Part shown: piece after piece, positions 1-64,000 of the stretch
Layout: every line of letters starts with the position of its first letter
How positions within the stretch are numbered: position 1 is the stretch's first letter
Source: Magallana gigas
Lineage: Eukaryota
Reading direction: 5' to 3'
Assembly (NCBI RefSeq): GCF_963853765.1
Contig: NC_088855.1
Coordinates: forward strand, 41,974,001 to 42,038,000
DNA length: 64,000 nt
Notes under the pieces: generated by a model
What the model was told of the DNA's origin: nothing
Database searches by the model: none
Seen by the model: the letters and a program-made list of their open reading frames with translations, nothing else
Program-made: the position numbers and the translations under genes

Positions 1-171
1 AAATGGGACCCCATATACAAATGCTCCATACCTATTGTAGTAATGTTTGAAATAAAAAATGACGTGGGTTTAAGGCTAGGAGGTTGTATATGATATATCA
101 TTCATAAAATTTTTTAATGTAACATTAACCAAAAATGCATTTTTGTTGGGTTCAGCTAATCTGTGCATTAC

Positions 172-1612
172 CTCTTCCACAAATTCAGATCTAAAGAGCT
201 TCATCACGTCATCAGCAAATGATCTGGTCTTTTTTGGAGCTTCAGCTAAAAGACAGAAATGAGGCAATATTTATAAGCCATCTAAATCAAAGCATGGTTT
301 AATGAAACAATATTTTTCACTTATTTTGTCTGTAGAATTATACTCACAATATGGTTTTTATATGGTCCGTCATGACAAAAATGTTTTTACTAAGATATAA
401 TTGAAATTTGGATTATATTATTGATAAGACCAGGACTTCAAATGGTTATGATAAAATAAAGAGAAATTTTGATATATATATATACCCGGTATATATTGCC
501 AAAGAAAAATAAACAAAATTGAAAAGACTATACTCTGTCCCGAGTTTTTGATTCCACCACTTTTCGCTTGATATTTCGATAATCATAAATACCTTTTGAG
601 TTCAAACTACGTTCATCCACTAATATAAAAAATGCCCAGATTATCTGTTTTGAAACGCCCCCTCAACCGCTTAAGGTTTCAATACACATCCCAAAATAGA
701 AAGTCTACAGAGATTTTGCATTGCATCAGCCATTAATAAGCACGAATGATAACGTTGAAAAATTGCGTGAGGTGTCCTGAGTACTTCCGAATGGAGAAAA
801 GATGTAAACATTTCCCATTATAAATCTCCGTAAAAAATTTGTTTTCATTCCTGTGAACTTTTATGAGTGAAAAATGAATATTTGTCAACGAAGATATCTT
901 GGATATTTTCCCTTTAATCTATTTCAACTGCATTTCTTTCGCAGGTATGTGTATTTTTATTAAAAATCAAAAAGTGATGGAAGCAATAACTTGGGACAGA
1001 CTATAGATACCAAATCAATGAATTTTAACTTAACTTTATCACAATAAAGTTTGTACAGCAGTTATTTCTTCAGTCACTTTTGTGAGCTTTTATATGTATC
1101 AAATTTAGCAAATAATATGAATCTTGCCTCCATCATCTGAATCTGATTTCTTATCTTCATCATTGTTCTGGAATAATCCTGGATATGCTACGATTCCAGC
1201 CTGCAGGTACTCCTGCACTGAGGAAGGCTTTTCCTCACTTTCACCTGAAATCATTTTCTCAAATGACTCCCACTCCGATTGCAGACTGGATGTTATCTCC
1301 ACCTATAATTTCAAAAGAATAAAATCAATATCAGTTATCTGCTATTTCTCTCTTTTATTCCCTTACTCTGATCAAATTCATTTTTTTATTTGTTTTGTTT
1401 TCATTTCAATGCGCTATTTACTTCCGCTTTCACTGAAATGAACAAAACCGCCATTTTGTTTATAAACGAAGCAAATTTTTAATTATAAGATATGATGTAC
1501 TTGTGTAAAGAATACCATTTACACTATGGCAAAACCTTACCTGATCTTGTTTATTAGTACTTGAACTTTGTGATTTATCCCCATCATCATCATAGCTTGC
1601 CAAAAGATCCAT
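172..1612 (-). CDS. Uncharacterised protein, 5' part only (gene continues beyond the window start). Exons 1612-1541, 1302-1128, 245-172
   Basis: ATG at 1612 gives MDLLASYDDDGDKSQSSSTNKQDQ, with donor GTAAG at 1540 (phase 0). Acceptor TAG|GTG at 1302 gives VEITSSLQSEWESFEKMISGE...SDDG. Donor AG|GCAAGA at 1127 (phase 1) matches acceptor TTTTAG|CT at 245, giving AEAPKKTRSFADDVMKLFRSEFVEE, then donor GAG|GTAATG. All phases are consistent. No family recognised. Confidence 0.7.
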
Positions 1613-1910
1613 TTTGCTGGTATTGACTTCTTCTCTGTGTGTTCTATTTTTGACCTTTCCCGATGTCTGGTGTGGTTGGACTTCCGGTTAAAGTAATTCG
1701 GTCTCTCTACAATTCGATCACAAAACACGGAAACCGTGGAAGTGTAGGCATAAGTCCCTGCAGACACGGACAATTAATGAATTATTAACCTTTAAAGTAA
1801 ATACTTTAAATAATAAGAGGTATAATGTGTGTGTGAAAGATAATTTAAAAAAGTTTTTAAACCAATGAGGGAAAGTGAAAGTAGATGGGATAGCATGGTG
1901 CAGAAAATCG
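1613..1910. promoter_or_regulatory. Bidirectional promoter/5'UTR interval between gene 1 and the FAAP20-like gene
   Basis: Divergent ATGs lie only about 300 bp apart (1612 minus, 1911 plus). The interval contains GAAAGTGAAAGT at 1871-1882. Confidence 0.55.
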
Positions 1911-3781
1911 ATGAAGAGACTCAGCTTGAAACGAAAACTTGGCGCTGTTGACGAGAAGAATTCAACTCACCAAACACCTGTTACAAAACAAAAAGATGCA
2001 AAGAGTACAAGCAACCATTTAAGGGCAAATGCAAGGTAAATGTATTATATATGTATTCACTATTAAATATTTAACCCCAACTTAATTTATGGTCTTAGTT
2101 TTATATAATTTCTGTCTATATGATTATCTACTTTGGGCAGTACAGCACATCAGTATATAGTAAGAATTAATAGCTATAACATACAAGTACATGTATACAA
2201 TATTTAGACTCCCTTAATTGTGCGTATTGAAGGATATTGCAGTATTGCATATACATTGTATTTGTAATTTGAACATTGTATTTGTGAGCATTTTTTCCTT
2301 TTAAAATTTACATACCGTATACAGGGTTATTCTCTTCTACACTTGCAAACCGTTTTGCTCCATCTTAAATTTACCCAGTCACTGTTTTGTTTAAAAGAGA
2401 GATAATCTAAGACATTCAAATTTGCCCATGCAGTCTTAAATATTCACCAACTGACAATGAGGGTAAAATGGGCGAAAATAAAACGTAGGTGAATACATGT
2501 ATTTCCCTGTATACAGTTGTTTGGAAATGAAGATCAACAAAATCAAAAATAAGATATGAAAAACTGTTCAACTTTTTAGTAAAAATTTAATTTAATTATT
2601 CCTAGGCCAGAGACAAAACCAGAGAATGCACAAGTAAAACTGCAGAATACTAAATTAGATAAAACCAAAAAGCCAGTACTTCTCACTAAGTTCCCACCAT
2701 TTCCACCATTCCCTCATCATCAAGATCTACCAAAGGTATACACTTTTAATACTTTGTTTAGATTTTTCTACAGAAAAAAGAACCATTAGCTCACACGATG
2801 AATGATTCTGAATCAAATAAATGTAATAATTTGTATAATTTATTAATGAAATGTTTTATTAAAGTTTAATTGATTTGTTAAAAATATTTTCTCATATCAC
2901 TAGGTTAAAGAAAATGCGAAAACCCCAGCTGGAAAAATGATTGGTCACAATATGTTGTCGCCTTTCCCACCCATGTGTTCCACATGCAGGAAGCGTAAAC
3001 CAATGTCCAATGATTTCCTTCAAAATGTGAGTTGTGAATATCTTCATATTAATTTATCTGAACGAACAAGGTCTATCTGATGTTTTCCTGGCATTTTTAA
3101 ACGATTTTGATATTTTTTGACAGGAACCTTAAACCTTTTTTTTTATCACAAAGTTAATAATTCAGAAATATTGTCTTTTTTTGTAATGTAGCTTGAAGCT
3201 GCAATAACAATTAAAAGTTAATTACAATACAACTTTTGTTTCTATTTTTTTTTCTTTTTCCTCTTTCAATTCTATGATTTTATTTATGAAATATATATAA
3301 ACTTTAAAACAATTTTCACTAAATTTGAATGTTACAGTAATATCAACAGATATAAACTTGTTACAGATCATTATACCCGAGATCAAGAATGACAACAATG
3401 CCAGCATCAACAGCTGCAGAGTGGAATCAGACACTTCTGTAGATCTAGGTACCAATGGTAGACAACCTTCCCCACAGGCATTAAAGACAGAACCAGAGGC
3501 CAGTCAAAGTGCTGTCTCCCAGTGTCCAATGTGTGGGAAAAGTTTTGGTCCCAGGTATATATTGTGGTTTATTGTCACTTTTTGTTAAAAACTTATACAA
3601 AAAAACAAAAATTGGTATATAGAAAAATAACTTATGAATTTCCACATATTCATACTATTAGCAATCTAGTACCAGTATATATTTCATCAAATCATCTCTT
3701 TTTAACAGTTTTACCATGCTTGATGTGGACAGCCACTTAGCCAACTGTCTGTCTGCCACAGATGATGATGTGCAATGGTAA
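1911..3781 (+). CDS. FAAP20: Fanconi anemia core complex-associated protein 20-like with C-terminal UBZ zinc finger, 212 aa. Exons 1911-2035, 2606-2735, 2904-3026, 3367-3554, 3709-3781
   Basis: Five GT-AG exons splice into a 639-nt open frame. The C-terminus CPMCGKSFGPSFTMLDVDSHLANCLSATDDDVQW* closely matches my recollection of the human FAAP20 end (CPMCQKEFAPRLTQLDVDSHLAQCLAESTEDVTW). Internal FPPFPP and LSPFPP motifs resemble the FAAP20 N-terminal region. Confidence 0.85.
2313..2517. mobile_element. Short non-autonomous DNA transposon (MITE) in FAAP20-like intron 1
   Basis: Imperfect terminal inverted repeats TACCGTATACAGGG ... CCCTGTATACAGT. Confidence 0.5.
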
Positions 3782-3939
3782 AAATTTAAGTAGGAGATCA
3801 GGAGAACTTAACAGATTGTACCACAAATGTTTTCAGTTGTTTCATATACATGTAGTAATCTCAGTGAGATTAAATAAAAAGCATAAATAAGTTTCTTCAA
3901 AGTGTTTTTTTTTTATATGCATAACCCTCGTTAAAAAAA

Positions 3940-5062
3940 AGTAAGCAAGCTCACATCCCCCATGCTCCTGCATTACTTGAAAATGCTACACATAATAAAT
4001 GGCAGGGTATGCATTAAATACACAATATACCTTAATAAAGGAGCAAAACTCCCAGAAAAATCAAATCACATCAAAACTTCTCCTGCAACTATGTACATCT
4101 GGTGTGATCAAATCTATCATAAAGGTTCCAATATTGACATTAAAGGGGCACAGTCACGATTTCAATCGAAACCATCATGTTCTTCCTATGACGAACCAAT
4201 TGGGGTCATGATATGCAAAATTTTGGGTATTACAGGCTATTTGGTTCTTGAGAAAAAGATTTTGAAACAACCCACCTTATTTTAATTTTTTCTTCATGAA
4301 ATCCCCTTGGATGAGGGTCTGAAATTGGCATAGCGATTAAAAAGAAAGTATGAAAACGTTTTTTGAAAAATTACAACAACAAGGGCACTACAAAGTTTCA
4401 TGAAAATTAATTCAGATGTTGAAGAGAAAAGCTGACAAATTGTTTCAGTGCTGCAGTATATTCAAAACTGGCCAGACTTCTAAATCTAAAAGGGGAAAAA
4501 TTCCCAGAAAAAAATAATGAAATTGGAATACATGTATCAAGGTACACGTAATATGCACATCTACACATTGTGTCCTTATCACCTACAAAGTTTCTAGAAA
4601 TTCTGTGAAGTGGTTTATTAAAAAGAAATTGAGCTGACAAACTGTTCATTGTTATTTTGAAGAAATGGCCAAAATTCAAAGTTCAGAAGAGCCAAAATTC
4701 CCAGAAAAATATTGGAATAATGATTTCCTGGTAATGTGCAAATCCATAACTTTTGTCCTCATTAGGTTTCTAATTTTGTGCAGCTGTTAAAGAGGAGTTA
4801 CAGTGAAAAACTGTTCATATTTGAACATCTATTCAATAAATGGCAAAAAATCAAACTTCCAATGGGCCAAAATTACTAGGAAAATGATGGAATTGAAATT
4901 GCTTAGTAATATGCACATGCATCTACACATTGTGCCCTTTTACTGGTACTTACAAAATGAAATTCACTGAAGTTGTGCTGACAAAAATCTGGTGGACCGA
5001 ATGACTGTGATGGCCGAGTTAAAAACAGTATAACTGCTTCAACTTGTTTCTTGGGTATGTCT
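3940..5062. mobile_element. Degenerate non-autonomous Helitron/Helentron-type repeat carrying an internal satellite-like array of about 170-200 bp units
   Basis: AATTCCCAGAAAA recurs at about 4499 and 4696, with a variant at about 4871. AATATGCACAT(GCAT)CTACACATTGTG occurs at about 4550 and 4908. The Helentron assignment is inference from known oyster repeats that carry satellite arrays. Confidence 0.5.
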
Positions 5063-5307
5063 ATATGGCTCAGAGCAAAATACATCTTCACTAACCAAGG
5101 GTGAGGATCCACGGTGTTTCTCTATTCATCCTTGGGGAAACACAGTGGATTGTCACCCTTTGCTAGTTAAGATGAGCAAAATACTGTTCCACACATGACG
5201 TACAGGGTATTTTTTTAATAAATGTTGAACATACTGTACTTGTGTTGTACATCAATCAAAATAAGAACATGAGACCAGGTTTTTGAGAAATTAAGTGGAA
5301 TACGATT

Positions 5308-5534
5308 CAGGGCTGCATTTTACAAAAGAGTTTACGACAAAGTCGTAAATATTTTTAGCCTCATGGAATGCCCTATGGGTAACAAAATTTATATAATACC
5401 ATTAATTTACCCTTATTTTAATTTCTATAATTATTTTTTAAAGCCATTAAATTCAAATAATGATTAGTTTGTGATTAATAAGCATTCTTTAATTTGGTCA
5501 TAAGTCGTAAGTTCTTTTGTAAAACGCAGCCCTG
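5308..5534. mobile_element. MITE, 227 bp
   Basis: Inverted termini of about 30 bp: CAGGGCTGCATTTTACAAAAGAGTTTACGAC and GTCGTAAGTTCTTTTGTAAAACGCAGCCCTG. Confidence 0.7.
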
Positions 5535-6217
5535 TTTCTTTCCAACAGTGGAAAATTCCATTATCTCCCTTCAAAGTCAGAGCTTGAACCCACATACAAC
5601 TGAATATATACTCTATTCTTATACAGACTAAGAAAGAACATATAATAGTATAAGTCCATGGAAATGGTACAAAACAACAAGTAACCAGTGACCTCTTGTG
5701 GCATACGAGTCGAACTATTTAGCTGATAGAAGAGTAGCTACCTCTGTTTTGTTTGGCAAGTATTACTCCTTTATGTAATTGTGAGGAAGGTCTTTTTAAA
5801 ATGGAATTGTTTTTATGTAGGGTGGAAAGAGAAGACTCATTTTATGTACATGGAACAAAATGCAGTTTTCTAGGACTTAAAAACTTAAAGCGTTTGACAG
5901 AAAGAAAGATACGGCACTATTAATTATTTTCATTTATTTATTCAACAAATTGATCTTTATAAATAAAATGACACAAAACATTTTCCAATTATATGACAAC
6001 ATAAAAAATTATAAACATACTCTTCCACTGAACTGCAATTGAACGAAAACGAGATTCAGAGCAATCTGAAATGTTATGTATGGCAGTATGATCCATCCAT
6101 TATAAATCTCTTATAAAGTTATTTATTAGAATTTTTTTTTTATATAAAAAATGCATGAGCATCTGATAAAATCACCCAGGAATGTAGCAGTGGATATGAA
6201 ATGCACATGGGAGATAA

Positions 6218-9200
6218 TTAAGAGCATTTCCAGGCAGATATGTCCAGTCTGTCCAGTTCCTTCACCTTTTTATACCTCCATATATACCACAAGAATCCAA
6301 TGGCTATCAGAAGAATAGATTCTATGTAGTACCCATCCACATTGGTCTCACATGCACCTCCATGTTGAGTACATTGCTGAAAACAGCAAAAAAATCTTAT
6401 AATCACAAGTCTATAAATGTAAGGTATCTGTTAAACCTTGAAAAGTTTAAGTAACTCAGTTATATTCAATATCTGATTAAAATCTTCACTAATCAGGAGA
6501 GAGAAGCAGATATTGACTCCTTTGGCGGGGAGCACACAGAGATGGAGTTAAGTTTACCATCTAAATCTTTCTCAAAAGTCCAACTAAACCATAAACTAAA
6601 AATAATATACCAGGTGTATGTCATTTATGTTAAATTGACAAAAAACTTCAAAATCCTCATACCTCTTCTAAAGGAGCTGATTTTTCACAACTACCAACTG
6701 CTCCAATGCAGGATTTCAAAGTTAAACCATCCACTAACCATAGAGCTAATGTACTTGGCCAATTACCACCTGTAATTATGTATATTATATACGTACTAAC
6801 AGAAGAAGTAATTCATATAAATTCATCATCCATTTATTTTTTGTTCAACTAAATTAGGCGAGAGAAATTTAATTTTTAGTTTTACGGATTTTTTTGTAAA
6901 AAATTTGGGTCGGAGGAGGGAAAATAAAAAAAATAAAAAACTGGAGGCAAACTTTTATTAATCAAAATTACATATTATTTGCTTGAACTTATAATATTAA
7001 GTTTAATTTGTCCACTATCTATTGTGTACTTTGTGTTTGTTTCAAGATCATTGGTATTAACCTTACTAAACTTGTTCAGGATGACATATTTTCTTTGCTT
7101 TTCATAAAAACTTTTAAGCCAAACCATGCATGGCTGACCTCCATCTTAAATACTCCATGTTATAGAGACGCTTACACTTGATTTTAAAAGCTCCCTTTGT
7201 CAAACGTTTTGCAGATTTCAAATAAAATAAAGTAATTTTAAAACCAAGATCGGTCAAACTTGAAAATTCTGGAAAAATTTCCGATGATACGAATTTTTTT
7301 TCATTATTTTTTTTTTTACAAAATCGGAAAAATTGGGTCGGCGGATCCGTAAAACTAAAAATTAAATTTCTCTCGCCTTAGTATTGTAATACATTTATAT
7401 AATAGTAGATGCTAAAAAAAAACGAAAAACACTGTCATTGCTGACACCTACCAAGATTAGACAAGGTATTGAGTAAAGTCATGTATGTGCCTCCGATTGA
7501 TGGATCACTGATTTTAGCATGGAAGGCCATGCCAGAGACAAACATGCTATATAATGTCACCTGTATAATAGAAAAAAACCCAAAATATAAAAACATATAA
7601 TGAGATTCTCCATTGGGAAGTGACCAAATGTCAATATCACTGAAAAATGCATTCACTGCAAATATTTTTTTTTCAGATAAAATAGCCTAAAGTGGGATTG
7701 CATCCTGGTATCTTTAATAGATATTTACTAAAATTCAACAAATTCAAAGAGTATTATAAAAGATTCTGAAAACTTGCAACAAAATACCATTGTTATGAAG
7801 TTTAAACAGTACCCACCTGATGGAGAGCATAGACAATTAATATGAAAGCATAGAAGGAGGTGGGGAATACTCCCGGACTAGACTGCACCCCATGAGAAAT
7901 CCACACCATGAAGGCATACACCAATCCCATCAGTAACCTGTGATGGAAATGATCATTATGAGTCTCAGAATGCAAGAGAATAACTATGCTGTAAACTTCA
8001 GTCAAAACCTTGTGATCTTTTAAATCTCTATACAACTTGAGTAAAAATTAAATACATGTATTACAGAATTTGAGATGAAAAAGCTTTTAAAAATACATAA
8101 AGAAACAGTGGGAAGAACTTCCATAACACTTTAACATATGCATGTTATTCAAGATAAATATGTTATAGATATCAAAAATCAACTTTGACAGAAAATCCTA
8201 TAACTTTTTATATTCATTATGGGTAGCTTCCATGACATCTATATGATTGTATTCTTTAAAAATCTCTATTATTAGTGAGTTGACTTTTTGTAAAGGCCTA
8301 ACATGAAAGTAACAATTAACAAAGCCATGAATATCAGAATATTTCCAAATCTGAGATTATAATTTTGTTTATTTGACAATTTTTTTTTTAAACAGAAAAT
8401 AATCTGAGCCTATCAAAGTGAGTGCAATTTAAACTCAATACTATAGGCAATGCTTTTAAAATCACTCTTCACATACCGTAAATAACATTAAAGCTATACA
8501 CGCTATAATTTGCGTCAATTTTGAATAAAGGGGAAAATGTTTGTGTTTGATTACTAATAAAAGTTACCTTTATGCTGTTAATTATAATGCTCAATTCGAT
8601 CACGTAACAAATATATCAAATATTAAACAATAAAAAATATTTATTTTCCTGCCAGGAAAGAAATGCCTCCTCGTGAATATCAATCTATCACGTGATAGCG
8701 ACAGCTAAATTTAGCCTATCATACCAAAACTGGTGAAGGGTCAACATCTTCATAATTGTGATAGTTTCACAAAGGAAAGGATATTTTCAGTAAAGCATAA
8801 ATTTGTCCGATATAGGAGTGCAAACAAAAGAAAAAAAATACAAGCCTGTGAGTAGATATGAATACTTCCTTTAAAAAAATGACGTAGACCTGTGTTTTTC
8901 CCCTGTGTGCTATTTATAGATCCTATAAGTGTTAATGCAGAATTAAGGGTATCGTGAATGACAAACGTATTTTACTCATTATACATGTATGTATTTCAAA
9001 TTAACAACTGTTAAGCATATTAAAAATCAAGTTGGATATTTAATTAGGCAAACAATAACGACCACCTAGTTCTCCGCGGACATGCGCAATGAGGTCGGTT
9101 TGCTCTTCCTTCATCAATATTCATAAAAAGGTATATTTTCCTGGCAGGAAAATAAACAATTAAAAATCTATATCTTTGTAACGAGATGGAATTCACCCTT

Positions 9201-11094
9201 GTAATTTACAGATTAAGGATAACTTTTATCAGTATACAAACACATGCGTTTTCACTGTCATTCAAAATTGACGTAAATTATAGCATGTATAGCTTTAAAA
9301 ATAGGTTTTTATCTCAACATACTAAAATAATGGGTAAGTAAATTATTATGGGCATTTGTTATTTTTGCACCTGAATGGCATTGCTCGCAGATACACATCC
9401 ATGGGTGTTGGTCCAGCTGTGTATTTACTTATGATTAATGGCAGTATAATTTGTATAGGAATCATGGGCACGGCGAACAAGGCAAGTGTCTCCTTCTTCA
9501 TTCCGGCTTCTATCAACTTCAGACCTGTCAAAGAATCTGCTGCTGCAAAACCAATCTGTTGACAGAAAATGAAATAATTAAGTTTTGTATTATACTAAAA
9601 TTTACATGGGAGGTAACATTTACATAATTCTCCTTAGTTTAAATGACTACTCAAAAGATACCATCTAAACCCAATTTATACAATTTGTACAAAATAAGGG
9701 TGATACAAAATGTGGATTTTTTCAATTGACACAATAATTTGAGAATAAAAAAACCACAAGTAGCCAAGTTATCATTTGAATCTATCATAATGTTTACTTG
9801 TTAATCAGATCATGCAAAATAAAATGGAAAGAAGTATTTTTCATATAAAATATAGGGAAGTTGATATCTGACCTTCACTGTGAGGAGGATGATTGCATAG
9901 GAGATGATTGGTTTCAGTCGAATGACCTTGACCAGCTGTTTATATGTGTCAAGGATTCCCTGCTCACTGTCTGCATCAGGATCATCAGCTTCGTGCTTCA
10001 TTATCATGACCAAGGTTGTTGTCACAAAAAATACTATGCCCCAGAAGAACATAAATCCTACATAAAAAATTCTATGTTAAAAATCATTCTCAGATGAATA
10101 ATCATTATAAATTATCGTGAATGATACGATGGAAATGGAGATTCATTCCAGATTTTTTTACATTTTGGTAGATTTCTGCCATTACCAGCCAATGTGATCA
10201 GTCCTGTTTGTTGAGGCTCGCTCCTTAGATACTTGTTACAGAAATCAGCTGACTCTAATGCTAGGAACAGAATGTTTCCAAGAAAGTACCCTGCTGTTTG
10301 ACCCACAGAATTACATGTACTTGCCCAGCCAACATTTCTCCTACAATAACAAAAAATAATTATGTAATGTTACTAATACACCAATAGTTGCATGGAAAAT
10401 TCAAGCATTAGAATGGAATAAGAGAAACAAAAAATGTGTGAAATTTTTTTTATTACTAAATTTCTTACCTAGAGAGCATTGTTAATGCCCAGCCATCCAC
10501 TGCAATGTCTTGTGTAGCTGCTAGAAAGTTGAGCATAAAGAAGATAAAAGTCAGGAAATAAACACTCACTCCATCACCACTCTTTTCACTGCCGATCAGA
10601 CTGTTGACATGATAGGAGAGGAATATCATAAACACACCAATCAAATACTGAATAGGAACTAGCCAGCTCTTCCTTCTCCCAAATGAAGATAAATACAAGG
10701 AATCCACTAGTGGTGCCCATAACAATTTGATACTGAAGGGCCAAAAAACAAAACTGAAAATAGCTTGGTCCTTGTAACTCACTCCTCTGCTTTGTAAAAG
10801 CATAGGTATGCTGCCCGCCACACCCAGCGGTATACCCTGAAGTACATATAAGAACAGTAACAAGGCTACATTGCCATAGTCTCCTTCTAGGCTCCTTGAA
10901 TCATTTTCTGATCCCGAGCCATGTTTTCTTCTGGAGGGTATAGGTACATGAGGAAATGAGTCCTCTCCTATATCTGCTTCCTCAATAGTGTGCCTAGGAG
11001 GATTCCGTCTTACTGCCGTTACTGGCATTTTGCTCATGATTATGTTTCTTTTTCCACTGCGTAAATTTATTGCACTAATCAGCTTCTTCAACAT
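6218..11094 (-). CDS. SLC33A1: Acetyl-coenzyme A transporter 1 (MFS), about 548 aa. Exons 11094-10469, 10340-10186, 10057-9873, 9555-9371, 7937-7817, 7560-7452, 6769-6663, 6376-6218
   Basis: Eight GT-AG exons in consistent phase (1647 nt). Hallmark segments: LLFLYVLQGIPLG, WPFSIKLLWAPLVDS, LAATQDIAVDGWALTML, GQTAGYFLGNILFLALESADFCNKYLR, DPSIGGTYMTLLNTLSNLGGNWP, DGYYIES. The start could instead be the downstream MSKM. Confidence 0.95.
6857..7377. mobile_element. PIF/Harbinger (Tourist)-type MITE in an SLC33A1 intron, 521 bp
   Basis: Perfect 33-bp terminal inverted repeats GGCGAGAGAAATTTAATTTTTAGTTTTACGGAT. TTA target-site duplication at 6854-6856 and 7378-7380. Confidence 0.85.
8492..9294. 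mobile_element. Kolobok-type non-autonomous DNA transposon in an SLC33A1 intron, 803 bp
   Basis: Ends TTAA|AGCTATACACGCTATAATTTGCGTCAATTTTGAAT and ATTCAAAATTGACGTAAATTATAGCATGTATAGCT|TTAA, i.e. a TTAA duplication with AG...CT termini. There is also an internal inverted pair TTTATTTTCCTGCCAGGAAA / TTTCCTGGCAGGAAAATAAA. Confidence 0.8.
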
Positions 11095-11719
11095 ATACTT
11101 TCCATTCCTAAAAGCAAATTAAATACATTTAAGATAAAGCAATATAAATAAAACAGTCAATGTATTGATAAATCCATTAATAGGGTTTTTTAAAAATAAA
11201 TGAACAATAAATCAAATCATCACAAGAAGGCAATATTATTAACTGCACAGAGGGCCGACAGATTATATCTAAAAGCAATTATCAACCAATCTGTATTTGT
11301 AATACCCATATTTTAAAAAAATAAGAAGTTAAAAATGTGGCATTGGTTATTGGTTGCAAGATTGATTCTCCAATATTGCATACTTTCGAATTGAATTGCT
11401 GTATGAAACTCTACGATTTCTACATCATGATCGTCTACAACATAAATCCCGACCACTGCTAAAAATAAGCACCATATTGCTAAATTATCCATAATATCTA
11501 ATATCTCTTACTGAAATAAAACTTTACACCATATGCCATTGAACGCACCGGGTCAGCTTATGGGACATTATAAACACCTCTCAATATAACTCTTATAGCC
11601 TTTATAAAGAGGGAAGCATATATTAGCAATGGAATTTACCTGTACTTTCAAATATATTGTCGCTTATTGACAAATGGTCTAATAGTTGCAAATCGACGTG
11701 GCGATACTCGATTGTTTAC

Positions 11720-12111
11720 CTCTTACAGGAAGTTGATAGAATGTAATTCACATAAGTTGTACTTATAAATTTCGCAATAGTGATAAATCTAAACACTTGT
11801 TTTATTATAGCCTTAGAGTAAAAGAATGTTACAAATTGCAGAGAAATAAAGAGGAAAAGAAAAAGGCTTCTAACATTTTATTCAACATTTGTTGGTTGTC
11901 GTGAAAGTGAAAGTTCCTAAAAATGAAAGTGAAAGTAGTAAATAGCGTTTCTCACTTTCTGCGTAATTTGTTCGGAAACAATTTTACGATTTGTATTTTA
12001 ATGATGTGCATCTGCTTAAGTCTACAGTATAATATGAATATGTTCAAATGAGAAAATTGACAGCTGCTAAATAAAGGTATATCAGTACCGCCTGCAGTCA
12101 ATATCACTGAG
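11720..12111. promoter_or_regulatory. Bidirectional promoter between SLC33A1 and the asteroid-like gene, with probable non-coding first exons
   Basis: Minus-strand donor GAG|GTAAAC at 11719 and plus-strand donor GAG|GTAATT at 12112. Matching acceptors sit just before the coding ATGs (exons starting 11107 minus, 13038 plus). Two GAAAGTGAAAGT copies at 11903 and 11925. Confidence 0.55.
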
Positions 12112-13044
12112 GTAATTATTTTGAATGCTGGAGAAAACGTACAGACATGTACATGTAGGCCTACCCAAGAGAAAACGTACCCAGGAGAAAAGGCAATAAA
12201 ATCCTGGAGTACGGTTTCTCTAAGAGAGAACGTACCCAGGTACGTTTTCTCTCGGAGAGAAACAAATCACCCAAAAACATTCACAATCTGACCCTTTAGT
12301 TCAATCAAATAATGAAATTAACCAGTCAGACTTATGTCTCTGTTGCAGGAGTTTACCAGTCTGACTGATCTTAGCATTAACTTAGTAGTAACTTATATAT
12401 TCAATGTGTCCCAGTAATTTTTGCATCCATATCTTTTTTTTTGGTAGATATTTTCATATATGTTGCCGTTGTGCTCTGTGAATTAAATGATTTTGTTCTC
12501 TGGAACAAAAGAAAAAAGATTTTTTGACATGCCACCTTTTTTTCACATTTTTAATTTGTAAACAAAAAAAATGTGATGTTTCACTGCAAGTGACATTTCG
12601 GTCATAATCATGATTATATATAAATGATAAAATGATGCCAATGTGTTATAGAATATGTTCCATGCAAACTATATAAAGATGGAGTTTTTTGTATTAATTT
12701 CTACTGTTATGAGGGGATGTAAAAATTCATTGACTATTTTTTGCCAATTCGATCAAATTTTTCTAGTAATTTATTAAGTGTTTATCAGAGGGGAGAAAAC
12801 ACTTTTCTCAGGGGCAGATCATGAATTTCTCTCCAGGGAGTCCCCAGAAATGGGTTTTAACCTTACCCTTACCCCACCCCAACCCCACCTCAACCCCTAG
12901 CTTCTAAAAAGATTTTTTCGAAATTTTGGCAAGCAAAAAAGATATAAAACCCAAAAAGGTGCCCAGAATACCCCACCCCTTCTAGATTAATGATTTACAT
13001 GTGTACTAAATATGATACCATATTAATTTTTAAATAGAAAAGAT

Positions 13045-16000
13045 ATGGGGATCCGAGGTCTATTGTCTCATTGTCTAAGAAGAAGAGAAGAGTGTGTGGA
13101 TGAAGTGGACCTAGTGGCTCTAGCTAAAAGCAGAGGAGGCATTGAAATTATTGTGGACTTTTACTCCTTTGAGCATATGGTGGTTCCCAAATTCTGGAAA
13201 GGACTTAGCAGTCTCAGAAATAACCAGTTTCTTAAGATTCTTGGTGGGGAATACAAATCACTGGAAACCTTTATCAAGAGATTTATTGAAATTTTCAGAC
13301 AGCTTAAGATTTCATTCGTGTTCATTCAGGATGCTACCAAAGGATGTTCGGAAGCCAATAGTCAGCAGAAGCTAGACACATGGATGAAAAGACACCACAA
13401 GGAGGTGGAGAACCTGAATGAAGTGATCAATGTGTGCAGAGGAATGAAAGAAGTGTCAAACCTGGATGAACAAATGTTCACCAGACCAGTGTGTTTAGAA
13501 ATTCAGATTGTTGAGACACTTATGTCTTGTGGGTGTGAAATGATCCAAAGTGTCACAGGAGAAGCAGATTTCATGATTGCAAAAGCTCTTCACGATCGGG
13601 AAAAAGCATTTGCTATCTGGAGTAATGACTCTGACTTCTGTGTTTTTGACAAATGTAGATTTATTCCAGATGATCTGTTTGACATGTACAATGGTCTTCA
13701 GATGGGATTGCCCATTGAAGTTCCGGTGAAACCCGAGGCTGTATGGTGTGGTGTCATCTCAAGCGAAAAAGTCAGGTACACGTTGGGGGTAGGTAATTAG
13801 TGGTCCTGGCAGGATTCTTACATTTTTACTGTTTCTCTAAAATCATTGGTTAAATATATTATGTTTCTCAAATTAAACTTCCATTTGAATTAATTTATCA
13901 TTATGACTGAGGTTTGCAATACATATGTATTTGTACAAGCATACACATGTACTTAATAGTATTTTTGACAGTTTTAACTGAAAGAAATTTACAACATTGT
14001 TGCATTCTTCAGATTACTTTACGATTCGGTATATGATTTTTAACAAACTTTTTATTATGCATACACATGTAGTTTTTATTTGCAGTTTCAGAGTCCACAC
14101 CTCATGGTAGAACTGAGCATCATTGCTGGCAATGACTTCACCTCACAGTATGTCAGTACTGGTTTGAATAGACAAATTGACGTAAGAGGAAGGATTGGTG
14201 TCGAAACTTTTGCAGAATGGGTGAATCGCTACAGAGGCATAGAAAATCATCCCATGCTAAACAGGGAAATGGTAAAACTGTCTTTGGCATATTCAGTCAT
14301 TAACTCACTGCAGTTATGCCAGATATCTCTCGAACATCTTCATTTTGGCTTTATGATACTCATGACAGAATGTTTAATATAGAGTAAAGTTGTCAATCCT
14401 AACATTGATGAAGCAATTGATTCTTATACCGTATACTCGCATCTACAGCTGAGAATTTTCTCCTATTTCTGAATCATAAGAAAACTGAATGTGATTCATA
14501 GCTCTGTAGAAAATGACAGGGCTGAAATCTTCATGATCCAGTTCTAAGCAGTTTATTCATTGGTCGAAACCTTCAGCTACTGAAGAAAAATCTCAGACCG
14601 CTTGAAATAATCATGATGATGTCAGAGTTCTGTTCTCGTATGAGACGACTTGGCTAGTTCTTTTATCAAACTTTCTGATGTATATCTTACTCCTTACAAT
14701 CAGTTCACTCATTTGCTAAAAGAAAGATGTAAATATGTTGCTTTATTTTAATAACAGCCTCAATTTCACTTTCAGTCACGCAATGTTAGCTTTGCCAGGG
14801 CAGTAGAACACTCCAGAATGTTCTATTGTCTTCAATCCAACCCAGAGGAAATTGTTCACAAAGGATACTTTTCTAAGCTCCTTGCAGAGAAGATTTCTTC
14901 TGTAAGAATGAAAAAATAAGAAGGAAAACAAAAAGAAAGCATATTCCTATTAAAAAAAATAAAATTTTGTAATTGTCAAATCAGGAGAACATGTTAATCT
15001 AAGGATAAAAGGTGTTTAAATTTATCTATCTATTCTCATAGCAGACTAATTAAAGATGGAAAAAAGCTAGCAAGCTGAAATAAATGAGACAAATATATGT
15101 AAAGTATATCTTAGGGATGGTTATTTTCAATCAAAAAAATATTTTTTAATGTACCTGTGATACTTATAAAAAAGTTATTTATGATGGACAAAATTTACTC
15201 ATATCATACATATAGTCCTTTAGATAAATATCAATTTTCTTAATTAAATAGACTACATCATAAAAGAAAAATATTTTAACTGTAATGAAAGTTTTATTTA
15301 TATTAATGAACATGTTGTAGCTTAAATACCCCAGTCACTTGATGGCAATGCACAACAACTTCTACTGGCATCGACTGTTACAAGAGGATACCACCAGGGG
15401 GCAGCCTTGTGCTGAGGAGGCATTAACTGAACTACGAGCCCTCATCTACAGAATTGTCCTTCCCCGCAGAGAAAATCTTGTCAACGAGTATGGGCGCAGC
15501 CCTTGGGATACATTAAGAATTGAGGGGGTGAGATTTTAATTGATTGGAAATTTTGATACTAGTATATGTTAATCAAATTTTACACTGAAAATACAGAGGG
15601 TTCCACTTAATCTGATAACGGTTAATCGAATAATTCGGTTAATCTGATATAATATCAAATCACCTAACCATTTCTTATATATTCCTTTATATTTTTTCCT
15701 GATAATATGATAGGAAAAAATATCATTTTCGGTTAATCTGATAGGATTGTGACCGTGTAATAATACTGTACTGAATTGCACTATATTTACAACAATCAAC
15801 ACCATTTTTATGCAAATCCCTTTGAGAAATATCATTTTAGATTTATTCTATATTCACCATTGTGGCATTAAATTGAAAATGAATGCAGTGAAATTATTTT
15901 ATTTTGATAAGGTTTTAGCCATTGATGATCCAAATCTTCCAGCTCTCCACAAAATACAAGAAGATAAGATATTCTGGAATCTGAACTCTTTCCACTATAT

Positions 16001-19000
16001 AATGTCACACCAAGAGCCAGGTACATTGTAAAGATCTGTACATCTGCTGTTATATTGTACAATCAATTTGATTTAAGCAAAAGTCTCTACAATAGCACTA
16101 AGTGCAGAAAGATCCAAAATGACCCATTGAGGGTCATATTTGGTGATATCAGAAAGAATCTTATATTTTAATCGATTGAAAATACGACTTAAGTTCTTAA
16201 CAGCAGAATCTAGATCTGTCACATCACAGAGATTCAATAACCGTAAACGAAAAGGAAAATATTGGTTGTTATTTTTCCAACTTACAATGATCAAACCACA
16301 GCATTGCTCTTACCGTATATCAGTTCTTTTTGCGTGTCACAAAATTTGCGAAATAGGTGAAATCTGTAATATTTTTAATTTGCGTCAGTCATTTTTTGCG
16401 ATTTAGAAAGTTTCTTATAGTAAATGTTACTGAATATAATTTCTGTGTATTCAAGTGTTTGCGATTTAAAAGAGATCTTTGAAAAAGTGAAAATTAGATC
16501 ATCGCGAAAAAACACAGGATATACGTATAGCCTATATATATTATATATATTGGTACATTCCAAACATTGGCCATAATTGAATTTCAGTGGAGAGGCCCAA
16601 ATGGTTTGATCGCTATGGTAGGAAGAATGGTTTCATTGTGTACTGTCTGCGGTACTTCCTGTTATTGAACTGGGGGAGGAATCTTCAGCTGCAGCAGCAG
16701 GAGTTCTTGGCCCTGTGTGCCCTCGTGTTTGCACGACCCAGGGAAGAACACTACCAGCAAATCCAGATCCGCCCCACCCCCCGATGTGTGTCCATTGGGA
16801 ACTGGTTCCTTGTAAGTGCCAATATAATCTAACCTTACTTTGCTGTGAAATGATAAACCCATTAGAATTTATATCAAATCATGCATTATGGTTTTGAACC
16901 ACTATTTTGCAGTGTCTTAATTTCTGTGCTATTTCAGAAATATAATATATCTAGCTTTTGTTAGTACATGTAATACATGTACTATTCATTGCATGAGTAA
17001 AAGAGGTTCATTCTCCTGCCCTGTTCAACCACTCAATCCAAAATTAGTTCAGTGCCTTTTGCACCACACAATTGTAAAATAAAAAAAGCAACAAAAAAAA
17101 ACCTGTCTATGTAGTAAAGCATAATGCATTTATGATTTGATGAGGGCTACTTTGTGTGTCTAGTACCTTTATCAATCATTTTCGTCTCAATTATTAATTC
17201 TGATCAATCATAATTCTGTATTTCTGTCAGCATTTAAAAAAAAACTTCTTGAAAGGGTAATGCTCCTATAGAAAAATAGTGCAGGAACACGGGCATTGTT
17301 CTGAAGTTTACATGCTGACCAGTGATTAGGGAGTTCGTGATCAATGATTTAGGTGGCCTAGGTAAATCATGACTTCCTTTGATGTTTTAATGTCTAATTG
17401 ACATATCCATCACATGCACAACATTTCCTTGTGCCTAAAAGACCCTTGATCACAAAAATTGCTAAATAAGTCTGTTTTTACCAATTTAGTATAGCTTTTG
17501 CATGTAATTGGCAGTTATGGGTATTTTTGCTCATTGATTTGCATGCAATCTGTTTGAAGACTCTTGCAGCATAGGAGTTTTGCAATGTTTGCAGAATATT
17601 ACAATGACCTTCTGAGTTATGTGTATCAGAGGGAGGGTTTGTGACTTCCTACTGTATTATGTATAAGTAACACACAGTCACGTAATCATTTTGTCACCAG
17701 ATTATTAGTATTTTCACCTGTATAGGTATCTATTCATGAATACCTACATTAGCATTTACATATGTACTGTGCTGTTATTCAGAGATTTGTATTGAAATAA
17801 TAATTGGTATAAACACCAAAAGAATCTAATTTTTTGAAAATGAGGCTTATGTACAAAAAATGTGTAAACTTAAAATATTCCTTTATTCTGAAAGGGGGAG
17901 TAGGAAGGGGTCCAAAGGAATATGTCAGTGACTTTGTTATGAAGCTTTTTTTTTTTTTAAGTTTTAAAAGTGAATTTTCCTAGGGGATTCCAGATCTCCC
18001 CCTCCCCCACCTTTCTAGATCCAGTAATAACTGGAAGGATGTTGATGGCTCTTCTGGAATGAGGTGGTGATATAAACTCTATTACAGTGGTCTAGCTGCT
18101 AGTAAATACACACTTCCTACACACTGTTACACAGCGCTTCATAGCCCGAGGCCCCTAACATGTTTGTTGGTGTAGCAACTACTGGAAAAACAACACTCCC
18201 ACCCTGTTATAATCAATACATACCTCAGATGGCTGCAAAAATTGTTTGGGTGCAGATATTATGTATTGTTACATACCAAAAATTGAAAGTATGTGTGGGG
18301 ATTTTGCAGTATTCATTTCCAAGATGTACATGTACAGTGTACATGTATTTAAATGTAACCAGAAAAATATATTTGAAATGCAAATACATGTACATATTTT
18401 AAGATGTAAAAACCTTAGAAATTGACAATAAAACAAAGGGTCTTTCAGGACCCTTCTGAATAAATTTAAGTAATTGTAATATACTTCAAAATACACACCT
18501 GTCTATTCATCAGGATGTGTATCGACATGCATTCTTGTTCCTTGGAAAACTGCTCTACCTTACTCACGAGTTTCCCCTCCCTGAAGAAATCTACTCGGGA
18601 TCTGTATGGACATGTTTTTACATGTGCTGTAAAGATGACAGTAAGTACTGAGTCTGTTTTATTCAATACATGGTAGCATCTGATGAGAAAGGAATTATAA
18701 CATTTACCCTCAACCCCATCCCCAAATTGTACAACTGTCCTAACTGTAAAACAGTATTCAGTGTGATATTCTTTTTTTTATCATTTAGTGGGAGAAAAGA
18801 CAAGATATAACTTAAAATCATGTTACAAGAATCAATTTGGAATTTGGCTTTTACCCGAATTGTTTTCTAATAAAATGGATAAATCTCTACAATGTGGTCT
18901 AATGACACATGTATGTCTTAACAGTCTTTCTTCTGGTAAAATTATATACTACATGTAATATTTAATTTATTTAAATAAAATTATATAATTTCTATATTTT

Positions 19001-19142
19001 AGCCTATTATGCTGCATCCAGACAAACGACCCAAGAGGTTCTTTCGTGGATCCAGGATCAAATGAACGCGGTGATCAGCGATAAACGTCACGTGATCAAA
19101 CATATTACAGAGAGAGTGTTTGAATTTAATGACCGGTTTTAG
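13045..19142 (+). CDS. Asteroid (ASTE1)/FAM120-family PIN (XPG/FEN1-like) nuclease-domain protein, 620 aa. Exons 13045-13788, 14086-14271, 14776-14901, 15321-15527, 15912-16020, 16588-16811, 18514-18640, 19003-19142
   Basis: Eight GT-AG exons splice to an 1863-nt open frame. It has an N-terminal MGIRGL, acidic motifs IIVD, FIQD, GEADFMIA and SNDSDF, an H3TH-type IIAGNDF, and a C-terminal LPEEIYSGS resembling the asteroid family. Exact orthology (ASTE1 versus FAM120) is not resolved. Confidence 0.85.
16311..16527. mobile_element. Short Tc1/mariner-like MITE in an intron of the asteroid-like gene
   Basis: Imperfect inverted termini TACCGTATATCAGTTCTTTTTGCG and CGCGAAAAAACACAGGATATACGTA, with TA at both ends. 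Confidence 0.5.
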
Positions 19143-19420
19143 TTCAACCAGTGTTCCTGACGCACGTCACGTGATCAAAAATGTTTCCAATTCATGTGAT
19201 TAAATATTACAGATGGAGTGTTGAATTTGACAGATTCTGTTCTAGCTAAGGATAAGACACTTGGTTATGATCAAACATATAACATAGAGACTCATAGTTT
19301 TTAATCAATTAAAGATATAGTGACCGCTATCACGTGTTGAAACATTACACAGGGAGTGTTTGGTTTATTAACGGATTGTAATCCAGCTAAAAATAGCAAA
19401 AGACGCCATGTGATCATAAT
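19085..19420 (+). repeat. Degenerate tandem repeat of about 70-80 bp spanning the stop codon of the asteroid-like gene
   Basis: A CA(C/T)GTGATCAAACATATTACAGA...GAGTGTTTG-like unit recurs at about 19089, 19168/19193, 19266, 19331 and 19407. Confidence 0.65.
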
Positions 19421-20405
19421 TAACACAACCTCAAATAATTGGAAATATCTTTAAAAGTTTGAAAATTCATAGACTCATGAAGACTGAACATCATTCTTTT
19501 TTTTGCGTACAATAAACGATAGCGGATAAGTTTTAACGAATTATAGACCTCTCAAATTAACGCGCGAAACAATTCAGTTATGGAGAGAATCAACTAAATG
19601 ATTGGAATGTCCAAATACACACATTTAAGGAAGAGATTGCGAATTAATGTTACATCTTGCAAATAGCCCGGTTACATAATAGTGAGTTTTAGTTTTAAGA
19701 ACTGCTTTTGTTTTGTTGTTGTTGTCTGTTTGGTATTATTTTTTAAGTGTGTGTATATGTTTTCACAAGAAATAATAGTTTGCATGCACAATTGTTAGCG
19801 AATTCGCTGTTTATTACGTTAGTTAATTAAACTATTTTACTGTTATTGCATTTTTTGTTTTTCTTCACAAATCCTGTCCTTTCTGCTAAACTCCAGGAAG
19901 CTGGAGGTGTCAACGAAACGATATTTGGTCACACGTTACCCATGGACTTTAAAATAGAACTTTACAAAAATCATAACTTTTCCGCCTTTGAAGAGATAAT
20001 AGGATTAACAGATTCATAACGAGACATGGCGGTAGTAGACGGTATGTCCAGAGAAGGCTACATGTTGTTGACGGTTACGTCATTCGGAACCCCTGCGCTT
20101 CACCGGTCATAGCTAAACAGCTTGAGTACGTCGCTTGTCAAGTGACGTAATCGGGTGGCGTTGGGTAAAGTTATAGCAGAGGACCCATGTACTGTACCTA
20201 CAATTTGTCACCGGAGTACACATACGGGATATTTTATGACCCACGAGAATTATCAGAAATTTGCTAGGACATCAGAGCAAAAATGCGAAGGATTGGTGGC
20301 AGACGCTAAATTACCATGACCAACATCTGATTTGATTTTCAAACAGGATTTATTAATTTTTTTAAGTTTGTGCTTGGAATAATTATTTATTTTAATTGTT
20401 AAATT

Positions 20406-23400
20406 ATGCTGTGGAAGATAATGAAGTTTTCAATAGGACTCTTTGTTTGTTTTGCGTGGTTTGCTCCCTTTGTGTTGGGGAACGGCTTTCTGAAGTCCCC
20501 CACCAGTCGTTCGTCTGTGTGGCGCTATTTTGGGGAGGCACCATGGGGAGATACTTTAACACAGAACACAGAGGATATGTCTTTGAATTGTGGAGGAACT
20601 TATGTAAGTTTTTTTTTATAAATTGTCGAAAAGTTCTTCCATAGATTGATATGAGCAGCACTTGCATTAAAATCCATTTTGAATACTGTAGTATTCAAAA
20701 TATTTACTTCGATCATATATCAAAGTATTTGAAGTTGGAAAACCTGATGTAGTAAAAAAGTTATTATGTTCTGTTCTTATTCCAAAACTGGGTTTGCAAA
20801 ATTGTTTTCAAAATTTGCTTACCTTTTTATTTTCAGTTCTTTTATTCACTAATATAAGCTTCTTGATTTTAGTCGGTAATATACATAGCATAGGACAAAA
20901 TTCTATTAAATAAAAAAACTGTCACTACATGTACCTATATCGGAAAGTTATTATTACTTTTAAAAGAATTGTTAAAGTAAACATATATGGATGATTTGAG
21001 TGAAACGGGCAATTACAAAACTGTTAAACTCTACCAAGATTTATCATCTAATTGTCATTGGAGAGGAGCATGTACATGTAAGCTGTAAGAACTTGTTTCC
21101 AATCCTCTTGTGTAATTTACACAATAAAACATGTTCAAATCAGATTATCTAATTGTTTCAAACATCGAACTTGTGAACATTGGTAAAGAAGATACTAGTA
21201 CTTTCTAATAGTTTTGTAATTTTATTTTGGTTAAGACTGATGGAGACCTGACGGGGAAATGCGGTCGTTGTGGGGATTACATCGGAGGAACAAGACCAAA
21301 CGAGGCTCCTAACGGACAATACGCCTCCAAAAAGTCGACGTACATCTACCGAGAGGGCGCTGTGGTCAATGTCACGGTCCAAGTCACAGCACGTGCTAAT
21401 GGCGGCTTTTTTAAGTTTAAGTTGTGTAAATCTGATGCTAGCACTGCTGCATCACAGGCTTGCTTCGACCAGAACCCGCTAAAGCTGGCTAATACCGCCG
21501 ACCAAACCATCATCCAGATTCCGGACATTGATGGGGATGTTGTCGTTCCGCTTCAGTTGCCAGCAGGACTGACATGTGACCAATGCGTCATGCAATGGAC
21601 ATGGGTTACTGGTGGGTTTCATTTTGAAAAAATTGAAATTCAGCAAATATCGTTGAAAAAAATTACTTATGATTATAATTAAGTATTATACTTAAGATTA
21701 CCTTAGTTACATTTTATTATTTACACGTTCATGTTATTCCTATCAGAAATGATCTGTATACTACATGTTTATAACCATAAAAACAAGGATGAAGGAAAAA
21801 GAAATGCATGTCTTTGTATTTTTCTTTTCAGCAAGAGACTGGCGATGCGCTAGTTTGAATGGTCAGTTAGTGTGTGGTATGGGATATGGAATGCAGCCCA
21901 CGTTTGTAAACTGCGCTGACTTCACCATTCTTGCCCAGGGAGCACCTGTTCCGGCGGGTTTCCATTGGCCAGATTATAACTCGGTATACGCCACCATTCA
22001 CGGGGGACATACTGGATCAGGGACGACACAAGGTGAATCCAAAACCTAGTTTACATTGATATCAAGGAATGAATTCATTGTATTCATAAACATAAATGTC
22101 GTCTGTTACATAATTTTAAGATAATCCTGTTTTAAGGTTTTTCGCTCTCAGCGGAAAACCTTACTATTATTTTGAAAATTTTTCAAATTTCTTCTTATTT
22201 TTTTTTCTTCTAGTTATATGCTATTTTTATTATAAGATTATACTATATTTTATTACTGACATTTTCAGCACCAGCACCCACAACATCTGGCTCTGTTGTT
22301 ATCGTCCCGACTACTGCTGCACCAACCACAGCGGCGCCACAGACAACCACCACTTTCCCTATCATTACGAATCCACCTACCACGACCGCGGCTCCAGTAA
22401 TCACTACGGGCTCCACTAGCGCTCCCCCAACCACCACCGATAAACTGATCATCGTCACGCCCACACCTGTAAACCCAATCTCCACATCCCAACAGCCGCC
22501 AGCCTCACTGACCACCACACCACCCCTACCTCTGTCCACAGAGAAACTGATCCCCGGCCCTGTGTTTCCCCCTGTAGCACCTATTCTTCCGGTCGGACCA
22601 GTTGTTGGGGCTGGTGGCGGTGTTTTGGGCGGTTTATCGTTCGGTAGTCTTATGGCACCCCTGGGACTAGGTTTAGGTGGACTTGTGCTTATGATGGCTA
22701 TGAATAGAAATCAAGGAGGGGGCGGCGTGGAGTATATTGATATCCCACCGATGGCAATGCCAGCTATTTCTCAACCAATGCAGCCCATGGTTGCCCCTCC
22801 ATACGCCCCATCCTTCGGTTACACAATGCTGCCAGCTCCAATCATTGTACCAGTGGAGCAACCCGCCCCTGTCAAAAAAGGATACGGAAAAGGTTACGGT
22901 AAACACCCAACCGATTATGGCAAAGGAACTGGCTATGGAAACAGCAATTACAGAGGATACGGGAATAAAAAAAGTTACGGTTCGGTTTTTGTGAACCCTG
23001 GGTATGGCTACAACAACGGACAGTACCAGCAGACATACAACCCGGCATCCTATAACCCGTCCTACAAACCCCCATCATCTTACGGCAGCAACAGCCGGCC
23101 CAACAGGGGAGACGAGCAGTTCTTTGAGCTCCCCAACAGCCACGCCTTCACTCGGATAGTGTTTGACGTAGAACCAGAAGTCAACAAAGTCCGGACACAG
23201 GAAACAGTAGAACAGAAGCCACGGAAAATCGACATCTCGGCTTTCAGTAAGAACTGTCCGATTTCAAAGCAGACGTGCAAACCTCGTTATGGCGCGAACG
23301 AGGCGACTGTGTACGGGAATGTGGACATTGTCAGTATGATATGTGAGCTCCACTGCTCTGACCGGAATCCTCACTGTCCGGAGCACATGTGCTCGTGCAC

Positions 23401-23473
23401 GTGCATCGAAGAAGCAGCCGACAACATAGCTCTGCAGGATAGAATATCTGCAGCAAGCCTGTTTGGAAAATAA
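20406..23473 (+). CDS. Secreted AA15/LPMO-fold (chitin-binding type-4-like) protein A lacking the His brace, followed by a Pro/Thr mucin linker, a Gly/Tyr-rich region and an 8-Cys C-terminal module, 659 aa. Exons 20406-20603, 21236-21611, 21832-22032, 22269-23473
   Basis: Signal peptide ending VLG|NGFLKSPTSRSSVWR, against the family consensus HGxLxxPxSRSSxWR. Also LNCGG, GKCGRCGD, YREGAVVNVTVQVT, FKFKLC, LQLPAGLTCDQCVMQWTWVTA and QPTFVNCAD. Intron phases 0,1,1 give a 1980-nt open frame. Confidence 0.9.
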
Positions 23474-24567
23474 TGGTTACCAATAAGTTCGTAGAATAAT
23501 TATATCTAAATCAACGCGGTAAATGCGTTAAAGAATTCAGTTTTCTTTCTAGGAAATTATACAGTATTTTGGATCCTTAATTGTAAAATACTATATGAAG
23601 AGACAATTTTTGCGGATAGGTATGCGATAAGATATTGGCAACCAAACAGATTGATATATACTTCAGTAATATGAACATTAACACCTACTGTGGAAAAATA
23701 TTTTTATTGCTATATCTTAAGTAATTAAACGGATTGGATTAAAACAATTTACTATTTAATTTATTAAAGTTTTCTTGTATAATATGCAATATGTTATTGA
23801 ACGATTTTGGATTGATTGTAGCTTAGAAGATTGAACCCCATACAGCGAGTGCCAAAAACAAGGTGGTTGGGTTCCATATTGTGTTTATACATGTATAATC
23901 TTACAAGAACTCCTGTAAAACCAGAGTTTTGGAGAAAAGTAGTGATTTTAATGCGAGTTCAAATTAAATATATTTTTGTTTGTTATAAGATTGAGGAAGA
24001 GGATTTGAACAAAGAGTTTTTGTAAAGCAACAGATTGTGTAACAAGCAATATGATCGTACTATGTTACAACGAATGCTATTTAAATAAATCGTTTTTCTG
24101 TTGTTAATAAATTTTAAACTAAAAAATTTTGTCCTATATTACACGTTGCACCTTTAGTTTAGGGAAGTCTGCGATTGATGAATGCACAATGTCTATATAA
24201 GCTGATTATTTCTGCCCTGTATTCTAATGGTGCCCATACCATCCCGGTTCCTGTATTCCTCATTGAGAATTTTTGAATTCACCATAACACGCACAAAGTT
24301 TGAACCACATCCGGGGAACTTTGTCATTTCCTATATCAGATAACGCGATGTTTGTAGCAAATATAATACATTCGTATACCTATGGAAATTCATTAACCTC
24401 TGAACTTATTGTAGTTCACCAATAAGATTACATCTTATGACTAAATGACGAAGAAAAAAGATATTTACCACTCCAACATTACTTATAGCAGATGGTTAAA
24501 ATGTCGCAGTAACCCATACTGAACACGCTTTATAATGGTTTAAAGGAAAAATCTTAAAAACCCAACC

Positions 24568-27500
24568 ATGGTGTTCCAAACGAAAGGACTAACATTCTAT
24601 GTGCTGGTAATTCTTGGCCTTATTGTCAGGAGTGATGCACAAGAATCGACTACTGAAACAAACAAAGCTGACCCACGTGCTTTTTTGAAATGCCCCACCG
24701 CGCGTGCAGCGACCTTTATGTACTTCTCGGACTCTTGGACCAGGGTCCCAGAGCCCAATACGGATTACGATTCTCTGAACTGTGGAAACGTCAAGGTAAT
24801 AATAACGTCATAGGAATGGTTAAGTGTTCGGGGTACAAACTAAACCACCCCCATATGTGTAGCTCGGGAAATATAAAAAAAGCCTTATTTACATGTGCAC
24901 TCATCATTGTTTCGGCAAAAGAGTTAATTTTTTACAAAGTGTTCGGACATAAACCGAAAAATTGATTGAAATCTAACATCGAAAAGATATCTTTGAACTA
25001 TTTCATTCAATTTCATTCCATTTCCAATGATTTTAGGGAACAACCGAATCATGGCAACTCTTATACCTAGTCTAAGTCAAAGCCCAAAAGTGCTATTATT
25101 TTACTAATACTTATTCATTCAGATACTCCGGTAAATCGTTAAGAGACCGCTGTAATGATATTTTCCATAACGTGCTCTACATGATTGGGCAATGCTAATG
25201 ATCTAGAAATCGGACTACCCCAGGGCATCCATCAATCAATTTTGGGAAGTGACTTGGTAGGACACACAACCTATTCAGTATGCGGGTACATGGTTTCATT
25301 GCTATAGAAGATCTAGACAAACGTTGTTCTTCAGCGCGACGCAAAAATTAGGCAAACATACCCAGATACCTGCGATTCGATGAAATGAATTGAAATTTTT
25401 CTACTATTTAATTTACATTACACTCTCTTTAAGATTTGCTTTACTTTACAACTAGTCTAATATAGAGAAGTTAAGTACAATGCAGGTGTTTAAAATATGT
25501 GTTCAAAGTCATATACATGCATGGACTTAAAGTATACACACGTATGTGAAAGTAAATTACATAATCATTATGTATATAAGAAAATATCAATGCCATGTTA
25601 GTATGATAATGCTATGTTAAATAATGCATGGAAACAATTTAAAAGCTTGGGGGACAATGACGACTACCAGTATATAGAATTGTTCTTCCTCCGAAGCCAA
25701 AAAAGCGGTGCGTCTGTGTTATCAATTAATCTAATAAATATGAAATAGTCTGAAAGAGTATACAAAATAATCTAAAAGAGTGTAAAATAATTTTAAAGAG
25801 TGCAAGTACTTTCTACTTTATGGTTTATAATTAAGCAAGTTGATAAAGTTCGGGTTGATTGTTTTACACATTACTTACCAAACATCCTCATTAATAAGTA
25901 GATGTGTTTAAACGGCTATAATATATGAAGGTAAATATTATAACATTAAAAATCTTTTTAAAAATATAAATCGAAAGTCAACATCTAATGTAAACACTAA
26001 ACAATGCCTTTCACTTGATGTCTCTAGATACCAAACGGAGATCTGGAAGGAAAATGCGGAGTATGTGGGGACTACTACAATGGACCCCGACACAATGAAG
26101 TTCCGAATGGAAAGTATGCCTCCATTCGATACCCCACCTATGTCTATCGGGAGGGCTCGGTCATTAACGTGACTGTAGAAGTATCTGAAAACGGCAACGG
26201 TGGATACTTCATGTTTAAGCTGTGTGACTCGGGCGATGCTCAACTCCAGGAAAAACAAAGCTGCTTCGACAACACGGTGCTTAGTCTAGCGAGGTCTCCA
26301 AACGTGAAGAAGATTTATGTTCCCAAGGTTAATGCCTCCAATGACATCGTGGTCCCCCTGCAGCTACCCGATGGCTTTGAGTGTAAACTGTGTACCATGC
26401 AGTGGACTTGGGTCACCAGTGAGTATAGGAGAACACACTACAGACTTAGCAGAATAAAGACAAAACACCATGGAATACTAGTATCTAAATACAACAGCCA
26501 AAAGAAATACCATATAATATTACACCCAGCATATTGCATAGAAAACATTATACATGTACATGTTGTCGGAACTAAAAAAACAAAACAAAAACAAAACAAC
26601 GACAAAAACAATACAGTATTTATAAAGAACAGATGCTACACGTTATTATGCATATTGAAGAAAATGAAATCATGTCTATAATAAAAGAAACCTCAATGCT
26701 GTATCATTATTAATCAGCCAGAATGTACAAAATGTTACCGAAGACAAACTTTTCTTTACAGATATTGATGTAGGATGTCAAGTGATTGAAGGTGAACGTA
26801 TTTGCGGACAAGGAATTGGTCCGCAGACGACTCTGGTCAACTGCGCCGACATCTCCATAATTTCAAAGTCCATCGATATTCCAGAAAGTTTTCCATGGCC
26901 AGATTTTACGTCTAAGTATGACAGCATGGCACATAAAGGTTAGATACTGGTATTGCATTGTCGGTTTGGCACGCACATTATAATTTTTGATTCCAAGATG
27001 TTTTTCTTCACCTGTTGTAACTTTTCAAATAGATGATGACCATAACAGAACAGCAGTGGACCCACCATTCCGTCCCCGAGTAATAGAGAGAATAAAGGAC
27101 GATGATACTCCAACCACCACAAAGAAACCACCACCCGTTCTTCCAGTGTTTCCAAAAATAGAAAACCCTTACAACGGAAGAAAACCCACAATACCAGACA
27201 TATCGGACAAACTGTTGAAACCCGATCAACCAGTCCCCGCCAAGAAGCCCAAACTAGACATTAGAGATTACAAGAAGACTTTTGGGGGGTTAGGTCTTGG
27301 ACTGTTGGAAATACTGCTCCCGGCGGGCCTTCTTCTGGGGTTCGGGGGGATGCTCTCTGACCGTCTGGAGGATCGACGCAGACTCAACGCACAACCAGGG
27401 TTCTTACTTAATGGTGGCGTCGGTCTTAGTCCGGTTGCTGCTGAACATGGAGTGTTAATTGGTGAGCAGATTTTACCCTTTGGTGCATCGGCAGCCGCCG

Positions 27501-28441
27501 CTGGGGGTCTTGCGGGTGGTGCTATCAGGACAGGAGTACCTGGTGCAGGTGCTGTACCGGTAGCTGGCCTCTCTCCAGTTGTCACTGGACTGGATTTCAA
27601 TGACGCGCAGCTTCAACAGATCATCCCGTTGATACCCATAATATCCACGCCAGAGGCACACCAATTGATTCCAAAGTCATTTCCGGACAGCAGTAGATTA
27701 GGTTACTTGATACCGCTAATTGTAGAACGAAGACGTCTTGTGCAAATCTTCCCGCATCTCACTCCCCACCAGATAACACAAATGCACCTGCAGTACAGAA
27801 CAATGCAGAGACAAGGACGAATAGGAGGCGGGATCCAGGGTCAAAATGGAATCAATGGCGCAAATCAAGGTCAAAATGGTTTTGGGGGCATTTCGCAAGG
27901 TCAAGGAGGTTTTGGCGGGTCTTTCCAAGGTCAAGGTGGAGTTGTAGGAGGGGCTAATATCAATGCCATTCAAAATGCCCAATATCAGTCCGGGAACCAA
28001 CAGTGGTATTCTAACAATGTCCAAACTAATCAGAATTCTAGGTTCTTTGAATTGCCCCAAGATCATTCATTTTCAACCGATATAAATAATATCAATTCAA
28101 CCAATTCTGGCTCAAGACCGTCACGTGGTGACATTGCTAACCCAGAATTTGAATTTGACAGAGAACCGGGTGTTTTGGTCGAAAGAGAGAGTCGCAAGAG
28201 AGTATCTCCTTACAGCGAAAATTGTCCACCTGAAAAGCAAATTTGTAGAAGTAAGTTTACCTCTAAAGAACCCACGATCTACGGGACCATTTCCATCATG
28301 GAGATGATCTGTGAACTTGAGTGTGAGGATGGGAAGCTTTCCTGTCCGGCGAATATTTGTATCTGCGCATGCCCAGAAGTTGACGACGCCTCGCTGTTAG
28401 AAATACTGGAATCCTTAGACGATCGGTCACGGGTGGCTTGA
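24568..28441 (+). CDS. Secreted AA15/LPMO-fold protein B, tandem paralog of A, also His-less, with Pro-rich and Gly/Ala/Gln-rich linkers and the same 8-Cys module, 734 aa. Exons 24568-24795, 26028-26418, 26762-26938, 27033-28441
   Basis: Signal peptide, then RAFLKCPTARAA, LNCG, GKCGVCGD, YREGSVINVTVEV, YFMFKLC, LQLPDGFECKLCTMQWTWVT and GPQTTLVNCAD. Intron positions and phases (0,1,1) are the same as in paralog A. 2205-nt open frame. Confidence 0.9.
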
Positions 28442-28815
28442 TGTTACCATGAGAACAGCTTTGAAGATTTCCGTATTTGGCATCATAAAAATAAAATGAG
28501 TGAAAAAACAAAATCGGTCTTATTTTATTTACACAGATTTTGATGACAAAATCAATTCGTTCTATACATTTATGCATTGTACCCGATACATTATATTTGT
28601 GCATGTATAATCATGCTTAGACGATCGGTCACGGGTGGCTTGATATTACCATGAGAACAGCTTTGAAGATTTCCGTATTTGGCATCATAAATATAAAATG
28701 AGTGAAAAAACAAAATCGGTCTTTTTTTATTTACACAGATTTTGATGACAAAATCAATTCGTTCTATACATTTATGCATTGTACCCGATACATTATATTT
28801 GTGCATGTATAATCA
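28414..28815 (+). repeat. Near-identical tandem duplication of 200 bp (28414-28613 and 28616-28815) covering the last codons, stop codon and 3'UTR of protein B
   Basis: CTTAGACGATCGGTCACGGGTGGCTTGAT...GTGCATGTATAATCA occurs twice at an offset of 202 bp, with only a few mismatches. Confidence 0.95.
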
Positions 28816-30690
28816 AAATAATTAAAAATGAAAACTTGTATGATCCATGTTCCATGTTTGATGGCTCTCAAAATCAACTAATAAATAAACAACATTTTTT
28901 TATCTAATTATACTGACTAGTCTAAACGCAAAATATCGACTGGATTGATGTAACACACAGAGTAACACTGGGATTTCAACCCCGATCCATTTCTCTACTA
29001 AGTAACTGTCACATGTAACTCCGACGCTTTCATAAAAGCAAAGTACACGTACTTGCATTTCGGTTCCAGGGTATCCGTACCATTGCAAGAAAATTTTTTA
29101 TCATATACCGGGTATGTACCTTATCTGCTAAAACTACGACCACATCTTGAATGATACCAATGTGTAGAAAACTGCATACAAATAACGAAAACAGACAAGG
29201 AAATTGTAGTACTCTCGCCAGGTATAAACTCTTAATTAGGTAATCTCAGTTCCTAAAAAAGGAATTTTAAAATTTAATCAATAAAGTTTTCTGTTCGCCT
29301 CGAGTAATTAACGGAATAATTTTTCCATAGGGTAATTTGTAGGAGAAAAACTTACTAGAAAGATGCATGGATATGAAAATAAAAACAAATTCTGTGCATC
29401 CGTCACGAAATTATAATACAGAACGGAACTACCATAGATAATTAAGATAAAACCAGGGTGACCAAGAGTTTGGGAAAACATTCCATATTTTGTATTCCTT
29501 CACACGAAAACAATGTAGATTATAATTTACACGATCTCACAGAACATTTCAAAGTGTGTGTGTGTGGAGGGGGGGGGGGGGGCTAGACTAATCAGAAATC
29601 TTGACAAGCAGAAAAAAGGGTTTTGGTTATGGTTTTGTATAATTTTGCAAAAAAAGTGGGGGAGGAGGGGCGCTAAGCCCCCACTTCCACCTCTAGTCCC
29701 CACTCCCACCCCACCCCCCGGTTCCTATGCATTTTTCGAATATTTATTTACGTAATATCAATAAACCGTGAATTTTGCAGATGATAAAGGTTTTCATCAT
29801 TTCATTTAATTCTGGTTGTGAACCATCTCGGTGAAACTTGTCCCAGAAAGCCACTTTTGTTTTCTTGTAGATATAATTGATTTAAAACCCTATGTGTGTG
29901 GTTTCACTTTTATTTAAATATAGAGAGCGGTGTAAATTAGGCATTGCCGCTTGCTTCCGCTCGCTCACTATGTGAATAAAATATATATATGTAAATTAAA
30001 TTTTGATTAACCAAAGGAAGATATTTTTATAGTCTCCAGATACTGTATTAAGGAAGTTGCGAGACGCATTTAATTACTCTTATCTATTTATGTTCCTTCT
30101 AAAACTTTTATAGTATTTACCCTCGTTGTAATACTTTTGACACAGTATTAAAATACTAAATGTGTCGTGTTTTTGACATAGTTAATGTATTAAGACTATG
30201 AGTACAGATAAACCATTATCTAAATCTCTTTTAATATAAAGTTATAGAAAATAACTCTCCAATAATTGTCCATTTATCAATCAGCGCAGTGTTGTCAGTC
30301 AAAGTCAATCATAACTTCTGGACCGGATGCGCATGACATAATTACAACCAAAATGCTTTGTTAAACACAAACAGTAATATTTTAAACAAAATCCCCAAGG
30401 CATTTATTTTGTCTGTTGCGCATGTGAGACATAATTCGAAGAAGCGATCTATTTCCGTCGGGGACTGCAGACGGACGTGCATATCGTGTACACGTACTGT
30501 GGACCACAAGTCAAACGGTCAACTGATAGAATCTTCACTTCGACAGACAGATAAATATTAGTAGAACACCCTCGGGCAATTGTCATCTTCAGCCATTCTT
30601 AAGAAATACCGGAAACTCAAAATTAGAAAAAGCCATCTTTTACATTTCCTATTGCCATAACGAGACGTTCTCTTGCCAAAAATAATTTGA

Positions 30691-30922
30691 ATGGCGTTTG
30701 AAAAAATGGACTTTGTTTGTGTAATTGCTGTGATCTGTTTGTTTGGGGTCGTTGATGGCTTCAGCTTTGGTGCCCCAGAGGATTTCTGTCAATATGAGAA
30801 TCTCCAGGACCGGAACGTCAGAATGGTACCCGGACACAGAGGGGTGGATCCCATGAACACCCGGAGTCCGGCCGGATACCGGATCGTTGTGGGACCGGAA
30901 GAAGCCAAGGGTGCCAGAAAAG
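30691..30922 (+). CDS. Reeler-domain variable first exon V1 (signal peptide plus N-terminal half of the Reeler domain)
   Basis: MAFEKMDFVCVIAVICLFGVVDG|FSFGAPEDFC...MVPGH...YRIVV. Contains the Reeler GAPxxxC...H motif. Intact frame ending in phase-1 donor AAAG|GTAGAT. No downstream Reeler exons of its own were found. Confidence 0.8.
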
Positions 30923-33735
30923 GTAGATCACAACTGTTATTATTGCAAAAGTCATAAGTGTCTCATATCTTCAACATTCTTCATCTAGCCTTATCTCCAT
31001 ATCTCTTCTTTATTTGTATCATTCTTGCTTAACTTACCTGTGCATATTCTAATTCAACTATTAATTGGAGAAACAAGTAGCGAGCTATTTGTATTGTTCA
31101 GAATCAGTAAAATATCAAATCTAATAAAGGGTGGTGGGTTATTATTGATCAATTTAATCTCCTTTTAGAGACAATTATGTGGAAAAAAAAGATACAAATG
31201 TTACCATGGACCATTAGGAGTTTTTTTTCATGATAAATTATACTAACTGTCGTTCTTTTAAAAATAAGAATGAAAGAAAGTACAAGCAAATTTCTATAGT
31301 GAGGGATTTGAGAAACAGTTAATGGTTTCTCAGAAATGTTCAGTTGTTGAAAACTTGTATGCAAGTTCCTAAAGGTTTATGACCAAAAACTGTCTTTTTG
31401 CCGACACACCTTGCCAGTTGGTTCATGAGGACAAACAAGGCCCGAATTCTTGAACTCTACCTGTCAATTTAGCGACATTTTTGAACTGCTGTTGTCAGCT
31501 TAACTGTGTTTTTATGTGCGATGTGGTTTCTTCATCCCACGGACTCCCACGCCTGAATGACCGCTCGTCAAACCGCCAAAAACCGCCTGTCTGTATTAAT
31601 CCAGCAATATTTATGCAACAAGAGAAAAAAACACAAGTCTTTGCTTGATTATTTTACTACAAAGTAATTAGTTTCTCCATGACGTATTTTAAGGTTAAGT
31701 CTCAAATGACTTAGTTTAAATGGGGTTCAAAGATGAACAAGGGCATAAGGCGATATGACTGCAACAGACAGCAATGGTTTGTCCAAATCAAAATGCTTAC
31801 TTTGCCATAAAGGTCTAAGATATCTAGACATAATCACACAAGTCTCGTTATTAATGCATGTTAGGTTTAAAACGATATCGAACATGCATATGGTATGTCG
31901 ACTAGATAAAAACACGTGTTAACTTTTCCAGTGCGACATGGTCTATCTGATGGACCTCTCAAAGTTTTGGTTTTATGTACGATAAACTTCATTTTTCCAT
32001 TATGCTGAAATTTCGATTAAAATCATGATGTATAATTCCTCGTGTGCCTGTATTTTAAAAGTTCAAGTCTTGGTCATGTTGAATATACAACCGAATGACT
32101 CACGAAATTCTTTAAACTAGAACTCAGACAAGTTACATGTTCATCGAAAACAATTCAAGCAAACTGAATAATAAGCAATCTTGCTTTTATGAATAAACGT
32201 AGAACAATTTAGAAATAAATATATTCTCGTACAAATTAACACTGTACCTTCCTTACATATATACTACCTGGACGACGGTTCTACATTTTTAAGTAATTAT
32301 CCAAAAGCACCCATTGAAACCATAGCAACCCCGTACTTCACTTTCTAGACAAAACAAGTTCATATACTAGTACATGTACTCTGATACAACATTGCCTTAA
32401 AATCATAATTTATACATCTCAATTCAAACTTTACAGAAATTTACATATTTTTTAACTGTCCAAATAGGTAATATGCACTTAATATTGTAAATTGGATTAT
32501 TTTTTTTACCTCTGTGTACAATATCTAAATTATTGTTTCGTTTAATCACATTATTTAGAAAGACTCTTGAAAAAGTGAAAACATAATACGAATGCGAAAA
32601 CCGTTAGGTAAAACAAAAACGATATAAATTTTTCCATACTGAACTAAAATATGTGCCTTAAAAACATTGTGAATCAAAGATTGCAAAAAAGAAAATAAAA
32701 CAAATATAAATCGCCGATTTTATCAATGAAAAAGAAATTAATAGTATTTCTAAGTAATATAAATGAACACTATAGATACTAATAATATGGCAGGGAGTAC
32801 CTCTGACTCAATGAAAGTTAGATTGTTTGCATACCGGATACATTTCTAGCTAACCTGTTATTAATCATGCTTTTCTAAATTTCTCTGCAGAACTCTAGCC
32901 AAATTTACAGGTGTATTTGACAAAATAACTTACGATTATAGTATGTCCCATGTTACCAATTCCTAAAAAAAAATCGAGTCATAAGTATCTTTTTGTTTAC
33001 TCGATTCACTTTATAATAATGATATCAAATATAAAATTCTGTTAAATGAAACACTCCCACTCTCTCTAAGGTTGCAATACACGATCGATGATTGAAAATC
33101 TATTTGGAGTTTGCATTCGGAGAGACTTCCAAATGGAAAGAAGAAAAAAAGCATATTTCCAACAATAAATCCCCTTAAGAGATAGTCCTTTGAATTCTTT
33201 AGGTAAAAAAGAGAAAAATGTCTTCGACCCCCCCCCCCTCCCCCCCCCCCTTAAATCAATTTCATTTAACTTCTTTGAGAGGTACAAGAATGAGTATTTT
33301 CGTTGAAAATCACCGAAAAGTAGCTTAAACCTGCAATTTGCACTTTTATTTACTTAAATTGTATTTGTTGTTACTGTTGAAATACATTGCAGGCTTCTAA
33401 GATTCTTTACCTCGAAGTGAAGTTTTGAAATGCATTATATGTTACTTTCATATTTCAAAACAATATTTTGAGACCGAGATGCAAAATGCTTTCTAATGGA
33501 GGTCCAAAGTTATTGTTTCCGTAACATTTGGTCGATTTTTAATACTTCTATTTGATACACATACATGTGAAAAAAAGTGCTAATCGATGAAAGGAAAAAT
33601 ATTTAAAATTTCTTCATTAATTCATTATTATTTTTCACTGGGAAAAATTCAGATTTCTTACCGAGAATGCTACTGTATCATTTCTCCATTCGAAACTCAC
33701 ACGAATTACGTCCCACAATTTTTCAACGTTATCAT

Positions 33736-33785
33736 TAGGGTACTTTAAAGTCTTATACAATAGGGTACTTTAAAGTCTTATACAA
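33736..33785. repeat. Perfect 25-bp tandem duplication
   Basis: TAGGGTACTTTAAAGTCTTATACAA occurs twice in direct tandem. Confidence 0.95.
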
Positions 33786-36700
33786 TGCAAAATGCAATCA
33801 AATACAAAATCCCTGTTACTTTTTATCATGAGCTGAGTATTGAAACATGATAAGCTAGAAGGGCGTTCGAAAAAAAATCTATTTTTTTATATTTTTGAAT
33901 GAACATCGATTGAACCCTAAGGTATAATTGAGTAAATTGAAAATCGAAGATATATAAGGTGATTCATGCGGGTATGAAAGTAGCTATCATTGCAGAAAAA
34001 TATATTATTTTTTCTACAATATTGTATGAAAATTATTGTTATTGTTGATCAGAACGGTACACAAAAGGAACAGCCAATTAACCATATACGTGAAGGTTAC
34101 CATAGGAACAATTTTATGTCACTATCTTTAAAGCTCAAAGATTTTGATAGTATGAATATTCTTTATATTTGGAGTCTACCATAATCAGAAAGCAAGTTTT
34201 AGTCAGAGCTTGTAATAATGACAGCTTTTGAACAGAAATCCTTAACACACATTAGTTACACTGGTTCTTTGTGAATCCTGTCACAACATTCTACAATATT
34301 TGTAGTAACTGCTAGTTTGTTTAGAGTCTGTGATCCATTGGTTAATGGGATGGGGGTGGGGGGAGGGGGGGGGGGGGCTTTGGTCTCTGCATCAACAGTG
34401 CTCGTTGATGCTGAAGTCTGGTTTAGACAGGCCGAGGACTTAAATGGACATGGTCATGATTTAAGCTCAAAATTTTAAATTTATTTTTTATGGCAATACG
34501 AAGCTTGTTTGCTGTAGATTTAGATATAATAACAAATCAATTGAAAAACAAACTCCTCGATAGTGTGATGGTCATTTATTGTAATTTTTAAATGACTAGG
34601 TAAGGCTACATTTGTTTTAAACATAAAAGTACATGTACATCCGAATTGGATGGACATATGAAGAAGAAATCATCAAGAAGATGAGACATTCCAGATGCAT
34701 TGTATTTATGGATCATTATCCAATGGAAGAGTTGTAATTAATTTTTTAAAATTTGGCAAGAGCTACTTGCACCCATTGGTAGGTATTTGTCAAAATGATA
34801 TAACCCATTCCATTATTTCTTGTTCAAACCTGTTGCGTTTGTTATCCTATCGTTCAGCAAATGTACTTTGCTAGAGGTGGCCAGGTCTTGTCTTTGTCGG
34901 TAATCATGTTTTGAGAGTTGATGGCATATCTGAATGACACAACTTTTTAACCAAACTTTTGAACATCTCAAACTACTTTAAAATTCGACTCTTTCCATAT
35001 CGAGATGTCTCGAAGGCAATGAAAGTGACAAAGTCTTCTTCTTAATTCTATAAAAAATTTTGTAAACCATCTTAAGTAGCATTTTTTATTGGAATAATTA
35101 AATTACAATCTTGTAAGAATTTTGGAGTTACCTGGAAAATGAAGAACATAATCAATAATGCAATAATGTACGAATCTTTTACACACCGGAAATACACGAG
35201 TTTTTACTGTTATGTAATTGAACTAATGCCAAGACAACTTAGAAATCAACCAATTAATATGGCAGTAAAATATCAAGCAGTGTCAAGAAAAGGTACGAAA
35301 GCTTGTAGATGTATACGAGATTTATATGGAGTGCATAATTATTTCAGATATGCAGTTAGATTGTTTATGGTTGAAGTTTATGCGACAGATATACATGGCT
35401 AGAAAAACTATATCATGTTTCGTGACAAAAAGTAGACAACGATAAACTAGGTGTCAAAAGTTGTCGGCCCCTGAAAAACATATAGATGATCTACTTTATT
35501 GTGATTTGACCGTCTTTGTAATATCTTAGTGGAATGAAGGGGAATTCTGTCAACATAGTTGTTAACCTCATTTTGTAGAAGTATCATTTCTTCACTCTCA
35601 CACGCTGTTGTCGCATTGCATATTAAGGAGACTGGGTGGTTACCTATCTACCCGGGTCTACCTTAAAATTTTAGACATGATAATTTTAGACATAAATTGA
35701 CTTGTCATTTAGAAAAGAAATCTTCCAAATAGTATAGCTTAAAAATTTGGATGTTGTCTTAAATATATCAAAATTATATATTAAAAACAATGATTATTTT
35801 AATAAAAATAGCAGTGATTACAACATTATTAATAAAAAATGAATACGTTTTAATGAATTTAATTTCATACAATGTCATAGGCAAGACACGCTCCTTGATA
35901 CAGTAAGGGAGATTACTTGGCAAGAAAAATAGATAATAAAATCTTTATTGTATTAAAAAGATTTGCATGACTTGCATGGTTCTATGTTGGAACTTACAAT
36001 ATATCACTTTTTTAACTTCATGTCAATTGTAAAACTTCAACTTATACTAACGTAGCAAACGAGCACGGTACCTTTTGCTGTTAAAATGCCTCGCTCATTT
36101 AAAAGTTCACCGTTCTCTCGGGCAAGATATTTTTAAAAAGTTCAACAGAGACCCCTGTATTTACATAACTTTCATTGCCGTTTAAGATATGTGTATTCTT
36201 TATCCTTTTAATTGTTTTTTGTCATCTAGACAAAGATGATCGATGCCCAATGCATAACTTATCATAAACTGATTGAAATGTAATTGAAAACATATTTGAA
36301 CTTTGGTAGAGGAGGCGAGATTCTTTTAATGAAATTAATTCATAAATATCTAAGAAGATTAAATTGAGAATAAATCAAGATAAATGTATTTCATCGCATA
36401 ATTTGATTTCATTCAAAATAAGTTAAAGAAGTTTTACATTGGAAGATTTATTAGTAAGTTTCTGTGCATGACCCATTCAGATCTAATTTACGAGAGACAA
36501 AACAACCTAAAGTTGAACGTTGACTGGAAAATTTGAAGCAAAAATCATTTTGAGAGAAAACTAACTGCTGATTAAACCAACAAAGAAATTTCGACAGACA
36601 TTCAAACGCTAAAAATCTTTTATCTGACTTTTCTTTTTAAAAAGAGATTTAAGATCAGTATTCAAATCTGGTTATATATTGAATCAATCATAGATTTTTT

Positions 36701-37790
36701 TTTCCCCTGGTGATACATCATTTATGACGAGACGTGAAGAATAAGTGAAAGTAATTAAATAGACAACGCATGGTCTTTGTATCCGAAATCGTAAAGGCAG
36801 GATTTCTTGTCACCCCATTTGCTTGTTACTTGTGTGACGTCACTACAGAAAGAAAAAAGGTCCCACGCAGAAGAAATGACAAACGATTCATACTCAAAAG
36901 AAGGGAAATGACAACCGTTCTCTATATTTCCTGATTCAGTGTGAATTCAAAAAGAGGTGCATTTTGAAATGCAAATAAACAAACAAATTATAACCAAATT
37001 AAATGTCATTTTACGTGTTTCTTTCAAATTATAGAAATGGATATTTCCTTTACTTTTTTTGTGGCAATGGTCTGAATTTAATATAACGACAAGTTCATTA
37101 ACAAAAAGGTTTTCCCCATTCATTCCAAAATAACATTGGAAATTTTTATATAAAGCTGTAATTCTAACAAGAAAGTTCTGAACAAGTTACTGTCCTTCTC
37201 TGAAGCTTGCAAACTATTGAATAATAATTTGAGCGTTATTTTTAGACAACTTGCGGGGTCAATTTTCTATTTTCATAAACGAATATTCTTTGTTTATGAA
37301 TAGTTGCGTAAAACCAAATTTTCTTGCCGACCAATTCCATTTTTTTTTATCTGGTCCATCCATCATTCGTTCCAAAGTGTACTAAGCGGTCCAGAGATAA
37401 AGGTTACCAAACCAACTGTAAAGATCTTACAATAACCATATAGCAGCCATTAATGGCCGACCGTAACGGAACAGCGCGGCACACGGGTCCTTGTTTGGCC
37501 AGATAGTGACGTTTATACATCGGAGTCATTGTTTTCATCCCTCTCTCTTCTTTGAACCGTGCGACATTTTTCGTCAATCACCCGCTCTCTTATTACCTCC
37601 CTGTCTCACATGACGGGCCCGTTGATTGACAAGTCGATATCATGTCATTGGCATATTTATGTCGGGCTTGTTAATTAATGACAGCTAAAACGACTTCTCT
37701 TGACCTAACCACGTGATCCTTATGCCATCTTTCTTTTCTTTCTCTTGAAATTATTAAGAACCCCCTTTGACACTGAAATCGTTATCCAAA

Positions 37791-38049
37791 ATGGCCGGAT
37801 TTCAATTCCTATCAGGACTGGTGCTTTTCTCTGTGACCGTTTCTGTTTATTCGTTTATCATTGGAGCCCCACCGGACACCTGTGGAAATCCGACCACTTT
37901 CCATACGGAACCGCTAAATGAAACTCACGTTGGACAATATTTGGCTCAGAATTCCTCCACGGCGCCCTATAAAGTGATAATTGACACGAAATTCTATGAA
38001 AATGAAACGTATAGTAAAGTTCTTGGAAAACCACACAATCGAGTCAGAG
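37791..38049 (+). CDS. Reeler-domain variable first exon V2
   Basis: MAGFQFLSGLVLFSVTVSVYS|FIIGAPPDTC...FH...QNSSTAPYKVII. Intact frame ending in phase-1 donor AGAG|GTACGT. No downstream Reeler exons of its own were found. Confidence 0.8.
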
Positions 38050-41000
38050 GTACGTATATTTGACCCAGACCATCATTTTTTTTTTTTCAAATTAAAGGTT
38101 TTTCAGTCATATAAATATTGCATAAACAATGATCTTGCGTTAGGCGTTATTCACTTCTTCACCTGAGAGTACAGTATGAATTTTGTAATTCAGTTTTGTC
38201 GGTTGTCTGTCAATGATTTTATATAAAGTTAGCAAGGTGCACATTCTTAAACTTGAATAAACACAAGTGCTTGGAAGTTTCTCCAGACCAAGTGAGGTGA
38301 CATTGATTTATAAACTGTTACAGCTGAAAGCCAATTAAAAGGTGATTTATTTTATCATTATACAAATTTGATATAAAAATAAGCATCGCAATCCAGATAT
38401 ATCTTTTTATTTAATCAAAGGGCCGGTCAAATGTGGGATCTCTAATTAACTGAGAAGGTGCTATATGTAGGAGTTTAATTCAATTTCGTGGCTAATTATT
38501 TTTTGAGTTTCTGTATTTAAAATGAATTATAACTAAAGCGTAAATGTTGAGCAAGGACCATAAAACTATCAATACAATACAATAATCTGCCCTCTTATTA
38601 TTGTAAATTCCCGATTTTGAAAAAAAAAACACCTTTTATTTGGTCATTTAGCAAAATCTTCTGCTAGTGACGTCATTGACGGGAAACAATGCATTGTCCA
38701 GACCGGTTTTTGTCAGTCGTGACGACGCGTAAAATGACAAATGTCTAGTTTGACCTATTGTGACCTGGGGTGAAGAGTCATTTTATAACTAGCCTTTTAT
38801 GACTATGACGTTTTCATGTTACATGTATAGTACTGGGCTTCCACAGTTGCATAAAACCAAATTTAATGTGTTTGTCAGTTGGACACATTTTGAATTTTTC
38901 GCCGAGTTTTCTATTTTTCTGCAATACGAACTCGAAACAAGTTAAGAATTACAGAATCCATTCAAAAGAGAAAAGATACATTGGATTTTTAAAATCTTTT
39001 CCATTAAAAAAGATGTCAAAGAAAAATATAAGCAATATATTTATATTACGCGTTTAACCAAAACGTACAAAATTACAACTTTTCATGAAAAAATTATAGA
39101 ATAGAAACTAAAAAATATGCTTTCAGGACCAGCGAAATAATAATTTTATAATTATTCACTTTTTGGATACCTTTTTTCTCTAGCAAATTCAGCAAAATAT
39201 ATTGAAAGAATTTTAAAGATTTTCTTTGTCAATTTAAAGTGAACAATCTTCCACACTGGTCATTGATAGCATTTGTTGTTGTTATTGTTGTTGTTGTTTT
39301 ATTGTCTAAAATATCAAATATATTGAATCCAAAATCGAAAGAGTTTTTAACTAACATGAGAATGTTTTTTTTTTTAAATTTGAATTAAAGATATGTACAA
39401 ACTCTTCTTTTTTTTTAAATATAGGATCTTGTGATTCAAAACACTTCTTTTGCAACATATAACTCTTTAAGCTTCTCATAGCGCAAAGTGTTCTACCAAA
39501 ACATGTTTTCTGCACTGCCTTAACATTTTAAATTAAATTAGTTTGTGTGATGGTAAAAAATCAATCAAATTAAACAATGAACGACAAATAGACTTTATTT
39601 TAATAAACGAGAGGGGAGATCAACAAATACCAAACAGTTTTAGCATACAGATATATAGTTGCAGGGCTGTAGATCTACCGAAAAAGCCGCACAGTAGACC
39701 TATACAATTTGTTTTAAAGAAAAACTTGCAACTTACGGTGAACTAAGTCGTACGCCAGTTTTGGTCTGATTAACCTAATATCATTATCTTTGATCTTTGA
39801 TTAGCGAGATTCTTCAAAAATATTCAGAAAGTGAAGCATGTTAAATTCACGTGCAGGTCCATGTTTCATTTCACCTGTAAACAAACCACACTTCTTTCCT
39901 CACCTTACGTGGCTAGTGTAGGCATTGAAAATAATTTCAATTGCTATTCAAAAGTATTACCCCTAGTAGTGAAATGTGTAACGATATTTTTTACCACATT
40001 GATACCACAATACCAAATACTACCACAAAATGTTTTTTGTACGAAAATTGGGAAGTCCAAAACGCAAACTTTTGTGCGCCCTTGAATTGTTAATATAGTT
40101 TGAACTGCACCTCTAAAGCTAAATTTTCCCGTAAAGCGTCAGAAATGCGGCTAAAAGATATGTCATGCGCCGATCGGGGGGGGGGGTCGGGTGGCTCAGA
40201 CCACCCCCCGGCAAAATTAAATATCTTGCTTGCTTGTAAATTTGTCATATGTTTACTTTTTGACAAAATTCATACACCCCCCCCCCATAAAAAAAAAATT
40301 AATATTTTTACAATCAAAATTTATTTACTGTCGCAGCATGCGTTGAGCCAAGCCTCCATAATTATATATATTCAACTGCTATACCATTTAATAAAATATT
40401 TTAATCAGTTTTGCTATTCCTGACAAATTCAGTTAAATTTGGAGTTGAACAGTTCATATTGAATCGATAAATAAATTCATGCAATCACGTTATATTTCAA
40501 TATTAATGAGATAAATTGACAAGAGACACCCAATTTTGACTGAAATGAGCACACATACTCTGTGTGAATGACAGACAAAATCTTAACAAGACCTTTACAA
40601 GATCCAATTAACATTTTTCTTTGCCACCGATGAAAACTTTGATAAGTAATTTATTGGTCAGACAGCGAGTAAGCTATAAATTTTAGCATCTTTCTGTGGT
40701 AATGAGGTGTTTTTATGAATTCCTTTTAGCATGTTAAGTCATGACATTGTCGCCTTTAGAGAAATATAGAAACCACTAGTCAAGTAATTATGATATCGAC
40801 TGGCAATTGATTCTTTGCTGAAAATATGCATCTTGTGAAATTGAAAACCGCAGCAAGCTTTCATTTTGAGCTTGTGAATAAATATGATCATTTATCATTT
40901 AGGCGTGTGTAACTGTTATGCAGAGTGAACGCTTCTTGATTTGTGCATTGATTTATATGTGTGGAACAAGAGGGCAGCTACCATTCAGGGAGCGCATATT

Positions 41001-41787
41001 TGGCGCTTTATATGAACATGTATTTCTGGCCAAGTTAAAAATAACTTCGTACAAAATACTCAGAAAAACCATAAAATGCAATAAAGTCTAGTTGAAAAGA
41101 ATAAACAATATGGGCATAAAAGCAAATTGATATAAAATATTCATCTGTATTTGTTCCTAAACAAATTTATTATCAATAAAGATACTTTTGCGTTGTTTTA
41201 AAGTAATAATAAATTCAAATTTCAAAGCAACAAAATGAGATGAAAATGCGTAAAAGCGAAATGCAATAGTGGGAAACCTTGCAAAACCCCAATATATCGT
41301 GATAATTAATATACCGCAAATATGATATTTTCTTTATTGTGGCCACAACAAATAAATAAGAGGAAAATAAAACAATACAGGTTGCTTGTAACGAGGTGTA
41401 AAATACGTCAACAAATATATATCAAGGAAACATTCCCGAAAAAAAAACTATAAAAAAGTAACAATTCCCCCTCTAACAACGTGTTAACAGGTGTTTGTGT
41501 GGGCTATTGTCAATATCGTGCAATTATACATTTGTTAAATTGATAAACAGGGATATTTATATACATGGATTAAGTGCGCTGATATTAAAGCAATAACTAC
41601 TCTCCGACAGCCGAATGTCCCAGGAATCCAACTATAGTGATAGAATCATAAATCAGGGGGTTTATGACCGCTTGTCTTCGCCATAGTATGCTAGCCATGT
41701 CATTAAAGAATGCCTAAGTAACTGTACATTGCATGTTTATATTTCGTTGACAATAAGTTGCACGAAGATTTAATATTCAAAGAAGAG

Positions 41788-43671
41788 ATGCTTTTTGGAA
41801 TCGTGCTATTTTCATTTTCACTTTTGGATATAAGTTTTGGATTTCCCGGTGGTGCTCCTCATAATTCGTGTCCGGACCCAGCCCCAATTCACCAGAGGCG
41901 TATAAACTCTACCCATGTTGGTATTTTTTTCCCTCAGAGTATGGCCACTAGTCCATACCAAATAACGACTTCAGCATCTCGTTATTTCAATGGGTCTATG
42001 ATTAGAGGTAGGCTAAATTGTTGACACTGGTACTTTTTTGTTGTTTAAGAATTGATACGTTTCATGTAAATTGATTTTATGCATGCATATTATAGTAGAG
42101 TATTTTTGTTGAGTTTTTTTCAAAGTTGAATGTAAATGTATCAGGTATTATATAGTCTTTAGAGATAGTAGTTTTGGTCTGTAGCTTTTAAATTCATTTT
42201 AACAATAGGAAACGTTGTGCTTATTAAGCATTTGTAGAATATATATTTCTTGATTCATCGTTATACTAGTATATTACAACAGCAAGTCCGACAAAAAATG
42301 TGTTTGTACATGTTTACCCCTAGGGTAAAACACTATGGGTGACATTTGTGCAACGTGCATGTGTTTCTGACAACATAACACCGTTATCCCGCCATCGATC
42401 AATGTCTCCGACGCGCCCTCGCCACTGACAGATATGTTACTAAACAAAACGTTTTTGTAATTCTAATGTCCAAGCAATGCACGCCATTCCTTGACATCGT
42501 GTTGTGGTCAGTCTAATAAATGCGTCCTTTCCAAAATAGATATGGCTGTTTGTTATGGTTACATTTGGCCACAATATTACACCGAAGAAGACACAAACTG
42601 AATATTCATTTTTTTCCAAAAAAATATTTAAAATCATTTTTATTCACTTGATTCATAAGAAAAAACCAAATATATTATCTATACGGTTCCTCTTCTCTTA
42701 AACTAGTAATATACATTTGGGTAGCTTTTGAGAAGTTTTATTTTTGTAAAGTGGAAATATCATACCATGTACGGAAACAATCAGGACAATCCGATTTCAT
42801 CCCAAAGATGGTTGTATACTAGTATGTTTGAAAAGAAATCGTGTTTCCATTCTAACTACTAGTACTACATCCCTTTTTCCACGGGTTAACGGTATTGTGA
42901 AATGTTACAAACGTCTTAGACAAAATACATTCTTTTGTTGTAGGGTTTTGTATTCAACAATTTCTCTTTTCTTTTCAGTGACATTAAGGGCAGACCCCGG
43001 CGATTATTTCCGCGGTTTCTTCATCCAGGCTACACGAGCAAACTATGCCTTGGACCGTGGAGACAGACCCGCCTATGGAACTTTCCGTCCGGCCGATACC
43101 AACTCACAGCCTCGTAGATGTCGCTCTGCAGTAGGCAAAGTAGGAGGCATAACTCACACCGGAAATAACAACAAAACAGAGATCTCGTTCGACTGGGAAC
43201 CACCAAGGGGATGCAATCTGGGTGACATTCAGTTTGTGTAAGTAATAAAAAAAGACGTTATACAGTGGATATATCAAAATTAAATGAGCTCAGCAAGAAA
43301 TTAATAATTTTGTGTTGTTGGATTTTTAGTGCTACCGTCGTGAGAGCTTACAGTGAATACTGGGTTGACGTTAGATCTGACGTCATCGCACCATCCGGCT
43401 TTGTCGGTAAATATTTTTTTGCTTTAGGAACAGAATTTGAAACTATGTCTTCAACTGAATACATGTTAATATATTGGAAATAATTTTATTACGATTTAAC
43501 CTTTAAAATCCATTTTTAACAGGTGACCGAGGACTACTATGCCAACTTTACGTTAATCCATACAGCAAAATTTTGCAAAGGCGTGTGCTTAGTGCTCTAA
43601 GAAACATTCAAACCATGCAGCAGAGTCGACGTACCGGGGGGACCGCCGGCACACTCTCTACCCAGGGCTGA
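41788..43671 (+). CDS. Reeler-domain secreted protein (defense-protein-like): first exon V3 41788-42007 plus constant exons 42979-43237, 43330-43406, 43523-43671; 234 aa
   Basis: Signal peptide, then FPGGAPHNSC...IH...PYQI|VTL...YFRGFFIQA...GTF...C...GGITH...KTEISFDWEPP...IQFV|VATVVRAYSEYW, all Reeler hallmarks. Phases 1,2,1 give a 705-nt open frame. Confidence 0.9.
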
Positions 43672-45161
43672 ATTGAAAATTCTCCGTCACCAACTGTTAA
43701 CCAAATGAATCGACGCTAAAAACTGACGTTGTAGCATCTCATTTATGCTTTTTTTTTTAAAGAAAGATTTCTGATGAATTTTTATGGGGCGTTTAACTCG
43801 ATTCGTTTGCTGTATTGCACATATAATAAGTGGGGTAATAAATATTCAGAAAGTATTTCAGTTCCTATCATTTCTCATTTCGGTTTTTTTTATATGGAGA
43901 AGTGAATCTACCTCTTGAAATATTTCCACAGTAACCTTATGTGTGTGATGTTTATTTCCCACGGTGTTTGCTCATTATGAGCGGATTCAGCTAGAGTTTT
44001 GTAGCTCTTTTTTCTTCTTACCAACAACTTTGTAATATACGCTTTATTTTTTCCTTTTCCCAACTTTCTTTTCTTTCCATGTGATTTGGTTTTGTATCGT
44101 GTGCGTGTGTAAATATTTTCAAATAAAAACATGTCGTAGAATTATGCGTTATTTATATCCGTTAATTCAAAACCACTAAACAATAATATTATATGTAACA
44201 CTAAGATTCAATCTGAATCATGGGCTATATTGCAATATTAAAAACAATATGCCAACAGTTTAGCATCGTTTTAAAATGTAAAATATTTCTATATATTTTT
44301 TTATTAAGATGGGAGTATATCAGCATACGTAATAAAATTAATTCTTTCAAAGATCAGTTTTACAAATTCCTGCTAAAATTTGTTGCAGCAGAAACGAATA
44401 CGGGTGATCTATTTAGTCCAGAGAGATTTCAATTGATAGAAGGTTATAATACGCACAAGAATGTTTATAAGTATATTTTATATATCAATGAACATAATAG
44501 ATGTAGGTAATAATACAGTAAACATTCTATTCTTCATTCGTAAAACCGAATCAAAGAAAAAGATAGGCGAACTAATACTTAGAAGTAAGTTAAAAAATAA
44601 TTAAATTGACTTTGAATAAAGTTTAACCGCAAAGGTGAGTTAAAAATACGCCAAAAAAATATTAATAAAACCTACTCCTTAGATTAGTGACCGTATGCAT
44701 AACAGATGTAATTTTTTCAAGGATATAAGATAAATTTAGAACTTTTAAATAATAAAGTTCTTAAGAGCGAATGAATATAATGATTCAATTAGGATTATTC
44801 ATCAATATGATATCCTCCATCAGTTATGTCCAGAATTCCAACACTGACAGTAATGACGACATCTACATTGTTCACACGGTTATGTACAGACATACGTGTA
44901 CAGAAATTCAATCCGCTCAATATCAATCACTAGATGGTAAATGTATATAGCAATGTGAATGAAGAGAAAGCTGCCCGAAACTGCTTGGTATCAAAATCTT
45001 CTACTTTATACAAAGCATTACTTATAATAATTTGAAAATTCAAAAGTATCTACAAAAACACACACTAAGAAATTTGTTCAGAAATTACCATACAGTATCT
45101 AAATACATTTATCTATACTTATAAAAAATCAATAACCTATGATATTATGTCATGAGAAATT

Positions 45162-48100
45162 CTACGCCGGTTCATATCTCCAAAAAGACCAGAAAAAGTA
45201 CAAGAATGTCCCGATCAAAAGAATAACAACCAGTCCGATGTTCAGACAGAGGGCGGCCATCTTGTTCTGCTTGAGTTCCGCCACTTTGGCCATGTGTTCT
45301 TTCAGTTTCTCGTCCTCGTTTTCATCGTGCTTTCCAGCTCCACATAGATATTTCAAAAGTATTGCTTTACATGAACTCTCGTCTAAAAAATAATAATCAA
45401 AATTATTGCTAAAAATCAGATTGCGTATCCTCATGCTAGATCATTAACAATCAACCATTATTTTCACCTTCATCCTCCTTCTGATTCCTATCCAGGTTCG
45501 GATCTCTGAATTTCTTCAGGCCCGACTGCTCTACGGTATGATTATAAGATGTACCAGGCATCTTATTTGTTCCATTTTCGACTGAGGATTCATCCAGATC
45601 TGACGTAGACATTGCTATGTTGTCAAAACCGTCTACATCGCGGATCTCCTTTCCTGTTTTCTGTTCTGCATATCTCGTCCAATACGTCGTCCGGAATAGC
45701 TAGAATAAAAAATCTACATTTCATGTTTGTTAATATCAAATTATATATAGATAAATGACTATTTCGGGACGTCGTCCTACGTACTAGGCGTTCCTACCGT
45801 CTTAATTCAAGCTTTATAACAAACTATTTTTCCAATTGGTTGCATGGTCAAAAGAGATATTATGTAAAAATACCTGTTCCTCTGTAGGTCTGCCTGTAAA
45901 GTAACTGATAACAATTGCAGACACAGCCGTCATGAGAGTGATAAGTAAGGCGAAGTACATGTAATGGAAGTTCTTCAGTATAGCGGGCCGGGTGTCTGGG
46001 GTGAGACAGTCGCCGCTACTGTCGTTATAAATATACACAAGAATCATCCGGGTTACTCCTGTCAGTAAGCCAATCATCAACGACCAGAAGGCACCCTATT
46101 GTAAATATACCAGATTTTATATACGGCCAATACAACGATCCCCACTAGTGGGTCAAGGTAGGTCAAGGTAACTATATGTACCATGTGTATACATGTACAA
46201 CTCTACACGTAATTCTACGCAGAGTACCTTCTCGTTGACCATAGGTACCAAAACGGCCAATAAGAAAACAGCAGCGAACGGAGGGGCGAGGTAGTTGGTT
46301 ATCTCCTGTATATATATAAACACCTGTCCACCCTGTGTCTCCTTGAGTATGGGGACCCAGGCAATGGAGATCCCAATCATCACCACGATAAAGATCCTGT
46401 AAAATCAGGACAGAAATGTTAGTTACCGTGGAAATCTGTACCATCATACATGTATATAATCAATTTGTTTTTGTATCATTCCGCAACATTAACGTTTTGA
46501 TGGATGATAGAAAAACTCATTCACCTTCCGACTATCATAAGTTCCTGCACGCCAGCGTTTTTTCGGGCTCTCTTGTAAATGTCGATAGTGAAGAGAGTAG
46601 AGGCGCTGTTAAAGATGGAGTCAAGGTCACTCATCAATGCAGCAATCATCACAGCCATCATCAGGCCACGCAAACCTACAAAAAGAAAAGAAAAACTATT
46701 TTCGTTGGCTGAACGGATGTGTAACAGAAATATAAGAAGTCAGACAATTCATGTTGAACCTTCTGGCATGATCCCGAGGACCAGTCTGGGATAAGCAATG
46801 TTGGTACATCCGGCGTAGGATTGGCAAATTTCGTAACAAATGTCTTTGTCAACACAAGCTACTTCATCTTGAAAAAATCCAAGAACATGTAAAGTAAGGC
46901 CAAATTGTTTTCATTTGGTCTTGTTTTCTAAAAAATTATTTGGAAACATGAAACCTATGAAAAATATAATTTGGCAATATCATTTCACAAGACTGTTTGT
47001 ATATGGGTTTTCTTTGATATTATTCATACCGGGGTATTTGATTCTGCTGATCATTCCGGGCATGACCATCATAAACAGAGGGAGGATTTTGATGAATCCG
47101 GCCATGACTGTCGCTCCTTTTGCGTGAGAGATGCTCTTGGCTGCAAGCAACCTCTGAACAATTACCTATGTACAAAGTAAAGATGACAAGTAGACACGGT
47201 TTAAAACGATAAAGTATTTTAAAAGCGCCATCTATGAACTCATTCTGCTCATTCAGCAACAACGTAATCTTCATGACTTAAAATTCACCAGATATAGTTG
47301 CATTGGTGAAATACATCTGAACAAAACATCTGAACAAGCAGTGTTTCTATCACAGGTAAATATTGGGAGTTCTTCTTTCCAGTTTATTTTGATGAGGCGA
47401 AATCAGGTTCTTACCAATCTAGCGACTATTACCTGATCAGCGCACCAATACCAGATGGAACCTGGAGTTTGACCCAGCAAGAATCCCGCCCAAGGCATAT
47501 AGTCATCGTCTGCTTCCCTCAACATCCGGAAGGCATTTTTGTCCGGTAGGTGGCAGGTTGTGTTAGGGATTCTATAGGTTTCATTAGTCATGGCCGTCTG
47601 GTACCCCCTCACCAAACCATCGTACCCACCTACGTCCTTAAAAGCTGTTAACGACAAAAAACATCTTCTGTTTCCTTAACAAGATACTGAATTTGGTGAA
47701 TCTGTCTTCCAACGCAATTCTCGGAAAACCAAGATGAACTGGCATACGTTTACTCAAGACAGGCAATGGGTTTCCGACAATTATCATTAGTCTCACCGTC
47801 TCTTCAATGAAGTAATTGGTATTTTATGTAATACCGTTTGACTTTTTTTTTATTTCTTTACCTAATCCCATTAGAGTAAGACCTCCCCCGACCATCAGGA
47901 AGGCTTGTATGGTGTCCGTGTAGATGACGGCTGTCAGTCCGCCTATGGTCAGAGAGGAGAATACACTATCACTTCCCACATACACTGATATCATACCTTT
48001 ATAAAACTTTAAAAAAAATTAACTAATTGATCTGATAATAGTTACTTTTACTTCAATATATACTGTGAATAATTGTATTTTGTTTTACAATTCCTCTCTA

Positions 48101-49817
48101 ATTAACTATGATTTAACTATGATCTTATATATTTGACATTTCGTAGGGTATGTTTAATTCTTATTGGATATATTACCTGGAAATTTCTTCAATCAATTGT
48201 TATATCAAAGGTTATTAACTTTTCATTTTAATACAACATGACTATACAGAGAGACATATACGAGTACCTGTGATAGTCATCAGCCCTGTGATTGACACTA
48301 GGATGACTATACTGAGGTACAGGTCCCACTTCAAGCTCTGCTGGATGAACAGCGCTCCCGTGAACAGGTCACCCTGTAACAAACAATATCCGCTTAGAAT
48401 AAACTTTATCAAACTAGTGTTTGTTCATGGTTTTTTGCCTCTTTATTCTCAAATTACGATTAAGTCCAAATAAAGCTAACGCTGATTCCGTTACATCCAT
48501 TTTAACACAGAAATTTGATAGTTATTAACATTCATCTTCACAGTTTTGGCCTTTGTTTTTTCAAGTGAGAGTTATTCTCTTATCAAGGCGACAGTGTACC
48601 TTAAGCTTTTGTGTATTATTCTGACCCTATAACAAAGTAAAACTTTACCGAACATTTGGTGAAGATGTAGAGAACCAGGGACAGGACGGCAAAGTAGACC
48701 CGGAGGCGTGTCCCCCCGAACCTCTTAGACAGGTACTGGGGCATCGTGTAGGTCTGTGGTAGGTAAGTCATCAAGAATATATAAATCAATGATAAATTGA
48801 TACATGTGTACGTATCATGGTTATCAAGAAACAAGAGAACGTACCCCACATGCGATATAGACTGGTATGAAAATCCATCCCAGTAACTGAAGCAGCAGAA
48901 TTGCCTGCAATGGAAAATGTTCGAAGTTGGAAGATTTTTTTCCGTTTTTTATTGCAGACTTTATAAAATACAAATCAGCGAAGAATGCGGAACATAGTCT
49001 AATATAGGCTTTTTTTTTAAAATTGGAAATAATAAAATTAACAATATTTTTTGCCAAGTATGTATTTAATATTTAAAACAAATGTTTATTTTTCGACATG
49101 TTTAGAATTTCATTAATTGACACGAATTTTGAACCTTCATAATGGGAAATAAAGTATCGTGAATTAACAGGAACCTACATTGAATTCCCAAGCACCAACA
49201 CTTATTCCGCTCCCCGCCCCTGATCCGGCTAGACCAATGAAATGTTCCGTACCAATGTTACTCACGAACAACGAGGCTCCGACCTGAAACACACGGGGCA
49301 TAGAATCGTTATAGTTTGATTTATAATAATAAATCACATTGATGTGCTTTAAACGAAGTACATTTTGGAATACGAGTACTCACGGGTAACCAAAGCATAG
49401 ATCTTCCCGCTAAAAAATATCCGCCTACCGTCTGTCGGTTAGCCCTGTACATTGCCTGTAAAAACGTATACGAACTGCATTAGTATTCAAAGTAAACTTG
49501 ATTCATTGTTCTAATGGTTTCTAATTTATTGTGATTTTTTAAAGTGTATGTATCTATAATAATTATGTTTATCATAATAATATCTAGCGATGTTCAAAAT
49601 ACCGCCCAACATTAAGCTGTTGGAATCTTGAAGGTGCTCGAATTGAAACACTCGTTAAACAACACATTGACATTCGGTCACTTACAAACACACCGACAAT
49701 GATGATGACGATGAAGTAAGCCACCACCACCCCGATGTCGCCACTACTGAGGCCAGTGTCGCTGTGGAGCCTGTAGTTGGCCATGAAGTTGTGGTATGCC
49801 TCACTTTTCTCACCCAT
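45162..49817 (-). CDS. SLC5A3: Sodium/myo-inositol cotransporter-like (SLC5 sodium:solute symporter), 703 aa. Exons 49817-49686, 49455-49384, 49283-49179, 48904-48845, 48753-48649, 48373-48268, 47942-47862, 47644-47433, 47165-47030, 46867-46760, 46675-46525, 46396-46228, 46095-45874, 45699-45468, 45382-45162
   Basis: Fifteen GT-AG exons in consistent phase (2112 nt). SSF motifs: [86 protein letters not shown]. The segment [28 protein letters not shown] is SMIT1-like within SLC5A. The subfamily call is less certain than the family call. Confidence 0.9.
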
Positions 49818-50590
49818 GGTTGTCTTTTCCTGAATGAAAAAAAAAAATTCAAAATCAGTTAAGTCAGTCGGCAGCTAGAAACGGTATTTACATCCACGAG
49901 TTTATGACTACTTTATAATTTACCTTTTATGATTGATTGATTGATGAGATTATTGGTTGATAATAGACCATTGCCATCTAATTAATCTAAAAATTAAACC
50001 TCTTGTAGATAAATAAATACAATTGCACTGGACACTACTTGTAGTCATAGTGACCTTGATATCAACCTGAAAAGTTGTTCCACAGACTGGTAAAAATTTC
50101 AAACAAAATTCACAAATGTAGTTCTTTGTTAGCTATTGATACAAGAATATTGAAAAATGTCTCTTAAAAAGTTTAATAAAAGAGAGCGTATAATAACCAT
50201 GTAAAACTTCTTTGCAAAATTACGTAATAGTCATTTCATTACATTTCGTCTTTTTGTAAACTGTCAAGTGTCTGCTGATATATTTTGAAAAATGATCATA
50301 ACCAATATTTGATGCTATTAAAAGATATATTTCTGTTATCGTTGACAGATTAAAATGTACATCTATTTCAACTTTAATTAAAAAAAATATATATCGAAAA
50401 ATATCAGATTCTGTTTTGGAAAAAAAGATTGAGTTAAAAGGTTCCATGTGCAATAGCTACAAGTCTTTCAACGAAAGGATGTACATGCACGTAATGGGGA
50501 ATTGGCTTGATAGCTAATATCAGAAATGGAACGGAATCAGAAATTTTATGCAACTATTTTAGAGGTATTTACTTTTGTATATATCAATAG

Positions 50591-51074
50591 AGGGGCATGG
50601 TCACGATTTTGGTCAAAAATTATTTTTCCGATTTTTTAAAATATTTACAATGCTTTTTTGATAGGCAACCGAAATTTGAGTGTCATTTGTTGAGTTATAA
50701 GCGAGTTACAGAGTTTGAAATTCTTGTGTTTGTTTACATGTCTACATTTTTGAACGTTGAAGTAAAAATTTCAGTTTTAAACCTAAAACGAGTGTGTTAA
50801 ACGTTAGGAACTGTTTATCTATGATTAAAATAAATAAAAAGATAGACAAATAAGCTGAAAAAAAATATTTTTACTGGTATATTGAACCTATGTAAACAAA
50901 AACGTGGCACGAGTCTTGTTTACATGACCAAGAATTGTAAGCCCTGTATGTTGCTTATAACTCTACGAATGACTCTCGGATGTCATATGATCATTAGAAA
51001 TGCATTCCTAAAGCATTGTAAATAATAAAAACATAAAAAAAGAATTTGACCAAAATCGTAACCATGTCCCTTAA
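50591..51074. mobile_element. Kolobok-type MITE, about 480 bp
   Basis: Inverted termini AGGGGCATGGTCACGATTTTGGTCAAA and TTTGACCAAAATCGTAACCATGTCCC|TTAA. The left target site is degenerate. Related single ends occur at about 4140 and 34439. Confidence 0.7.
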
Positions 51075-52138
51075 AGGCTAAGGCAGATTAGGATCAGACA
51101 TGATCATCACGGCATGAAAGATCAGGGGATTCTGTAATAAATATTACTACGTACTTTATTTTAAAAAATCAAAATCAAATACATGCACAAATATAGTTGA
51201 TCTTTGGTAAATGGTTAAACTCATTTGTGACTTCATTTCAGTTCTCTTGCAGATTACCAATCACACAGCTAACATGTATCTAGATAGATGTTATGCATGT
51301 ACATCTGTTATACCGGTATCCATCACAATTTTTTCACATGCCCCCTTTTAAATAAGAGACACATATAGGCCATTGTAGGTGTCCCTCTCCGTCTCCCTGA
51401 CCAAATAGGCCCCGGAGACTAATATCAATTTACGATAGAACAATTTACCTAGACTTATCAAATTGCTCCAGTAGCTGTTAAAATGATTGGATTTATTTAT
51501 ACAGGAAAAGAACAAACACAGCAAGGATGTTTACTTCAGCACGAACATGTTTACAAATGCTCGTGTTTCAACAGCCACACTAAAGCTGTTCACAGTGTTT
51601 AAATCGAAATACTTGCATATTTAAAATTTTTTTTAAAAATTAACAATTTCACTATATGGAGTATATTAGGTTAATACATTCACATAGAAATAAATAAGGC
51701 TCCCTTTATTTTTGTTAGCAAAGTTAAATCAACAATGACAGAGGTTATATGCTTAAATATTTATTAAGAATGTAGCCAATATGGAGAAGATTTAATAGGG
51801 CTACATCGGAAACACTTGCTGAGATAGTCAAAAGGACCAAGGTAGATAATCATGATATTATAGACACACACAGAATGTACATGCAACAGGCCAGGGCATT
51901 TATTCATTGCTTAGTACAGCTCTAAAAGGTAAGGTCAAAACGGGAAGTAGTGATGTAGGAGAAAGGTTAATATAGCAGGTTAATATACAGGTAGCAAGTG
52001 TATTTGTACCTTACATAAACGGTGCCATCTGCAACAGCAATAGCTGCTGATTTGGTAGTACACTTCTAGAGAACTGATAGCTTGATTGGGCTCAAGCAAG
52101 GGAAAGTGATCCACATTCAATCTCATTACATTGCACAG

Positions 52139-52140
<2 letters not shown>

Positions 52141-52177
<37 letters not shown>
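52141..52177. repeat. (CT)n microsatellite
   Basis: Uninterrupted CT run of 37 nt upstream of the SLC5 gene. Confidence 0.95.
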
Positions 52178-52180
<3 letters not shown>

Positions 52181-54491
52181 AGGATTTGAACATGTATTTT
52201 TCCCTTTATAATAAAAAATCACAAGAAGAAGCTCTTTCATTCTTCTGATCGACAAGTTTCAATTTCCATACAATGCAATGCATATAAAATGAAAGCAGAG
52301 AGTGAACTTCGCATAATTTTACAATTATTTGCAAAATACCCTCGGGCTCAGTAGCAATGATTACCTGACAAAAATAAAACATTATGAAGAAAATTAATGA
52401 AATTTTTGAAACGATTTAACTGCAGAGATTTTCTTACCTGGATGTAACAGGTGTCCGACTTTTAGCGTCCACCTTCTCCTAGTGTTTACATGAAATGAAG
52501 CAGAGCGTTTCGAATGAATACAAATGCAATGTTTGCATTAACGAGGACAATTTCAAACAAGGGTGTTTATTATTCAAGGAGTTGAACATTCTCCGCTTGT
52601 TTCACCCTCGTTGGGCACAAATTTTATGCACACAGAGCCAAATTGAATATATACATTTACAGTAATGATTTAGGCTACGATAAACGGTTCAAAGCACTTA
52701 GTTTCAGTGGCAAATGTTTGGTCATATATATGTCATAAATAAAATCATTATAACTTAAGAAAGATTTTATTTAAGTAATGCGATGTAAATTTTAAGAAAA
52801 ATATTCCGTGGAAATCTGCACCCCACTGCTTTAACAATCGGAGCACCGGTACAAGCCAACCTTGTAAGTGGAGTAATTCTATTGTATCAATTTTTAGGCT
52901 ACAGCTGCAGGCATAACTCATGAACATTTTATCAATATATCAAAAAGTAATCCTCCCCTTTTTTTACCGCAAAAATGTGTCTTTTTGAAGTGGTTGCTGA
53001 TGAAATATATTAATAATTAGCCAAAAAAATGAATTATAAATGCATTGAAAGCATACTGAACACCAGATAGGAAAGTTTACAGTGTAATTTTATCTAACGC
53101 GAACAGCATGGAGAGATCTTCATTGGTGGTGTACAGTGATGATCCAGGAGTTAAAGGGGTTCGAGTCTCACACCAAGACGAGCGGGTTCTAATGGGTACC
53201 ACTTGGTCGAATTAATTCTGCTACAAAAAATGGTTCGTACTTTGTTTAAAATTTGTTTTTCAATTAAAATACGTCTACATATATATATTTTCATGTAATG
53301 TTAGTTGATTTGAAATACATATTTTTCAACTTTGGGGAAAATGTATACTACGATGATACCGGTGAAGCCACAAACTCTTTATTGTACTATCTCAATGATA
53401 AAGTAATATTGCCCTTTTAAGATACAGTTTATACTAGAAAATAAAAGAGCGTAGAAAACATTTTTTTGCAGATATAAATGCCAGACAAATCAAAATATAT
53501 GGATTAATAATTGTTTAAAGCAAGATATCCAATAGAATCACCCTGAATTCAAAAACTAATAATTTTGACAGGGAAGTATTTTTTTGCGAAAAATTTTCTA
53601 AAGAAAATAAAAAGGGGATCAAAATATGCAGCACAAGTCAAGATTCGACTCAATACACTGTTTTTAAATTTTATTTACCTTTTAAATTCAGGGACACATT
53701 CTTACATGAAGATCCTGTTTGATAAGTAGCCTTTAAGTCAAATTAAAGTGTGTAAGGGATTGCGCGAAACTGGGAAATTGTTTAGAAAAAGTACAAGAAA
53801 ATTCGGAGCCAACTTTTTGGAAGTCTTTCAAAACCCTGTTTCTTGTTTACATTAATGACCCATCATTTCATTTGATTTCGAAGGAAATCTACATAAACTG
53901 TATTTGAGTGGCGGTAATATTCAAATCTTGACAAACTATATTTAACTGATGTTATTTCTAAATTTAGATAAACTGTTCTTAATTAAAGTTAATATTCAAA
54001 TCAAGCTTAAGACGAACTGTTTTTAATTGAAGTTATTCACAGGAGACTTTAAAAAAAAATTGACGTTTCTCAACAGTTTTATGCGCACAAAGTTGCTACG
54101 TCTTGTAAATTCTAATACTAATATGGCGAAAATTGTATTATTAAGACCTGTTTGCATTTCAAACGTAAATTTCACCCTATGTTTGGAAAAGCTTGATATT
54201 ATCTCACTGACGAGTAAAAAAACAAATTAGGATAGTATTTTAAAATTTCACATCATTTCGCGTCTGTGGGCAAATAATTCTTATTCTCAGGGAATAAACT
54301 ATAATTCTTCTTTTTGTGGTGTATATAGGGTCTATAATAAGACCATTACGAGCGAAAATTCGGAGTCCTCACTTCAAAAACAAACGCAGTTCCTTGTACG
54401 ATTAGATAAAATGATATAGGTCATTATTTGGTATATGTTATTAAGAAATTAGAGTTATAAATCCAGATAACGAAGCGTATATCGCCCAAAA

Positions 54492-54696
54492 ATGGGAGGA
54501 AGCACAACAACTGTTCTATTCCAGATTCTTGTATTGGAATGCTTTTGCATCTTAGTGTCAGTCCAGCTCAATCTTACCCACACGTCATCGAGTGACGACA
54601 TCAGATCTCTACATCAGGAATTGAACACTCTCAGACGAGACTACAACAATGTTCTGTCAGAACTAGCCAACATACGAAAATCATTGGGTACTAGTA

Positions 54697-54740
<44 letters not shown>

Positions 54741-55212
54741 GCATTGATTTTATTGCAATGAAATCAATCAGCAAGAAAAGATTATTTTTTATTTAAACTT
54801 TGTAGATGCTTTCCAACCTGTGGGTTTCACAGCTTGTTTAACGAGGGACAAATCTCTTGGGATTTTGCAGACGATAATATATGACAACGTCATCACAAAC
54901 GTTGGCAATACGTACGACTCACGTCACGGTATTTTTCGGGCACCAGTGAAAGGTCTCTACCATATGACGTTGACATCAATTTCCTATTATGGTAGCGAGC
55001 TTTTTGTGGAGATGGTTAAAGACGGACAAAGAATAACTCATACGTACAGCGGAAGTAAGGACTTTCAATCGTCTTCTGCTTCCGTTAATGTAGTGTTAGA
55101 AGCAGGAAATGATGTCTGGTGTCGTCGTTACCAAGGCGCCAGCACAGTGACAATCAATGCGCAATACAGCGGAACATGTTTTTCGGGATTTCTTTTAAAC
55201 CATATGGTTTGA
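54492..55212 (+). CDS. Secreted C1q-domain-containing protein (signal peptide, short coiled coil, globular C1q domain), 200 aa. Exons 54492-54687, 54806-55212
   Basis: Heptad segment IRSLHQELNTLRRDYNNVLSELANIRKSL. gC1q motifs VGFTACL, IIYDNVITNVGNTYDSRHGIFRAPVKGLYH, LEAGNDVW and FSGFLL. Phase-1 GT-AG intron. Confidence 0.92.
54699..54736. repeat. (TC)19 microsatellite in the C1q intron
   Basis: Uninterrupted TC run. Confidence 0.95.
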
Positions 55213-55562
55213 AATGTACATGTAAAACGATACTAGTAAATTCTGAAAAAAAATGTCCTTTTTTCTTTAACGTGGTCTTTTTATGTGGAAGTTTAGCATT
55301 CTTCTGCGGGGGTTTTTGTATATAGTCTGAACCAAGATGATAAAATAACCGAGTTTCACATCAGTCTATTACTATATCATCGTCGCAAACCACGGCAATT
55401 AAGACCATGTTGAGACAATATAGAACTCTTTGAGGAGAGGAGTTCTGTATAAATACATCAGGAATCATTCAAATTTTACAGTGAAAAAATATACAGTTTT
55501 ATCTTTACTTGATACAGTTAACAGATAAAAAAAAACATTCTTAACAGCTTTGATTTTATTTC

Positions 55563-56167
55563 AGTAATGCGATGTACGCAGAGCGCCGTTACAAGCCAAC
55601 CTTGTAAGTGGTGTAATTCTATTGTATCAATTTGTAGATTACAGCTGCAGGCATAAATCATGAACATTTTATCAATGTATCAAAAAGTAATCCTCTTCTT
55701 TTTTACTGTAAAAATGTGTCTTCTTAAGTGGTCGCTGATGAAATAAATTAATCATTAGTAAAATTATAAATGCCTTGCATAATATATAAATTACATCAAA
55801 ATATATTTATTTTAATGCAAGTTGATTTGAAATACATATTTTTCAACTTTAGGGAAAATTTATACTACGAAGTTACCGGTTTAGCCACAAACTATTCAAT
55901 GTATCTAAATGATAAAGTAATTGCCCTTTTAGGATACAGTATATACTAGAAAAAATAATTTTTGAAGAAATAAGTGCCAGACAGATCAACTTTCATAGAT
56001 TAATAATTCTTTAATAAACGAAATCCAATAATAAAATCACATTGAATTCAGACATTAATAATTTTGACAAAGTAGTATCTTCTTGCGAAAGATTCTCTAT
56101 AAAAAAAGAAAGAAAATGATCAAAATATGCAGCACATGCCAAGGTTTGATTCCAATATACTTTATTA

Positions 56168-56204
<37 letters not shown>

Positions 56205-59200
56205 TCTATTATTGTGCGGGAAAAAAATTAAGATTATTCTTATTTTTCTTTTTTTTTTTTTGTTTCCTAGACGCGAACTTTGAGGCTTCATATCTTGCTC
56301 ATTTCTAAACGGTTTTTGCTCAAATTTTCAGGGCTAATGTACTTTACAAAACACTATCTTAAGCAATTCATAAAATGTAGAATTCCCTTTCTGTTAAAGA
56401 GTTATTCCCCTTTTAAATTTTTTTAGGGCCTTTTGTTTCCAGACAAAGGCTCCGAGACTATGATAGCAGGGAATGGGAATCCAACGAATTTGAATAACAG
56501 AGACATTGTAGTTGTGCACATCTGTTTATGTTTTTAGATTACGTTTTTTATTTAGGAAAAGGTAGGGGGTCAAAAAACAGGATTCAAAAAAGTGCAAAAA
56601 TTTAGACATGTTTTCCTTTATATCTTTTGAACGAAAAAATTTTTGTAAAGACATGTAGAATAAAAGTTGTGCAAAATAACAAGGGCTTTCATTTGACACC
56701 AATAAAAAGGGGCTGGCCCCTTAAATTAAGGGCCAATGGCTCCTAAAACATTTTGCTTAATAACTCAAAAACGGTTAGGATTTTGATATGGCTGTCGCTG
56801 GAAAAGTTGTTTGTTGGGATCTCATGAAGGTCGTTTCAATGTTATTTTGTAAGTGGTTTGTGTAGTATGAGTGTAAAAAGCTTTACATGTTAGCATGTAC
56901 CTGTTTTTATTTGACAAGTTAACGAAAGACTTTGTGCGTACAACTGGCATGAAGTTACCGCAGAAAGTATGCTGGTTTATACAAGAGGCATTAATTCATA
57001 AGAATTTTTTTTTTTAGAATACATGCTTTTTTTTAGGAGTTTAAGTCGTTGTTAAGTTCTTATAGTGCACAATCCTTAAAAACGGGAATTGGAAAACAAA
57101 ACATTCTTTTTCTTTTCTAGTAAAACACAAAATATGGAATGAAAAAATATATGCATTACCTTTTTAATATAAACATCATGCATTCAAAATCTACCTTGAA
57201 TCAGAGCTGTGTGTGTACCATTACGTAAGCTCTCCCTCGCCCGCGGCCGAGAAAGTCGGTCACCGTGGTCGCGGCTGGACTACCTAGCGGTCAGTGGTTA
57301 TCTAATACACGAGAGTTGCGTCTCTCATATATGAATTTATTTAGCCGCGAACTTAAGAATTGTTTTAGTTTTGATTACACAAAATCTTTTGTGGATTAAA
57401 CGATTGGATGTCAAGTAAGAAATACATGTAGTTCATTTAATTAATAAAAGCAATGTCATTCTCTAAAGCAATAATAGACATAGATCAATGGTGGGTTTTT
57501 AGTTTAAAATAAAGAACTTCTATTTGATAGAGTAAGGTCATTATACTGCAAACTTTTCAAATCTTCCTTGGTTCTGAGCTGTGCGTTTCTGTGCGTTGTA
57601 CCTTTACGTAATCTATCCTTCGCCCACGGCCGAGGAGATCAGCCACGGCTGCATTACCTAGCGGTAAGCGGTTATTTAATACACAAGATTCTCACACCGC
57701 GACTTACACTTGCATACATATGAACGTGTTTGAGTTAATATAGCCGTATATACAAGAACTGTTTTAGTTTTATGTTATAAAGGTTTGTCCTACTTGTATA
57801 TATGATTAAATATTTGAGTGTAAATGAATATTAATGAACGATATTACTCCATATCGGAAAAATCGTTAGACATAAACTAATGGTTGGTTGGTTTATGTAA
57901 ACTACTTTAAGAACTGTACAATTAATGTTTCAAATCAACACCCCCACCCCACCCCCCTCAAATATTAAACCTTTAAATAATGATCATCCCTCGCACATGG
58001 CTGAGGAGATCCGGCGCGAGTGGTTAAGTGATCCGCGGTCGGTTCGTGTTCTTCTACATGTACCTTATGACGCGTTTATGTTTCATATTTTGCACGGACA
58101 CAACTTTATTTTATTATGTTTTCAACTATTATATTGGTTTAAGATAAAGTTATTTTACTTTTACAGTTGATGAAGCATTGATTTATACGATAGCGTACAA
58201 GGTAGTTTAAAAATCAAATCAAATTATAATCAAAGTTCCATGTTACATGTTTGCGGTAGGTGCTAGCACGATAAAGGAATGCCCTGAATTGAGGCATTCG
58301 ATGATTATTTTAGAAAATATTCACATGAGTTTAAACAACTTTAGATTAGATTCTATCGGTCACATATTAATCACTTCTGTAGTTTCATTGTGGAAGCGAA
58401 CTCATTGCTGCACCCCCCCCCACTCCTCCCGCCCCGCTGACAGGTGCTCGCGCTGGATTTTTTTTTTAATTGGAGAAAAGATATCAAGATCTGTCGAAAA
58501 ACATTTTTGGTGGTTTCTTCTTATGTGTAACATTTTGTTTCACTTTCCCACCCCTTTGTTTATTCGGCCAGTCTGTGTTAATTCAATTGCCGCATGCGAT
58601 CGAGAATCTTGTGCCGCTTCAGCGCACACAGCTCAGAACATTTATAGCCCCAGGTCATCAATTGTTATGTATTTGAGTAACAGTTGGAAGGGTGATTTTA
58701 CTACATAAAATAATAAAATCATAATATAATCTATTTTAATTGAGTACCATGCGTATAGATTCCCATAATAATTAATTTTTTTATTTCCTGTCAATGTTTA
58801 CATTTAATTTTGTTCAAATAATTAATAAATTTTCTATCATTTAAATTGTGTGCTTTATCAAATTCTGATTCCGATTACCTTGAATTCATTAATTTTCCAT
58901 TGGCTTTTGACAAAAGAGAGACGCCTGACCATCCAATGAAAACAAATACACAGAGTTTGATTGACAGGTTCAGCCAGGTGCAGGTCTCGCCCGATGTCCG
59001 AGGTTATGTGTGCTGCTTGTACACAGCCGAATGGTCTCAGTAAGAGTTATCGATGTAAATAGATAATAAAAATACATGCTTATCAAAACATGATCGTGCA
59101 AGTTAAAGTTGATTTAGGTTTGTTCCAATAGAAATCATGTTTCGCTAACTGTATTTAATATTTTTTATGTATAGCGAATTTTAATATTGTTTCAGTACTG

Positions 59201-60274
59201 AAACATCGCATGAAAACGTTAAATATACATGTACTCTGTAACTAGTCGTCTTTTAATACATATACCTTTCTTTTGTTTGTTAAAAATTCGTTCAATTTTG
59301 TTAAAGTAATGTAAAACACGCGCGCCATTTTGAAACAATTAACTTGTCAGAGAGTTCCGAATGAAATCTGATGAACGTTTCAAACGGTTCTCGCACGCTT
59401 TGCTCGAAACGATTTACACGCTTTGCCCGAAACGCTAAACGGTTTACATGAAACTCTAAAAGGTTTACACGAAACGTTTCTCGCACGTTGGCCGCACGCT
59501 TTTTTGGTGTAGTAGTACGTTTTAGGGTCTGTAAATTTTGTCAGCACGCAATTCTAAACTTGCACATAGTCTTCTAAAATTTAGAAATATTTTAATATAG
59601 AAGTTATCTTTGAGAAAAGTTTACGTGTTTTGTAGGCGAGTTCAGTTTAAAAAAGAAATACAATTCCTGACATGAATCATGAGTACATACTGTTTAATAT
59701 TTATAACAATGCTTGCTACCCTTTGAAAATTTAACTCGCCATTAAACATGATCTCATTTTTTAAACAATGTTTGAAACGATTACATAAACTCTGCTCGAC
59801 AAATAGTTTTCCTAAAATATTTTCTTCCTTTCTTTTTTCAAAACACGTTTTATATACAGACTTTCAATTACAACACATTTTTATAACAAAAGCAGAACTG
59901 AAAGTATAGTCATTATAATCGTAACATATATTTTCAACTCGCAGCAACAACGGAAGACCTACTCGGGGCTTTGCCACGAGCTCTGCTCTAGTTTGTCTTT
60001 TATATTCAGGAATATAGTCTTACATGAAGATAAGTCATATTTAAGTGTGTAAGGAGTTAAGCGAAAACTGAGCAATTGTTTAGGAAAAGGCTAGAAACTT
60101 CAGAGTCAACTTTTGGAAGCCTTTCAAAACCGTATCTCTTGAAACTTATATCTATGGCCCATCATTTTATTTGAGTTTGATGGGAATCTAGATAAACTGT
60201 ATATCATATATAATATTCAAATCTTTAAAAAAAACAATATTTAACTGATATTAATATTCTAATTTCGATAAACT
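55563..60274 (+). repeat. Diverged direct copy of the C1q upstream segment 52774-53974, split by an insertion block of about 3.8 kb (matching parts 55563-56160 and 60004-60274)
   Basis: Collinear shared blocks: AGTAATGCGATGTA; TACAAGCCAACCTTGTAAGTGG; GTTGATTTGAAATACATATTTTTCAACTT; ATCAAAATATGCAGCACA; ATTCAGG..TCTTACATGAAGAT; CAACTTTT(T)GGAAG..CTTTCAAAACC; GATAAACT. Confidence 0.85.
57200..58040 (+). repeat. Three degenerate copies of a unit with about 375-bp period
   Basis: CC(C/T)TCGC..(C/T)GGC(C/T)GAG at about 57234, 57617 and 57988. Copies 1 and 2 also share TACC.TTACGTAA, TACCTAGCGGT.AG.GGTTAT.TAATACAC and AAGAA.TGTTTTAGTTTT. Confidence 0.65.
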
Positions 60275-60277
60275 AAT

Positions 60278-60372
60278 TAGTCTGGTACCCGCCCCCGCCA
60301 CTGCGTTTTCACTTCGTTTTGGGGTCCCCAAAACGAAGTGAAAACGCAGTGGCGGGGGCGGGTACCAGACTA
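60278..60372. other. Perfect GC-rich palindrome: 47-bp arms with a 1-nt loop
   Basis: TAGTCTGGTACCCGCCCCCGCCACTGCGTTTTCACTTCGTTTTGGGG-T-CCCCAAAACGAAGTGAAAACGCAGTGGCGGGGGCGGGTACCAGACTA. Confidence 0.97.
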
Positions 60373-62074
60373 CTTTCAGATCTCCTCAGTGATTACATGG
60401 AGAGTTTGCATCAACTTCCGTTGCTTTCGATAAGTTTGGCGAGTATCTAGTACATTTCGGAACGATGTGTTTATTATGCAGCGTACAGATGTAGTCAGAC
60501 GATAGGAATAAGTAATTTTAACATTTTACAACCTAGATCTCGTCAGATATCGTTGGAGAAATGGAAGAACTTGTTTAAAACATAGCTTGAAACGAGAACC
60601 CCCTATAAATCCAAGATGGCGAGTGTCGTCCCTTTACTTTTTTTAAAGTACATTGAATACACTTTTTTAACATGACTGAAACGGGGGGTTTCAGTGTATT
60701 TATTTAATGCAATACACAGAAATACTTCAAGATTACCTATCTTAATCAATTTATTCTTCGGGAACAAATAATTAAGAACTTCACTATCCAACAACCAAGC
60801 CCCTGTGGGGCAGACGGTAAGTGAAATAGTGTGAAAATGACATGGATGGGAGGTGGGGCGGTACAGACTGGTAGGGAGGGGACATGTTAGACTACAGGTT
60901 GCACCCTGTCCCGGGGGTCATCTCTCTGAGCAGGGAATACGGTAGGGTGGGGTCTAAATGGGCCAAAATGGGTAAAATTTTGACATTACACAGGGGGGTC
61001 AATTAGACATTTTATTTGATCAGAAAAAAATATGGGTGTCATTTTGGGTAAATTTTTAACCTTAATGTCCTTCCTTAAGTCTAACAGGTAGTTACAAGTC
61101 ATTCTGATCCAGGTGCAAATTATATTTTTCCCCGCAACATAGTGCTAAATGGGGGTACCCCTACCCCACAATTTCATGCATCAAAAAAACTGTCCCCTGC
61201 TACCTAAACCGCGTTCTTGGTTACCTCGTTCTGAAAAGTTCTATTCCATTCTCTCACCAGCGGTCGCGCTTCGCTAGCTTCTATCTATCAAAACTAAAAT
61301 CGCACATTCAAGAAACGATTTGCATTATTTCATTTATTAAGAATTTGTCAAATCTTAACTTCTATGCATAATCCATGTAAGTTTCAAATAAATATATTCA
61401 CTGTTTACGTAATCATTCAATATTATTTCACTGCAAGTATATATTTTATATATTTTAATGCTCAGTCACATTGAATTGGATCCGCCAAAGCGTATCCACC
61501 ATCTTACTCTCATTTTTGCTATTTCGAGCTGGTTTATCGTAAATGAAAGTAGGTTTTTGATTAATTTTACAATAATTACTTATCAGGTAAAATTCAAATA
61601 TAGTTTATGGACATCATATAACACGTGTTGAAATACCAAAGGTGTATAAGCAGTTACTGTGGTGCGGGCATCTTTTAGTTTATTGGCAAAAAGTCTTAAG
61701 TATAGATGTACTAGAAGAAATCTTTCACATGGATTTTCATCTAGTCTTTTAAGTAAAATGTAATCCCAAAAATAAACCGGTGATACTTTCTAGTCTCGTT
61801 AGTCTCATTTCCTATGTCAGCCTATGGTGTACATGGTGTATCAGAACCAGACTTATCCGTAAAGTTTGTTTATTTTTTCCTTGCGACTACCAAAGATGAT
61901 ATTGCATTTTGATAATACTTTTATATTATTTCCATGGATCCATATTCCCTCTTAGAATAGGGCCTTAACACAATGAAACCACTTAATATTTTACTATATG
62001 AAATTACAATTTTAAAAAAATCAATAACACTGTGTTTCAGTGTTATTAATTTTTTTTTAAATCAATAACACTGC

Positions 62075-62718
62075 ATTAATAATCAAAGTACTGAAGAACT
62101 GACGGGAGTTGATTTTGTCGATGTTTATTCATTTTAAAATCAATGATATGTTATTTTGCATGACAAGTACATGTAGTAATCTAATTTGAATTACGCACAT
62201 TTTTATAATATGAATTTTTGGACTTTTTCGCCAAGGATGTAAAGAAACCCCCATATGAATCATGTTAAATAATAATTAAAGATAAAATTAATTCAATCAA
62301 ACTATGTATCAGTAATAGAAATATTTCTCGAAAATTGTATGGATCCAAGCAATATTGAACTCTAGTCTTGTTCAACCAAACGCTCGGCTGACACCGTAAA
62401 TCTCCGACAAGGATTTACGGAGACAGCCGAGCGTCGAGTTGAACGAGACTATATTGAACTCTGGCGTAGGAATACATACGACTACAAAAAATATTTAAAT
62501 CGTTCGTACCATTTAAAATCTGACTATTTTCAATGTATTTATAAATAGGTTTCCTTGAAAAAACAATGAATTAGCATACATTACATCGAATTTATCAATT
62601 ATTTTCAAGAACTAAGTCTTGTCAGCAGCAATGATTTGTGCTGAGGTCCAAACACTGTTTCACTTTCGGTTTGTCTGAGTAACTGCATAGGTGAGTTGAT
62701 TAAAATCAACTCCCAAAA
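62075..62718 (-). mobile_element. Helentron/DINE-like non-autonomous element
   Basis: Subterminal inverted pair GGGAGTTGATTTT (62104) and AAAATCAACTCCC (62702-62714). The right copy also pairs locally with GAGTTGATT to form a hairpin next to a T/A tract, which is the asymmetric layout of Helentron-type elements. Outer boundaries are approximate. Confidence 0.45.
62364..62450. mobile_element. 87-bp hairpin insertion with a 12-bp target-site duplication
   Basis: 39-bp arms with 6 mismatches and a 9-nt loop, termini AGTC...GACT. Flanked by ATATTGAACTCT at 62352-62363 and 62451-62462. Confidence 0.85.
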
Positions 62719-64000
62719 AGTTTTATATTCATTCTATATTTAGAGGTCGCATAATCAAACACACTGTTGATGTGAGGATCACATGACCTGGTGTTCACAT
62801 TGAGATATATTAAGTTTTATATGTATAGCTTTCTTTCCCAAATTTTGCAGAGGTAAAATTACATTTTCTGTAATATGTTTCAAGCATTTAATCAACTATT
62901 TAGGCAAGGTTTCAGACAATTTTAAGTACAGTAAATGAAAAAAAATAGATTTTTTATCATGTTTATTGTGATTTAGAACCACCAACAAACACTCATTTTT
63001 ATTCAATAACAAGCAACAATCGTCATTGTTTTGTGACGCCATGATGAGTTAACAATTTCTTTGTTCAACTCCACAACAGATCATGACAACATACTCAATA
63101 TAAGTTCTATAACCGGCATTTACTTGAATTGTTCGTACTAAAACTACTCACATACAGCTTTTAAGTCTGATCATATCAAAATCGTCACTGAAATTGATTA
63201 CAAAAATTATATATAAACACCTGAATTGATTGTTAAAGTACTAGTACTGTCTGTTGTTAAAAATGTATGAATATTTTCTGATTTTAAGGCAAAAGAATGT
63301 TAATAACGGCAAGATATTTTAACAATATAATGCTTTCTTTGGTGATTCATGTGGGATATTAAGAAGACAACATTGCAGAAAAAATATATAATCCGTGTTA
63401 GCAGGTTAGGTAATTTTTTTCTGCAATAACGCAGGTTATGTAAATGTTTTCTGCAACGATCTCTACCTTCATAACCCGCATGAATCATCGAAGTAAAGCA
63501 TTTCATTGTTTAAATAATATAAGGATTAAATTTAGGGAATCTACTCACTATCTGGTTAAAATATAACAAACAAATTTTAAGTTGATATTACAACTCTACA
63601 GGTATATCTCACTAAATATGTTTGAGCAAAATTCAAGATCAAATGCAATTATTCATAAATCATTGATGGAACAGCAAGTTGTCCCTGAATAATATAATTT
63701 GAGTTATCTTTCTTTATACATGTATTATAAGAGATTCTCTAAACAATCTTATTAAAAGCAAAAAATAATTATAGTGCAGATAAATTCACTGTTCCTTCTG
63801 CTTCAAGATCTGATATAAAACATTGTTTCAATCCTAAATTGTTCAAATACTTTGATCAGATTATGATAGCAGACACTTTATCAGCTACAAGTAGTTAATA
63901 AAAAACATTGCTTTGGATTACACAACATAAATTATATATAGGAAAAAGAGAGATCCAAGCCCTTCCAAAACAAAACAAAGAGACTGTATGTGAATTAATA

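What the first reader, a model, noticed from the sequence alone, without database searches (positions are those of the whole stretch)
20406..26938. Tandem pair of AA15/LPMO-fold proteins that have both lost the copper histidine brace
Seen: protein A begins NGFLKSP after the predicted signal cleavage, where the family has H-G-x-L-x-x-P. It reads VTARANGGFF where AA15 has TANHxGYF. Protein B has R at the His1-equivalent position, VSENGNGGYF at the second His position, and L instead of F in Q-x-x-F-x-NCAD. The ten domain cysteines and the fold motifs are retained in both. Established: LPMO activity needs the N-terminal His1 amine plus a second His; His1-to-Arg AA9 variants that do not bind copper are known in fungi. 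Inference: these are maintained pseudo-enzymes, repurposed as non-catalytic chitin-binding or scaffold modules, for example in shell, periostracum or mucus matrix.
Basis: partly seen in the sequence, partly recalled or inferred. Interest (0 to 1): 0.8.

Follow-up and report, generated by a model that had tools for sequence, protein, structure and literature searches.

The report
Dead-site LPMO-like oyster gene pair
Two neighbouring oyster genes encode secreted proteins that keep the fold of a copper-dependent chitin-cutting enzyme (AA15 LPMO) but have lost its copper-holding residues. They are expressed, strongly conserved, and sit in an old mollusc clade whose limpet member is an abundant shell-matrix protein, so they look repurposed rather than broken.

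Summary
Two four-exon genes lie on the + strand: A (20406-23473, 659 aa) and B (24568-28441, 734 aa). Each encodes a signal peptide, an AA15/LPMO_10-fold domain, a long low-complexity linker and a C-terminal 6-Cys module.

- **Copper site:** A has Asn at His1 and RANG at His2. B has Arg at His1 behind an 11-residue extension, NGNG at His2, and Leu for the axial Phe. Both also lack the Glu of the QE-x-F motif. A has no histidine from Met1 to past NCAD.
- **Gene models:** RNA contigs confirm the splice junctions, and no alternative exon supplies a His.
- **Conservation:** Orthologs in Crassostrea virginica and Saccostrea keep the same substitutions and gene order. dN/dS of the LPMO-like domain is 0.015 (A) and 0.09 (B).
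- **Fold:** AlphaFold models match TdAA15A (TM 0.86).
- **Phylogeny:** A and B group with scallop, Patella and Lottia proteins in an all-His-less clade. The Lottia member is LUSP-14, a major shell-matrix protein. His-less PF03067 proteins are also in the Tridacna shell proteome.

Best reading: maintained pseudo-LPMOs used as matrix or scaffold proteins. Chitin binding is untested. The scan reported the same kind of protein at two other loci of this genome.

The parts
20406..20603 (+). Gene A exon 1: signal peptide (res 1-25) and start of the LPMO-like domain; Asn26 (20481-20483) at the His1 position
   Evidence: ORF and GT donor; junction 20603>21236 in RNA contigs; 66/66 aa identical in Saccostrea
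21236..21611 (+). Gene A exon 2: core of the LPMO-like domain; RANG (21392-21403) replaces the His2 loop
   Evidence: Pfam LPMO_10 E 3e-10; 5MSZ E 1.1e-21, His91 aligned to Asn
21832..22032 (+). Gene A exon 3: end of the domain; Trp195, QPTF-VNCAD (21894-21905: Glu to Pro, axial Phe kept)
   Evidence: Junctions 21611>21832 and 22032>22269 in RNA contigs; column table
22269..23473 (+). Gene A exon 4: Thr/Pro-rich mucin-like linker, Gly/Leu hydrophobic stretch (22619-22702), Gly/Tyr/Pro-rich region, RGD (23105-23113), 6-Cys module (23276-23404), stop
   Evidence: Composition, hydropathy and motif coordinates; 6-Cys pattern shared with canonical AA15 proteins
23474..24107 (+). Gene A 3' UTR
   Evidence: A 2827-nt RNA contig runs through exons 1-4 to 24107 (record 6)
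24568..24795 (+). Gene B exon 1: signal peptide, 11-residue N-terminal extension, Arg37 (24676-24678) at the His1 position, extra Cys42 (24691-24693); 5' UTR from about 24490
   Evidence: junction 24795>26028 in RNA contigs and contig end at 24490
26028..26418 (+). Gene B exon 2: core of the LPMO-like domain; NGNG (26190-26201) replaces the His2 loop
   Evidence: Pfam LPMO_10 E 2.9e-6; column table
26762..26938 (+). Gene B exon 3: Val210 at the Trp166-equivalent, QTTL-VNCAD (26824-26835: Glu to Thr, axial Phe to Leu)
   Evidence: junctions match the independent models P0008, P0009 and P0012. No RNA junction was seen for this exon because it lies outside the stretch laid.
27033..28441 (+). Gene B exon 4: Pro/Lys/Asp-rich linker, hydrophobic stretch (27281-27355), Gly/Gln/Asn-rich region, RGD (28124-28132), 6-Cys module (28244-28372), stop
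   Evidence: Phase-1 acceptor at 27032/27033 agrees with P0008, P0009 and P0012

Best explanation
A and B are catalytically dead descendants of an AA15 lytic polysaccharide monooxygenase that carried the usual C-terminal 6-Cys module. An ancestor of bivalves and gastropods lost both copper-binding histidines. The oyster lineage later duplicated the gene in tandem. The rigid, disulfide-stapled LPMO fold is kept as a binding module at the N-terminus of a long, partly mucin-like and partly Gly/Tyr/Gln-rich secreted protein. That protein works as a structural or organising component of the chitin-containing extracellular matrix made by the mantle (shell or periostracum). Shown here: the fold, loss of the whole first and second copper shell, expression, synteny, purifying selection, and clade membership with a proven shell-matrix protein. 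Inferred: no copper and no oxidative activity; the ligand (chitin is most likely, through the flat face and/or the 6-Cys module); the tissue and matrix location of A and B themselves.
For: - **Homology and fold:** Pfam LPMO_10; 5MSZ E 1e-21; AlphaFold pLDDT 90.4 and 84.4, with 5MSZ the top Foldseek hit at TMt 0.86 for both.
- **Active site gone:** His1, His2 and the QE Glu are lost in both, plus the axial Phe in B. A has no His in residues 1-230. Glu is present in 116 of 118 His-bearing relatives but in only 3 of 20 His-less ones.
- **Real genes:** RNA contigs join A exons 1-4 and B exons 1-2 exactly as modelled.
- **Old and maintained:** identical substitutions in C. virginica and Saccostrea orthologs. 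The gene order 620-aa gene / A / B / Reeler is kept. dN/dS is 0.015 (A domain) and 0.09 (B domain) at dS above 1.
- **Clade:** A+B 100/97, plus scallops 97/82, plus Lottia and Patella 96/89, all His-less, with the active-site columns left out of the tree.
- **Matrix link:** the Lottia member, Lotgi1|226726 (LUSP-14), is a major shell protein. Tridacna shell proteins Tcr_714405 and Tcr_684209 are His-less PF03067 proteins, and one MS peptide spans the mutated His2 site. An LPMO_10 protein is listed among the M. gigas proteins compared with the shell proteome. Two 'chitin-binding type-4' genes and a chitin synthase mark a mantle cell type in M. gigas.
- **C-terminal module:** it fits C-x15-21-C-x3-C-x6-C-x4-C-x-C, the motif of insect LPMO15-1 and most canonical AA15 relatives.
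Against: - Neither A nor B has been shown in an oyster shell proteome. The M. gigas LPMO_10 entry (XP_011435856.2) and the two mantle markers could not be mapped to these loci.
- Chitin binding is untested. The Tyr24-equivalent is Thr in both, and B also lost the Trp166-equivalent, so the canonical substrate face is altered.
- The replacing residues differ between lineages of the clade (N, R, Q, E at His1), so no common new site is evident.
- A conserved hydrophobic stretch (Kyte-Doolittle 1.8-1.9) could be a transmembrane helix, which would make these cell-surface rather than matrix proteins.
- A's domain is conserved far more tightly (dN 0.018) than a generic carbohydrate-binding module would need, which hints at a specific partner.
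Confidence: 0.6

Rival explanations
1. The dead LPMO fold no longer binds chitin. It has been retooled as a protein-binding, mineral-binding or cell-adhesion module, and the proteins act as matricellular or adhesion factors through the conserved RGD.
For: Flat-face aromatic positions are changed (Tyr24-equivalent to Thr in both; Trp to Val in B). A's domain is extremely constrained (dN 0.018 at dS 1.2), as expected for a specific protein partner. [RK]P[NS]RGD is kept in both paralogs in three oyster genera. B has an unpaired Cys beside the former copper site.
Against: Relatives in the same clade are annotated and discussed as chitin-binding shell proteins. The 6-Cys module is the one that accompanies chitin-active insect LPMO15-1. 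RGD is absent from the scallop and limpet relatives. A tripeptide alone is weak evidence.
Confidence: 0.2
2. A and B are type I membrane proteins. The pseudo-LPMO domain stands on a mucin stalk outside the mantle cell, the Gly/Leu stretch spans the membrane, and the rest is cytoplasmic. They would be cell-surface chitin tethers or sensors rather than deposited matrix proteins.
For: Internal hydrophobic stretches score 1.8-1.9 in both paralogs and also occur in the scallop relatives. Arg-rich sequence follows the stretch in B. A Tridacna relative is listed as 'trans-membrane: yes'. Chitin synthase is co-expressed with two chitin-binding type-4 genes in one mantle cell type.
Against: The 6-Cys module would then be cytoplasmic, although its homologs in canonical AA15 proteins are extracellular disulfide modules. 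The stretches contain Pro, many Gly and, in B, a Glu. MS peptides from a similar Gly-rich region of Tridacna Tcr_684209 were recovered from shell. No dedicated topology predictor was available.
Confidence: 0.15
3. The proteins are still metallo- or redox-active and use ligands other than the histidine brace.
For: B has a free Cys42 five residues from the His1 position and one His (His98). LPMO-like folds have been reused for copper handling, as in the X325 family (PMC7924993).
Against: A has no His in the whole core domain and no unpaired Cys. The second-shell Glu is lost as well. The replacing residues are not conserved across the clade. B carries an N-terminal extension, so no free amine sits at position 1.
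Confidence: 0.04
4. The His losses are assembly or annotation artefacts, or the genes are recently decaying pseudogenes.
For: None found.
Against: RNA contigs from several studies match the models. The reading frames are intact. The same substitutions are found in three genera. dN/dS is far below 1.
Confidence: 0.01

Closest known systems
TdAA15A (PDB 5MSZ) and insect group I LPMO15-1 (AA15 LPMOs)
   Same: Same fold (Foldseek TMt 0.86, 33-34% identity), the same ten cysteines, the same NCAD motif, and a signal peptide ending at the homologous position in A. The same type of C-terminal 6-Cys motif (C-x15-C-x3-C-x6-9-C-x4-C-x-C) as LPMO15-1.
   Different: No His1, no His91-equivalent and no Glu of QE-x-F/Y; B also lacks the axial aromatic residue. 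A 330-400-residue low-complexity linker is inserted between the domain and a single 6-Cys module. The first loop of that module is 21 residues long, and the Trp before the second Cys is Ile.
Lottia gigantea LUSP-14 (Lotgi1|226726, LOTGIDRAFT_226726), a shell-matrix 'chitin_binding_3' protein
   Same: Same His-less clade (96/89 support). Asn at His1, as in A. Secreted. Followed by a Thr/Ala/Pro-rich tail.
   Different: Only 298 aa, with no long linker, no RGD and no 6-Cys module. Keeps the QE Glu. Arg at the His2 position. Its presence in shell is shown by proteomics; that of A and B is not.
Tridacna crocea shell proteins Tcr_714405 and Tcr_684209 (PF03067)
   Same: His-less AA15-like domains (VDG|NALLRP with INANQGGYFEF; SA|RGRMADP) followed by T-, G- and P-rich low complexity. 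Found in shell by MS.
   Different: From a heterodont clam and, by motif, closer to another His-less cluster (the P0078/P0107 type). Their place in the tree was not tested because the sequences are held only as supplement text.
Fungal Arg-AA9 (Frandsen et al. [quoted passage not shown]
   Same: An LPMO-fold protein with His1 replaced, as in B where it is Arg, and conserved as a subgroup.
   Different: A different LPMO family (AA9) and kingdom, a single-domain protein, and function unknown. The paper is not held in the library, so anything about it beyond its title is from my own knowledge.
X325/Bim1 LPMO-like proteins
   Same: LPMO fold reused for a non-polysaccharide-cleaving role.
   Different: X325 keeps a copper-binding His brace (PMC7924993); A and B have none.

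Membership tests
AA15 LPMO (CAZy auxiliary activity family 15) | Sequence and fold homology to the AA15/LPMO_10 domain | tested here: met
   Pfam PF03067 E 3e-10 (A) and 2.9e-6 (B); 5MSZ phmmer E 1.1e-21; Foldseek 5MSZ E 1.2e-18 and 4.7e-16, TMt 0.86
AA15 LPMO (CAZy auxiliary activity family 15) | His as first residue of the mature protein (N-terminal amine plus imidazole ligand) | tested here: not met
   A: VLG|N; B: Arg37 behind an 11-residue extension. No His anywhere in exon 1 of either gene. The cleavage site is inferred from the -3/-1 rule and homology, not from a predictor.
AA15 LPMO (CAZy auxiliary activity family 15) | Second copper-binding His (His91 of TdAA15A, motif T-A-N-H-x-G-Y-F) | tested here: not met
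   A TARANGGFF and B SENGNGGYF; His91 aligns with Asn
AA15 LPMO (CAZy auxiliary activity family 15) | Axial Tyr/Phe and the preceding Glu (Q-E-x-F/Y-x-N-C-A-D) | tested here: not met
   A QPTF (Phe kept, Glu to Pro); B QTTL (both lost). Glu is present in 116 of 118 His-bearing relatives. Its role as a second-shell residue is my inference.
AA15 LPMO (CAZy auxiliary activity family 15) | Ten conserved cysteines (five disulfides) | tested here: met
   10 in A; 10 plus 1 extra (Cys42) in B
AA15 LPMO (CAZy auxiliary activity family 15) | Copper binding and oxidative cleavage of chitin or cellulose | not testable with these tools
   Needs recombinant protein, ITC/EPR and product analysis
Pseudoenzyme (maintained, catalytically dead homolog) | Catalytic residues lost, but the gene is expressed, intact and under purifying selection | tested here: met
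   (dN/dS 0.015 and 0.09)
Mollusc shell-matrix 'chitin_binding_3' proteins (LUSP-14 clade) | Phylogenetic membership in the clade holding Lottia LUSP-14 | tested here: met
   Careful ML tree with active-site columns removed: 9-row all-His-less clade, 96/89; identity of P0152
Mollusc shell-matrix 'chitin_binding_3' proteins (LUSP-14 clade) | Protein recovered from shell matrix; mantle expression | not testable with these tools
   Shown only for relatives. The M. gigas entries could not be mapped to A or B. The runs laid are coded and carry no tissue label.
AA15-associated C-terminal 6-Cys module (insect LPMO15-1 type) | Pattern C-x15-C-x3-C-x6-9-C-x4-C-x-C at the C-terminus | tested here: met
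   A and B fit with a longer first loop (C-x21-C-x3-C-x6-C-x4-C-x-C, then -x-C). A relaxed version of the pattern (first loop 12-24 residues) matches about 70 canonical relatives; motif as described in PMC9156745. There is no Pfam model.

The most novel reading that the evidence does not exclude
The LUSP-14 clade marks an ancient conversion, before bivalves and gastropods split, of a chitin-cutting oxidase into a chitin-organising matrix protein. In oysters the tandem pair A/B is made by the same mantle cells as chitin synthase. It would tether nascent chitin to the cell surface and integrins (RGD) through a membrane-proximal hydrophobic segment, as a mollusc counterpart of insect chitin organisers. 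Mollusc 'AA15 counts' would then overstate oxidative capacity.
Probability: 0.2. Interest if true: 0.75.

Novelty: new variant of a known kind. Interest (0 to 1): 0.55.

Why it matters
LPMO research treats the histidine brace as the signature of the superfamily, and animal AA15 genes are usually counted as enzymes. Here a well-supported, ancient mollusc clade keeps the fold but none of the copper site. At least four further His-less clusters appear among the 150 closest relatives.

Biomineralisation papers already list members as 'chitin-binding domain 3' shell proteins without noting that they are dead LPMOs. LPMO papers do not mention them.

Linking the two fields gives three things:
- a natural experiment on what the LPMO fold does without copper;
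- a caution for CAZyme annotation in molluscs;
- concrete candidates (A ultra-conserved, B faster-evolving) for testing how chitin scaffolds are organised during shell formation.

Tried and rejected
- **Short-exon searches:** phmmer of exon 1 or exon 3 alone against PDB gave only noise because the pieces are too short.
- **Word search:** a search with the LPMO-like region of P0002 added no new relatives. Searches with exon 4 were swamped by low-complexity words.
- **Literature look-ups:** LOC, XP, UniProt and CGI identifiers of the orthologs occur in no held paper. The Arg-AA9 paper is not held.
- **Spaetzle-like impression:** my first impression that the C-terminal Cys-rich domain of the Dreissena-type His-less proteins is Spaetzle-like is not supported by Pfam and is dropped.
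- **Independent-pairs test:** a test of 'His loss goes with Glu loss' is void. I indexed the wrong column, and only 2 starred independent pairs exist, so it could not reach significance anyway. The raw counts stand, but they are not phylogenetically independent.
- **Other paralogs:** none exists in the window. tblastn finds only A and B.
- **Tools lacking:** no SignalP or TM predictor was available. Model coordinates are not exposed, so the former copper face could not be inspected.
- **B exon 3/4 junction:** it lies outside the 6000 bases laid, so it rests on splice phase and three independent gene models.


Full report
**Gene models.** The region holds two genes on the + strand, each with four exons.
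- A: 20406-20603, 21236-21611, 21832-22032, 22269-23473 (659 aa).
- B: 24568-24795, 26028-26418, 26762-26938, 27033-28441 (734 aa).
- All introns are GT..AG, with phases 0, 1, 1 in both genes.
- The models agree residue for residue at the junctions with independent models: C. virginica LOC111133396 and Saccostrea LOC133206366 for A; a M. gigas UniRef entry, transcript-derived proteins and Saccostrea LOC134252020 for B.
- RNA-library contigs give the junctions 20603>21236, 21611>21832, 22032>22269 and 24795>26028.
- One 2827-nt contig joins A exons 1-4 and runs to 24107. No other splice form was seen.
- The B exon 2/3 and 3/4 junctions lie outside the 6000 bases I was allowed to lay. They rest on splice phase and the three independent models.
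- B is 99% identical in the domain to the M. gigas entry, so the window is Magallana gigas or a very close relative.

**The observation.**
- Pfam LPMO_10 hits exon 2 of both genes.
- PDB phmmer finds only TdAA15A (5MSZ, E 1.1e-21) and aligns its His91 with the Asn of A's ARANGGFF.
- An exhaustive phmmer of the A-type domain gave 1420 relatives. I tabulated the active-site columns in the best 150. The family consensus is xG|HGxLxxP, TANHxGYF, QExF/YxNCAD.
- A reads VLG|NGFLKSP, TARANGGFF, QPTFVNCAD.
- B reads ...ADPRAFLKCP, SENGNGGYF, QTTLVNCAD. Its Arg sits 12 residues after the likely signal cleavage, so it has no free amine at that position.
The Glu of QE is Pro in A and Thr in B. The Tyr24-equivalent is Thr in both. 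The Trp/Tyr166-equivalent is Trp in A but Val in B.
- A has no histidine in residues 1-230. B has one, His98.
- The ten family cysteines are kept. B adds an eleventh, Cys42, five residues after the Arg.

**Not error, not decay.**
- The same substitutions occur in C. virginica, Saccostrea cucullata and S. echinata.
- Nei-Gojobori estimates against C. virginica:

| Region | dN | dS | dN/dS |
|---|---|---|---|
| A LPMO-like domain | 0.018 | 1.19 | 0.015 |
| B LPMO-like domain | 0.151 | 1.61 | 0.09 |
| Exon 4 (both genes) | 0.18-0.22 | 1.33-1.71 | 0.13 |

- dS is near saturation, so the ratios are rough, but the direction is not in doubt.
- A's exon 1 is 66/66 identical in Saccostrea, signal peptide included, at dS about 1.2. 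I cannot explain this.

**Fold.** AlphaFold2 with a 69-70-row alignment gave pLDDT 90.4 (A type, C. virginica ortholog, 96% identical to A) and 84.4 (B type). For both, 5MSZ is the top Foldseek hit, with E 1.2e-18 and 4.7e-16, TMt 0.86, and rmsd 1.9 and 2.8 Å. The first six residues of B's N-terminal extension have pLDDT under 50. Coordinates are not exposed, so the former copper face could not be inspected.

**Phylogeny.**
- I ran a careful ML tree (LG+C20 PMSF) of 57 domains with the His1, His2 and QExF columns removed.
- It groups A with B (100/97), then two scallop proteins (97/82), then Lottia LOTGIDRAFT_226726 and Patella 'mucin-2' (96/89). All nine rows lack both His.
- The bootstrap had not fully converged.
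- The loss therefore most simply predates the bivalve-gastropod split. The A/B duplication falls after the oyster-scallop split and before Crassostrea/Saccostrea diverged.
- At least four other His-less clusters exist among the relatives: the Dreissena type, Mytilus/Potamilus, Haliotis and Sinanodonta.
- Glu of QE is present in 116 of 118 His-bearing rows and 3 of 20 His-less rows. These counts are not independent, and a formal pair test had no power.

**Architecture.**
- After the domain, A has a Thr/Pro-rich (23% and 22%) mucin-like stretch. B has a Pro/Asp/Lys-rich one.
- Both then have a Gly/Leu hydrophobic stretch (Kyte-Doolittle 1.8-1.9).
- Next come a Gly/Tyr/Pro (A) or Gly/Gln/Asn (B) low-complexity region and [RK]P[NS]RGD, kept in all oyster orthologs.
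- Last is a Cys module, C-x21-C-x3-C-x6-C-x4-C-x-C-x-C.
- That module fits the 6-Cys repeat described for insect LPMO15-1 (PMC9156745). The same type of motif follows about 70 of the canonical relatives.
- A and B thus derive from the ordinary 'AA15 + 6-Cys' layout by loss of the copper site and insertion of a long linker.

**What relatives do.**
- Lotgi1|226726 (LUSP-14, 'chitin_binding_3 domain') is a major protein of the acid-soluble Lottia shell matrix (PMC3374290, PMC4094399).
- The Tridacna crocea shell proteome holds two PF03067 proteins. Their printed sequences read VDG|NALLRP with INANQGGYFEF, and SA|RGRMADP. One MS peptide covers the mutated His2 site (PMC8217771 supplement).
- An LPMO_10 protein is among the M. 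gigas proteins matched between mantle transcriptome and shell proteome (PMC11464482).
- Two 'chitin-binding type-4' genes plus a chitin synthase mark a mantle cell type in a M. gigas single-nucleus atlas.
- None of these papers mentions the histidine brace. The AA15 founding paper and reviews do not mention His-less members.
- I could not map the M. gigas entries to A or B.

**Conclusion.** These are maintained pseudo-LPMOs of a mollusc shell-matrix clade. The ligand (chitin or something else), the topology (secreted matrix protein or membrane-anchored) and the tissue remain inferences. Two earlier follow-ups in this scan reached the same kind of conclusion for other loci of this genome. The new points here are:
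- the tandem pair and its asymmetric evolution (A ultra-conserved, B faster and further altered);
- the tie to LUSP-14;
- the shared 6-Cys module and RGD.

Noticed in passing
L002:5156-5353 (Saccostrea cucullata): The NCBI model LOC134252039 (P0003) lacks the true first exon of the A ortholog. That exon lies about 1.4 kb upstream of the annotated gene start and is 66/66 aa identical to the window's exon 1.
   Followed up: yes
window 20406-20480: The signal peptide of A is fully conserved across three oyster genera although synonymous sites are near saturation. B's signal peptide drifts normally. This may be a retained N-terminal anchor or a second function.
   Followed up: partly
P0013 (Lingula anatina LOC106150787), residues about 530-676: The brachiopod model carries two AA15 domains. 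The first has both His. The second reads QGNGRLVSPP and TANKLGGW, so it lacks both. His-less AA15 domains may therefore extend beyond molluscs, or the model may fuse two genes.
   Followed up: no
P0078, P0085, P0107 (Dreissena polymorpha LOC127877526 and two transcript-derived proteins): A separate His-less AA15 cluster (Gln at His1, Asn at His2, QT for QE) carries a well-conserved Cys-rich C-terminal domain of about 170 aa with no Pfam match.
   Followed up: partly
P0016, P0037, P0122: Database names of relatives are misleading products of low-complexity matches: 'PPE family protein PPE24' (scallop), 'mucin-2' (Patella) and 'nuclear pore complex protein Nup98-Nup96-like' (Haliotis). The scallop protein is so diverged that Pfam LPMO_10 no longer reports it at E 0.01.
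   Followed up: yes
window 21078-21117 and 22131-22213 (introns 1 and 3 of A): Short intronic segments have very high RNA depth and loose ends on both sides in several runs. They are probably copies of a small repeat transcribed elsewhere.
   Followed up: no
window 21368-21376 (A Asn111) and B Asn123: An N-glycosylation sequon (NVT or NVS) about ten residues before the former His2 is kept in A, B and both scallop relatives, but not in the limpet members.
   Followed up: no
P0015 (ant Odontomachus brunneus LOC116840526): A two-domain insect AA15 protein. The first domain has Tyr at His1 but keeps His2, and the second domain is canonical. This is a partial loss outside molluscs.
   Followed up: no

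What the first reader, a model, noticed from the sequence alone, without database searches (positions are those of the whole stretch)
30691..43671. Reeler-domain gene with an array of interchangeable first exons (variable/constant architecture)
Seen: three separate exons (30691-30922, 37791-38049, 41788-42007) each have their own ATG, a signal peptide and the N-terminal half of a Reeler domain with conserved GAPxxxC and His. They are highly divergent elsewhere, all intact, and all end in a phase-1 donor (K/R-G|GT). I found only one copy of the C-terminal half of the domain: exon 42979 onward, with a phase-1 acceptor. I found no FRGFFIQA/ITH/FDW-like exons at 30923-37790 or 38050-41787. Each first exon would splice in frame to 42979. 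Established: clustered protocadherins and UGT1A use promoter-choice variable exons joined to constant exons, and small Reeler proteins act in insect immune defence. Inference: one locus makes three secreted Reeler isoforms by swapping half of a single folded domain, possibly as a small diversified recognition or matrix repertoire. I do not know of this layout for Reeler genes.
Basis: partly seen in the sequence, partly recalled or inferred. Interest (0 to 1): 0.9.

Follow-up and report, generated by a model that had tools for sequence, protein, structure and literature searches.

The report
Oyster Reeler gene, three first exons
An oyster gene for a small secreted Reeler-domain protein makes three forms by joining one of three old, tandemly duplicated first exons to the same later exons; scallops and mussels share the layout and databases already predict it there.

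Summary
V1 (30691-30922), V2 (37791-38049) and V3 (41788-42007) each carry an ATG, a hydrophobic leader and GAPxxxC...His, and each ends in a phase-1 G|gt donor. The window holds only one set of downstream exons (42979-43237, 43330-43406, 43523-43671). It has no N gap.

The main interpretation is supported by transcripts. Contigs from public RNA-type runs carry 38049^42979 (three runs, two studies) and 42007^42979 (one run). In two runs a 255-nt overhang at the same acceptor matches the 3' end of V1 at 29 of 30 bases.

Two points need correcting:
- The V exons supply about one third of the Reeler fold, not half.
- This is not a fast-diversifying repertoire. There are three ancient classes, found in the same order V1-V2-V3-constant in the scallop Argopecten (four V exons). 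Mytilus shows V2-V3-constant, with a V1 isoform known as protein only. Every V exon checked has the same AGA-G|gt boundary.

Scallop and mussel RefSeq records already list the isoforms, but I found no paper describing them. Earlier unchecked scan notes report similar first-exon sets in other genes of this genome, including STBD1 nearby.

Own promoters, tissue use and biochemical function were not tested. Verdict: a real, ordinary-to-moderately interesting new member of a known architecture.

The parts
30691..30922 (+). V1 first exon, coding part: ATG, leader, GAPEDFC...PGH, no N-glycosylation sequon; phase-1 donor AAAAG|gtagat
   Evidence: The V-HMM scores it at E 8e-19. The 255-nt loose end at the C2 acceptor in runs X2 and X3 matches 30891-30920 with one mismatch, and this is the only such match in the window. 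Orthologues are P0004-P0008, P0010/11, P0014/15 and P0043; the class forms a 100/100 split in the tree.
37750..38049 (+). V2 first exon: at least 41 nt of 5'UTR collinear with the genome, coding 37791-38049; three N-x-S/T sequons; donor AGAG|gtacgt
   Evidence: The joint 38049^42979 (GT..AG) appears in X1 (1305-nt contig, depth 20.6), X2 (11.2) and X3 (2833). The V-HMM gives E 6e-22. It is 59% identical to scallop V2 by tblastn.
41452..42007 (+). V3 first exon: 5'UTR reaching at least 41452 (a TATATAT stretch lies about 30 nt upstream), coding 41788-42007; two N-x-S/T sequons; donor AGAG|gtaggc
   Evidence: An X3 contig covers 41452-42005 at depth 650 and the joint 42007^42979 is seen. The sequence is shown. 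The V-HMM gives E 4e-23. It is 56% identical to scallop V3.
42979..43237 (+). Constant exon 2 (phase 1 in, phase 2 out): the core of the Reeler domain (FRGFFIQA, GGITHTG, FDW)
   Evidence: Pfam PF02014 gives E 4e-11 over profile positions 42-118. It is the only copy in the window. It is 97-98% identical in other oysters, 78% in scallops and 70% in mussels.
43330..43406 (+). Constant exon 3: the last strands of the Reeler domain (ATVVRAYSEYWVDVRS)
   Evidence: The joint 43237^43330 is seen in X1, X2 and X3. The constant-part HMM gives E 2e-10.
43523..43671 (+). Constant exon 4, coding part: conserved Cys plus a basic predicted helix, stop TGA at 43669-43671; the 3'UTR continues beyond
   Evidence: The joint 43406^43523 is seen in X1-X3. 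In the Pinctada orthologue model the matching tail is helical (residues 205-235; pLDDT by block mostly 82-89, falling to 72 in the last block).

Best explanation
This is a single gene for a small secreted protein: a signal peptide, one Reeler domain and a roughly 50-aa basic helical tail. It has three alternative first exons.

Each V exon carries its own start codon, its own leader and the first third of the Reeler fold, including the invariant GAP, Cys and His. Each ends in the same phase-1 donor. Transcription that starts at one V exon gives a pre-mRNA in which that exon's donor is joined to the first available acceptor, at 42979. Downstream V exons are skipped, most likely because as first exons they have a donor but no acceptor.

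The result is three proteins of 238, 247 and 234 aa. They share about 160 C-terminal residues and differ in one face of the beta-sandwich and in glycosylation: V1 has no sequon, V2 has three and V3 has two.

The exons arose by tandem duplication of exon 1, probably together with its promoter, before oysters, scallops and mussels diverged. They have been kept as three distinct classes since.

Shown here: the exon structure, the three splice junctions, the single constant set, and orthology and collinearity in other bivalves.

Inferred: separate promoters, skipping through lack of acceptors, a disulfide between the V Cys and the invariant constant-part Cys, and different ligand or tissue roles for each isoform.
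For: - Exons, phases and frames.
- Junctions: V2^C2 in three runs from two studies, V3^C2 in one run, and C2^C3 and C3^C4 in all three.
- V1: the loose end at the C2 acceptor equals the V1 3' end, 29/30 bases, and this match is unique in the window.
- No joint between V exons was reported inside 37750-43700, and the V3 5'UTR is collinear with the genome for 336 nt.
- Only one constant set and exactly three V exons in the 64 kb; no N gaps.
- Argopecten locus L001: V1a, V1b, V2, V3, then C2-C4, matching RefSeq isoforms X4, X3, X1 and X2, which have identical constant parts.
- Mytilus locus L002: V2, V3, then C2-C4; a V1 isoform is P0043.
- All the V exons checked end AGA/CGA-G|gt.
- Exons cluster by class, not by species: V1 100/100, V3 82/89.
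- The Dreissena relative has one V exon and the same intron.
- Reeler identity: Pfam 77 bits for the whole V1 isoform. The model of the V2-type Pinctada orthologue aligns to the F-spondin reeler domain at Z 13.2, rmsd 2.9 A, 126 residues, model range 51-197. That range spans the exon boundary at 89/90.
- Invariant residues lie on both sides of the boundary (G27, A28, P29, C33, H49 | C125, H137...).
Against: - The transcript evidence comes from assembled contigs, which cannot show starts, strand or abundance. Only X1 is on record as RNA; for X2 and X3 the RNA label is a guess.
- The one raw-read run (X20) had no reads on the exons.
- V1^C2 rests on a 30-nt consensus of an overhang, because V1 lay outside the 6-kb stretch that could be laid.
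- Whether the joined forms also exist as DNA (retrocopies) was not reported (table 5b).
- No transcription start data exist, so separate promoters are an inference.
- The upstream regions of the three V exons share no detectable sequence, so no common regulatory element was found.
- In both structure models the first 25-30 mature residues of the V part have pLDDT below 50. The proposed Cys pairing and surface differences are therefore not established.
Confidence: 0.85

Rival explanations
1. V1 and V2 are relics of decayed tandem gene duplicates. They are pseudo-exons whose own downstream exons were lost, and only V3 + constant is the real gene.
For: Only one constant set exists. V1 is very divergent from V2 and V3, at 20-27% identity.
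Against: V2^C2 is the best-supported junction in all three runs, and the V1 end is joined to the same acceptor. All three ORFs are intact. Each class is conserved in scallop and mussel with the same donor. The variants in V2 and V3 are synonymous.
Confidence: 0.03
2. The three V exons are mutually exclusive internal exons spliced from a shared, unseen upstream non-coding first exon under one promoter, in the manner of Dscam, rather than promoter-choice first exons.
For: No transcription start data exist. The 5' ends of the V1 and V2 transcripts were seen for only about 25 and at least 41 nt upstream of the ATG.
Against: The V3 transcript is collinear with the genome for 336 nt upstream of its ATG at high depth, with coverage dropping at 41452 and a TATA-like stretch about 30 nt upstream. 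No loose ends or joints enter V2 or V3 from upstream within the laid stretch.
Confidence: 0.08
3. The alternative exons matter only for regulation, giving three promoters for three tissues or stages. Under this reading the protein differences are functionally neutral.
For: Runs differ in which V they contain: X1 has V2 only, while X3 has all three. Core residues (GAP, Cys, His, Tyr) are the same in all classes.
Against: Class-specific sequence is conserved far beyond the shared core across oyster, scallop and mussel. V2 is 60% and V3 63% identical to the scallop versions, against 35% between V2 and V3 within the oyster. The N-x-T-H sequon is kept in V2 and V3 and absent in V1.
Confidence: 0.2

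Closest known systems
Variable-first-exon / constant-exon genes (clustered protocadherins, UGT1A)
   Same: A tandem array of paralogous first exons, each with its own start codon and a donor but seemingly no acceptor. All are spliced to one shared set of downstream exons, and the order is conserved across species.
   Different: There are only 3-4 V exons. Each encodes a leader plus a third of one small domain, rather than whole domains. No conserved promoter element was found upstream of the V exons. Promoter choice was not demonstrated, and nothing suggests stochastic or combinatorial use.
Dscam1 exon 4 and 6 clusters (mutually exclusive exons encoding half Ig domains); stated from my own knowledge
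   Same: Alternative exons replace part of a single beta-sandwich domain while the rest of the fold stays constant.
   Different: Dscam uses internal mutually exclusive splicing with docking and selector RNA structures and dozens of variants. Here the exons are first exons and there are three fixed classes.
Small arthropod Reeler proteins (Noduler, Bombyx Reeler1, PcReeler PMC10149183, LvReeler1-3 PMC12113285, tick PIXR PMC5543126)
   Same: A signal peptide plus a single Reeler domain, secreted. RefSeq names the bivalve proteins 'putative defense protein 3' by similarity.
   Different: In those species, separate genes encode the different proteins. No immune induction or microbe binding was tested for the bivalve gene. 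The bivalve protein also has a conserved basic helical tail.
Mollusc shell-matrix Reeler proteins (Crepidula SMP1, PMC12277549; Haliotis shell Reeler proteins, PMC6003135)
   Same: Secreted mollusc proteins with a signal peptide, a Reeler domain and a tail. SMP1 also has an exon junction about 100 nt into the Reeler domain.
   Different: SMP1 is reported as gastropod-restricted with a low-complexity tail. No alternative first exons are described for it. Presence of the oyster protein in shell was not tested.
FRRS1 / ferric-chelate reductase 1 (the RefSeq name for some isoforms)
   Same: The N-terminal Reeler domain.
   Different: There are no DOMON or cytochrome b561 domains. The protein is 234-247 aa and has only PF02014, so the reductase name is a similarity artefact.

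Membership tests
Reeler domain (Pfam PF02014) | Sequence match to the family HMM above the curated cutoff | tested here: met
   C2 alone scores 44 bits against a cutoff of 21. The near-identical V1 isoform P0004 scores 76.9 bits over profile positions 3-131.
Reeler domain (Pfam PF02014) | The beta-sandwich fold of the solved F-spondin reeler domain | tested here: met
   The model of the V2-type orthologue P0009 (mean pLDDT 78) matches 2zot_C. Foldseek gives probability 1.0 and TM 0.66. VIA-align gives Z 13.2, rmsd 2.9 A, 126 aligned residues. The model was built on the Pinctada orthologue, not the oyster protein itself.
Variable/constant alternative-first-exon architecture (Pcdh/UGT1A type) | Tandem homologous first exons, each with its own ATG | tested here: met
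   The V-HMM gives exactly three hits. V2 against V3 has E 1e-11.
Variable/constant alternative-first-exon architecture (Pcdh/UGT1A type) | Each variable exon spliced to the same constant exons | tested here: met
   The joints 38049^42979 and 42007^42979 are seen directly. The V1 3' end appears as an overhang at the same acceptor.
Variable/constant alternative-first-exon architecture (Pcdh/UGT1A type) | Each variable exon has its own promoter and transcription start | tested here: inconclusive
   The V3 5'UTR is collinear for 336 nt, and depth ends at 41452 downstream of a TATA-like stretch. Contigs cannot show starts, and there are no data for V1 or V2.
Variable/constant alternative-first-exon architecture (Pcdh/UGT1A type) | A conserved sequence element shared by the variable-exon promoters (as in protocadherins) | tested here: not met
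   blastn among the 1-kb flanks of V1, V2 and V3 gives only chance-level hits of 12-35 nt.
Arthropod-type Reeler immune proteins (Noduler/Reeler1/PcReeler) | A secreted single-Reeler protein | tested here: met
   Each V exon has an N-terminal hydrophobic leader, and the models show N-terminal helices. Reeler is the only domain found.
Arthropod-type Reeler immune proteins (Noduler/Reeler1/PcReeler) | Induction by infection and binding to microbes or microbial polymers | not testable with these tools
   The run metadata are coded, and no infection series could be laid.
FRRS1 (ferric-chelate reductase 1) | Reeler + DOMON + cytochrome b561 domains | tested here: not met
   Only PF02014 is found in P0004, P0009 and P0012, which are 238-248 aa long.

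The most novel reading that the evidence does not exclude
The three (in scallops four) V thirds give one Reeler scaffold three hard-wired, differently glycosylated binding faces. Each would be tied to the constant part by a disulfide across the exon boundary and expressed from its own promoter. Pteriomorph bivalves would then have kept a small fixed 'V-C' recognition or matrix-assembly set since before oysters, scallops and mussels diverged (an early Palaeozoic split, from my own knowledge). That would make it a tractable natural experiment in exchanging part of a folded domain.
Probability: 0.3. Interest if true: 0.6.

Novelty: new member of a known kind. Interest (0 to 1): 0.45.

Why it matters
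The work shows that 'putative defense protein 3 / ferric-chelate reductase 1' of oysters, scallops and mussels is not one protein. It is three or four anciently fixed isoforms that differ in a third of the Reeler fold. Expression, knock-down or proteomic studies that count the gene as a single entity, or design probes in the first exon, will miss or confound isoforms.

It also gives a clean, deeply conserved example of exchanging part of a beta-sandwich domain through alternative first exons. Finally, it adds to earlier, unchecked notes from this scan describing tandem paralogous first exons in other genes of this genome.

Tried and rejected
- **Hidden constant exons behind V1 and V2.** tblastn at word size 2 and E up to 100 and a family HMM on all six frames found nothing above noise.
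- **A fourth V exon in the oyster, like scallop V1b.** tblastn with scallop and mussel V exons and the V-HMM found none.
- **DNA-level repeats or promoter similarity among the V regions.** None found.
- **Genes or transposon ORFs inside the long introns.** No Pfam hits and only one small tandem repeat.
- **An apparent V3-like stretch directly upstream of scallop C2.** It proved to be a BLAST extension through stop codons.
- **Fetching the Ostrea edulis locus by protein P0006.** Not on record.
- **The raw-read polyA run X20.** It had no reads on the exons, so it gave no strand or start information.
- **Literature searches** for Reeler + oyster, Reeler + alternative first exon, 'defense protein 3' + bivalve, and ferric-chelate reductase 1 + Crassostrea. 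None turned up a description of this gene structure.
- **Structure models of the V-specific N-terminus.** Confidence was too low (pLDDT below 50) to compare surfaces or confirm a disulfide.
- **Oyster V2 and V3 isoforms.** I did not type the spliced oyster proteins into any tool, so they were not folded themselves.
Full report
**1. What is in the sequence**

- V1 (30691-30922), V2 (37791-38049) and V3 (41788-42007) each open with ATG and a hydrophobic leader.
- Each continues with GAPxxxC and a His (PGH in V1, N-x-T-H-V-G in V2 and V3) and stays open to a G|gt donor in phase 1.
- The downstream exons are C2 42979-43237, C3 43330-43406 and C4 43523-43671. I corrected the C2 donor to 43237|gtaagt.
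- All three V + constant joins are in frame and give proteins of 238, 247 and 234 aa.
- The window has no N run.

C2 alone matches Pfam Reeler at positions 42-118 of 131 (E 4e-11). A full V1-type isoform matches positions 3-131. The V exon therefore supplies about the first third of the domain plus a GAPxxxC extension, not half.

**2. Is there really only one constant set and only three V exons?**

Yes, within this 64-kb window.
- tblastn at very permissive settings finds C2, C3 and C4 only at their own positions. The next best hit has E 0.24.
- I built HMMs from 24 family members and ran them over all six frames with filters off. The constant-part HMM hits only C2 (E 4e-43) and C3 (E 2e-10), and the next hit has E 3.5.
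- The V HMM hits exactly V3, V2 and V1 (E 4e-23, 6e-22, 8e-19), and the next hit has E 0.64.
- V2 and V3 are clearly related (35-37% identity, E 1e-11). V1 shares little beyond the core motif.
- No nucleotide similarity survives between the three exon regions or their flanks. The long introns hold no recognisable genes.

**3. Transcripts**

I laid window 37750-43700 on three contig sets from RNA-type runs and on one raw polyA run.

| Junction | Evidence |
|---|---|
| 38049^42979 (V2-C2, GT..AG) | X1: one 1305-nt contig running V2-C2-C3-C4, depth 20.6. X2: depth 11.2. X3: depth 2833 |
| 42007^42979 (V3-C2) | X3: depth 650, on a contig collinear with the genome back to 41452 |
| V1-C2 | X2 and X3: a contig ending at the C2 acceptor carries 255 further bases that do not lie on the stretch |
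| C2-C3 and C3-C4 | Seen in X1, X2 and X3 |

The 30-nt consensus of that overhang matches 30891-30920, the 3' end of V1. It has one mismatch (AAG>AAT), and no other place in the window matches within six mismatches.

No joint links one V exon to another. Intron coverage is only 3-6x.

Caveats:
- These are contigs, so they cannot show starts, strand or abundance.
- Only X1 is on record as RNA; for X2 and X3 the label is a guess.
- The raw run had no reads on the gene.
- The V1 junction is seen only through the overhang, because the tool's 6-kb limit could not span both V1 and C2.

**4. Relatives**

C2 is 97-98% identical in Saccostrea, Ostrea and Crassostrea virginica, 78% in scallops and 70% in mussels. 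RefSeq already lists several isoforms per species, named 'putative defense protein 3' or 'putative ferric-chelate reductase 1'.

The four Argopecten irradians isoforms share an identical constant part and differ only in the first exon. Exon positions in the two loci I mapped:

| Locus | V exons | Constant exons |
|---|---|---|
| Argopecten L001 | V1a 10001, V1b 11257, V2 15887, V3 24389 | C2 27664, C3 28933, C4 29285 |
| Mytilus edulis L002 | V2 1567, V3 10001 (the V1 isoform P0043 must start further upstream) | C2 12885 onward |

- The order V1-V2-V3-constant matches the oyster. Every V exon in both species ends (A/C)GA-G|gt, as in the oyster.
- tblastn of each scallop and mussel V exon against the oyster window hits the same-class exon best: 51/41% for V1a/b, 59% for V2 and 56% for V3.
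- In a maximum-likelihood tree of the mature V parts, exons group by class and not by species. V1 is a 100/100 split and V3 has 82/89 support. V2 is unresolved at the base of the V2/V3 side.
- Between oyster and scallop, V2 and V3 are 60-63% identical and V1 about 40%, against 76% for the constant Reeler part. Among oysters V1 is 67-75% identical against 95-98% for the constant part.
- The variants seen in the RNA contigs in V2 (two), V3 (one) and C4 (two) are all synonymous. The one in V1 is K>N.
- A more distant relative in Dreissena has one V3-like first exon and no other V within 10 kb upstream. It has exactly the same phase-1 intron, AGA-G|gt...ag|TG-ACG.

The intron is therefore older than the array. 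The array most simply arose by tandem duplication of exon 1 before oysters, scallops and mussels diverged. From general knowledge, that is an early Palaeozoic split.

**5. Structure**

- AlphaFold models were made for the near-identical oyster V1 isoform P0004 (mean pLDDT 66.5) and for the Pinctada V2 isoform P0009 (mean pLDDT 78.1). Both give a confident constant part and C-terminal helices. Both have pLDDT below 50 for the first 25-30 mature residues of the V part.
- The P0009 model matches the F-spondin reeler domain. Foldseek gives probability 1.0. VIA-align gives Z 13.2, rmsd 2.9 A and 126 residues over model residues 51-197.
- That range runs across the exon boundary at residue 89/90. 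The V exon therefore supplies strands of the sandwich itself.
- Invariant residues sit on both sides of the boundary: G-A-P, Cys33, His49 and Tyr63 in V; Cys125, His137, Trp175 and others in the constant part.
- Cys33 and Cys125 are invariant in all 15 sequences, which fits a disulfide across the boundary. This is an inference.
- Cys156 and Cys196 occur together in pteriomorph proteins and are missing together in the more distant relatives P0025 and P0040.
- V1 has no N-glycosylation sequon. V2 has three and V3 two, including a class-conserved N-x-T/S-H.

**6. How it most likely works**

One V exon is transcribed from its own start. Its donor then pairs with the only acceptor available downstream, at 42979, and any later V exon is removed with the intron. 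This is the logic of protocadherin and UGT1A variable exons.

Shown: the junctions, the absence of V-V joints in the laid stretch, and a 336-nt collinear 5'UTR for V3 whose coverage stops at 41452, downstream of a TATA-like stretch.

Not shown: transcription starts for V1 and V2, and what governs the choice of exon.

**7. Function**

Function is unknown.
- Small Reeler proteins act in antibacterial defence and microbiota control in arthropods (PMC12113285, PMC10149183, PMC5543126).
- Reeler proteins also occur in mollusc shell matrices (PMC12277549, PMC6003135).
- The strong conservation of the constant part, and of each V class, argues for fixed rather than fast-evolving partners.
- The 'ferric-chelate reductase' name is not justified, because the protein has no DOMON or b561 domain.

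**8. Novelty**

- The architecture is a known kind.
- The isoforms are already modelled in RefSeq for related species.
- Earlier notes from this scan, which I did not check, report similar paralogous first-exon sets in other genes of this genome: STBD1 just upstream of this window, and PDK, Arp3, PI4K2 and a K2P channel.
- I found no paper that describes this Reeler gene structure.

I rate it a real and well-conserved new member of a known kind, of moderate interest.

Noticed in passing
window 26987-28441 (+): A 484-aa uninterrupted ORF, Gly/Gln-rich with a Cys-rich C-terminus and no Pfam hit. It lies 2.2 kb upstream of V1 and may be another secreted or matrix-type gene.
   Followed up: no
window 54820-55212 (+): An exon encoding a complete C1q domain (PF00386, E 9e-22).
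   Followed up: no
   Followed up: no
window 43523-43671 (C4 exon): The tail after the Reeler domain is a conserved Cys followed by a strongly basic predicted helix. Almost all pteriomorph orthologues retrieved end in Gly (..TQG..QQG..RRG..AG; one Logan sequence of unknown species does not). Cys156 and Cys196 are present together in pteriomorph proteins and absent together in the distant relatives P0025 and P0040. It may serve oligomerisation or polyanion binding.
   Followed up: partly
window 42883-42978: A minor GT..AG joint, 42883^42978, skipping 94 nt, in run X3 at depth 6. It is a cryptic donor in the V3-C2 intron that uses the same acceptor.
   Followed up: no
L001 10001-11490 (Argopecten irradians): Scallops have two V1-class exons 1 kb apart (V1a and V1b, 51% identical). 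Both are also present in Mizuhopecten, so this is a further duplication of V1 that the oyster window lacks.
   Followed up: partly
L003 10001-13808 (Dreissena polymorpha): A distant relative with a single V3-like first exon and the same phase-1 intron. Its C2 equivalent is split into two exons, and it has a long His-rich tail (HDHGHPDHDH) also seen in Mya and Mactra.
   Followed up: partly
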